Shown here: positions 1 through 64,000 of the stretch, piece by piece
Layout: each line of letters begins with the position of its first letter
Numbering within the stretch: position 1 is the first letter of the stretch
Assembly: GCA_951406725.2 (NCBI GenBank)
Contig: OX597826.1
Coordinates: 24,242,001 to 24,306,000, forward strand
Source of the DNA: Octopus vulgaris
Lineage: Eukaryota
Direction of reading: 5' to 3'
DNA: 64,000 nucleotides
Notes under the pieces: model-generated
Databases searched by the model: none
Told to the model about the DNA's origin: nothing
Seen by the model: only the letters and a program-made list of their open reading frames with translations
Made by a program: the position numbers and the translations under genes

Positions 1-73
1 TGGCTTTGGGGGTCCACCAGAATAAAATAGTAATCAAAGGGGTCCATAGATAAAAAATGGTTGAGAACCCCTG
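1..73. mobile_element. right end of a hAT-type MITE
   Basis: Ends in GGTTGAGAACCCCTG, the reverse complement of a CAGGGGTTCTCAACC-type hAT TIR; similar termini at 43578-43841. Confidence 0.55.
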
Positions 74-279
74 AGAAGTTTGTATTGCAGAATCAGGGAC
101 AGTCTTTGGGGAAGTGATATGAAAAAAAAAAGGATTAACTCTTTTGTGACCCTGTTTATATTGAAATATACCGCCCTCATTTCAGTTAATTTTAGAATAA
201 CAAAGAATTTAATGAAATAACTTATGTAACCATCAAGCTGGTGTATACAACATGAATTATCAGTCAAGGAATGTTTTAA

Positions 280-455
280 CCCTTTTGAGACCCTCGGAGT
301 TTTGGTATGTATAGTCAAAATAGACCAAAATTGTTTTTCATATTGAGATACATCTACTGAAAGACAATCTCTGATTAGTTATTACACTTCTGAGCCAACA
401 ATTCACAATATTTGTTCCATTGGGCCGATCAATCGACCTGGGTGCCCCAAGAGGG
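280..455. mobile_element. piggyBac-type MITE
   Basis: TTAA|CCCTTTTGAGACCC ... GGGTGCCCCAAGAGGG|TTAA: imperfect TIR with TTAA on both sides. Confidence 0.6.
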
Positions 456-552
456 TTAATTTAGATGAGTGGTTCTTTACCATATTTTAGGAATGAGTCT
501 CCTTTGATTCACGTTTCATAGTAATCCGATGTTTAAAAAATCCTATTATATA

Positions 553-2027
553 TGGTCCACCAAGGTTCTGGTCCACCAAGGTTCAGTCCTCAGCCCCCTC
601 CTATTTATCATAGTCCTCCAGGCAATAACGGAAGAATTCAAGACAGGATGCCCCTGGGAGCTCCTCTATGCTGATGACCTTGCTCTAATTGCTGAGTCAC
701 TATCAGAACTGGAGGAGAAGTTTCAGGTGTGGAAACAAGGATTAGAATCGAAGGGCCTTAGAATCAACCTAGCCAAAACCAAAGTCCTAATAAGTAGGAA
801 GGTGGACCAACCACAAACGACTTCAGGTAGATGGCCCTGCTCGATCTGTAAAAAAGGTGTAGGTAGAAACTCTATAAGGTGCACCAAGTGTAAGCTATGA
901 CACATAAGAGGTGCAGCAATGTCAAAAGTAGGCTAACTGGGAAGATAGTTTTCGTATGTGGCAGATGCTCAGGAGAAATAAACTCTGGAAACGTGCAGAG
1001 ACCAACTTCTACCACGTTCCAGGGAGACAAACTAGAAGTAGTTGATAGCTTCCGCTACCTAGGAGACCAAGTCAATAGCGGGGGTGGGTGTGCTGAAAGT
1101 GTAACTGCTAGAGTAAGAATAGCCTGGGCAAAGTTTAGAGAGCTCTTACCCCTGCTGGTGACAAAAGGCCTCTCGCTCAGAGTAAAAGGCAGACTGTATG
1201 ATGCATGTGTACGTACAGCCATGCTACATGGTAGTGAAACATGGGCCGTGACTGCTGAGGATATGCGTAAGCTCGCAAGAAATGAAGCCAGTATGCTCCG
1301 ATGGATGTGTAATGTCAGTGTTCATAATCGTCAGAGTGTAAGTACCTTGAGAGAAAAGTTGAACCTAAGAAGCGTCAGTTGTGGTGTGCAAGAGAGACGG
1401 CTGCGCTGGTATGGTCATATGACGAGAATGGCCGAAGATAGTTGTGTGCAAAAGTGCTACACCCTAGCAGTTGAGGGAACCTGTGGAAGAGGTAGACCCA
1501 GGAAAACCTGGGACGAAGTGGTGAAGCACGACCTTCGAACTTTAGGTCTCACCAAGGAAATGACTAGAGACCGAGACCTATGGAAGTATGCTGTGCGTGA
1601 GAAGACCCGGCAAGACTAGTCAGGCCATAACCCGTGGCCCCTACCTGGGACGTAGTCAGTCCACCTGTGCATACCTTCCTTCTTGTGACACTTGTGAAGA
1701 CCTGTTGAGGCAAGTGAAAATCGAATCAAATCAAATCAAAAAATCAAACAAAATCAAAATAGATGAACATCAATGGAATTTGTATCTTTGTGGTACCAGT
1801 GCCGGTGGAACACGAGTAAACCATCCGAACGTGGCCATAATCAGTGCCGCACCGACTGGCCTCCATGCTGTGGAGGCGTTAGGAAGGGCATCCAGCTGTA
1901 GAAACACTGCCAGATCTGACTGGCCTGGTGCAGCCTTCGGGCTCCCCAGACCCCAGTTGAACCGTCCAACCCATGCTAGCATGGAAAGCGGACGTTAAAT
2001 GATGATGATGATGATGATGATGATGAT
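553..2027 (+). mobile_element. 5'-truncated RTE-clade LINE (copy 1), inserted in a degraded hAT MITE
   Basis: RT motifs HQGSVLSPLLF, YADD and FRYLG; RTE C-terminus RRLRWYGH...GRGRPRKTW; 3' hairpin CCATGCTAGCATGG and (GAT)n tail; possible ATTATA TSD. Flanks (466-550, 2030-2155) resemble the MITE at 43578-43841. Confidence 0.95.
570..1619 (+). pseudogene. RTE reverse transcriptase C-terminal half, frameshifted near 898
   Basis: ORFs 529-900 and 897-1619 join to match the ORF at 51612-53690; CTATGGACA has become CTATGACA (1-nt deletion). Confidence 0.93.
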
Positions 2028-4131
2028 TATAATTGAATATTATTAGCAATTGTATTTTAAAAAAATATTTAAATATTTTGAGTATTGAGTATTAAGTTTA
2101 ACAAACCCATATATGGACTCATAATGATCATGTGGGCTCCAGTTGAAAATCTCACATTTAGATGATTTAAAACAGGAAGTCTGTATTGTAGAATCAGGAA
2201 CAGCCCTAGACAGGTTCATACATATCAAAAGGATTCATAGTGCTGTCTACTATGAAGTGCCTAAAAGTTTTGTTGCACTTAATCCAGTAGAATTGCAGAA
2301 GTGCACCTTGGTTTATTTTTTTAATTTTTCATTTTTATCTTATATGGTTGTGTAGTTAAGAAGCCTGTTTTGCTACCACATGGTTTGGGGTTCATTCCCA
2401 CTGCATGTTACCATGAGCAGGCATCTGCTATTATAGCTCCAGGATGACCGTAGCCTTATCACCCATTCTGTTTGTGTGTGTGTCTACTTGACCACTGGTG
2501 TTGGCTTGTTTACGTCCCCTTAATATAGCAGTTCAACAAAAGAGACTGATAGAATAACTATCAGAGTTTAAAAAAAACACTATGTTTGACTAAACTTTTC
2601 AAGGTAGTGCTCCAGTATGGCCACTCTCCAATGACTAAAACAAATAAGAGATAAAAAGATAAACACCATCCCATTTACACAACTAAATAATTTATTAATG
2701 ATCACATCATTAATGATAAAAATAAAATTGTCCTGAGTGATAAATATTAATGATACTTCACATCACACCTTGTTCTTCTTTTATCTTTTCTTTCAGTCAT
2801 TTGACTGTGGCCATGCTGGGGCACTGCTTTGAAGGGTTTTAGTGAAACAGATCAGTCTCAGGATATTTTTCTGTTTTTAAGCCTGGTATTTATTCTATTG
2901 GTCACTTTTGCCAAACTGCTAAGTTATGGGAACGTAAACAAACCAACATTGTCGTCAAGCAGCAGTGGGAGGCAAACAAATGCGCGCGTATACAATGGGC
3001 TTCTCTCAGTTTCCATCTGCCAAATCCACTTGCAAGGCTTTGGTCAGCCCAAGTTTATAATAGATGACACTTGTCCAAAGTGCCAAGCTGTGGAATTGAA
3101 CTCAGAACCATTTGGTTTTGCTTTGGAACCACTGCATCACTGTTTTGTTGACTAGACACTGCAGTAGACTGCAGCAAAGCCATAATTGCACCATTATATC
3201 CTTTTAGTGCTCTTCTGAATTAAAATCTTGCTGCTGTCAATTAATATTGCTTGCCATCTGTCTAAGGTACTGGTATGGCTGTGTGGTTAAAGAGCTTGCT
3301 TCCTAACCATGTGTTCTGTTCAATCCCACTGTACTATTTCTGGGCACGTGTCTTCTACTATACCCCTTATTTGATCACAGCCTTGTGAGTGGATTTGGAA
3401 GACAGAAACTGGGTGAAGCTTGTCATATGTGTATGTGTGTAAAGGTACTAAAGGATGTGGTACCTATCTCTGCAGTAAAATGGCATTCTTTATAGAAGTA
3501 AGACATCCACACACTAATGAGATAGTCTATGTGTGGTTGCATGACCTACTAGAAATAACAGCCAAACAGAATACCAGATTGTTTGTGGCAAACAACATAC
3601 CCCAAATGATGTGGTTCCTATTTTTTAAGTAATGTAGAATCTAATGTTCTATCTAGAAATAAAAGACATCTACAAACCAACAAGAGAGCCTCTGTGTTGT
3701 TACACTATCAACTAGAAAACTAGAAATAGCAGCTAAACCTTTCCAAAATCATACTTTATTGCCTTACAAAAAGGAGACTTTCGATAAATGTAATTTGGAA
3801 TGCATGACATCAAGAAAAATGTATGTTTGCTATATTTTGAATGTATTTGATTATAGGCCTACTATACTAGGACTTACTTGGGCATCTACAATAGATTTAA
3901 ACCCCTGGCCATTGATAAGGTGGTCTTTAAGTTTGGGTAAGTTTGTATGATATGAAGAAGGTGTTGGTGTTTCAGAGCTGGTCCTGAATATATAATTTTT
4001 GTCAACAGAGACCAGCTACTACTAGTTTCCTTAGGCTCTGTTACTATTTATTTATTTATTCATTTATTATGTTTTTAAAGTTTGGCACAAGGCCAGCAAT
4101 TTAGGGTATAAGTGAATTACTTTAACCCCAG

Positions 4132-4286
4132 AATATTATTTACATTAGATGGATATTTGTCCTCATCTTGTTTGTTGTTAACACTATGTTTCGGCTGATA
4201 TACCCTCCAGCCGTATTCAGGTTTCTTGTGGAAATTTCAAACCTGGGTTCCTAAAGTATTTTTCGATGTTTTTATTATTATCATTA

Positions 4287-4332
<46 letters not shown>

Positions 4333-4447
4333 GTTCAGGTCACTGCTTGAAATCGAACTTGGAATCTTGGGATTAAGAGTGCAGGCTGCTAACCCCAAGA
4401 TTTCAAGTTCGATTCCAAGCAGTGACCTGAACAATAACAATAACAAC

Positions 4448-4479
<32 letters not shown>

Positions 4480-4655
4480 CATCGAAAAATACCTTAGGAA
4501 TGAGAACCTAGGTTCGAAATTTCCCCAAGACACCTGAAGAAGGCTGGAGGGTATATCAGCCCAAACATTGTGTTAACAACAAACAAGATGAGGACAAATA
4601 TCCGTCAAATGTAAATAATGTACATAATTCCTCATCTCTTAAATATAGAACTGTA
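4132..4655 (+). mobile_element. fold-back non-autonomous Penelope-like element with tRNA-like centre and hammerhead-like motif in each arm
   Basis: Arms ~4135-4375 and ~4390-4619 are inverted; ~36-nt unpaired 3' tail; TTAACCCCAG direct repeats at 4122-4131 and 4656-4665; CTGAAGAA-GGCTG..CAGCC-(G/C)AAAC motif. Confidence 0.7.
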
Positions 4656-4656
4656 T

Positions 4657-4838
4657 TAACCCCAGTGTTCAACTGTTACTTATTTTATCAACCCTAAAAG
4701 GACGAAACGTATTTTATCAACCCCAAAAGGACAAAACGTATGAGCACAGTAAAGTAAAGAACACAAAATATAAAGACAGATGAAATGCCACTAAACATTT
4801 CATCCGTCATGCTAACAATTCTGCCAACTCACTGCCTT
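4657..4838 (-). mobile_element. degraded tRNA-derived SINE, family 2 (Meta-domain-like)
   Basis: Matches the younger copies at 7622-7851 and 32263-32494. Confidence 0.65.
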
Positions 4839-5607
4839 ATTTATTATTATAGTAATGGCAGCCTTATATGTTGTCCACTCAGCCCTAGGGCTATGTAATG
4901 TTAGAATTAAAGAGAGGAATAATGTAGATATAGAAGTATTGGAAAACCTTCAGTTCACCTGCTGGATGTGTTGTTTAGTACTTCCAAACCTGACATATTG
5001 TGAGTTATGATGGTTGCTTTTGCCATCAGGAAATTGGTCTTTAAATAGATGGAACCTCCTAATTCTTAGCCGAGTAAATTATATTCTCATCTGACATCTA
5101 AAACTGCCAGACAGTCCATTGCTTCTTATCTTACTGCCTTCATCATCATTATCATCATCATCTTCATCATCTTCATCTCCACCACCTTCGTCATCTTCAT
5201 CGTTGTAATTATTGTTATTGTTGTTGCTGTCATTTATATTATCATCCATTTTATCACCACAACCACTTCCTCCCTCCAATGCTGACGTGATCTGTCTGAA
5301 AATATACTTCAATATTTTTGCTGGAATACTTTTGTTTCTTTGTATTTTTTTTTATTTATTATTATATATTTTTTTTTTGCTTGTGTTTGGTTTTTATTCT
5401 TTCTTCTCGATATAGCTCAGCTGTAGATATGTTTCCATGCTGTTCGATAATAATAATGATCTAGATGTAAACTATATTATTGTATATGAAAGAGAGAAAA
5501 AGAAAAAAAGGCACCTCCCCACCACCGATAATAAAATTTTGAAAAAGAAAGAAAAGTAACCTTAGTGAAAGATGGTTTTACAGTGGCCTTATAAAGGAAG
5601 AATTTCT

Positions 5608-5762
5608 GAGTGGCTGTGTGGTAAGTAGCTTGCTTACCAACCACATGGTTCCGGGTTCAGTCCCACTGCGTGGCACCTTGGGCAAGTGTCTTCTACTATA
5701 GCCTCAGGCCAACCGAAGCCTTGTGAGTGGATTTGGTAGATGGAAACTGAAAGAAGCCTGTC

Positions 5763-5802
<40 letters not shown>

Positions 5803-6003
5803 TTGTGTGTCTGTATTTGTCCTCCCCAACATCGCTTGACAACCGATGCTGGTGTATTTACTTCCCTGTAACTTAGCGGTTTGGCAAAAGAGACCAATAG
5901 AATAAGTACTAGGCTTACAAAGAATAAGTCCTGGGGTCGATTTGCTCAACTAAAGGTGGTGCTCCAGCATGGCCACAGTCAAAAACTGAAACAAGTAAAA
6001 GAG
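5608..6003 (+). mobile_element. tRNA-derived SINE, family 1 (CORE-like centre, internal microsatellite)
   Basis: TGGCTGTGTGG A-box-like and GGTTCAGTCCC B-box-like head; CCTTGGGCAAGT core; 3' end CCAGCATGGCCACAGTC...ACTGAAAC; more than 10 copies in the window. Confidence 0.9.
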
Positions 6004-6649
6004 GTTCAACATACATTTACAGAGGCATTACTTGGGCACATCATCAGTGTTATATCCTAGAGTTACTAGGGTTACTACTGCTCCCACAACATAGACCCTC
6101 TTCCAGGTGACCCTATCTAGGTTGAGCAAGCCTAGCCCTTTGTCTATGCAACATTCCCCTATGTTGTTCTTCAAGGCTGTTCTTTTGTTTATTCCTGTAA
6201 TGCTCAAGGTTCCATAGGCTTTATTCAATGTACAACCTGTTAATCATTGACTGACCATCCTCAGCTAGACACCTAGTTCTCCATCCCTTCTTACCTCAGC
6301 TCTCCAATTATGGCTGGCCCCTTCTATCGGTTTAATTTATCTCTTTTATATTTTTCTGTCATTTGCCTGTGGCCATACTGGGGCACTGCCTTGAAGTGTT
6401 TAGTTGAACAACCCCCCCACCCCAGTAGTTATTTTTATTAAGTCTAGTGCTTATTCTATCAGTCTCTTTTTCCAAACTTAAGTTATGAGGACGTAAATAA
6501 ACTAACAATGGTGGTCAAGAGGTGGCTGGTTGGGAAAAAATGCAAAGACACATGCACACACACACACACACACACATACACAAGCACACATATACACATA
6601 ATACATACATTAGATATATATAAATCTACATATTAGGCATATAAACATG

Positions 6650-6915
6650 GTAAATTTAATTATTTCTCTGTTGATTGAAACAGCCTTAATCAATATTTGA
6701 CCCTTATTGGGGTCTGATGGGCCCCCGCATGTGTATAGTTAGCAATTTTCTTTCTCCATCTTCCCTTCCTTTTTCTATGTTTCTGACGAAGAACTCTGCT
6801 TGAAACGTTAAATCCTCCTCCTTCTTTCTTTCCCTTCCTGAGCGTCCAATAACACTATACTTGTTCCATGTCCTCGTGTTGTTGTGTTTTCTCTTTGTTC
6901 ATGTTTCGAGTAACT
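6650..6915 (+). mobile_element. Penelope-like pLTR remnant with minimal hammerhead motif (6783-6808)
   Basis: CTGACGAAGAACTCTGCTTGAAACGT in a pyrimidine-rich context; similar element at 60967-61148. Confidence 0.55.
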
Positions 6916-7119
6916 ATATATATATATATACATAAATATACACATATATAAATATATATACATATATATATATATATACATACATATATAAATATACATA
7001 CATATACATATATATATAAATATACATATACATATACATACATATATAAATATACATACATATACATACATATATAAATATACATAAATATACATATATA
7101 TATATTTATATATGTGTAT

Positions 7120-7520
7120 AGGCGCAGGAGTGGCTGTGTGGTAAGTAGCTTGCTAACCAACCACATGGTTCCGGATTCAGTCCCACTGCGTGGCATCTTG
7201 GGCAAGTGTCTTCTGCTATAGCCCCGGACCGACAAATGCCTTGTGAGTGGATTTGGTAGACGGAAACTGAAAGAAGCCTGTCGTATATATGTATATATAT
7301 ATGTGTGTGTATATGTGTTTGTGTGTCTGTGTTTGTCCCTCTAGCATTGCTTGACAACCGATGTTGGTGTGTTTACGTCCCCGTCACTTAGCGGTTCGGC
7401 GAAAGAGACCGATAGAATAAGTACTGGGCTTACAAAGAATAAGTCCCGGGGTCGATTTGCTCGACTAAAGGTGGTGCTCCAGCATGGCCACAGTCAAGTG
7501 ACTGAAACAAGTAAAAGAGT
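7120..7520 (+). mobile_element. SINE family 1, full length, young
   Basis: Starts AGGCGCAGGAGTGGCTGTGTGG and ends GTAAAAGAGT; near-identical to 33792-34200. Confidence 0.92.
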
Positions 7521-7564
7521 ATAAATATACATATACATACATATATAAATATATACACACACAC

Positions 7565-7621
<57 letters not shown>

Positions 7622-7623
<2 letters not shown>

Positions 7624-7849
7624 TCTTTATTACCCACAAGGGGCTAAACATAGAGGGGACAAACAAGGACAGACAAATGGATTAAGATGATTACATCGAC
7701 CCCAGTGCTCAACTGGTACTTAATTTATCGACCCCGAAAGGATGAAAGGCAAAGTCGACCTCGGCGGAATTTGAACTCAGAACGTAGCGGCAGACGAAAT
7801 ACGGCTACGCATTTCGCCCGGCGTGGTAACGGTTCTGCCAGCTCGCCGC

Positions 7850-7851
<2 letters not shown>
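7622..7851 (-). mobile_element. SINE family 2 (tRNA head plus Meta-like domain)
   Basis: Minus strand reads GGCGGCGAGCTGGCAGAA...GAGTTCAAATTCC...GCCTTTCATCCTTTCGGGGTCGATAAATTAAGTACC. Confidence 0.88.
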
Positions 7852-7899
<48 letters not shown>

Positions 7900-8006
7900 G
7901 TATGTATATTTATATATATATATATATATATTTATATATGTATGTATATGTATGTATATTTATATATATATATATATATATTTATATATGTATGTATATG
8001 TATGTA

Positions 8007-8045
<39 letters not shown>

Positions 8046-8275
8046 GTATGTATATGTATGTATATTTATATATATATATATATATATATATTTTATATAT
8101 GTATGTATATGTATATATGTATATGTATGTATATTTATATATATATGTATGTATATTTATATATGTATATATATATATGTATATATATTTATATATGTAT
8201 GTATATATATATATATGTATATATATTTATATATGTATGTATATATATATATGTATATATATTCATATATGTGTA

Positions 8276-8321
<46 letters not shown>
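7852..8321. repeat. (TA)n/(TATG)n microsatellite
   Basis: Direct reading. Confidence 0.97.
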
Positions 8322-8324
<3 letters not shown>

Positions 8325-8606
8325 GGAGTTTCTGTCTCCCAAATTCACTCAAAAAACATTGGTTGTCCTGGGACTGTTGTATAAGACACTTTCCCGAGGT
8401 GCTATGCAATGGGACTGAACCCAAAACTGTGGTTCCAAAGCAAACTTCTTAAGCACACATCCATGGCTGCAGTTTTCAAACATGAATTAGAATGAAATCT
8501 TGACGGCAGGTTTTTAATTTAGATTTCCTTAAAACCGGAAGAACTAGGGATAGTCTCAGGTCAGTTGATATCAAAAGGGTTGTAACAGTGCTTTTAATTT
8601 AATAAT

Positions 8607-9198
8607 GCAGGCATGGCTGTGTGGTAAGAAGTTTGCTTCCCAATCACATGGTTCCACTGTGTGGCACTTTGGGCAAGTGTCTTTTACTTTAGCCTCAGGC
8701 TGGCCAAAGCCTTGTGAGTGGATTTGGTAAATGGAAACTGAAAGAAGTCTATATGTGTATTTACATCTATGAGGGGGTGCTGGCTTTGAGAAAAATAAAA
8801 TACAGGAGGATCAGTTAATTATGATTTTATTCAGCATATCTCCCTTTCAGATTCACACACTTATTGCAGCACTCCTTTGGTTTTTTTAATCCCTGTAAAA
8901 AAACTCTAAAGGTTGGGCCTCCAACCAGGCTGTTCATGATACCCTTAAAGCCAGGAACTTTTCAGCACCCGCTCGTATACAGAAGTCTGTTGTATATATA
9001 CATATGTGTGTCTTTGTGTCTATGTTTGTCCCCAACCGCTGCTTGACAACCAGTGTTGGTGTGTTTACATCCCTGTAACTCAAGTGGTTCAGCAAACGAG
9101 ACCAATAAAATAAGTACCAGGATTGATTCATTCAACTAAAATTCTTCAAGGTAGTGCCCCAGCATGGTCACAGTCTTATGACTGAAACAAGTAAAAGG
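8607..9198 (+). mobile_element. SINE family 1 interrupted by a mariner-type MITE
   Basis: Family 1 head at 8607-8750 and tail at 9005-9198. Confidence 0.8.
8770..8975. mobile_element. Tc1/mariner-type MITE remnant
   Basis: TA|TGAGGGGGTGCTG ... CTTTTCAGCACCCGCTCG|TA; mariner-like CGAGGG..GCTGAAAAGT termini with TA flanks. Confidence 0.65.
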
Positions 9199-9879
9199 CT
9201 CTCATACAAAGTATGCCAGTCATTTCTGTTAATTTCCATGTGAAGTATGCAAATAATTTTTATGCTTGATTTCCAGTGTATTTTCCTTAGTGAAAAGGGT
9301 TGAGAACTACTTATTTGAATATCTTTGATCATAGTTCTTTGCAAACCAGTCAGAAATAGCATAGCCACGGTCACACTTGTATCTTTCAATCTATAATCAA
9401 ATGCCAATTAATTAGTCTCTAACATTATTAGATACAGATCAATCATTACACTTGAGGCAAATATTGGCAAGCTGTCTAACCTTCTGCAGTCATTGCAGTT
9501 GATGCTACAGGTTTTGGACACAATAGCAGTGTAGAATCAATGACACACTTAGAAGAAAAGATTCTTTGAGAATTAGTCATTTCTGATGACTAATATGGTA
9601 ATATGGTAATAACGAGAGCATGTCTTTGAAGAATATAGAAAGAATAAATGAAAAAAACATTTATTTTCTTTTGATGTTTATGAATATAGAACATAATTGT
9701 ATCAGTTATTTGATAGAATTTGGGGCAAACCTCTCTCTGTCAATGGCAATATCTGTTTGTATTATGAACAACTATTGCTTGATTGTGTTATATGTAGAAG
9801 TATCTCTATTGCTGAGTTGTAGGAGATTTACATAGTACTTACCTTACGTTCAGGTGAATCAATTAAGATACTTTAGACG

Positions 9880-9925
<46 letters not shown>

Positions 9926-10110
9926 GTATGTATATTTATATATGTATATGTATGTATATTTATATATGTATATGTATGTATATTTATGTATGTAGATGTA
10001 TATGTATGTATATTTATATATATATGTATGTATATTTATATATGTATATATATATATGTATATATATTTATATATGTATGTATATATATATATGTATATA
10101 TATTTATATA

Positions 10111-10151
<41 letters not shown>

Positions 10152-12070
10152 AGTTTCTGTCTCCCAAATTCACTCAAAAAACATTGGTTGTCCTGGGACT
10201 GTTGTATAAGACACTTTCCCAAGGTGCTATGCAATGGGACTGAACCCAAAACTGTGTGGTTCCAAAGCAAACTTCTTAAGCACACATCCATGACTGCAGT
10301 TTTCAAACATGAATTAGAATGAAATCTTGACGGCAGGTTTTTAATTTAGATTTCCTTAAAACCGGAAGAACTAGGGATAGTCTCAGGTCAGTTGATATCA
10401 AAAGGGTTGTAACAGTGCTTTTAATTTAATAATGCAGGCATGGCTATGTGGTAAGAAGTTTGCTTCCCAATCACATGGTTCCACTGTGTGGCACTTTATG
10501 CAAGTGTCTTTTACTATAGCCTCAGGCTGGCCAAAACCTTGTGAGTGGATTTGGTAAATGGAAACTGAAAGAAGTCTATATGTGTATTTACATCTATGTA
10601 TATATACAACAGACTTCTGTATATGAGCGAGTGCTGAAAAGTATCATGAACAACCTGGTTGGAGGCCCAACCTTTAGCTTTTCAAACATGTGGCTTCGGA
10701 TTCAGTCTTACTGCATGGCGCCTTGGGCAAGAGTCTTCTACTACACTACTGTAGCCCTGGGCCAACCAAATAGTGTGAATGGATACAGTAGACAGAAACT
10801 CTGTGTGTGTGTGTGTGTATTAAGGCAGTACTCCAGCATGGCTACAGTCAAATTACTGAACTAAAAGAATATATATATATATATATATATATATGCGTGT
10901 GTGTGTGTGTGTATGTATGTATAGAGTGTTAACACTATTAGGCTTGTTATATATAAACATATATACATATAAGTACACAGATTTATATAGAGATATCTGT
11001 AGATACATATAACTAAGTATATACAGATGCTAAAACACATGTACGAGCATATAGATATATTTATATATGTAGGCAAATATATTTACATTGAGTATAAAAA
11101 TACTGAATACTTAGAAGAGAATGCAGTTTTGTAACTCAACAGCTGTTTCTGGAAGCTCATAATAAATATAATGTATGTATGTATGTGTCCTTATCTTGGC
11201 ATCATGGTTGTTAACAAGTTGGTTGTGAATGAGCATCACCATCATAACAAGAGGCACTATTCATTTCCATTCTTCCATGACGAATATGTCTGGCCATGGG
11301 GAAACATTTGCTTGCTTAGAAACAGGTAAGGGCTGGTGACAGGAAAAGCACCCAGCTGTATAAATTCTGACCCATGCAAGCATGGAAAATTGAATGTTAA
11401 ATGATGTTAGTGTTTTCTTATATGTTATCCCTGCAAGGAACTTCATAGAAAAAGGTTTTACATTTTATTAATGGTGTTTCATCTTCACAGATATACTTCA
11501 GTGAAACATACACACAACCATTCAGTCATATATTTTACATCTGTTTTTTCCATGCTCGCATGGGTTAGATGAATACATATTACTGGTGCTTTGTTTTACA
11601 AGCAGATGCCTTTCCCATAATTTAACCCTTACCTGTTTTCCACCTGAGAGATGTTTCATTCTACTCACCTTAGAAAATACAGAGCTGCCTTAGAATTTGT
11701 TGGTAAGAAATGTCAGCAAAAATTGCCACCCATAGCACAGCAATTTTCATACAAAATGCTGAATGTAAGCACCCACATACATATGCACACATACAGGTAA
11801 CTGGCTTCATACAGTCTTCGTCTACCATTTTCAATTGCAGGAGGGCACTGGTCGTCACCATTATCATTACATGCATCTTTCCATGCTGGTGCAGGTTAAT
11901 TCGTTTGTTAGTTCTCTCTCTGCCATGAGAGGTACTAACATTGGTGCTTTTTAAGTGGCACCAACACTGGTGCTTTTTACATGGCACTAGTGCATATATA
12001 TTTTTATGAAGACTGACATTCATACAGTTTCTGTCTACCAATTCCATTCAATAGGTATTGGTTGGCTTAA

Positions 12071-12288
12071 CCCTTTTGTTACCATATTTCTGTTGAGATG
12101 CTCTGTGTTTCTTTCAATTAATTTTAAATATAACAAAGAATTACTAAAATAATTTAGTTTATCATTAAGCTAGTGCTAGGAACATAAATTGTGACTAAGG
12201 TTTGGTAGATTTTAATTCAGAAATTTTGAAAACAAGAATTTGTACAACAGAACCAGAGGCAGTTTCAGGCAGGTTGGTATCAAAAGGG
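12071..12288. mobile_element. piggyBac MITE nested in a minus-strand family 1 SINE fragment
   Basis: TTAA|CCCTTTTGTTACCA ... TGGTATCAAAAGGG|TTAA; same TIR type as 55775-56841; SINE sequence resumes on both sides. Confidence 0.85.
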
Positions 12289-13249
12289 TTAAGGCAACAG
12301 ATGAAGACAAGTTGCCACAGGTGTGACACAGTGGGACTGAACCCATGATGGTATGGTTGCAAAATGAGGTTTGTGACTACACAGCTATGCCTGTGCTATC
12401 TTTTTATCTTTTACTGAAATGACTGAAACAAAGTCACTGGGTTTTGGCCATGCTGGGGCACCACTTTGAAGGATTTTTGTCAAATGAGCCATTCCCAGTC
12501 ATTATTTTATTTAAGCTTGGTACTTCTATCGGTCTTTCGCTGAACTGCTAAGGTACAGGGATGATAACAAACCAACACCAATTGTCAAGCGGTGATGGAG
12601 AGCAAAGACAATTCCTGGCAATGCATTGCGTACTTCAGTAAGACAGTTTCAGGTTGCTCCAGTTCACTCAACTGGCAAACATGAATCATACCTGTATTTC
12701 AAAGGGCCAGCCTTGTCACACTTAATCTCCCTGGGAACTACATTAAGGGTACACGTGTTTGTGGAATGTATGTGTGTGTATATATATATATATTTATGTG
12801 TGTGTGTGTATATATATATATATATTATTTATATTTATTTATACATATATATGACAGGCTTATATAATGTACTTACATGTATTAATATAGTGTGTGTGTG
12901 TGTTTATATGCATATTTATATGCATGTATATGTATACATTTATTGTTTATAGACTTTGTAATGATGTTGTAACTGGTCTCAAGAAACTATTGCTTTTCTT
13001 TATCATGTGTTTTTTTTGTTGTTTTTTGTGGGAGGGGGGAGGGTGCGAAATAAAGAAAGAAAAGGAGGGGGAAAAAAGCAAGAATGTTCAAGAAACATCT
13101 GATGTAGATAACGAGAATAGAGTTCGCATGACAGATGGTGCCTGTGGAGGGGGAGGTGGCGGTATGGTTTTTCGAAAGAATCCATTGTACTTTAGCTTGT
13201 TGAATGTTCTAGAAACTTATTACACACACACACATACCTATATATGTTA

Positions 13250-13295
<46 letters not shown>

Positions 13296-13307
13296 ACACA
13301 CCCACAC

Positions 13308-13354
<47 letters not shown>

Positions 13355-13654
13355 TGTTATATTTACACCAGTTGTAGTTGTTGTTTGCCACAATTAATAT
13401 TAAATGTCATTGCTGCCTTGTAGTGTCCTCTCTGAGGCACTGAACCAGTTCATAGCATTGAGAGTAAAAGTTAAGAGCTTGTGCGTGTGTGTGTACATAC
13501 ATATGCTCGTGTATGTATTCACATATATCTTGTGTGTATCATGTCTTAGGTTTTGTTTTTTTTTTAATATAAAACCTATTGAAATGCTGTTGTGTGTGTG
13601 TGTGCATTTTGAAATGTCATTCATCAATAACTACAATAGTATATACGCATACAT

Positions 13655-13705
<51 letters not shown>

Positions 13706-13722
13706 TATATATATATATGTAC

Positions 13723-13756
<34 letters not shown>

Positions 13757-15830
13757 GTACATAAATACACCTACTTTCACACACGTTGAATTCATGCATG
13801 TATGTGTATGCATTACTGTGCATATATATTTGTGTGTTGTAAATATATTGCCTTAATATATTGTCTGCAAAGGTGACCAATCTTTTCCTTATTGTATCAT
13901 CACAAATCATCTGTCTCAGCCGATGAGGAAAATATCTCAGTATTTGCACATACACACCCATTTCTCCACACACCTTCTTGTTAATAAATGTCATTCTGCT
14001 AACTCTCAGAGTTGAACTTCGGAACATTCCAGCCAACCACAAAGCGAGGAACCTTAGCCATACCAAAGATGAATTGAAATTCCATAGGAACAAATCTGTG
14101 CTGAAAGAAACAATTGGTCTTTTATTTTACAAACTCGCAGATTTGCCAGTAATGTAAAATTACCATTTTGGTGTTTAGGATTTACCATTCTGTTACCATT
14201 CTTATCGTTTCAACAGAAATCTGTTGAAATACACAGTTCTTGTTTCTATAAATTTTGAAAATAATGAAGGATCTAGCAAAATACATTATTTCAATGTGTC
14301 CTTCACTTCTTAAGATGATAGAATGTGGTTTCAAAGAGATTTGGCAACTGTTTTTAACTGGCTGAGTAACCATGTGGAGGTCTCCTCGTTAACTTGTGAT
14401 GAGGATAAAGATGGTGGTGGCATTGGTTTCAGAGTCATTGGCCCATTAGCATTCAAGTTACTCTGCCAAATATAATGCTTATTTATTCACATTATTCACA
14501 TTGCTTCATAGCTTACTTTTAGAATGGCATTGTAGGGTAGGAGTAAGAGGCTGGATGTGGCCAGTTTAAATGCTAGAGTTATAGTTGAGATATTATCTCC
14601 AGACAAATACCACATTTAATTTGACTTTCTGTGATGTGTTTACATTAATTATGATCCACAGATTGCTTTTTTAATCTAATGCTGCTTCTGTTGCATGTAA
14701 TGAATTTTTATTCAGCCAGATAGCTAATTGTGACATCAGTGATTTTTCAGTCCCTGTTTTCCTATAACAGCTGTGATAGATTTTGTCTTGGCATGCATTT
14801 TCTTGCAGGTAATGTGCATCTAGCATTCTTACTACCACTGCTGAATGGTTTTTATCTGCTACTGATCTATATTTGTGTATTTAAACACAGTATGTCCATA
14901 AGGTGAAGGCACAGAATTGTGAAATCGTGGGTTCAATTTCCAGACCGGCAGCACATTGTGTTCTTGAACAAAACACTTCATTCTACATTGCTCCTGTCCA
15001 CTCATCTACAAATAAGTAACTTTGCAATGGACTAGTCTTCCAATCAGGAGAAATATTGGCCTGCTCGCCTAGTCAACTAAAATGATGCAAAGTACATTAT
15101 AACCAGCAATGTATAACAACATCCAATAGTTAGATCGATCAAGATCGCATGATGTCCATGAGGACTATTATCTCTGGATTAATATCACAGTTAATTTGGC
15201 TTTCTGTGATCCATTTGCTCTAAGTATGACACAGATTACTATTTTCATTTTTTCATATAATACTGCTTCTGTTGCACATAACGAATATCTATGTAAGTCT
15301 GTGTATACATGTATGTGATAGAGTATACAGACAGCTAGATAAATGGATGGATAGATAGAGAGATAGAGAGATGGTTGGATAGATAGATAGTTAGATGGTT
15401 GGATGGACGGATAGACAGACAGATAGATGGACATGTAATATTTGTGCAATGCAATTACGCAGTAGCACTCTACATTATAAGCAAATAGTATATTTTTTTC
15501 AAAGCAAAAAAAAAAAATAAGACATTATGTATGTGTGAGTCTATAATGTCTCACTTTTCAAATTTACATCTGTATCTACTCCAGGGACCCTTTTTGGGTT
15601 GAACTCTTAGCAAATGTTTGCATTTTTCATTTTTGTAATCTATCGGTGATACACATAACGACAAAAATAAAATGACTAGAGAAATGGAAAGCGAGATAAA
15701 TTGTGTGTTTATGTAAGCATATACATATCTATCTATATATATACACACACATATATATACATATGTATATATGTATGCATACACACACAATATATATATA
15801 CATATTTATATATGTATGCATACACACACA

Positions 15831-15864
<34 letters not shown>

Positions 15865-15882
15865 GTATATGTATATATGCCA

Positions 15883-15951
<69 letters not shown>

Positions 15952-15955
<4 letters not shown>

Positions 15956-16369
15956 TCATCATCATCATCATTTAGCGTCCGTTTTCCATGCTAGCATGGG
16001 TTGGACGGTTCAACTGGGGTCTGGGGAGCCCGAAGGCTGCACCAGGCCAGTCAGATCTGGCAGTGTTTCTACAGCTGGATGCCCTTCCTAACGCCAACCA
16101 CTCCGAGAGTGTAGTGGGTGATTTTATGTGCCACCGACACAGGTGCCAGACGAGGCTGGCGAACGGCCACGCTCGGATGGTGTTTTTATGTGCCACCGAC
16201 ACAGGTGCCAGATGAGGCTGGCGGACGGCCACGATCGGATGGTGTTTGTTACGTCCCCAAAGCACGGAGGCCAGTCTATGCGGTACTGGCTACGGCCACG
16301 TTCGGATGATTTTCTTGTGTGCCACCGGCACTGGTACCACAAAGATACAAATTCCATTGATGTTCATCT
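15952..16369 (-). mobile_element. RTE LINE 3'-UTR fragment (copy 1 subfamily) with ~3.5 units of the 60-nt array
   Basis: Reverse complement of 1760-2027 with additional array units; (ATC)n tail; (TA)n on both sides. Confidence 0.9.
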
Positions 16370-18326
<1,957 letters not shown>

Positions 18327-18603
18327 GGGGCTGCGTGTTGTGTTCTTGAGCAAGGCACTTTATTTCACGTTGCTCCAGTTCACTCAGCTGTAGAAATGAG
18401 TTGCGACGTCACAGGTGCCAAGCTGTATCGGCCCTTGCCTTTCCCTTGGACAACATCGGTGACGTGGAGAGGGGAGGCCGGTATGCATGGGCGACTGCTG
18501 GTCTTCCATAAAACAACCTTGCCCAGACTTGTGCCTCAGAGGGTATCTCTCTAGGTGCAAACCCATGGTCAGTGCCTGACCGAAGGGGGTCTTTATCTTA
18601 TCT
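18327..18603 (+). mobile_element. SINE family 3 (GTGTTCTTGAGCAAGGCACTT core), 5'-truncated
   Basis: Matches the tRNA-headed copy at 28510-28850; duplicated at 21858-22135; minus-strand fragment at ~59925-60090. Confidence 0.8.
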
Positions 18604-18637
<34 letters not shown>

Positions 18638-18647
18638 TATGTATATG

Positions 18648-18678
<31 letters not shown>

Positions 18679-18761
18679 GTATATGTATATATATATATAT
18701 GTATGTATATATATATGTATGTATATATATATGTATATATATATATATATATATGTATATA

Positions 18762-19262
18762 CTAGCAGCATTGCCCGGGTATGTAAGAGCCCCTGGAGCA
18801 GACATGATGCTCGCTGTGAATTTTGAAAAATTCCTGCCAATTTGAGAAAGATATTGTCGAAAATATGTCATCTTGAATTTGAATGCGATTTCCCAAAATG
18901 GCATGATTTTATCGATTTTTTTCGAATGGTAAGGTATTGCATGGAAAACTAATGTCAGAATTAAGTTTCTTAGGGTAACACTAAGCTTCACCATGAGTTT
19001 GGTGAAAATCGATTGCAAGTTGCGAAAACTACAACAGAAAATGTGTTGCAAATAAAAAGCTTAGATTCTCGACCCCCATGTCGAATTTATCAATTTTTTT
19101 CAGAACTGGGGAACTTTTCAAAATTTTCGCTGCGTTAGTTTTGAAGTATGACATTGGGCTATGTGTGTGTCAAGTTTCATCAGAATCGGTTGAAAGCCGT
19201 GGTCAGGGTGAGGGTACAACCTGACAGACACACAGACAGACAAACTGCCGTTTATATAGAGA
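18762..19262 (-). mobile_element. non-autonomous Helitron
   Basis: Minus strand runs from 5' TC to 3' CTAG, inserted between A and T; (GACA)n near the 5' end; AAGTTTCATCAGAATCGG motif typical of animal non-autonomous Helitrons. Confidence 0.85.
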
Positions 19263-19276
19263 TATATACATGTATG

Positions 19277-19313
<37 letters not shown>

Positions 19314-19534
19314 GTATGTATGTATATGTATGTATGTATATGTATGTATGTATATATATATATGTATATATATATATGTATGTATGTATGTATATATATA
19401 TATGTATATATATATATATGTATGTATGTATATATATGTATGTATGTATGTATGTATATATATATATATATATGTATGTATATATATATATATGTATGTA
19501 TGTATATATATATATGTATGTATACATATGTATG

Positions 19535-19567
<33 letters not shown>

Positions 19568-19723
19568 GCATGTATGTATATATATATATATGTATATATG
19601 CATGTATGTATATATGTATATATATATATGTATGTATATATATATATATGTGTATGTATATATATATATATATATATATGTGTATATGTATATATATATA
19701 TATATATGTGTGTGTATATATAT

Positions 19724-19772
<49 letters not shown>

Positions 19773-19773
19773 C

Positions 19774-19838
<65 letters not shown>

Positions 19839-19910
19839 AACTTACTTGGAGAAGAGAAATAGAGAAATATCGCGTGCATTCGGTCATATAATAATATAAT
19901 AAATAAATAA

Positions 19911-20750
19911 TATATATGCATATATACATACATATATGTACATACTTACATCTACATGTATATATACATGCATATATATATATATATATATGAGGACAGG
20001 ACACCACAAATAAACGTAGAACTCAACGAGAAACGAAAACATAAAATCAAATAAGGAAACGGACTTTTTTTAACAAGGAAACAGACTTTTTTTAAACAAC
20101 GAAAAAACAGAGTACAGGACAAACAATACAAGGAAAATTCCCCTTCATCAGCTGCCCCTGGTTCGACTCAATGCGTGTTTCGAAGGTAAGCGCAGAATAC
20201 GGCCAGGCTGAAGCAGTCCTTCCTGCAAAAGGAATTAAGTAGAAATTCTTTTGCAGAGGGGTAAAACAAGTGACAAGAACAGGGCGTAAAAGCAATACAA
20301 ATGAAGAAAAAACAGTAGAAAAAACAGTACAAATAAAGTACTGTTTTTTTTTCATTTGTATTGCTTTTACGCCCTGTTCTTGTCACTTGTTTTACCCCTC
20401 TGCAAAAGAATTTTACTTAATTCCCTTTGCAGGAAGGACTGCTTCGGCCTGGCCGTGTTCTGCCCTTACCTTCGAAACACGCATTGAGTCGAACCAGGGG
20501 CAGCTGATGAAGGGGAATTTTCCTTGTATTGTTTGTCCTGTACTCTGTTTTTTCGTTGTTTAAAAAAAAGTCTGTTTCCTTGTTTTTTCGTTGTTAAAAA
20601 AAGTCCGTTTCCTTGTTTGATTTTATGTTTTCGTTTCTCGTTGTGCCTACGTTTATTTGTGGTGTCCTGTACTTATCATATATATATATATGCATGTATA
20701 TATACATGTAGATGTAAGTATGTACATATATGTATGTATATATGCATATA
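19911..20750. repeat. ~840-bp near-perfect palindrome (fold-back element)
   Basis: Arms invert about ~20330 (CAGTAC AAATAAA GTACTG); the same ORF appears on both strands. Confidence 0.95.
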
Positions 20751-20772
20751 TTTTATATATATATAAGTATGA

Positions 20773-20875
<103 letters not shown>

Positions 20876-20981
20876 TATATGTATATGTATATATATATAT
20901 GTATATATATGTATATATATATATGTATATATATATATATGTATATATATGTATATATATATATATGTATATATATATATG

Positions 20982-21189
<208 letters not shown>

Positions 21190-21194
21190 ATATA

Positions 21195-21225
<31 letters not shown>

Positions 21226-21416
21226 GTGTGTATATATATATATATGTGTATATATATATATATATGTGTATATATATATATATATGTGTATATATATATA
21301 TATGTGTATATATATGTATATATATGTGTATATATGTGTATATATATGTATATATATGTGTATATATATATATGTGTATATATATATATATATGTGTATA
21401 TATATATATGTGTGTG

Positions 21417-21449
<33 letters not shown>

Positions 21450-21492
21450 GTGTATATATATATATATATATGTGTATATATATATATATGTG

Positions 21493-21528
<36 letters not shown>

Positions 21529-21534
21529 TGTGTA

Positions 21535-21595
<61 letters not shown>

Positions 21596-21627
21596 ATATA
21601 TATGTATATATGTGTATATATATGTAT

Positions 21628-21663
<36 letters not shown>

Positions 21664-21783
21664 GTATATATATATATATATGTATATATGTGTATATTTA
21701 TATATATGTATATATATGTATATATATGTATATGTATATATATATGTGTATATATATATATGTATGTATATATATATGTATGT

Positions 21784-21846
<63 letters not shown>

Positions 21847-22134
21847 TATGTATATGTGGGGCTGCGTGTTGTGTTCTTGAGCAAGGCACTTTATTTCACG
21901 TTGCTCCAGTTCACTCAGCTGTAGAAATGAGTTGCGACGTCACAGGTGCCAAGCTGTATCGGCCCTTGCCTTTCCCTTGGACAACATCGGTGACGTGGAG
22001 AGGGGAGGCCGGTATGCATGGGCGACTGCTGGTCTTCCATAAAACAACCTTGCCCAGACTTGTGCCTCAGAGGGTATCTCTCTAGGTGCAAACCCATGGT
22101 CAGTGCCTGACCGAAGGGGGTCTTTATCTTATCT

Positions 22135-22168
<34 letters not shown>

Positions 22169-22178
22169 TATGTATATG

Positions 22179-22209
<31 letters not shown>

Positions 22210-22294
22210 GTATATGTATATATATATATATGTATGTATATATATATGTATGTATATATATATGTATATATATATATATATATATATGTATATA

Positions 22295-22797
22295 CTAGCA
22301 GCATTGCCCGGGTATGTAAGAGCCCCTGGAGCAGACATGATGCTCGCTGTGAATTTTGAAAAAATTCCTGCCAATTTGAGAAAGATATTGTCGAAAATAT
22401 GTCATCTTGAATTTGAATGCGATTTCCCAAAATGGCATGATTTTATCGATTTTTTTCGAATGGTAAGGTATTGCATGGAAAACTAATGTCAGAATTAAGT
22501 TTCTTAGGGTAACACTAAGCTTCACCATGAGTTTGGTGAAAATCGATTGCAAGTTGCGAAAACTACAACAGAAAATGTGTTGCAAATAAAAAGCTTAGAT
22601 TCTCGACCCCCATGTCGAATTTATCAATTTTTTTCAGAACTGGGGGAACTTTTCAAAATTTTCGCTGCGTTAGTTTTGAAGTATGACATTGGGCTATGTG
22701 TGTGTCAAGTTTCATCAGAATCGGTTGAAAGCCGTGGTCAGGGTGAGGGTACAACCTGACAGACACACAGACAGACAAACTGCCGTTTATATAGAGA
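22295..22797 (-). mobile_element. non-autonomous Helitron (duplicate copy)
   Basis: Same as 18762-19262 apart from two homopolymer indels. Confidence 0.85.
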
Positions 22798-22807
22798 TAT
22801 ATACATG

Positions 22808-22858
<51 letters not shown>

Positions 22859-23052
22859 GTATATATATGTATGTATGTATATGTATGTATGTATATGTAT
22901 GTATGTATATATATATATGTATATATATATATGTATGTATGTATGTATATATATATGTATATATATATATATGTATGTATGTATATATATGTATGTATGT
23001 ATGTATGTATATATATATATATATGTATGTATATATATATATGTATGTATGT

Positions 23053-23116
<64 letters not shown>

Positions 23117-23264
23117 GCATGTATGTATATATATATGTATATATGCATGTATGTATATATGTATATATATATATGTATGTATATATATATATATGTGTAT
23201 GTATATATATATATATATATATATGTGTATATGTATATATATATATGTGTGTGTGTATATATAT

Positions 23265-23317
<53 letters not shown>

Positions 23318-23320
23318 TAT

Positions 23321-23370
<50 letters not shown>

Positions 23371-23441
23371 ACTTACTTGGAGAAGAGAAATAGAGAAATA
23401 TCGCGTGCATTCGGTCATATAATAATATAATAAATAAATAA

Positions 23442-24278
23442 TATATATGCATATATACATACATATATGTACATACTTACATCTACATGTATATATACAT
23501 GCATATATATATATATATATATGAGGACAGGACACCACAAATAAACGTAGAACTCAACGAGAAACGAAAACATAAAATCAAATAAGGAAACGGACTTTTT
23601 TTAACAAGGAAACAGACTTTTTTTAAACAACGAAAAAACAGAGTACAGGACAAACAATACAAGGAAAATTCCCCTTCATCAGCTGCCCCTGGTTCGACTC
23701 AATGCGTGTTTCGAAGGTAAGCGCAGAATACGGCCAGGCTGAAGCAGTCCTTCCTGCAAAAGGAATTAAGTAGAAATTCTTTTGCAGAGGGGTAAAACAA
23801 GTGACAAGAACAGGGCGTAAAAGCAATACAAATGAAGAAAAAACAGTAGAAAAAACAGTACAAATAAAGTACTGTTTTTTTTTCATTTGTATTGCTTTTA
23901 CGCCCTGTTCTTGTCACTTGTTTTACCCCTCTGCAAAAGAATTTTACTTAATTCCCTTTGCAGGAAGGACTGCTTCGGCCTGGCCGTGTTCTGCCCTTAC
24001 CTTCGAAACACGCATTGAGTCGAACCAGGGGCAGCTGATGAAGGGGAATTTTCCTTGTATTGTTTGTCCTGTACTCTGTTTTTTCGTTGTTTAAAAAAAA
24101 GTCTGTTTCCTTGTTTTTTCGTTGTTAAAAAAAGTCCGTTTCCTTGTTTGATTTTATGTTTTCGTTTCTCGTTGTGCCTACGTTTATTTATGGTGTCCTG
24201 TACTCATATATATATATATGCATGTATATATACATGTAGATGTAAGTATGTACATATATGTATGTATATATGCATATA
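23442..24278. repeat. duplicate of the 840-bp palindrome
   Basis: Matches 19911-20750. Confidence 0.95.
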
Positions 24279-24300
24279 TTTTATATATATATAAGTATGA

Positions 24301-24359
<59 letters not shown>

Positions 24360-24459
24360 AGTATATACATATATATGTATATATGTATGTATACACACAC
24401 ACTATATATATATATATATATATATAAGTATATACATATATATGTATATACGTATGTAT

Positions 24460-24506
<47 letters not shown>

Positions 24507-24886
24507 ATATACACACATATGTATATATGTATGTATACACATACATATATATACACACATACATATAAAGAGACAGATTTGTCAAAGTCAATTGAGAATT
24601 TACCAACTGTTAACTATTATCTTTTGTGTCTTGATTTTGTACATTACAGTTTAATAGGCCTTTTCTTCAATGGTCTTTGGGTGATCTATTTCTACAATTT
24701 TTTTTTCCTTAACTTTGAACTGTGATCTTTTATTGTTAGTGAGTGAATGTACTTCTTCTCCATGCTGGAGTTAATAGATTTTGGGGACCCATACTACAAT
24801 AGTAAGGGTGAATTATTTAATGTATCTTGTATCTTGATATAAAATGTATTTGAGAATACACCTCACATTTTAAATGGTCTATATTT

Positions 24887-24918
<32 letters not shown>

Positions 24919-24943
24919 GATAGATAGATATGTGTGTGTGTGT

Positions 24944-25237
24944 GGAGAGGCGCAATGGCCCAGTGATTAGGGCAGCAGACTCGCAGTCATAGGATCGCGG
25001 TTTCGATTCCCAGACCGGGCGTTGTGTGTGTTAAAACACTTAAAGCTCCACAAGGCTCCAGCTGGGGGTGGTGGCGATCCCTGCTTTTCTCTTTCACCAC
25101 AACTTACTCTCACTCTTTCTTCTGTTGGCCTGCTCGCTTAGCCAGTAGGGTGGCAGCTTTTGAAGGCTAAAACAATGCGAAGCACATTGGACCAGTGATG
25201 TGTAGCAACATCTCATAGCCTGGTCGGTCACGGTGAT
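24944..25237 (+). mobile_element. tRNA-derived SINE (separate family)
   Basis: TGGCCCAGTGATTAGG A-box-like and GGTTTCGATTCCC B-box-like motifs; degraded relative at ~14905-15150. Confidence 0.7.
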
Positions 25238-27458
25238 ATATATATATATAAACACACTAGATACAGACACACACACAGCTGTGTTTGTAAGGCAAGTGCC
25301 TTCTATTATAGCTCAGCCCAACCAAAGCCTCATGAGTGTATTTGGTAGATGGAAACTGAAAGAAGCCTGTCAAACTGTCCAATCCATGCTGGCATGAAAC
25401 ATGAATGTTAAATGATGATGGTGATGTTAAAACTGACGTAATAACAATATGGAACAGGTATTTTAATCACCTAAAAACACAAACAAAGCAGTTAATTTCA
25501 GTTTTCATTTATTTCCTGAGGTGATGAGCTGGTAGCATCGTTGGCATCTAAGATAAATTTCTTAGCATCATTTCTTGCAGCCCTTTGCAATTTGAGCTTA
25601 AATTTCACCTGGGTTGACTTTATACCTTTCAGCATTTTGGGAGTTGATAAAATATGTATCCATCAGGTGCTGACTGATAATTGACCTATTCCTCCCCTCA
25701 GAATAGCTGGTCCTTGTTTCAAAATTAGAAAGAATTTCATGGGATGTAAAGGTTTTCAGTGCACCAGTATGAACTGGTCACTGATCTGGTTCTACTGGGA
25801 TTGTTGTGAAACTATGTCATCATTGGGTCAATGTTAGCCAAACATTTTGATGTTTTGAGAAATAAAGGAAACTGACATTAACAGTTTTGTGTATTTTAAG
25901 TAGCTAAAATAGCTTTTCCCTGAATGTAATACCACTGTAAATTTATACAAGAACCATTTTTGATAATGATCATTTCTTCTATAGCCACAATGTCTATAGG
26001 GAAAGAGAGTAAGTGAATTTCATTGACCCCAATGCTTAACTGGTATTTATTTCATCAACCCCAAAGTCAGTTGTGGCAGAATTTGAACTTGTAATGTAAG
26101 AATGGACCAAATGCAAGCTCACCGTAATGGTTTCAAGTTTTGGCACAAGGCCAGAAATTGTGAGGGAAGTGTGTTAGTTAATACCATCAATCTCATCGCA
26201 GGGCTAATATTTTCTGTTGGCCCCAAAAAGAATGGACAGCAAAGTTGGTTCCAGTGGGGTTTCAACTCAGAACATAGCCAGCTGGCACAAAGAATTTCAT
26301 CAGGCACTAATGATTCTGCTAACAATAATTATTCTTATTTCTAACATAGGCCAAAGCACAAAGCTTGAAATTTGAAATGAGGGGGTTAATCTCATGAGTG
26401 GTATTTAATTTCACCAATCCTGCCAGGATGAACGGTGAAGTTGAACTCAGAATGTAATGTGCTATGATAAATACTGCAATGCATTTTATCCAACACTAAT
26501 GGTTCTGCCCTGCTTTAGGCACAAGATCCTTTTTAAGTCATATAGATTCATTGGGCCAATTTCCTGATTTTTGTGGTGTATATATTCCTCCTGGATCGGA
26601 TACCAGTCTGTCACTGGACTACTCATTTTTACCAGCTGAGTGAACTGGAACAACATGAAAAATGAAGTGTTTTCCTCAAGAGCAATGCATCACCCGGTCC
26701 AGGAATCGAAACCACAATCTTACAATTATGAGTCTAACACCCTAGCCACAAACACTCTTACATATATACACACACTTAGATCGTGCCATTTTGGTTTTAT
26801 CCAGTCTAACATCTGTTAATCGTAATTAGTTTTATTTTTTTTAATCTGTTCAGATATTTTATCTATTTCAAAAATAATTTTCTGGATTTTTTTTTTTATA
26901 TGATTTTGATCATAAACTTTAATTTTTCTGGCTTATGATCAAGTCTCTTCCTTTCACTCTTTCAAGGGCCAGCAATTTTGATCAAGTCTCTTCCTTTCAC
27001 TCTTTCAAGGGCCAGCAATTTTGAGGAGAGAAAAATTAGTCAATGTCTTTGACCCAAATATTTGACAAGTGCTTTATTTTATCAAACCCAGAGGGATTAT
27101 AGGCAAAGTTTACCTCAGTGGGAATTGAACTCTGAACTTCGAACTGAAAGAGCTACTGAAAGGCATTTAGTTCACTACTTTAATGATTCAGCTACTTTGC
27201 CACCTTAATAATTGTTTCTGATTGAGACACAAACCCAGCAGTTTTATGGAGAAGGGGTTAGTTGATATCATTGACACTAGTACTAGGCTGGCACTTTATT
27301 TTATTGACCCCCAGAGTCAATATCAGTCAAGTACTGGGGTCAAAGTAATTAACTAACCCTCTCCTCTAAAACTGCTGGCATCATGCCAAACTTTTAAAAC
27401 ATTTTTATTATTATTACTATTCAATAGTCTTACTTTATTATTATTATTATTATTATCA

Positions 27459-27797
27459 TTTCCATCTTAGCGAAGGCAGAGGTATTGTTCTCAGTTGTGT
27501 TTGTTTGTTTGTCTTTGGACAAGATATTTCAAGAACTGGTGGATGGATTCGGATGAAACTCTCAGGGATGTTTAGCTTTTGGGATCAATCCAGTATCGGA
27601 CAAGGATTCTGGATTATTTTTCCTGCTTTTTTTTACTTAATTTCTGAGAGCGGTCCTGTTCATTTTTAGTATTCTCGTTTATGAGAGCAGTCAAGTTTAT
27701 TTCAGATATTCTCATTTTAAAAATCATCTCCAAGTAATTGTTGAAAGGATGTTGGTGTTGCCTTGGTGAAAGTTTGCACTCTCTGAGTGCTCTTGTT
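27459..27797 (+). mobile_element. Helentron-associated HINE (DINE-1-like)
   Basis: 5' ...GCGAAGGCAGAGGTATTGTTCTC, (GTTT)n, GGATGGATTCGGATGAAACT; 3' CCTTGGTGAAAGTTTGCACTCTCTGAGTGC hairpin; T-rich flanks. Confidence 0.7.
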
Positions 27798-28509
27798 ATT
27801 ATTATCATTGTTATCATTATTATTATTGTTATTATTATTATTATTATTATGGTGGCGAGTTGGCAGAGTCATTAGCACACTGAACAGAAATGCTTAGTGG
27901 CATTTCTTCTGGTTGTTTCCAGTCTGAGTTCAATTTCCATGGAGGTCAACTTTGCCTTTCATCCTCTCAAGATTGATGAAATAAGTACCAGTCAAGTACT
28001 GGGGTGGAAGTGGGTGGGGTTGGAGAGTCAATGTATGTCACTGACTTTCCACCCTCCCCTAAAATTGCCGATTTTCTGCCAAAAATTTGAAACCAACATC
28101 ATCATTATTATCAAGGGGCAGAAATGCTGGTGTCAGATTTATTGCTGTGCAGTATTTAGTTACATAGCATTATTTTTTGATTTCAAATCCTGCCAAAGTC
28201 AGCGGAGCTGGTGTCTATTAAACCATCTACACCCATCAGACTTAAATTCGTGGCCTTCTGCCAAAGTTAGAAATTATTTTATTAAGGATGATGATGATGA
28301 TATATGGTATAATCAAAACAAACTGTGATTTTTGCATTTTCTACATGTTTGTATGTCTATGCGTTGTTGTTGTATAGTCTTAGCTCAGTCCTTGTTGAGG
28401 AAAACTTAATTACCAGTCTATATATGAATGTATATATGTATGTATATATATATTCATTTAGTGTCTGCTTTCCATGCTGGCATGGGCTAGATGTGTGTGT
28501 GTGTGTATC

Positions 28510-28850
28510 TGGAGAAGACACATGGCTCATTGGTTAGAGTGTCTGGCTCACAATTATGAGGTAGCAAGTTCAATTCCTGGACCAGGCTGCGTGTTGTGTT
28601 CTTGAGCAAGACACTTTATTTCATGTTGCTCCAGTTCACTTAGCTGTAGAAATGAGTTGTGACATCACTGATACCAAGCTGCATTGGCCTATGCCTTTCC
28701 CTTGGATAACACCAGTAGCACGAAGAGGAGAGGCTGATATGCATGGGCAACTGTTGGTCTTCCATGAACAACCTTGCCAGGATATGTGCCTTGAAGGGTA
28801 ACTTTCTAGGTACAATCCCATAGGCATTCATGATCAAAGAGGGTCTTTCA
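28510..28850 (+). mobile_element. SINE family 3, full length
   Basis: TGGCTCATTGGTTAGAG...AGTTCAATTCC head followed by the body seen at 18327. Confidence 0.8.
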
Positions 28851-29211
28851 TATATATAAATATGTATGTGCACATGCATATACAGCAGGCTCCTTTTAAT
28901 TTTTGTGTACCAAGTCTGCTCACAAGGTATTGATCAGATCAGGGTTATGGTAGAAGAAACTTGCTCAAGGTGGCCTGCATTGGAACTGATCCTGAAGTCA
29001 TGTGATTGGGAAACAAATTTCTTAACTGTACATCAAAACACACATATATATGTATGTGCATATGTATGTCTGTGTGTGTATATATAACTGGACATGTGTA
29101 TATATGTATGTGGGTATGTGTGTGTGTGTGTATTTATATGTATATGTAATATAACTATGAGTATATAGATACATGTATAGATATATGGGTATATATATAA
29201 ATGGACATGTG

Positions 29212-29262
<51 letters not shown>

Positions 29263-29716
29263 GTATGTATATAAATGGACATGTGTATATAAATGGACAT
29301 GTGTATATATGTATGTGTGTGTGTGTGTGTATTTATATGTATATGTAATATAACTATGAGTATATAGATACATGTGTGTGTTTGTATATATTTATATATG
29401 TATATGCACACAAACACTCTTACATATATACACACACTTAGATCGTGCCATTTTGGTTTTATCCAGTCTAACATCTGTTAATCGTAATTAGTTTTATTTT
29501 TTTTTAATCTGTTCAGATATTTTATCTATTTCAAAAATAATTTTCTGGATTTTTTTTTTTATATGATTTTGATCATAAACTTTAATTTTTCTGGCTTATG
29601 ATCAAGTCTCTTCCTTTCACTCTTTTACCTTGCCTAAATATGCATGTATGTCTGTCTGCATGTGCATATATATATGTGTGTGTGTCTTTGTATATCTCTA
29701 TGTATGTATGTATATA

Positions 29717-29760
<44 letters not shown>

Positions 29761-29938
29761 TGCAACATAAAGACATACACATATATATGTGAATGTATGT
29801 ATATGTGTGTTTTTATGTTGAATGCATACACACACACATACATACAACTATGCACATATATACATATGTATATGCATTCAACATAAAAACACACATATAC
29901 ATACATTCACATATATATGTGTATGTCTTAATGTTGCA

Positions 29939-29994
<56 letters not shown>

Positions 29995-30170
29995 TATATA
30001 TATACATACATACATACAGATATACAAAGACACACACATATATATATGTATACATTTCTCTGAATAGCACACATACATAAGTGTGTGTATACGCACACAT
30101 GCAGACAGACATACATGCATATATATTTATGCAGACAGACATACACAGATATATATATATATATATATAA

Positions 30171-30222
<52 letters not shown>

Positions 30223-30899
30223 GTGTATGTATTTTTATTGTGTGCGTATGAGTATTTGCATAAATGCGTATATGTGTGTATATATCTGAGCATGTTTATG
30301 TCTATGTGTTTATGTATGTCTGAATTAAATAGTTGTACATCATGGTTTATCAAGTACTTCCAGTGAAAAAAAAAACCATGAAATTCTTTATCTTATTGTA
30401 AATTGATATAGAATGCAAAAAAATGTTAAAAGTCGCGTATCTTTAGTAAATATAGTCAGTAAACCGTTATTCAAGCGTGTAAATAATGAGATATTTTTTT
30501 ATTTAGATATATACACATACATATAAATGTGTGTGTGTATGTGTGTCTAATATATTGTATTGAATGTATGTGTTTGTATGTTATAGATATGTATGTGTAT
30601 GTCAGTGTTGCACTTGATGGCAAGTAGGTTTTCTAGTCATGGAAAAAAAAATATTTTAAACTTTGGTATCAATGTTTTGAAATGTAAGTATGTAGTGTCC
30701 AGACACCATAAAAATGCACTTAAGTGCGGAAGAGACACAGGAAGTTCTATGTGGTCGCTTCACCTGCCAGAAATAGCTGTCAGATGTCCTTCATATTATG
30801 CATTGCCTTCTTATTGGATGATATAGGTGCAGGTGTATGTTTCAGTTATTGGACTGCAGCTAAGTCTGGTAATTATGCTGTTAGACTCTTTTTCCTGAA

Positions 30900-31052
30900 C
30901 TGCTGTGTGGTAAGTAGTTTGCTTACGAACCACATGGTTCCGGGTCTAGTCCCACTGCGTGGCACCTTGGGCAAGTATCTTCTACTATAGCCTCGGGCCG
31001 ACCAAAGCCTTGCGAGTGGATTTGGTAGACGGAAAGTGAAAGAAGCCCGTTG

Positions 31053-31089
<37 letters not shown>

Positions 31090-31291
31090 ATGTTTGTGTG
31101 TCTGTATTTGTCTCCCCAACATCGCTTGACAACCGATGCTGGTGTGCTTACGTCCCCGTAACTTAGTGGTTCGGCAAAAGAGACTGATAAAATAAGTACT
31201 AGGCTTACAAAGACTAAGTCTTGAAGTTGATTTGCTCGACTATTGTGGTGCTCCATCATGGCCACAGTCACATGACTGAAACAAAAGAGTA
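30900..31291 (+). mobile_element. SINE family 1
   Basis: Matches 7120-7520. Confidence 0.88.
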
Positions 31292-32262
31292 AACCAATAT
31301 TGGTTTTCAAGCAATGAGAAGCTAACACAAAATCATATACACACACATCTATGCACTGAGACATGTGTGCATACACATGCACACAAGCACTCACGCATAT
31401 GCCTTCCCACTCACACATTCACATTAACTCACACGCACACACACACAATGGCTTGATTGGCCTGGGACTATAACAGAAGATACTCAAGCAAGATACCATA
31501 AAGTGGGACTGAACTCAAACCACATGGTTGCAAAGTAAATTTTCTAACCTCTACACAGCTATGCCTGCATTGAGTAAAAGCCTGAAATAGTCAGAATCGT
31601 GATGCCTTTGACAATAGGTCCACTCAGTTAGGGCTAGCTGGGGCTAAACAACAATAGTAGCATAACTGCATTGTTGAAATATGCAACCAAGGTTGGCATC
31701 GTCTTAGCGTCAAAATACTTTAGGAAAATGCTTCGATGCATGCAAGCTAAAGCTAGGATTAATCTCTTGAGATGAAGTGTGCAATGTCAAGACACTGCAT
31801 TTCAGATATACGCAGTTAATACCAGCCTAGAAAAGCAGGCTTGAAATTGATGATGATAATGTTGGTAGTGGTGGCAGTTGTTTTCCTGATCAAAATTGTT
31901 CCAGACATGGTCATCCCATCGGTTATTCATATATAGTGCATCCAACTAAATGAGCCAGTGTGTACTTTATACTTCACCATTTAAGATGGAACCTATAATG
32001 CACTATAGGCTGCTCCTTATCCCACTTATCTATGGTATTTAGGTGATTAAGAGTACAGGACACCCTTTCAAATAGGATACCAACCCCATTGCAGGGTTAG
32101 AAAAGCTGTCACTGGTAATCATTTTTAGCTAAGCAAACTCAGTAACATGAAATGAAGTACAGTACTGAAAGAAAGATACAACACACTGCTTGCTCCAAGA
32201 ATTGAACTCAAGATGAACTGATGGTGAGCTCAGTACTCTAATTACTAGTCCAACCACATACC

Positions 32263-32494
32263 TATTTCTTTATTGCCCACAAGGGGCTAAACACAGAGCG
32301 GACAAACAAGGACAGACATAGGTATTAAGTCGATTACATCGACCCCAGTGCGTAACTGGTACTTAATTTATCGACCCCGAAAGGATGAAAGGCAAAGTCA
32401 ACCTCGGCGGAATTTGAACTCACAACATGACGACAAGCGAAATACCGTTAAGCATTTCACCCAGCGTGCTAATGTTTCTGCCAGCTCTCCGCCT
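32263..32494 (-). mobile_element. SINE family 2 with 17-bp TSD
   Basis: TAGTCCAACCACATACC at 32246-32262 and 32495-32511. Confidence 0.92.
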
Positions 32495-32574
32495 TAGTCC
32501 AACCACATACCATCATCATAATCTTGTTAGGATTACATTATTTAGAATCCTTTTTCTTAACTGTAGCATGTTAT

Positions 32575-32992
32575 ATAGCAACATATGGATGCCAGACCTG
32601 GAAACTAAAGAAAGCTGACCAGAAGAGAATTAATGCATTCGAGCTTTGGTGTTGGAGAAGACTTTTGCGGATTCCATCAACAGCGAGGCTCACCAATGGA
32701 GAAGTTCTTAAGCAGATCAGGCCGATAATGTCGCTAGAAGCTAGAATCACCAAGCATAGATTGTCATATTTCGGTCATATTATGCAGAGAAAATCCCTGG
32801 AGAAGGACATCATGCTCGGAATGGTCAGTGGCAAGAGAGGAAGAGGCCGACCAAGAACCCGCTGGCTTGACACCATCAAGAGTGATACCGGAATGGACAT
32901 AGCCAATCTGAAAGAAGCAGTTCAGGATAGAACTGACTGAAGGATACTGATTCAACGAGTGACCGAGAGTCGACTTCGACTGAGCGGATAGA
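32575..32992 (+). mobile_element. RTE-BovB-like LINE 3' fragment with 11-bp TSD
   Basis: YGCQTW..AFELWCWRRLLRIP..YFGHIMQR.SLEKDIMLG..GRGRPRTRWLD; 3' end GAGTCGACTTCGACTGAGCG; TAGCATGTTAT at 32564-32574 and 32993-33003. Confidence 0.92.
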
Positions 32993-33718
32993 TAGCATGT
33001 TATTTGACTGCTCTTTCTTGCAGGTCATGCTACCTATGTCATGACAATGCTGTTGCTGTAGTTTTTGGTGGCAGTAGAGCTGCAGCTGTATGAGAATGCT
33101 TTAACAGTGTTCACATGCTTCAGATATTTTGATGACATAAGCCTGAAAATCGTGTGAATACATAGTCCACATCTGACATTGTTGAACACATTATATAAGA
33201 TCATTAGAAATAAAAAAAAAGAAGGATGACAATGATAATGGCACAGGTAATGTGGTGTGTGTTCATGTGTCAGTATGTATGTGTGTATATATATATGTAT
33301 GTGTGTTTGTGTGTATGTATGTATGTGTATATATATATATATATATATGTGTGTGTTTGTATGTATATATATATGTGTGTGTTTGTATGTATATATATAT
33401 GTATGTGTGTATGTATATGTATGTATATATATGTGTATATTTGTGTGTGTGTGTATTTGGTTTGCAAGATTCTTGATAATGGAATAGGCAGGAGACAAAT
33501 GGGGCAGAAAGTTGCTGAAGAGGTCACAGAATTAATGACAAAAAAAAATCTGACAAATAAGCTAACAACAACAAAAAATAAATAATAATAAAGAAATAAA
33601 GCTAAAGTGAAGATCAAATAAAATAGTGCATGTGTTTAATTGGCAAAAATAACCATGGCTAAATATAACAATAAGTGTATATATATATTTTAGAGAGACT
33701 TAGTAATTTTAATATTTC

Positions 33719-33756
<38 letters not shown>

Positions 33757-33791
33757 TTTTGTGTGTGTGTGCATACGTATATATATATATA

Positions 33792-34200
33792 TACTCTTTT
33801 ACTCTTTTACTTGTTTCAGTCATTTGACTGCAGCCATGCTGGAGCACCGCCTTTAGTCGAGCAAATCGACCCCGGGACTTATTCTTTGTAAGCCCAGTAC
33901 TTATTCTATCGATCTCTTTTTGCTGAACCGCTAAGTGACAGGGACGTAAACACACCAGCATCGGTTGTCAAGCAATGCTAGGGGGACAAACACAGACACA
34001 CAAACATACACACACGCATATATATATACATATATACGACAGGCTTCTTTCAGTTTCCGTCTACCAAATCCACTCACAAGGCATGGGTCGGCCTGGGGCT
34101 ATAGCAGAAGACACTTGCCCAAGATGCCACGCAGTGGGACTGAACCCGGAACCATGTGGTTGGTTAGCAAGCTACTTACCACACAGCCACTCCTGCGCCT
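33792..34200 (-). mobile_element. SINE family 1, full length
   Basis: Reverse complement of 7120-7520. Confidence 0.92.
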
Positions 34201-34234
34201 ATATCCATATATATATATACATATATATATATAC

Positions 34235-34359
<125 letters not shown>

Positions 34360-34374
34360 GTATATATATATATA

Positions 34375-34417
<43 letters not shown>

Positions 34418-34498
34418 GTTTATATATATATATATACTATATCATATGTATAATCTGATATATATATTTTTATTATTTTCACACTTCATTCGACCAAT

Positions 34499-34535
<37 letters not shown>

Positions 34536-34619
34536 GTGCATACATATGTATATATACATATGTGTGTGCTATTTTCACCATGCATTACCCTATCCTACGT
34601 GTGTGTGTGTGTGCCCCTG

Positions 34620-34774
34620 TCCACGTGCCAGACCGGCCCGTGCAGGTGGCACGAACCCCACACTCGGAGGTGGCAGGAAGGCATCCAGCTGTAGAAACAC
34701 TGCCAGACTGACTGGTCAGCTAGCCAGACGTCAAACTCCAACCCGTAGGGAAAACGGACGTTAAACGATGTGAT

Positions 34775-34778
<4 letters not shown>
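34620..34778 (+). mobile_element. short RTE 3'-end fragment
   Basis: CGTGCAGGTGGCACG...AGGAAGGCATCCAGCTGTAGAAACACTGCCAGA...GGACGTTAAACGATG. Confidence 0.7.
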
Positions 34779-34813
<35 letters not shown>

Positions 34814-34830
34814 TATATTATATATATATT

Positions 34831-34970
<140 letters not shown>

Positions 34971-35032
34971 GTATATATACATATGTATATATACATATGT
35001 ATATATATATATATATACATATGTATATATAC

Positions 35033-35104
<72 letters not shown>

Positions 35105-35204
35105 GTTTAAATATTTGTTGTGCAAGATTTTTTATGTAAAGTCGTGTGTATATTCCGAAATATAACAATATATATATATATATACATACATATGTATATA
35201 TAGC

Positions 35205-35243
<39 letters not shown>

Positions 35244-35347
35244 GTATATATAGCTATGTATATATATATGGATATATATATACATATATATATATATTAT
35301 TAAATCTCAGAACGAGATGTAAACAGTAATCGCTTGACAATGTAAAG

Positions 35348-35632
35348 TATAATAGCCATCTCAATATGGCTATCCACAAAGTGGGGTGTTACTGTAGCTT
35401 TTTAGCCCCAGCAGATCATCATCTCCAGCTGGCTTTAGACACAATTTCTGTGCCCTTAAGGTATTTGCGAAGAGAGGCCATCCCTTTCTCGTAAGCCTAA
35501 GTGATAGGCTTTGCAAATACCTTAAGGTTACAGAAATTGTGTCTAAAGCCAGCTGAGACGATGATCTCCTGGGGCTAAAAAGCTGCAGTAACACCCCGCT
35601 TTGTGGATAGCCATATTGAGATGGCTATTATA
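35348..35632. mobile_element. fold-back element related to 61204-61565
   Basis: ~125-bp inverted arms; shares ACTGTAGCTTTTAG..CATCTCCAGCTGGCT..TTTCTGTGCCC with the 61.2-kb element. Confidence 0.8.
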
Positions 35633-35665
<33 letters not shown>

Positions 35666-35768
35666 CATATATATATATATGTGGATATATATGTATATAT
35701 ATATGTGGATATATATGTATATATGGATATATATGTATATATGGATATATATATATATATATATGTAC

Positions 35769-35823
<55 letters not shown>

Positions 35824-35867
35824 TATATATATATGAATATATATATATATGAATATATATATATATG

Positions 35868-35921
<54 letters not shown>

Positions 35922-35927
35922 TATATT

Positions 35928-36057
<130 letters not shown>

Positions 36058-36119
36058 ATATATATATATATATTGGATATATATATATATATATATTGGA
36101 TATATATATGGATATATAT

Positions 36120-36510
36120 GATTTGATTTTGATTTTTGATTGATTTTTCCAGTTTCAGTTAATGAGCTGTGGCCATGCTGGGGCACCGCCATTTGGTTTG
36201 CTACACGATTTTACCTCACGGATGCTTTTTAGCAAACGCCATCTGATGCATGAGAGAGTTCGATGCAGCTGCCCTCATCTGCACTTCCTGCCGTGAAGTT
36301 GGTTCATCCGGGACACCTGACAGGAAGAGGTCCAGTCCTACTTTAAAGACATCCGCATCTACACCATGCAGGCCCCTCAGGTTCTTTGGGAGGATATTGA
36401 AGAGCTGTGGGCCTCTGAAGCCCAGGCTATCACAATATCTTGTCCTACATCTTGATGGCAAATTTGGAGTCCTTGGTACTACGCAGTGGCGCCCGGTTCT
36501 GGCATTTGTG
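36120..36510 (-). mobile_element. CR1-group LINE 3' fragment (second copy)
   Basis: ORF 36216-36461 matches the 16640-16918 peptide; (AAATC)n-type tail. Confidence 0.8.
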
Positions 36511-36560
36511 TGACTCTCGATGCCAAAAGCATATATATATATATATATGTATATATATAT

Positions 36561-36604
<44 letters not shown>

Positions 36605-36738
36605 ATATATATATATATATATCTGACCACGGCTTTCAACCGATATATATATATATATATATTTTGATTGCCCCAGTTCTGAAAAATCGATAAATATATA
36701 TATATATATATATTATTTCTTACAAACCTGAGCAACGC

Positions 36739-37744
<1,006 letters not shown>

Positions 37745-40523
37745 ATCATCATCATCATCATCATTATTTAGCATCCGCTTTCCATGCTAGCATGGGTTGG
37801 ACGGGTCAACTGGGGTCTGTGAAGCTGGAAGGCTTCGTCAGGCCCAGTCAGATCTGGCAGTGTTTCTACGGCTGGATGCCCTTCCTAACGCCAACCGCTC
37901 CGCGAGTGTAGTGGGTGTTTTTTACGTGCCACCTGCACAGGTGCCAGACAGAGCTGGTGAACGGCCACGAACGGATGGTGCTTTTACGTGTCACCGGCAC
38001 GGGGACAGGCGATGCTGGCAACGGACACGAACGGATGGTGCTTTTACGTGCCACCGACACGGGGCCAGAAAGAGCTGGCAAACGGCCACGAACGGACGGT
38101 GCTTTTACGTGTCACCGGCACGGGGGCCAGCCGTGGCTGGCAACGGACGCGAACGGATGGTGCTTTTACGTGCCACCGACACGGCCAGACAGAGCTGGCA
38201 AACGGCCACGAACGGATGGTGCTTTTACGTGCCACCGACACGGGGCCAGACAGAGCTGGCAAACGGCCACAAACGGACGGTGCTTTTACGTGTCACTGGC
38301 ACGGGGCCAGGCGAGGCTGGCAACGAACACGAACGGATGGTGCTTTTTCATGCCACCGACACGGGGGCCAGGCAGAGCTGGCAAACGGCCACAAGCGAAT
38401 GGTGCTTTTACGTATCACCGGCACGGGTGCCAGACGAGGCTGACAGCGGACACGAACGGATGGGTCACTTAACCCCTGCTTTCTGATATATGATTTGATT
38501 TTGATTGTTCTCACTGGTCTTGCCGGGTCTTCTCATGCACAGCATACTTCCATAGGTCTCGGTCTCTGGTCATTTCCTTGGTGTGACCTAGAGTTCGAAG
38601 GTCGTGCTTCACCACCTCGACCCAGGTTTTCCTGGGTCTACCTCTTCCACAGGTCCCCTCAACTGCCAGGGTGTGGCACTTTTTCACACACCTATCTTCA
38701 TCCATTCTCACCACATGACCATACCAGCGCAATCGTCTCTCTTGCACACAACATCTGATTCTTCTTAGGTCCAACTTTTCTCTCAAGGTACTTACACTCT
38801 GTCGACTATGAACACTGACATTACACATCCAACGGAGCATACTAGCTTCATTTCTCGCGAGCTTACGCATGTCCTCAGCAGTCACGGCCCATGTTTCACT
38901 GCCATGTAGCATGGCTGTTCGCACACATGCATCATACAGTCTGCCTTTTACTCTGAGCGAGAGGCCTTTAGTCACCAACAGAGGTAAGAGCTCCCTAAAC
39001 TTTGCCCAGGCTATTCTTACTCTAGCCGTTACACTTTCAGCACACCCGCCCCCACTACTGACTTGGTCACCAAGATAACGGAAGCTATCAACTACTTCTA
39101 GTTTTTCCCCCTGGAAAGTGACGGAAGTTGTTTTCTGCAGATTTTCAGAGGTTAATGCTCCCGAGCATCTTCCACATACAAAAACCATCTTCCTAGTTAG
39201 CCTTCCTATGACATTGCTGCACCTCTTATGTGTCCATAGCTTACACTTGGTGCATCTTATAGAGTTTCTACCTACACCTTTTCTACAGATCGAGCAGGGC
39301 CATCTACCTGAAGGCGTTTGTGATTTGTCTACCTTCCTACTTATTAGGACCATCTACCTGAAGGGATTTGTGGTTTGCTTGCCTTCCTACTTATTAGGAT
39401 TTTGGTTTTAGCTAGGTTGACTCTAAGGCCCTTCGATTCTAAACCATGCTTCCACACCTGAAACTTCTTCTCCAGTTCTGATAATGACTCAGCAATTAGA
39501 GCAAGGTCATCAGCATAGAGGAGCTCCCAGGGGCATCCTGTCTTGAATTCCTCCGTTATTGCCTGGAGGACTATGATAAATAGGAGGGGGCTGAGGACTG
39601 AGCCTTGGTGGACCCCTACCTCTACCCGGAATTCTTCACTGTACTCATTGCCAACCCTCACCTTACTAGCAGCGTCCCTGTACATGGCTTGCACAGCTCT
39701 CACTAACCATTCATCTATTCCTAGTTTCCTCATTGACCACCATATGAGGGATCGGGGGACCCTGTCGAAGGCTTTCTCCATGTCAACAAAAGCCAGGTAC
39801 AGGGGCTTATCTTTGGCTAGGTATTTCTCCTGCAGCTGCCTTACCAGGAATATAGCATCAGTGGTACTTTTTCCCTGGCACGAAACCAAACTGCATCTCA
39901 TCTAAACTAACTCTCTCTCTAATTAGTTGGCTTATGACCCTCTCTGTAACCTTCATCACCTGATCCAACAGCTTGATACCTCTGTAATTATTTGTATCTA
40001 GGGCATCACCTTTACCTTTGTAGCAGTTGACTATTATGCTGCTACACCAGTCATTGGGTATGACTCCTTCATGTATCACCTGATTAACTATACAGGTGAC
40101 TAGGCTATAGCCGACACTACCAGATATTTTGAGCATCTCTGCAGTGATACCTGATGGGCCTGGGGCTTTCCCTGTCTTCATGCTTCTAATTGCCTTAGCT
40201 ACTAAGGAACTATCAACCCTGATAGCTGGTCCCTCTGTTGGGTCAACGTTCGGCAGACTCTCTTTATCCCATTCATTTTCTTTATTCAGCAACCTTTCAT
40301 AGTGGCGTCTCCAAGCCTCTGTCTTTGCATCCTCGTTTAGCGCAAGTGAACCATCTTCCATGCGAACACACTTCTCTCCCACCACATCACAATTCTCTCT
40401 CACACACTGTCTTGCAACGCGAAACACCTCCAGTCTTTGGTCCTCACGGCGCAGAACATTGGCAAATTTTTTCTTATCTGCTTCCCCTCTGGCTAGATAG
40501 ACCTGTCTCCTAGCTTCCCTTTT
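37745..40523 (-). mobile_element. 5'-truncated RTE LINE (copy 2), disrupted
   Basis: RT is split across ORFs 39858-40523, 39344-39901 and 38511-39353 by a 1-nt insertion near 39870 and a 50-nt duplication near 39350; 9-unit UTR array; (GAT)n tail. Confidence 0.95.
37914..38461 (-). repeat. tandem array of nine ~60-nt GC-rich units in the RTE 3' UTR
   Basis: GGTGCTTTTACGTG(C/T)CACCG(A/G)CACG..GCCAG..CTGGC..ACGG(C/A)CACGAACGGAT repeated. Confidence 0.95.
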
Positions 40524-40777
40524 ATGTATATATGTATGTATATATACATATATGTATTTATATACATATATGTATATATATATATATATATGTGTGTGTA
40601 TATATATGTATATATACATATATGTATTTATGTATATATATTATATATATATATGTATATGTATGTATATATATGTATATATACATATATGTATATATAC
40701 ATATATATATATATGTATATATATATGTGTATATATATGTATATGTATGTATGTATATATATGTATGTATATATACA

Positions 40778-40827
<50 letters not shown>

Positions 40828-41741
40828 TATATATGTATATATATGTATATATACGTATATATGTATATATACGTATATATGTATATATACGTATATATGT
40901 ATATATATGTATATATATACGTATATATGTATATATATATGTATATATACATATATATGTATATATATAATGTATTTATGTATGTATGTGTATATATGTA
41001 TAAGTGTGAATACAATGTTTGTGAGTGAATATGACTCCAAATCATAAACTTTGCATGGCCACAGCCTGATAGCTGAATACATTAAGAAGATAATGTGTTT
41101 GCATGGATTGAGCAGTGTGTGTGTGCTTGCACATGTGCACGTATACACTAACATACACACACACTCCCATGTATTCTAGCTTGATCTACATTTGCATCCT
41201 TGGAAGGCCACATATTATAAAGATGACATCTCTGCCTCTTAGGTGCTGCTCTTATTGAGTAACGTGTAAACAACAGTTACAGCCTCTCTCTCTCACTCTC
41301 CCTATCTCCACCTTCCCCCCATCTGTATATATCTTACTATTTTTCCATTCTTTTCCCCATTTTTGTTACATAGCATTCAATTAGACGTCGATTGAATGAA
41401 GGTAAACTGCCTGAAGAGGCTTCAGAAATCTAAGATGCATTGCTAATTCTATCTTGTGTCATCTATCAAAAGTTATTCTTTGAGATGTCGCAAAAGCCAT
41501 TTGGAATTTCTGTTGGTTTATTCTATAGCTTTATTTTTGGTGTTTGTGTTTATTAATTTGAATGTTGTGTGCCTTTTTTTTTCTGTCCTCTTGTTTAGTA
41601 TCTCTTCACAGATGATGTGACTGACACCATTTTCTTGTCTTGTTTACACTTACAACCCTCCCCGCTTCTCTCTCTCTCTATCTCTCTTTCTCTCTGCACA
41701 TATCTTTCATCATTATCATATCTGTCTATCTTGTTATCTAT

Positions 41742-41796
<55 letters not shown>

Positions 41797-41971
41797 TAGA
41801 TAGATAGATAGTTATACACACATATACAACACAAAGATACATGCATGTGTGTGTATGTATATTATATATTATAGATAGATATTCATACTTGTATATAAAT
41901 ACATATATTCACACACACTCACACATAAAACTATGTACATGTTTGTATATATATATATATACATACATACA

Positions 41972-42022
<51 letters not shown>

Positions 42023-43577
42023 ATGTATGTATGTCTGTAATTATTTCTGGGGAAAATAGCCTTTGTGTAAGATGTGTTACAACAATCTAGTGTGGCAGGT
42101 AAAAATATAACATAAAAAAAGACAGCACAAAAGGAGAAAGAAACATGTTCTGAGAGAGCCAAGAATAATTTTTGATAATCAAAGAATATAGTTTAGTTTA
42201 CATTTCCTTTTTGTCTGAAACTTTACAGAGGCAGCAGCAGCAGCAGTTGTAGTCTTTGTTGTTGTTGTTGTTATTGTTGTTCTTTTTACCGTTTCCTTCA
42301 TTCTTCTTTTCTGGTTTTTATTCATTGTAAGATTCCACATCATTATGTATTGTTTTGTTATCTCGGTATAGATTTAAACTGACACATTATCATCTTAGTG
42401 GTTGTCATATTTAAACTATATACATTAATATATTCACCACCCCACTCTTCTTCACTAATCTTAGATAATTATTAGAAAGCTGTTGTTGTTGTTGTTACTA
42501 TTATTATTATTATTATTTATTCATTCATTTATTTTCCTCAGCTGTTATTATTGTGTGGTTGAGAACAAGAAGAGGAAGGAGGTGGAGGAGGAGGAAGAAA
42601 AAATAAGAGAATTTCTTTAGATATTTACATTGAGCTATTTAGAAATTTTGGTAAGACTATGCATTGTATAATTCTATGATCTACCATATTTTATTAACTC
42701 TAGACCTATTGACGGTTCCGCTGTTGTTATAAAAAAAAAGATAAAAGAGTTGGGGGGAAAACAATAACTCCCAAATCTTTGAAGTTGTCTGTTGTTTTGT
42801 TGTCTTCTTTTTGTTGTTGTTGAGAAAAGAACGATTTCCATGTAATTATTGATAAGGTCTTAAAAGTTTCTATGAGTACATTGCAGCTGCAATCAAAAAT
42901 TCTAAGAGCATTCTTGGAATAGTCAAAAGAACCATTTATAACAATCAATGGAAACACATTTTCATTATGTTTTTCCAGACATATGATGTGATAGACGAGA
43001 CGGCACCTCACTTGTCGAAACATCATTTGGTGCGGGTGGGAGTGGCAGGAGCCACATTTCGTCTAAGAGGATATTCCTGCAGTAAATGGGCTAAAAGAAT
43101 GTCAAAAGTCACCTATCTGATTGCAACATTACTGAAATGGTGGTTTGCAGGGTCAGATTTAAAGGAGTCTCTGGTTTGTTTCCAATGTTTCATAGACATA
43201 GGGTTAAAAAGGCACAAACATGGATGTATGTTAAGAAGTCTGCTTCCAAGCCACATTGTTCTGTTTCACTTCCACTTCATGGCACCTTGGGCAAGTGTCT
43301 TTTACTACAGCCTCAGGTCAGCCAAAGCTATGTGTAAGAGAGTGAGGAAATGTTTCAGTGCATGCAGCCCCTCGTGGTGGGGGATCACTATGTAAAGGCT
43401 CTAGATATGCATTCTTAGAACCAATTTGGAGTGCTGGATTGGTAGAACTGCAAGAAAGCTGGCACCTTAAATGCCTTCAGTAGATCCTGCTCTCTTGCAA
43501 GCATTTGAGCCAGTCTACTTGTTTGATGATAATTTCCTTCCTTCTTCTCTCCTACTAGACTTGAAGATCTTGCAAAG

Positions 43578-43841
43578 CAGTGCTTCTCAACCATCTTTTT
43601 TTTACCTATGGACCTCTTTGATTCTTATTGTAATCTACTGGACCCTCTTAGCTATTTGATGTTTAAAAAAACCTTACAATTATATTCTCATAATTCAATA
43701 TTATAAGGAATTGTATTAAAAAATTGTTAAGATATTTTGTGCACTGTAGAAGTAAAGCCAAATTATTGCACATAAATTTTTACAGCAAAATCTTATAGGG
43801 AACCTCAAGGGCCACATATGAACCACAGTTGAGAACAACTC
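43578..43841. mobile_element. hAT-type MITE
   Basis: CAGTGCTTCTCAAC ... GTTGAGAACAACTC imperfect TIR; TSD degenerate. Confidence 0.65.
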
Positions 43842-44497
43842 ACGTAAAGGGTCATGGATGTTGTATTCTTTCCTTACTAAAAGATATAGAAAAATATATA
43901 CACATACAAACATACATCTGTATACACACACACACACCCATATATATATATATATATATACACACACATACATATATACATTTACGTATGTATATCTTTG
44001 TCATCTATAAAATAAACAGGATAACATGTGTAACAAGCTTTCATTCAATAAGCCTTTTGTTCGACTGGTCAAATCAAAACACTCTTTCATATATATATAT
44101 ATATATATATACATACACATACATACATACTGTAGTATTGGCCTTTATTTTATTTCTTGATAGTATGATATAATATAAAGTGTCAAAAGGTTTTCATCGT
44201 TTTGTTTTGTTTTCTTTTTGTGTGTGTTTGTGTGTTTTTTTATTGTACATCTCCAAAGACCCGGTCATTGACACTTAACGGTTCCTCCACATCTCTCATT
44301 ATGACAATGGCTTGCGTGTGTCTCTGTGTTTGCCTTTTAAACGAGCTCCTCTTAACTCATCTAGTATGCAATTATTTGCACACACAGTTATGGACCTTAT
44401 AACTTGCTAAGCAGGTACAACTTCAATATACATATGTGTGTACATAGATACATATATATGTATGTGTGTGTGTGTGTACGTGTGTGTACATAGATAC

Positions 44498-44528
<31 letters not shown>

Positions 44529-45544
44529 CATATATATATATCTGTACATTCAGAGAGATACATATATGTGTGTTTGTGTATGTACATACATACATATATA
44601 TGCACACACATTTATACATACACATCTGTATATATGTATATACACACTCAGATTATTTTTGTTATACTTTAGAGCATTGATTTCTCTGAATCTAGTACTT
44701 GAAGATACACTGATAGATTATTCAGAAATATAAGGTGCTGGTGTAACTCTGTATGCGTTTCTCAACTGCATGGTCTCAAGTTCCATCCTGTTGTGTGTTA
44801 CTTTGTGCAAGTTTCTTTTAGATATAACCAATCAATGTCCTGTGAGCAAAATTTACCAGGTAGAACTTTATAGATGCCTATCAAGGTGTGTGTGTGTGTG
44901 TCTGTGTAGATGTGTGTCTCTTAGAGTTTCTACATTGATATCACTTAGGTAGCAGCTATGTTGCTAATATCAACCTTAAACTAGCACACCATTGGCTATG
45001 GTAACAAGGGTTCTGATCAGCGGAACACCCTGCTCATAAAATTAACATACAAGTGGCTGAGCACTCCACAAATACACATAACCATAACATAGTTCTTAAG
45101 GAGATTCAACATCACACAGAATGCAACAAGGCTGGCCCTTTGAAATACAGGTACTTCTCATTTTTGCCATCTGAGTGAACTGGAGCAACACAAAATAAAG
45201 TGTTTTGCATTGCCAGGTATTGAACTCACAACCTTACAGTCATAAGCCAGATGTACCCTGATTTCTTAGCTACACGCCTTCACTATCACCTGTAAACAAA
45301 GCACAAAGCAGTGGTTTGGCACATGAAGTTTTGGAATAAAGTACCTTACTTGAAAACAAGGGTTGATGTCTGTGAAGGCATCCACCTGTAGAGAATGTTG
45401 ACAAATCACGTACAAACCACGGGAATATGAGAAAGTGAACATAAAAACAATGTTGGTTATTTCAATGTGTTTGTGTATGTGAATATGTGCATATATAAAT
45501 ATGTGTATGTATAATATATTGCTACGTTATATATTTCATCTTCT

Positions 45545-45915
45545 GTTTGTTTCAGTCATAAGATTGTGGCCATGCTGGGGCACCACATTGAAGAATTTTA
45601 GTCAAATGAATTGACCCCAGGACTTTTTTTTATTCTTAAAGCCTGGTACTTATTCTGTTGGTCTCTATTGCCAAACCGCTAAGTTATGAGGATGTAAACA
45701 CACCAACACTGGTTGTCAAGTAGTGGTGGGGGACAAACACTTGCACACACACACACACACACGCAACGGACTTCTTTCAGTTCCCATCTACCAAATCCCT
45801 TCAGAAGGATTTGGTCAGCCCAAGGCTATAGTAAAAGACACTGGCCCAAAATGCCAAGCAGTAGGACTGAATCTGGAACCATGTGGTTGGGAAGCAAACT
45901 GCTTACCACACACTG
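45545..45915 (-). mobile_element. SINE family 1 (older)
   Basis: Diverged reverse complement of the family consensus. Confidence 0.8.
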
Positions 45916-46432
45916 CACTTAATATTATATAATTTTATAGTTTATATAACTTATGTTTTTTCATTTCAGCTTTTGTTGTGCAAATTATTCTCTTCTTCCT
46001 TTCCTTTCTTTTTCCTCCTATTCCTAATTTCCCCTTTACTTTTTTCTTTCTTTATTTCGCTAGTTCTTTTCTCTATCTCTCTTTTACTCTTCCCTTTTCT
46101 CTTGTTCCTTAGCATACCTCCTTCTCATCTAATTGCTTTCTTTCTCTTTCCCCCTCCTGAAACAATTCTAAAGCGCTTCACCATCTGTCCAACTTTGGCC
46201 ATAGATATCTGTAAATTAATGCTGTAAAACATTCCCTGGTGATCCATTGTGGTTGAGCATCTAAATGCACTTCGAACATCTCTTGTAGTGCTCAAAACAA
46301 CCATAAGGGTGGAACACACATAGGAGCTAAAACATAATATAGACTTTTTTATCTTTATTTCTCCTACACACACACACACGCACACACATGGAAGTGCAGG
46401 GGTAGCTCTGTGGTAAGAAGTTTGCTTCCCAA

Positions 46433-46664
46433 GGTGGCGAGCTGGCAGAAACGTTAGCACGCCGGGCAAAATACTTGGCGGTATTTCGTCTGCCATTACG
46501 TTCTGAGTTCAAATTCCGCCGAGGTCGACTTTGCCTTTCATCCTTTTGGGGTCGATAAATTAAGCACCGTTACACACTGGGGTCAGTGCAATCAGCTTAA
46601 TCCCTTTGTCTGTTCTTGTTTGTCCCCTCTATGTTTAGCCCCTTGTGGGTAATAAAGAAATAAA
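46433..46664 (+). mobile_element. SINE family 2 nested in a family 1 SINE (~46395-47005), 15-bp TSD
   Basis: AAGTTTGCTTCCCAA at 46418-46432 and 46665-46679. Confidence 0.92.
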
Positions 46665-48318
46665 AAGTTTGCTTCCCAACCACATGGGTTTAGGTTTGGT
46701 CCCACTGCATGGTACTTTGGGCAAGAATCTTCTACTATATCCCTAGGCCAACCAAAGCTCTGTGAGTGAGAAACTGAAAGAAACCTGTCATATATGTGTG
46801 TGTGTGTGTTTATATATCTATATATGTTTGTGTTTGTCCCCTCACCACTTGACAACCAGTGTTGGTTTGTTTACATCCTTGTAACTTTGCATTTTGACAA
46901 AAAAGAGACTGATGGAATAAGTACTGGGATTGGTTTGTTCAACTAAACTCTTCAAGGCAATGCCGCAGCACGGATGTAGTCTAAGGACTAGAACAAGTAA
47001 AAGAATATGTATACATATGTGTGTATACACATGCACGCACACACACTCGAACACATACATGTATACATATGCACGCATACACATGAAAAGATTTAATATA
47101 TTTTGATTGTTCATTGACTTGTGAACAAAAGTAGCAGTTTCATTTCACACCCTTCCTCAAGTGTAATTTACATTTGTTGGGGGTTGATCCCTTTTAAGGC
47201 ACAATGCAACAGATGGAAAATTGTAGGTGTAGCAAGTAAGTGAAGTGTAAAAGCATTGGTATGTGACTAGAACCTATACCATAGACTCTTCTCAGTCAGC
47301 ACTCAGTGCTACACACACTCAAGTCTCACATACACATATTCCTGTGGAACTGAATACATGTGAGTGTGCATGTGTGTATATATGTGTATGTGTTTGTTGT
47401 ATTTTTATATGAAACATCAATGGTTTGCAAGTTCAAAAGAAATGCTCTCAGTACGTATTTCTTAATATATACATAAACAAAGAATCCCAAAATAGATAAC
47501 TGATTATCAGTTTGAACATTAAAACTGATTGTTGTTTGGGTTTTTCATACTCAAATGGTTTTCACACAATGCTTGTTGTCAGATAGATATATCCGTACAT
47601 ATCAGTCAATCTATCTACTTAATACATCTAACTTTTATATGGCTGTTTGTATATGTGTATATGGATATATGCGCGCGTTTATGTAAGTATGTGTATGAAT
47701 ATGCGTGTACATATTAAGTTGTAGCACATGCATGTGAGCATGCACACACACATACACACACACAAACATAGGCACATAATGGAAGCTAATTATTGTGATC
47801 AGTTTGGGATGAAGTCCAAAGAGCAATAACTTGTTGATAATATTAAGAAGATATTATGTGTTTGTGTGCATGATGATATATATATTTGTGTGTGTATGAT
47901 GATATATGTATATGTATCTATGTATACATGGCTGTATGGTTAAGATGTTCACTTCCTAACCATAAGGTTTCAGGTTCAATCCCACATTATAGCACCTTGT
48001 GCGAGTGCCTTCTACTATAGTGTTTGGCCAAACAAAGCCTTGTGAATGAATACAGTGGACGGAAACTGGGAGAATCCCATCTAGTGTGTGTGTGTGTGTG
48101 CATGTACATGCATGTGTTTACATTTGCACAAGCAGTACTGTTGCCAGTTCTCCTGTCTGTGAGTTCTCCACTCACTTCATCCTTTTGCAAACTTGAAATC
48201 TGTGATCCATAACGTGAAGGACAAGTAAGGGTTATTAACAGGATGAACATCTGGATGTAAAACATCGTTTAGATAATACATTCATCTAACTATCAAAAGA
48301 AATGAATGAATGTATATA

Positions 48319-48572
48319 CAGGGTGTTCAAAAAGTCTCTCAGCAGTAAATATTTTATTGTAAAATAAATATTTATAAGATGGTAAAAGACTACAAAAGAA
48401 TATATTAGACTTTACAAGACTTTAAGAAAAAATATATAGGAGGTGTTGAAAGTGTCGTCCTTCATTTTCAATACATAAGTTGACTCTTCTACACATGTTT
48501 ACATGTTTTGAAATACATCTTGGAGAGCCAGGACGAAAAAATTCACTGCTGAGAGACTTTTTGAACACCCTA
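48319..48572. mobile_element. Tc1/mariner-type MITE
   Basis: 28-bp TIR CAGGGTGTTCAAAAAGTCTCTCAGCAGT with TA flanks. Confidence 0.88.
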
Positions 48573-48670
48573 TATATATATATATATATATAAGCTTAAA
48601 CTGTCTGATGAACGGCAACGGGAAGCTCAGAATAACAGGTTTTGTTGAATTTTCTGCTGCTTTAAATAAA

Positions 48671-48704
<34 letters not shown>

Positions 48705-48913
48705 TTATTTTTTTTTTTGTAATGAGATAAAAAAACCAAGGCTGTAGATTTTAGAACATTTATAGATAGAAGGTCTTATAGCTGTTTCCAGGATATTTAA
48801 ATAAATAAATATCCTGGAAATAGCTGTAAGACCTGGAACTATGGTCTATCTATAGCACTTATTCACCATTACCTGACACTTTTGGGTCTCAATGACACCA
48901 TTACCTCTCATAA

Positions 48914-48949
<36 letters not shown>

Positions 48950-50484
48950 GTGCATGTGTGTATATATGTGTGCATGCACATATTGATAAATAGAAAGATA
49001 TGTCTGGGCATGCATTGTACCAAATCAAAGTGATACAATTAAAGTAGGCCAAATATAACGTATGTATCTTTCAAATGTCTCGCATAAGATTTGTCGTAAA
49101 ATCTGAAATTTTTAGTTAAATTCAATTATATATTTCATGCTTGATTGTGTTCATGCAGGAATCACCACTGGAATGTGTGTGTGTGTGTGTGTAAGTATGT
49201 ATATACACACACACATATATATATTTATTTATATATATATAGTTGGTGAGTTTTTCCATATTTGCCTAGACTGTATGATGAATTATTTGAGGCAATATTT
49301 TATGGCCAAATGCCTTTTCTGTCATCAACCATCATTTTTTAAACTCCCCCGCCCCCAGTCTTTTGACCCTTCTTCAAAAGCACAGAGCCTCTTATGATTT
49401 CCCCACATATGTATTCTATCACTGATACATCGGTTTCTGTACCTTAAAACTATATAGCTTTATATTATAGGCATTCAAGGCCCTTCCCCACTCTCTCTCT
49501 TCCCACCTTTCATTATCATTACTGTACGACATATTTCCTCCACCCTAAATCACTCTCTTAGCTTTTCCTCTTCAAAGTATCAACATTCTCAAATTTTACC
49601 CCTGTTGTTCACATTTCCAATAGCCATCAATTTGTCTGACAGCCTTAAGCCATAGAGCAATGCCTATAATTTTATATAGGACCTCCAAGACTGGAGGAAA
49701 TACTGACTCTTTCTATTATATTGTCTCCTAGCATAAAGCCACCTACTCAGAGTAACTCTTGAAGCTGCATAGCAACCTCACTAATTCTGGTGGCACAAAA
49801 AAAAAAAAAACCCAAACCCTACTACATTCTGTAAAGTGGCTGGCGTTAGGAAGTGCATCCAGCAGTAGAAACCCTGCCAAAACAGACTTGAACCAGGTGT
49901 GGCTCCTGGCCTGGCCAGCTCCTGTCAAACCATCCAACCCATGGAAAATGAATGTTAAATAATTATGACGATGATAACTGATGTTTGTGATGGTAATGTG
50001 TCAGTTTGGTAGTCAAAAGTAGATGAAGGTTTCTATCTTGTCCTAGATGTTCTTTCAAATTCAATCTTGAAGGACTGCTTCCTGTGCAGGGTATAAGTTT
50101 GTGGAAATCTCCCTCTTCTTTCTCTCTCTCTCTTCCCATCTCTCTCTTTCTTTCTCTTTCTCTCTCAAAAACACACCCATAGATGTATCTATTTATGTCT
50201 AAACATGGTAAATGCATTCTTTATAATCAACAGTTGTTCTGGAATCTGTTCACAACACCCTCCCTCCTTCCTACACCTTAACACTCCCCCCCCACAGAGT
50301 CAGTTATATATATTTATTGGTTAATCAATTAATGAATAGCTAGCATTACAAACCCAGATTTGTTAGAACCGGTCAGTTTTAGAAGAATAGAAATAAATTA
50401 TTGATCCTCTTGTTGTTGAAGAACAATTATTAACGGAAAGATCTAATGCATTGGGTCTAAATACAAAATTTCTACATTTATTTT

Positions 50485-50538
<54 letters not shown>

Positions 50539-50640
50539 ATGTACTTATTCTCATGTGTGTGTGTCTGTCTGTCTGTATATATATATATATACATACAGAC
50601 AGACAGACACACACACACACATATATGAGAATAAGTACAT

Positions 50641-50895
<255 letters not shown>

Positions 50896-51077
50896 TATAA
50901 TATATATACATATATATCATCATCATCATCGTTTAGCGTCCGCTTTCCATGCTAGCATGGGTTGGACGGGTCAACTGGGGTCTGTGAAGCTGGAAGGCTT
51001 CGTCAGGCCCAGTCAGATCTGGCAGTGTTTCTACGGCTGGATGCCCTTCCTAACGCCAACCACTACGCGAGTGTAGT

Positions 51078-51445
51078 GGGTGTTTTTTACGTGCCACCTG
51101 CACAGGTGCCAGACAGGGCTGGCGAACGGCCATGAACGGATGGTGCTTTTACGTGTCACCGGCACGGGGCCAGGCGATGCTGGCAACGGACACGAACGGA
51201 TGGTGCTTTTACGTGCCACCGACACGGTTGCCAGACAGAGCTGGCAAACGGCCACGAACGGACGGTGCTTTTACGTGTCACCGGCACGGGGCCAGGCGAG
51301 GCTGGCAACGAACACGAACGGATGGTGCTTTTACGTGCCACCGACACGGGGCCAGGCAGAGCTGGCAAACGGCCACGAGCGAATGGTGCTTTTACGTATC
51401 ACCGGCACGGGTGCCAGACGAGGCTGACAGCGGACACGAACGGAT
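51078..51445 (-). repeat. tandem array of six ~60-nt units (ABABAB) in the RTE 3' UTR
   Basis: Direct reading. Confidence 0.95.
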
Positions 51446-51611
51446 GGGTCACTTAACCCCTGTTTTCTGATATATGATTTGATTTTGATTGTTCTCACTG
51501 GTCTTGCCGGGTCTTCTCACGCACAGCATACCTCCATAGATCTCGGTCTCTGGTCATTTCCTTGGTGAGACCTAGAGTTCGAAGGTCGTGCTTCACCACC
51601 TCGACCCAGGT

Positions 51612-53690
51612 TTACCTGGGTCTACCTCTTCCACAGGTCCCCTCAACTGCCAGGTTGTGGCACTTTTTCACACACCTATCTTCATCCATTCTCACCACAT
51701 GACCATACCAGCGCAATCGTCTCTCTTGCACACAACATCTGATTCCTCTTAGGTCCAACTTTTCTCTCAAGGTACTTACACTCTGTCGACTATGAACACT
51801 GACATTACACATCCAACGGAGCATACTAGCTTCATTTCTCGCGAGCTTACGCATGTCCTCAGCAGTCACGGCCCATGTTTCACTGCCATGTAGCATGGCT
51901 GTTCGTACACATGCATCATACAGTCTGCCTTTTACTCTGAGAGAGAGGCCTTTAGTCACCAACAGAGGTAAGAGCTCCCTAAACTTTGCCCAGGCTATTC
52001 TTACTCTAGCCGTTACACTTTCAGCACACCCGCCCCCACTACTGACTTGGTCACCAAGATAACGGAAGCTATCAACTACTTCTAGTTTTTCCCCCTGGAA
52101 AGTGACGGAAGTTGTTTTCTGCAGATTTTCAGAGGTTAATGCTCCCGAGCATCTGCCACATACAAAAACCATCTTCCTAGTTAGCCTTCCTATGACATTG
52201 CTGCACCTCTTATGTGTCCATAGCTTACACTTGGTGCATCTTATAGAGTTTCTACCTACACCTTTTCTACAGATCGAGCAGGGCCATCTACCTGAAGGCG
52301 TTTGTGATTTGTCTACCTTCCTACTTATTAGGACTTTGGTTTTAGCTAGGTTGACTCTAAGGCCCTTCGATTCTAAACCATGCTTCCACACCTGAAACTT
52401 CTTCTCCAGTTCTGATAATGACTCAGCAATTAGAGCAAGGTCATCAGCATAGAGGAGCTCCCAGGGGCATCCTGTCTTGAATTCCTCCGTTATTGCCTGG
52501 AGGACTATGATAAATAGGAGGGGGCTGAGGACTGAGCCTTGGTGGACCCCTACCTCTACCCGGAATTCTTCACTGTACTCATTGCCAACCCTCACCTTAC
52601 TAGCAGCGTCCCTGTACATGGCTTGCACAGCTCTCACTAACCATTCATCTATTCCTAGTTTCCTCATTGACCACCATATGAGGGATCGGGGGACCCTGTC
52701 GAAGGCTTTCTCCATGTCAACAAAAGCCAGGTACACGGGCTTATCTTTGGCTAGGTATTTCTCCTGCAGCTGCCTTACCAGGAATATAGCATCAGTGGTA
52801 CTTTTCCCTGGCACGAAACCAAACTGCATCTCATCTAAACTAACTCTCTCTCTAATTAGTTGGCTTATGACCCTCTCTGTAACCTTCATTACCTGATCCA
52901 ACAGCTTGATACCTCTGTAATTATTTGTATCTAGGGCATCACCTTTACCTTTGTAGCAGTTGACTATTATGCTGCTACACCAGTCATTGGGTATGACTCC
53001 TTCATGTATCACCTGATTAACTATACAGGTGACTAGGCTATAGCCGACACTACCAGATATTTTGAGCATCTCTGCAGTGATACCTGATGGGCCTGGGGCT
53101 TTCCCTGTCTTCATGCTTCTAATTGCCTTAGCTACTAAGGAACTATCAACCCTGATAGCTGGTCCCTCTGTTGGGTCAACGTTCGGCAGACTCTCTTTAT
53201 CCCATTCATTTTCTTTATTCAGCAACCTTTCGTAGTGGCGTCTCCAAGCCTCTGTCTTTGCATCCTCGTTTAGCGCAAGTGAACCATCTTCCATGCGAAC
53301 ACACTTCTCTCCCACCGCATCACAATTCTCTCTCACACACTGTCTTGCAACGCGAAACACCTCCAGTCTTTGGTCCTCACGGCGCAGAACATTGGCAAAT
53401 TTTTTCTTATCTGCTTCCCCTCTGGCTAGATAGACCTGTCTCCTAGCTTCCCTTTTAGCAGTCTGATACAATTCCCTGCTACCACCATTCTTCCAGTGCT
53501 TCCAAGTCTGTCTCTTTTCTCTAATAGCCCTGTTCCACCACCACGTTACCTTGGGACGAGAGGGGACTTTGCACCAGCCACAGATCTGGTCAGTGGCTCT
53601 CAGCAGGTTGTCCCTTAGAAACGTCCAGTTGTCCTCTACCCCATGTGATACTCTATCCCCTTCTACTTCGTCAAAGGCTTCAAGTAACAT
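51612..53690 (-). pseudogene. RTE ORF remnant: 692 aa, full RT with inserted PHD finger, endonuclease missing, premature stop
   Basis: GKAPGPSGI, NYRGIKLL, QFGF, FVDMEKAFDRV, GVHQGSVLSP, YADD and FRYLG motifs; AAA>TAA at ~51612 relative to copy 2. Confidence 0.95.
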
Positions 53691-53706
53691 GTCTCTAAAT
53701 CTCTGT

Positions 53707-53763
<57 letters not shown>

Positions 53764-54164
53764 TAATGTAGGTATGCATTTATGTATGTCTGAATGTATA
53801 TTCCTTTATGTGTGCATGTGTGTGTATATATGCCTGCATCTATGTATGCCTATGCTGATGTGTGTAGTTGTAGACAGAAACATTCCTGTGTAGTTGAGAA
53901 ATTTGCTCTTCAATGTTAAGGGTCCAGGATTCGATCCCTGGCGCCTCAAACATGTAATTTCTACTATATCCACATGTTGACCCAGCCCACGTGAGTGGAA
54001 CTGAGTTGGCAGAAGATTATGTGAAGCCCCTTGGATTGATTGCACCCATAATTCAAAAACCCTGCTGTGTTCCACTTTCTATGGCACTGATTCTGCCCTG
54101 GGTTTACATTAGGGGGATCAGTGGCTGTGGAATATTCAACCACTATCATCATCATCCTCTTCAC

Positions 54165-54517
54165 CAGGTGTGGATGTGTGGTAAGACATTTGCTTCCCAA
54201 CCACATGGTTCCAAGTTCAGTTTCACTACGTGGCATTTGGGCAAATGTCCTTTATTATAACCCCAGGCCAACCAGAGCCTTGTGAGTAGATTTGATAGAC
54301 AGAAACTGAAGTATGTGTGTGTGTCCCACACCACTACTTGACCACTGGTGTTGGTATGTTTACATCCATGTCACTTTACAGTTTGGCAAAAGAGACCAAT
54401 AGAATAGATATCAGGCTTTAAAAAGACAAGTGTGGGGGGGTCGATTTGTCCAACTGAAATTCTTTCTTCAAGGCAATGCCTCAGCTCGGCTATGTCCAGT
54501 GACTGAAACAAGTGAAA
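54165..54517 (+). mobile_element. SINE family 1 (older)
   Basis: Diverged match; further old copies at ~2345-2660, ~2783-3115 (-) and ~57805-58148. Confidence 0.75.
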
Positions 54518-55054
54518 GGTAATCATTACCATTATCCCCATCATCATCATCACTATTATCATCACCACTATCTTGCATCCATTCTTGTCACGTTTGTATG
54601 TTTGGATGTGTCTTTTTTAATACAGTGTCTTTGCAACCTGTAGTTCTTTGTCTACCTCAATGAAATTTAACCTTTTGAGACTTCTCCCCATTTTCATTTG
54701 ACTAGAAGTAACAAGGAGTGTTTAGTGTTGCCAGTGGAAATTGGCTGTTATTTCTAACATGTCATGTAATCACATTCAGGCATTTTCTTTGCTTGTGAAT
54801 ATCAAAAATGTTTCCCATGTATCCACATGAACATTTAACTGTCAACATCCTGTCTTTGCTATTGGGGGTTTTTTTTCTTGTTTTTGTTTTGTTTTGGATG
54901 CTGTGTGGCTTAAGATTACATTGTCAAGTATAGTTTTGAGGGTAGATTGCACTACTATTTCTAGTAGTTTGAACACTTGCACTGAGGCTCTTCTCGTTGG
55001 TTTGTGATTATCACAGTTATATACATATATAAGGAATAGAACATTTGAAAGGGT

Positions 55055-55087
<33 letters not shown>

Positions 55088-55774
55088 AAGAGTGCATATG
55101 TGGGAGGGGTTTATATGCATGTGTGTGCTGGAAGTTGAGATTAGATGAAGGAATAAATATTATGTGTGCATATATACACACACACACACATATATATGAA
55201 AAGAATCAGAAAAGATATTGAAAATTATATATTCTGTTAGCATGAATCATTACATTCAAACAGTATAAATTGTGTATACTCTGAATGCTTGAAGAATATA
55301 TCAGGGTGTGTATATTATTGTGTTATTGTGTGTGTGTGTGTGTGTGTGTATGGATATATATTTATATATATATATATATATAAGGTTTTTATACCTACAC
55401 AAAAAAATATATATATTTTTGTGAGGAAAATAGATGTTATTTCAATGAGTGTGTAAACTCTTTGTATGTAAATGTGTGTATATTTGTGTGTGTGTACATA
55501 AAACATATCTGATGAAGATTACTGAGTCTGAGTGTGTGACTGTGTGTGTGTGTGTTTTTTTTTTTACTTGCATCTGTTGTTTTTTTCTTCACTCTTTAGC
55601 TAATAGTTTTTATCTTGTTTCAAGATCAAAGACTAAGATTAAGTTCCTTGAATTATATATATATATAATGGTATATGGTGATGATGGTGGCAGCAGTAAC
55701 ATTGATTTCTTTATTTGCCACATGGGCAGGAAGAAATGGAAAATTTAAAAGACAAGGCAAAATATGTCTTTTAA

Positions 55775-56841
55775 CCCTTTCATTACTATATTTCTGACCA
55801 AAATACACCCCTTATGTGTTTCAATTAATTTCTAACGTAATCATAAATTTAGTCTGGTTTCATTAAACAACTATAACTTTTTTATTTATCAATATATTAA
55901 TGTGAATTTTGGAAGATAATTTAATGAAATGTTCTCAACCAATTCTATACTATAATTTTTGTCACAAAGTGACTCTAATTACAGGTAGATACAGGTAAAT
56001 TCAACAAAATATAAAATTATTAAAATTTTGTTCAAGCATCGCTATAGAAAATGGGTTATTAGCTAATATTCAATTGGGTATACAACAAAATTTTACGATA
56101 GAATTTGTTATTCTGGGTAACTTTCTGATACCCATAATAATATTTATGGCAAAATAGTCTTAATTTCATTTAAGGTTATGGGAGACCACTTTCTTTCGTT
56201 TTGTTTACATTTAGCGTAATGGTTCGTTTCCGCCGTAATGATTTCAAATAGGCTCATTCGAAAAAGTAAAAAGAAATAGTCTAAGGCTTTACTCTTCTGG
56301 GAAAGTCTGTGGCTTGGTCCAGTTTCTTCAGAAAAATCACGGAAAGAAACAGTTTTTAAATTTTCACTCCATTCAGGTGCCAATTCATTTTCTTTATCGC
56401 TGTCGGAGCTCTCAGATTCACTGTTTTCACTTTCGGAAAATGAAACATCAGATTCATTATCAAATACCACATGCTTTTTTTTTTCAGTCATAGAGTTAGA
56501 TTTATGAAGGTCTTCAGTAGAAAATCCTTCGAATTCTGACTCGCTGCTTGATATAATGAAATTCGTATCCATTTTTTGTCAGAATTACAAATTTTGAAAA
56601 CACAATAGGAACAAATTTTGGAAAAAAATCTCCCAAAATTCGCAGAATTAAAATTACACTTCGATTTTTGTACAAAACTGTAGTTGAACTCTTTACGAAG
56701 TTTAATATGTGTTTTCACGAATGTACTAAAGAGATTTGCTCTGATATTCTCATTTAAATATGAATAGGTAAATTCGGGCGGTTTTGGGCGGCTTGGTCAC
56801 ATTAACCAAAATTTTTTTCGGGCAGTTTGGTAACAAAAGGG
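55775..56841 (-). mobile_element. internally deleted piggyBac transposon
   Basis: TTAA|CCCTTTCATTACTA ... TGGTAACAAAAGGG|TTAA enclosing a transposase N-terminal fragment. Confidence 0.9.
56144..56572 (-). pseudogene. piggyBac transposase N-terminal fragment (PGBD-like)
   Basis: Acidic Ser-rich N-terminus followed by W...F..ETGP...ALDYFFLLF...I.AETNHYA...W.PITLNEIK, typical of the DDE_Tnp_1_7 start; catalytic DDD region absent. Confidence 0.85.
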
Positions 56842-56854
56842 TTAAATCACCTGC

Positions 56855-56887
<33 letters not shown>

Positions 56888-59800
56888 TACATATATATGT
56901 ATATAATGCTATATTTCTTGATGTCTGTAACTGCATGTATGAAGAGGACTACTGATTGGCTGAATCATTGCTGACATCAGAGAGACTGGCAGACAGACAG
57001 ACAGACAGTAGTACTAAGTTCAGTCAGGTACTTTTGTGTTCCTACACAGATGGACATAAAGACACACAGCACCATAAACAACATTGGTTTTGAGACAGGT
57101 GACACAAAGTATCGTAGGACATACATGTTTGTCTTGTCAATATATGTATATATATATGTCATGGATTCTCTCATCATGAATGACAAATGAGGGTTCAGTA
57201 AAGTAAAATGGTAATCGTGTTCTATGGACATGAATGTGTCTCTTGGAGCGTGCGGGTGTGTTGCAAAACTTTTTGGTAAATGGGACAAGTTGAGGAGTCG
57301 GTTTGCTTGAGTGCTTGTGAATCATTTACTATGTGTTTTCTTGAGTGGATGGCTTTGTTTCATGCCACAAAACCACGATGACAAGTATATGTGTGTATGT
57401 GTGTGTATTTGTTCTTTTTTCTATGCTACCATGGTTTGCATGAATACATTACTGAGGCAGTGTTTTATAGCCAGATGCCCTTCCTGTTGCTAACCTTATC
57501 TATTTTTTAAGTAAACGACCTGTTATTCCACATGGCTTCAAGGTTTATGATTTTCAAAACAAACACCCACACATATATATACATGTGTACACATGCGCGC
57601 ATGCACATATCCACACACTGTGTGTGCACATACACACACTCAGTCACACGTATACCGTGATCTTCTGCACATTCTCAGACTTACTGAATTCCATTTGCTC
57701 AGTCAAATCAATGCTTTGTTGGAAAACTCTTGCCTTAGAGTGGGATTGAACCAGAAAGTTGTGAAACAGGCTACGTAACTCCTCAGCCATATCAGTATAG
57801 TGACACATGTGGCTATGTGGTATGAAGGTTGCTTGCAAAGTGACTTCTACAAGAGCCTTGGACCAACTAAAGCCTTGTAAACAGATTTGAGAGATGGAAA
57901 CTGAAAGAAACCTATCATTTATATGTGTGTCTGTGTGTTTGACCCCATCACCACTTGACAACTGGTGTTGGTTTGTTTATATCCCCCTAACTTAATAGTT
58001 TGGCAAAAGGAACTGATAGAATAAGTTCCAGGCTAAGGGACTAAGTACCAGGCTTTAAAATATTAAGTCCTGAAGTAAATTTGTTCAACTAAATCCTTCA
58101 AAGCAGTGCCCCGGCATGGCTATAGTTTAATGAGTGAAACATATTAAAGATATATATACATATATATCACTTCTAATCACTTCATACTTTGAGGGGGCCA
58201 CCTAGGCACCCCATGACCACTATTTTTATCTCTTTCTAGCTCCACCTGATTATTCTCATCTTCTTTTCTAAAATGTGAGTAGTCATGTAGCTCTGCTGCT
58301 AAAAACTTGTTTTGCTCGGACCCTTTCTATTGTATTGTCTCCTAGCATAAAGCCACCTACTCAGAGTAACTCTTGAAGCTGCATAGCAACCTCACTATTT
58401 CTGGTGGCACAAAAAAAACCCCCCAAACCCCACTACATTCTGTAAAGTGGCTGGTATTAAGAAGGACATCCAGCCATAGAAACCATGTCAAAGCAGACAC
58501 TGTTATTTCATATTATTCATCAGACATGAGACAGATTCCTCTTTGGACTGAATACTGCTCTTCAGTGTGTGATATTTCTTGAAAATCTGAATGGGTACAA
58601 TGTACTATCTAGAAAGATTTCCATCTACAATAACATAATATGTGAAAATTTATGTCCTATTAAAGAAATTGGTCCAATACTTTTTCCACTGGGCCATCTT
58701 GCTTCTGCTGTTTAATATGAACTTGTGCCCCTATGGTTTCAAAGGGTTTGGCAGGGGGTTAAGAGGGTGCTGTTAGGCTTGACATTTTAATTGTCTGAGA
58801 GTCAATATGATAAATACCAGTCAATTGTCTTTCAGCACTTGATTTCATTTAATTACACCTTTCCTCCAAAAATGTGTGGCTGTGCGCCAAAACTGCAAAT
58901 TATTATTATCTAATTAATTATTTCCTTTCCAAAGTAGTAAGTCAGTGGAATTACTAAATCATTGCAGTATTCATACTGACACTCTGCTTGCTGAGTTCAA
59001 ACCCAACCAAGGTCAATTTTGATTTTCGTCTTTTCATGGTCAATAAAATATAGTACCAGTCATGTAACAGGGTCAATGTAATTATTTATATCCTTTCCCC
59101 AAATTTCTGATCTTATGCTTATGTTAGAAACAATAATTGTATTTTCTGGCATACAGGTCAACATAGCATATGGTGTAAACATGAAGTGTAAACATTCAAG
59201 CATCATCTCTATCTTTCCAAATCTTGCAGCATTTCACATGGAGTTTTTGGTTCTCCAAAGTCATTTTGGTATCTAAGTTGACCTACCTTTATGTTTTGGG
59301 CTATAAATTTTGATCTGAAAAATTCAACTTGTATGTTGGAGAATATGGCATTTCTTTTCCATTTGTATTGACTTCAGGAGCCAAAAGTCCTTCTTTTGGT
59401 TTTTAATTATTTCATACCTGTTTAACTTTTAGCGTACTGAAGGCAAATCATTTCACCATACAAGTTTTCTCCCCTCTCAATGTGTGTGCAGCTACAGGGG
59501 TGAAAACTCATATAGAGACATGCTTCACCTTCAGCATGCTGAAGGTTAATCTTCATCATCAGTTTTACATTTGCTTTTCCATGCTTGGAAGTATATTGGA
59601 GCAGAGTTTCCCCACAACCAGATGTCCTTTTCTGGTACTGAGCCACACTTGTTTCCAAGGAATCTCTATAATTTCCTAGTCAGTTGAACAACTAACTACC
59701 TGGACATGGTTATGTGGAGAACTAGAAACAGTTGACACCATATGAATGAGCTTTTTGTTTACAAGTCACAAAACATGCGATGTTTTGTAGCAGACTACAA

Positions 59801-60932
59801 ACAGAGTCACTTCATTTGGCCCCATAATTGTGACTGTGCCAGCAAACATGTAACCATGAGATAAAATACAAAGACACACATGCACACAAATACACACGTG
59901 TGTGTGTGTGTGTGTGTGAAAAGTGTAAAGACCCCATTCAGTCATGAATGACCATGAGATTGCACCAAGGAAGTTCCCCTCCAAGGCACAAGTTTGGGCA
60001 AGGTTGTTTATGGAAGACCAGCAGTCACCCATGTGTACCAGCCTCCCTTCTCCACACCATTAATGTTATCCAAGGGAAAGGCAAAGCCTGTCATACACAC
60101 ACAACAGGTTTCTTTTGGTCTTCCATTTAGCTAACTCACTGTAGTTGAAGACACTTGCCTAAGGTGCCTCATTCTGGGACCAAACCCAAATCCATGTGGC
60201 TGGGAATTGAACTTCCCAAGTGCACAGCCATACCTCTTTCCAATCTTGTGATCTGAAAGAGCCCACAAAGCAGCAGTACCTTACCATTGATAAACCATTA
60301 AAAAACAGAAATTTATCTGATGTATTCTTCTCATTATCCTATCTGCTCCTTGCAAAGTCATTTGTTTTTGTCTTCGTTTTTCACTCTTCATCTTCTTCAC
60401 TCTTCTATCTGTCTGGCTTATCTCTCAAAGACCATTCCTAAAACTTATACTACCATGTACGTTCAATTTCATGCCTGAAGACCTTGCAATAACAATTTCA
60501 CACATTCTTGCCTTTATCATCATCATCATCATCATCATCAAAACAGTGAGCTGGCAGAATTGTTAGTGCACCCAGACAAGATGCTGAACAACATTTCTTC
60601 TGGTTCATTATGTCCTAAGTTCAGATCCTGCCCTGGTCAACTTTGCCCTTCAGGGTTTGTAAAGTAATGTCCCAGTTTAGCACTAGGGTCAAAATAATCA
60701 GCTAGCCTTCCTGCTTCCCCCAAATTTCAGCCATTGGGCCTATATTAGAAAGAGATTATTATTAAAGCAGCAAGCTGGATGCAACATTTAGCGGCATTTC
60801 ATCCATCTTTACAGAGTTCTCAATCCAAATTCTACCCAGGCTCACATTATGTTTCATACTTTCAGCATCGTTAAAATAAGTACCTGTTGATTACTTCAGT
60901 CAAAGTAACTGTCTGTCCCTTCTTCCCTCACA

Positions 60933-60966
<34 letters not shown>

Positions 60967-60968
<2 letters not shown>

Positions 60969-61148
60969 TGACCACTAAATCCACAAGTTTTTCTATTCTC
61001 TCTCTGTTTATTTTCCTTATTCCTTTCTGTTGAAGAGTGTAGGCTCGAAACGTAAAACACTGTCTCACTTTCCCAAGCGTCAAACTAATACACCTGCTTG
61101 TTGTTCATACACCTGTCATTGTCTTTTGTTTTTTTGTAAATTTCAACT
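60967..61148 (+). mobile_element. Penelope-like pLTR remnant with hammerhead-like motif (61027-61053)
   Basis: CTGTTGAA-GAGT-GTAG-GCTC-GAAACGT; layout like 6650-6915. Confidence 0.55.
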
Positions 61149-61203
61149 ATATATATAAGCAATAATAAATCTCTGAGCAAGGTATAAACAGTAGCTGCAC
61201 AAC

Positions 61204-61565
61204 ATCGTGAAGTATATTTACCACCTAAATGTGGCTAACACTTAAGGGTTGATGCTACTGTAGCTTTTAGTCCCAAGAAGACATCTCCAGCTGGCTATTA
61301 ACACACTTTCTGTGCCCTATCAGTATTTGCAAAGGGAAGTCATCGTTCCCATCTCCAGCCTGACGTGATACACACAGACCCGAGTTTCTGGGTATTGACC
61401 TGTCATCAGCGTGTGACAACCACCAGTTGGCGATGGGAAATGATTCTCAGGCACAGATAGTGTGTCAATAGCCAGCTGGAGGAGATGTCTTCCTGGGACT
61501 ACAAGCTACAGTAGCCTCAACCCATATGGGTTAGCCACATTTAGATGACAAATATACTTCACGAT
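61204..61565 (-). mobile_element. fold-back element with apical hammerhead
   Basis: Arms ATCGTGAAGTATATTT...TGTGCC and GGCACA...AAATATACTTCACGAT are inverted. Confidence 0.75.
61371..61415 (-). ncRNA. candidate type I hammerhead ribozyme
   Basis: Minus strand: CACACG CTGATGA CAGGT CAAT ACCCA GAAA C TCGG GTC TGTGTG; stem I, core and GUC site present; stem II partly mismatched. Confidence 0.65.
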
Positions 61566-62674
61566 ATATATATATATGTGTGTGTGTATATATATATGCA
61601 TACATACATACACGCATACACACCCACTCACATACACACCAGGCTTCTTTTAGTTTCTGTCTACAAAATTCACTCACAAAGCCCCAAGCTACAGAAGACA
61701 CTTGCTTAAGTGCCATGCAGTGGGACTGAATCCGAAGCCACATGGTTGTGAAATAAACTTCTTGAACCACACCAGTTGTTATCTGTGTGTGTGTGTGTTT
61801 ATGCTTGTCTTTACACTGGCAGTGTTTGAGTGATGCAGAAAGCTGCATATTCTAGGGAGAATGATTTGAAATCAGTAAATTTCTTTAATGCAAAAGTACC
61901 TGGAACTCTGCTGATTCTTTCATTGTTTGGCTTATATTTTTCTCCTGAGGTCAGCGCAATGGAATCTTAGTATCATTCACGTAGAACACCAGCTGTGGGC
62001 AACATTAAGTAAAAATATGATTATGATGTGCATTACTGCAAATAACTATTGATATTATTATTCTAGAAAAAGTAGTAGTGGTGGTGGACAGTTTATCTTA
62101 TCTTTTTTGCGGTTGGAAAGGTAATGAATAGGATCCAATTTTCCAACAAAATTTCATGGGTGAAGTGGTGCAGTATCTGAAGTTCATTAGAAATGGATGA
62201 ATAAATGAACTGAGGGGGAGGGAGGGAGAGAGAGAGAGAGAGTGTGAGCCAGAGTGAATGTTTGAGTGTGAGGTTATTCTGTAAACTCATTTCAAGCAGT
62301 TGGTTGCCATAGAGTAATTGTACTTTAATTGTAACTGAAGATAGTGATCTTAATGGTAGTTGTGGTAGTGATGCTGCTGGAGAAGATAAGGATGTGGTGG
62401 TGGTGGTGGTGAAGGAAAAAGTATGTGGGTGTGGCTTAGGAACTGATAACCCTGTTGCTGTTACCAATTTTGATGATTGCAATGTTAGGAACAAAATTTA
62501 CACAATAATATTCAAGATGCTGCTGCTGATGATGATGATGATGATGATGGGCATTCATGGTGATTACAAGATTCATGACAATGATGTTGATGATGATGCT
62601 CGTATGTTACATTTGCAACACATTGGCTAATGAGAAATACACATTCATTTTCCTCAGTGGTATACACATGCATA

Positions 62675-62725
<51 letters not shown>

Positions 62726-63054
62726 CTATGAATTCATGTGTGTGTATATATACACCCACACAATATGGGATAATTGTTTACAAATACTTGCCAATTATTT
62801 GGTGGACAAAATTGTGTGCAGGTGTGTTATATTGTAAACACGACTATTTTAATTACCACACGGAAGAGACATTTTAGCCAATTAAAAATACATAGAGACT
62901 GTTAACTTCACTGAAACGATTATTATTTGGTGTCAAACATTTTTGTCACACCAACTGCAACTTGGTCAGTGATGCAGTTCCATTATGTCTGGCTTCTGGA
63001 GAGGTTGTCAGTTAGCGTATATAGGTTTCAGGATTATAAACTTTTCATCTACAT

Positions 63055-63366
63055 CTGTGGTTCCCAAAGTTTTTTCTGGTTGCCACTCCCTTGACAGCTA
63101 GGCCACATTCCTAGCATCCCCCACCCCAACTAACCACCACAAACTAGACCCCTTTCTGAAGCAAATTCAAAGCAACTGTATTTCACAAATAAAACTTAAA
63201 CCTAATGAACCCATTATGTTGTTGTTTTTACATAGATCACTGTGCCATTATTGCCCCACTTTTTCCATGAATCTCTACCCCATTATCACACCACTTTTCT
63301 ACACCGCCCCCTTGGATCTTTCCACCACCCCCAGTGGAGCAATACTGCCCACTTTGGGAACAACTG
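63055..63366. mobile_element. hAT MITE with perfect 8-bp TSD
   Basis: CTGTGGTTCCCAAAGT ... ACTTTGGGAACAACTG; ATCTACAT at 63047-63054 and 63367-63374. Confidence 0.9.
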
Positions 63367-63441
63367 ATCTACATTGTTGTCAGTCATTCTGGTTAGGTAC
63401 CTGACAAGTACACCAGCAAAACAACTATTCCAGTTTCTCAC

Positions 63442-63668
63442 TAACCCTTTGGCATTCAGATTACTCTGTCAAAATGTGATGCTTATTTATTTATATTGTT
63501 TAGAATCATCATGCATTATCTCATAGTTTTGAGAGTTCAATGATGTGATTATTTAGTTTCAGGAATGACATTGTAGGGTAAGTGTGAGAGGCCAGATCTT
63601 GTCACTTTGAACATTAAGCAGGTATAATATTAGGGCAAGATTTGACTGGTTCAAATGCTAAAGCATTA
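63442..63668. mobile_element. degraded piggyBac-like MITE
   Basis: TAACCCTTTGGCATTCA ... AAATGCTAAAGCATTA; related copy at ~14442-14581. Confidence 0.55.
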
Positions 63669-64000
63669 GTGAGATCTTTCCCCTTTTTTTTCCCATTTGG
63701 AAGAATATTTTTCCAAATTCTGTCAGTGTGAAGCAACATTAATAGGAAGCACTGCTCATGTTATTGTTTATTGGGGTTTTTTTTTTTTGTTACTTTTTAT
63801 AATATAGCCAGTTGATGAGGAGTTGTTCTCAAGTCCCTTTGCAGGCCCTCTCAGTGGAGTTCATGTAGTCACTGCTCCAGCTTGGACATCAACAAGTCAA
63901 GTCGTTATCACATGAAAATTTGGTTTCATTATTTGCTTCATCTAATTCTGTTACACAATGTTCTGATAATAATGAGCACACACATATCTGTATGCATGTA

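What the first reader, a model, noticed from the sequence alone, without database searches (positions are those of the whole stretch)
37914..38461. Variable-copy, A/B-alternating structured RNA array in the 3' UTR of an RTE retrotransposon
Seen: ~60-nt units number 9 here (ABABAABAB), 6 at 51078-51445 (ABABAB), ~3.5 at 16118-16335 and ~1.5 at 1795-1870, while the ORFs of copies 2 and 3 are nearly identical. The sense-strand unit is AUCCGUUCGUG(G/U)CCGUU-GCCAG-loop-CUGGC-CC-CGUG(U/C)C-GGU-G(G/A)CACG-UAAAA-GCACC. The GCCAG/CUGGC stem is mostly kept while its loop varies. GGCACG is usually followed in the next unit by CGUGCC and GACACG by CGUGUC, so pairing is perfect between neighbouring units but mismatched within B units. 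The three internal exceptions are all G-U compatible on the sense strand. Loop GGUG could also pair with downstream CACC across an A-rich linker (H-type pseudoknot), and the CCUCG loop recalls HDV L3, though I cannot fit a canonical ribozyme. Inference: a multimerised, possibly switchable RNA module (RT/RNP binding sites, nuclease block, or an unknown self-cleaving motif) next to an RT. Caveat: transition and CpG mutation bias also produces G-U compatible changes.
Basis: partly seen in the sequence, partly recalled or inferred. Interest (0 to 1): 0.85.

Follow-up and report, generated by a model that had tools for sequence, protein, structure and literature searches.

The report
Heritable hairpin array in LINE tail
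A very abundant jumping gene in this animal genome carries, just before its 3' end, a block of roughly 60-base repeats whose order is inherited by subfamily and whose predicted stems change more slowly than their loops, so it is likely a selected RNA element that would help the element's own protein handle its RNA; no ribozyme or switch is shown.

Summary
The array is real: nine ~61-nt units in the 3' UTR of a 5'-truncated RTE-type LINE (minus strand). The family's tail motif has 61,072 exact copies in this genome. Unit order is a subfamily trait: 23 of 40 complete arrays share it, and long private arrays (12-17 units) likely grew after insertion. Each unit has a GCCAG/CUGGC hairpin and a 15-nt self-complementary core. 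Between source lineages, stem columns change about 2.5-fold less than unpaired ones; a conservative count is not significant. Covariation does not exceed shuffles and folding energy is ordinary (z -0.5). The A:B complementarity exists and is the predicted fold in this subfamily, but it rests on two mutations; two other lineages carry both within one unit. There is no Rfam match, no fit to my ribozyme descriptors and no truncation spike. Best reading: a constrained, slippage-amplified RNA module beside the conserved terminal stem-loop, like the SVA/LAVA VNTR but in an autonomous LINE. Function untested.

The parts
38511..40522 (-). 5'-truncated, broken ORF of an RTE-type LINE (RT and PHD-like finger); 1-nt insertion near 39872, 50-nt duplication at 39296-39399, stop codon at 38513-38511
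38462..38510 (-). proximal 3' UTR specific to the nine-unit subfamily
37914..38461 (-). nine-unit array, sense order a b A B B A B A Z; units start at 38461, 38400, 38338, 38278, 38217, 38158, 38097, 38036, 37976. Unit = leader, GCCAG/CUGGC hairpin, self-complementary core CGUG(C/U)CG-G-UG(G/A)CACG, UAAAA linker, CACC
37893..37913 (-). linker with a short CACUC/GAGUG-type hairpin whose loop marks subfamilies
37871..37892 (-). conserved tail motif GGCGUUAGGAAGGGCAUCCAGC; a 19-nt part has 61,072 exact copies in G000, and a degenerate form occurs in repeats in metagenome contigs
37772..37803 (-). terminal stem-loop (two stems, A-rich 3' bulge), likely the main RT-recognition signal; same predicted shape with different sequence in metagenome relatives
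37747..37764 (-). (AUG)n microsatellite 3' end
51079..51445 (-). six-unit array (a b A B A Z) of the same subfamily, behind an ORF at about 51495-53711 with one internal stop
16117..16333 (-). array of a second, younger subfamily (half unit plus three units) in a copy truncated at about 16370; its two 3' units carry the UGUG/CACA double change
1795..1874 (+). remnant array of the second subfamily, shortened by an internal deletion that joins it to the tail

Best explanation
This is a subfamily-inherited tandem array in the 3' UTR of an RTE-type LINE whose units are predicted to fold as a hairpin plus a self-complementary core and are likely kept by selection as an accessory RNA element that would help the element's single protein bind or compact its own RNA next to the terminal stem-loop. 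Shown: position, inheritance of unit order through retrotransposition, private variants repeated within long arrays, and slower change in stem columns by tree-based counts. Inferred: that the constraint acts on RNA pairing; that long private arrays grew after insertion by DNA-level slippage or unequal exchange in blocks of 2-6 units; that the core can pair inside a unit or as a 14-bp duplex between units; that about two cores are needed and further copies are mostly neutral; that the partner is the element's own ORF protein. The A/B pattern is then a by-product: one mutation in each arm of a palindrome, fixed in neighbouring units and amplified as a dimer.
For: Same order with position-specific variants at dispersed loci: 23 of 40 complete arrays abABBABAZ, 5 share an 11-unit form, 2 a 6-unit form. 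Variants private to one locus repeat at periods of 2-6 units in L029, L441, L443, L449. Source-lineage versus private changes, stems against unpaired columns, CpG changes removed: 35:131 versus 104:150, OR 0.39, p 2e-5, 0 of 61 shifted masks as low (36 types); 23:87 versus 92:155, OR 0.45, p 0.002 (27 types, overlapping data). Against 16 ORF-bearing copies of other lineages: fourfold sites differ at 255 of 1011, second codon positions 173 of 2632, last-unit stems 44 of 416 (14 from one deleted copy), leader 44 of 236. 101 of 106 complete 3' UTRs hold two or more cores. Double changes that keep pairing exist at two core pairs. The UGUG/CACA change keeps pairing but destroys the ACGUG word in a young abundant subfamily.
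Against: No covariation above shuffles on 28 representative units (score 0.096 versus 0.093); the first hairpin has no double-sided change. Folding z-score -0.52. Counting distinct alleles instead of tree steps gives OR 0.60, p 0.16. The coincidence of the C-to-U and G-to-A core changes across 13 lineages gives P 0.10 at the threshold set in the script. Similar arrays sit on ORFs that differ at fourfold sites by about 15% or 27% from the window copy, so 3' UTRs move between lineages and that comparison overstates constraint. The unit model finds nothing in 100 of 120 metagenome loci with the same tail motif, so relatives move without it. Stems were chosen on these same sequences. No protein binding, probing or strand-resolved RNA data.
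Confidence: 0.5

Rival explanations
1. The conserved columns are sequence motifs read by a host protein, at DNA level (enhancer or antisense promoter array, as in mouse L1 monomers) or on single-stranded RNA; the inverted repeats reflect a dimeric factor rather than RNA pairing.
For: Both arms are conserved in sequence with almost no compensatory change; the unpaired U after the core, the A-run and a leader CGUG are as conserved as stems. CACGUA is the reverse complement of the HIF-type word TACGTG (recalled, no call). Monomer number affects mouse L1 promoter activity (PMC9022269, abstract).
Against: One young subfamily changed CGUG/CACG to UGUG/CACA in most of its units, keeping pairing and losing the word. 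Spacing between the hairpin arms varies by about 5 nt between unit types. The array lies 3' of the ORF, where it cannot act as the sense promoter.
Confidence: 0.2
2. An essentially neutral minisatellite: a palindrome-rich unit that slips and recombines easily and rides along in source elements; apparent stem conservation comes from conversion between units, 3' UTR swapping and my ascertainment.
For: No covariation, ordinary folding energy, non-significant allele-count test, growth after insertion, a recurrent 15-nt deletion between short direct repeats (11 of 162 last units), absence from relatives with the same tail, mosaic ORF/UTR history.
Against: Change is concentrated in loops and linkers in two tree-based tests, with no shifted mask as extreme. 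Long-loop and short-loop units have diverged strongly yet keep both stems; templated repair should yield many double changes in the first hairpin and none is seen. 101 of 106 complete UTRs keep at least two cores.
Confidence: 0.2
3. A selected conformational switch or dimerisation device: cores alternate between intra-unit hairpin/pseudoknot and inter-unit or inter-molecular duplex, with A/B alternation selected to force heterotypic pairing.
For: Duplex energies A:B -26.1, B:B -22.8, A:A -13.9 kcal/mol; with long-range pairing allowed, 6 of 9 cores in the window array are predicted paired to another unit at 0.96 or more and intra-unit core pairing is near 0. The three architectures shared by several loci have no A-A junction.
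Against: It rests on two mutations in one subfamily; two other lineages have both changes within one unit. The unmutated core pairs with itself better still (-28.2), so alternation adds nothing. Any palindrome repeated in tandem gives this prediction. Pseudoknots were not modelled.
Confidence: 0.07
4. Each unit or unit junction is a self-cleaving ribozyme (HDV-like or a new class).
For: A partial HDV-like nesting can be drawn: outer G(A/G)CACG/CGUG(U/C)C helix, inner hairpin, then GG.
Against: No Rfam hit at gathering score and only an E 3.5 chance hit over the array; no fit to my HDV-like (strict or relaxed) or twister descriptors on either strand, and no hammerhead core in the array. 5' ends of 206 mapped partial units are spread over 6-57 retained bases, at most 14 at one position. 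Cutting between ORF and tail would separate the RT message from its priming end (inference).
Confidence: 0.03

Closest known systems
SVA/LAVA VNTR of hominoid composite retrotransposons (PMC4432496; abstract and first part of Discussion read)
   Same: GC-rich repeat units inside a non-LTR retroelement, subfamily-specific unit order, higher-order arrays, remodelling at DNA level; in LAVA the VNTR affects mobilisation.
   Different: Here the carrier is an autonomous-type single-ORF LINE, the array is in the 3' UTR next to the tail, units are 60-67 nt with two conserved inverted repeats, and no sequence relationship is claimed or tested.
Mouse L1 5' UTR monomer arrays (PMC9022269; abstract read)
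   Same: Tandem units in an autonomous LINE, subfamily-specific, with more units in younger subfamilies (only a weak, sampling-biased trend here).
   Different: Those are 5' promoter units acting as DNA; these are ~60-nt 3' units with predicted RNA stems.
RTE-clade LINEs, including octopus RTE-2_OV (PMC9115989, passages; PMC2887409, abstract; PMC5786205, parts 1-3 of 5)
   Same: Single ORF with APE endonuclease and RT (many of the 120 listed relatives, about 1050 aa), frequent 5' truncation, microsatellite 3' end.
   Different: Described RTE 3' UTRs are very short or mostly microsatellite; RTE-2_OV has a C2H2 finger and a mostly microsatellite 3' UTR. This family has a PHD-like finger after the RT domain and a 0.4-1.2 kb structured 3' UTR. 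No sequence comparison with RTE-2_OV was possible.
HDV-like and twister ribozymes of non-LTR elements (PMC5786205 passage; PMC8501958 passages)
   Same: Structured RNA carried by RTE-clade elements; the words UGCCGGU and GUAAA also occur in the S. mansoni twister.
   Different: Those act at the 5' end and are single; the array lacks the twister L4 and GAGGG strands and the HDV P2 and J4/2 elements.

Membership tests
RTE-clade non-LTR retrotransposon | RT domain of non-LTR type | tested here: met
   RVT_1 E 1.7e-31
RTE-clade non-LTR retrotransposon | single ORF with N-terminal APE endonuclease | tested here: inconclusive
   window copies are 5'-truncated; close relatives (47-60% identity) of about 1050 aa carry PF03372 plus RT; no full-length copy examined in G000
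RTE-clade non-LTR retrotransposon | 3' end in short tandem repeats rather than poly(A) | tested here: met
   (AUG)n in all four window copies
RTE-clade non-LTR retrotransposon | placement in the RTE clade by RT phylogeny with named references | not tested
   no named reference sequences at hand; assignment rests on architecture and recalled motifs
Subfamily-structured retrotransposon VNTR (SVA/LAVA-like, as a working type) | unit order conserved within and different between subfamilies | tested here: met
Subfamily-structured retrotransposon VNTR (SVA/LAVA-like, as a working type) | remodelling after insertion at DNA level | tested here: met
   locus-private variants repeated in duplicated units at four loci; orthologous alleles not compared
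Subfamily-structured retrotransposon VNTR (SVA/LAVA-like, as a working type) | effect on mobilisation | not testable with these tools
   needs a retrotransposition assay
SVA/LAVA family proper | non-autonomous composite with Alu-like and SINE-R or LA domains | tested here: not met
   carrier has its own RT ORF
HDV-like ribozyme | nested double pseudoknot with P1, P2, 3-bp P3, conserved L3 and catalytic C in J4/2 | tested here: not met
   0 matches to my descriptor, strict or relaxed, three arrays, both strands (descriptor recalled, not run on a positive control); no Rfam hit
Twister ribozyme | P4-L4 core CCG-GUCCCAAGC (table in PMC8501958) | tested here: not met
   0 matches at up to 2 mismatches
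Hammerhead ribozyme | CUGANGA core, stem II, GAAA | tested here: not met
   none in the array; one subfamily-specific CUGACGA in the tail, absent from the second subfamily
H-type pseudoknot | loop of stem 1 pairs with a downstream strand, supported by covariation | tested here: inconclusive
   GGUG/CACC pairable in 86.6% of cells, no double-sided change; 4 of 4 pairs possible in 21 of 27 parsed types; energy not modelled

The most novel reading that the evidence does not exclude
The 15-nt palindromic core is a multivalent RNA-RNA pairing site that dimerises or condenses LINE RNA, the way retroviral dimer-initiation palindromes do (recalled), which would also explain the frequent exchange of 3' UTRs between ORF lineages and make unit number a tunable setting for retrotransposition.
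Probability: 0.12. Interest if true: 0.8.

Novelty: new variant of a known kind. Interest (0 to 1): 0.45.

Why it matters
Lupan et al. 2015 (PMC4432496) called primate VNTR composites the only non-LTR elements they knew with complex internal tandem repeats. This is an apparently independent case in an autonomous-type LINE with tens of thousands of copies, and it comes with a natural series of 2-17 cores, stem variants and deletions for testing what a LINE 3' UTR needs beyond its terminal stem-loop. RTE UTRs are being optimised for gene insertion (PMC13708176, passages), so an accessory 3' module could be of practical use. If it proves neutral, it is still a dispersed minisatellite family that confounds mapping and repeat annotation.

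Tried and rejected
Rfam at gathering score and at E up to 10: nothing relevant. First version of the within/between test counted shared subfamily variants as neutral and gave OR 1.02, p 0.93; replaced by a singleton-only, CpG-free version, with the conservative version non-significant. Idea that the unit is a duplicate of part of the tail: p 0.03-0.74 over 28 comparisons, not supported. Unit homologues outside this genome: none in viral contigs, best E 1.2 by profile over 120 metagenome loci and E 4.9 by covariance model over 100 of them. One search used a stem filter that favours conservation; one search repeats it without the filter. Alignment A1 held one wrong row and was redone as A2. One search's lineage table had a pattern error, corrected. 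The search for a full-length copy among fetched loci failed on a program option and was not repeated. Contigs of four runs (two labelled as other organisms, two guessed RNA) hold the family and joints that skip whole units, but cannot show strand, ends or expression. A bacterial promoter scan was uninformative. Earlier scan notes: none. Ten literature searches returned no description of this array; Repbase/Dfam entries, subscription papers and supplements were not seen and may hold the consensus.

Full report
Observation. The region is the 3' UTR of a 5'-truncated LINE on the minus strand: ORF remnant 40522-38511 with RVT_1 and a weak PHD match, 49 nt of proximal UTR, nine units (38461-37914), a linker, a conserved motif, a terminal stem-loop and (AUG)n. 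Copies 2 and 3 are 99.3% identical over the ORF; copies 1 and 16117 belong to another subfamily. The genome is 2.8 Gb in 227 contigs; from size and microsatellite content I infer an octopus-like animal (recalled, not shown by a call).

Abundance and inheritance. A 19-nt tail word has 61,072 exact matches; three linker variants have 8,945, 14,305 and 3,747. Among 40 distinct complete arrays of the window's subfamily, 23 have the order abABBABAZ, 3 more have nine units in another order, 5 share an 11-unit order, 2 have six units and 7 have 8-17 units in orders seen once. This sample is biased: 30 loci were best hits to the nine-unit copy and 11 were picked as long. Position-specific variants recur across chromosomes, so order is copied by retrotransposition. 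In the long single arrays, variants seen at no other locus repeat at periods of 2-6 units, which points to growth after insertion, as reported for SVA/LAVA (PMC4432496, abstract and Discussion part 1). Other subfamilies have their own unit types and orders; 101 of 106 complete 3' UTRs carry at least two cores. Arrays of 10 and 17 units occur in two of the three least diverged lineages, but one of 12 occurs in an older one.

Anatomy. Across 27-36 unit types the conserved parts are a GCCAG/CUGGC hairpin whose loop varies in sequence and by about 5 nt in length, a quasi-palindrome CGUG(C/U)CG-G-UG(G/A)CACG, an invariant U, an A-run and CACC. RNAalifold gives the two hairpins with a covariation term near zero. 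GGUG in the core could pair with CACC to make a compact H-type pseudoknot, but no double-sided change supports it.

Is it constrained? Excluding CpG changes, I compared changes between unit types with variants private to one copy. Stems against unpaired columns gave OR 0.39 (35:131 versus 104:150, p 2e-5; 36 types covering most of 825 units) and OR 0.45 (p 0.002; leader only OR 0.50, p 0.038; 27 types; overlapping data), with no circularly shifted mask as low (0 of 61, 0 of 60). A count of distinct alleles, which ignores the tree and saturates, gave OR 0.60, p 0.16. An earlier version that mixed shared and private variants gave no signal. Against 16 ORF-bearing copies of other lineages, fourfold sites differed at 25%, second positions at 6.6%, last-unit stems at 10.6% and the leader at 18.6%; these comparisons share one reference and are weakened by ORF/UTR mosaicism. 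Constraint is likely, but pairing is not proven: covariation on 28 real units is at shuffle level (220 of 500) and the array's folding z-score is -0.52.

The A/B pattern. A carries a G-to-A change in the 3' arm and B a C-to-U change in the 5' arm. A:B cores form a predicted 14-bp duplex (-26.1 kcal/mol versus -13.9 for A:A, -22.8 for B:B and -28.2 for the unmutated core with itself), and the nested model prefers inter-unit pairing in long arrays. The same two changes occur together inside one unit in two other lineages, which suggests the pair matters but not its register. The lineage-level coincidence is not significant at the scripted threshold (P 0.10, 13 lineages). Private transitions lean G-U-compatible on the sense strand (85 versus 65), so G-U counts are weak evidence. 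A selected switch is not supported.

Ribozyme. No Rfam family and no fit to my HDV-like or twister descriptors, and no hammerhead core in the array (HDV and hammerhead descriptors recalled, no positive control). Of 272 candidate truncated copies, 206 had a mappable partial unit, with 5' ends spread over the unit and no dominant site (some rows are indels rather than true ends).

Context. The tail motif also occurs in short repeats in metagenome contigs (120 loci). In 38 of them the 3' end could be read, and 7 of the 8 shown fold into the same two-stem terminal hairpin with different sequence. That hairpin is therefore the better candidate for the primary RT-recognition signal (inference). The unit model finds nothing in 100 of these 120 loci, so the array is a lineage-specific addition as far as these collections reach. 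About 1,964 related proteins were found, many near 1050 aa with endonuclease, RT and PHD matches.

Mechanism and comparison. I commit to an accessory RNA element that helps the element's protein bind or compact its RNA, amplified by slippage, with copy number above about two mostly neutral (0.5). Rivals are a protein-read sequence array (0.2), a neutral minisatellite (0.2), a switch or dimer device (0.07) and a ribozyme (0.03). It works most like the SVA/LAVA VNTR and mouse L1 monomer arrays (PMC9022269, abstract) without being a member of either. Published RTE 3' UTRs are short or microsatellite (PMC2887409 abstract; PMC9115989 passages). Ten searches and reading of PMC5786205 (parts 1-3 of 5), PMC13282606 (part 1 of 3), PMC4758252, PMC8501958 and PMC13708176 (passages) found no account of this array; repeat databases and supplements were not seen. 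Verdict: real, probably constrained, function unproven; a new variant of a known kind, interest 0.45.

Noticed in passing
window 37772-37803 (-); L231-L350: The terminal two-stem hairpin with an A-rich bulge keeps its predicted shape with changed sequence in metagenome repeats; neither it nor the upstream tail motif has an Rfam model. A better-supported RNA structure than the array.
   Followed up: partly
L231-L350: Most hits are about 230-nt non-coding repeats that share the tail motif and start at nearly the same base, suggesting a SINE-like derivative or a processed 5' end.
   Followed up: no
window 52011-52145 (-), approximate; P0001-P0120: A PHD-like finger follows the RT domain in this LINE family and in many relatives found by the protein search.
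   Followed up: partly
L049, L063, L076, L082, L086, L101, L138, L159, L160, L205, L361, L385, L409: A recurrent 15-nt deletion between two short direct repeats removes the 5' half of the core in several subfamily backgrounds, more often in the last unit (11 of 162) than in internal units (2 of 125).
   Followed up: partly
L119, L147 versus L058, L116, L124; L358, L391: Similar 3' arrays sit on ORFs from different branches, indicating exchange of 3' UTRs between source lineages.
   Followed up: partly
L008, L062, L116 (second elements): Other proximal 3' UTR modules are also duplicated in some subfamilies, so duplication is not limited to the 60-nt unit.
   Followed up: no
window 18604-20618 and 22135-24149: The same series of tandem repeats appears twice about 3.5 kb apart, suggesting a local duplication or an assembly repeat.
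   Followed up: no
window 7381, 11943-11995, 33941, 49846, 58457: Further decayed fragments of the unit or tail.
   Followed up: no
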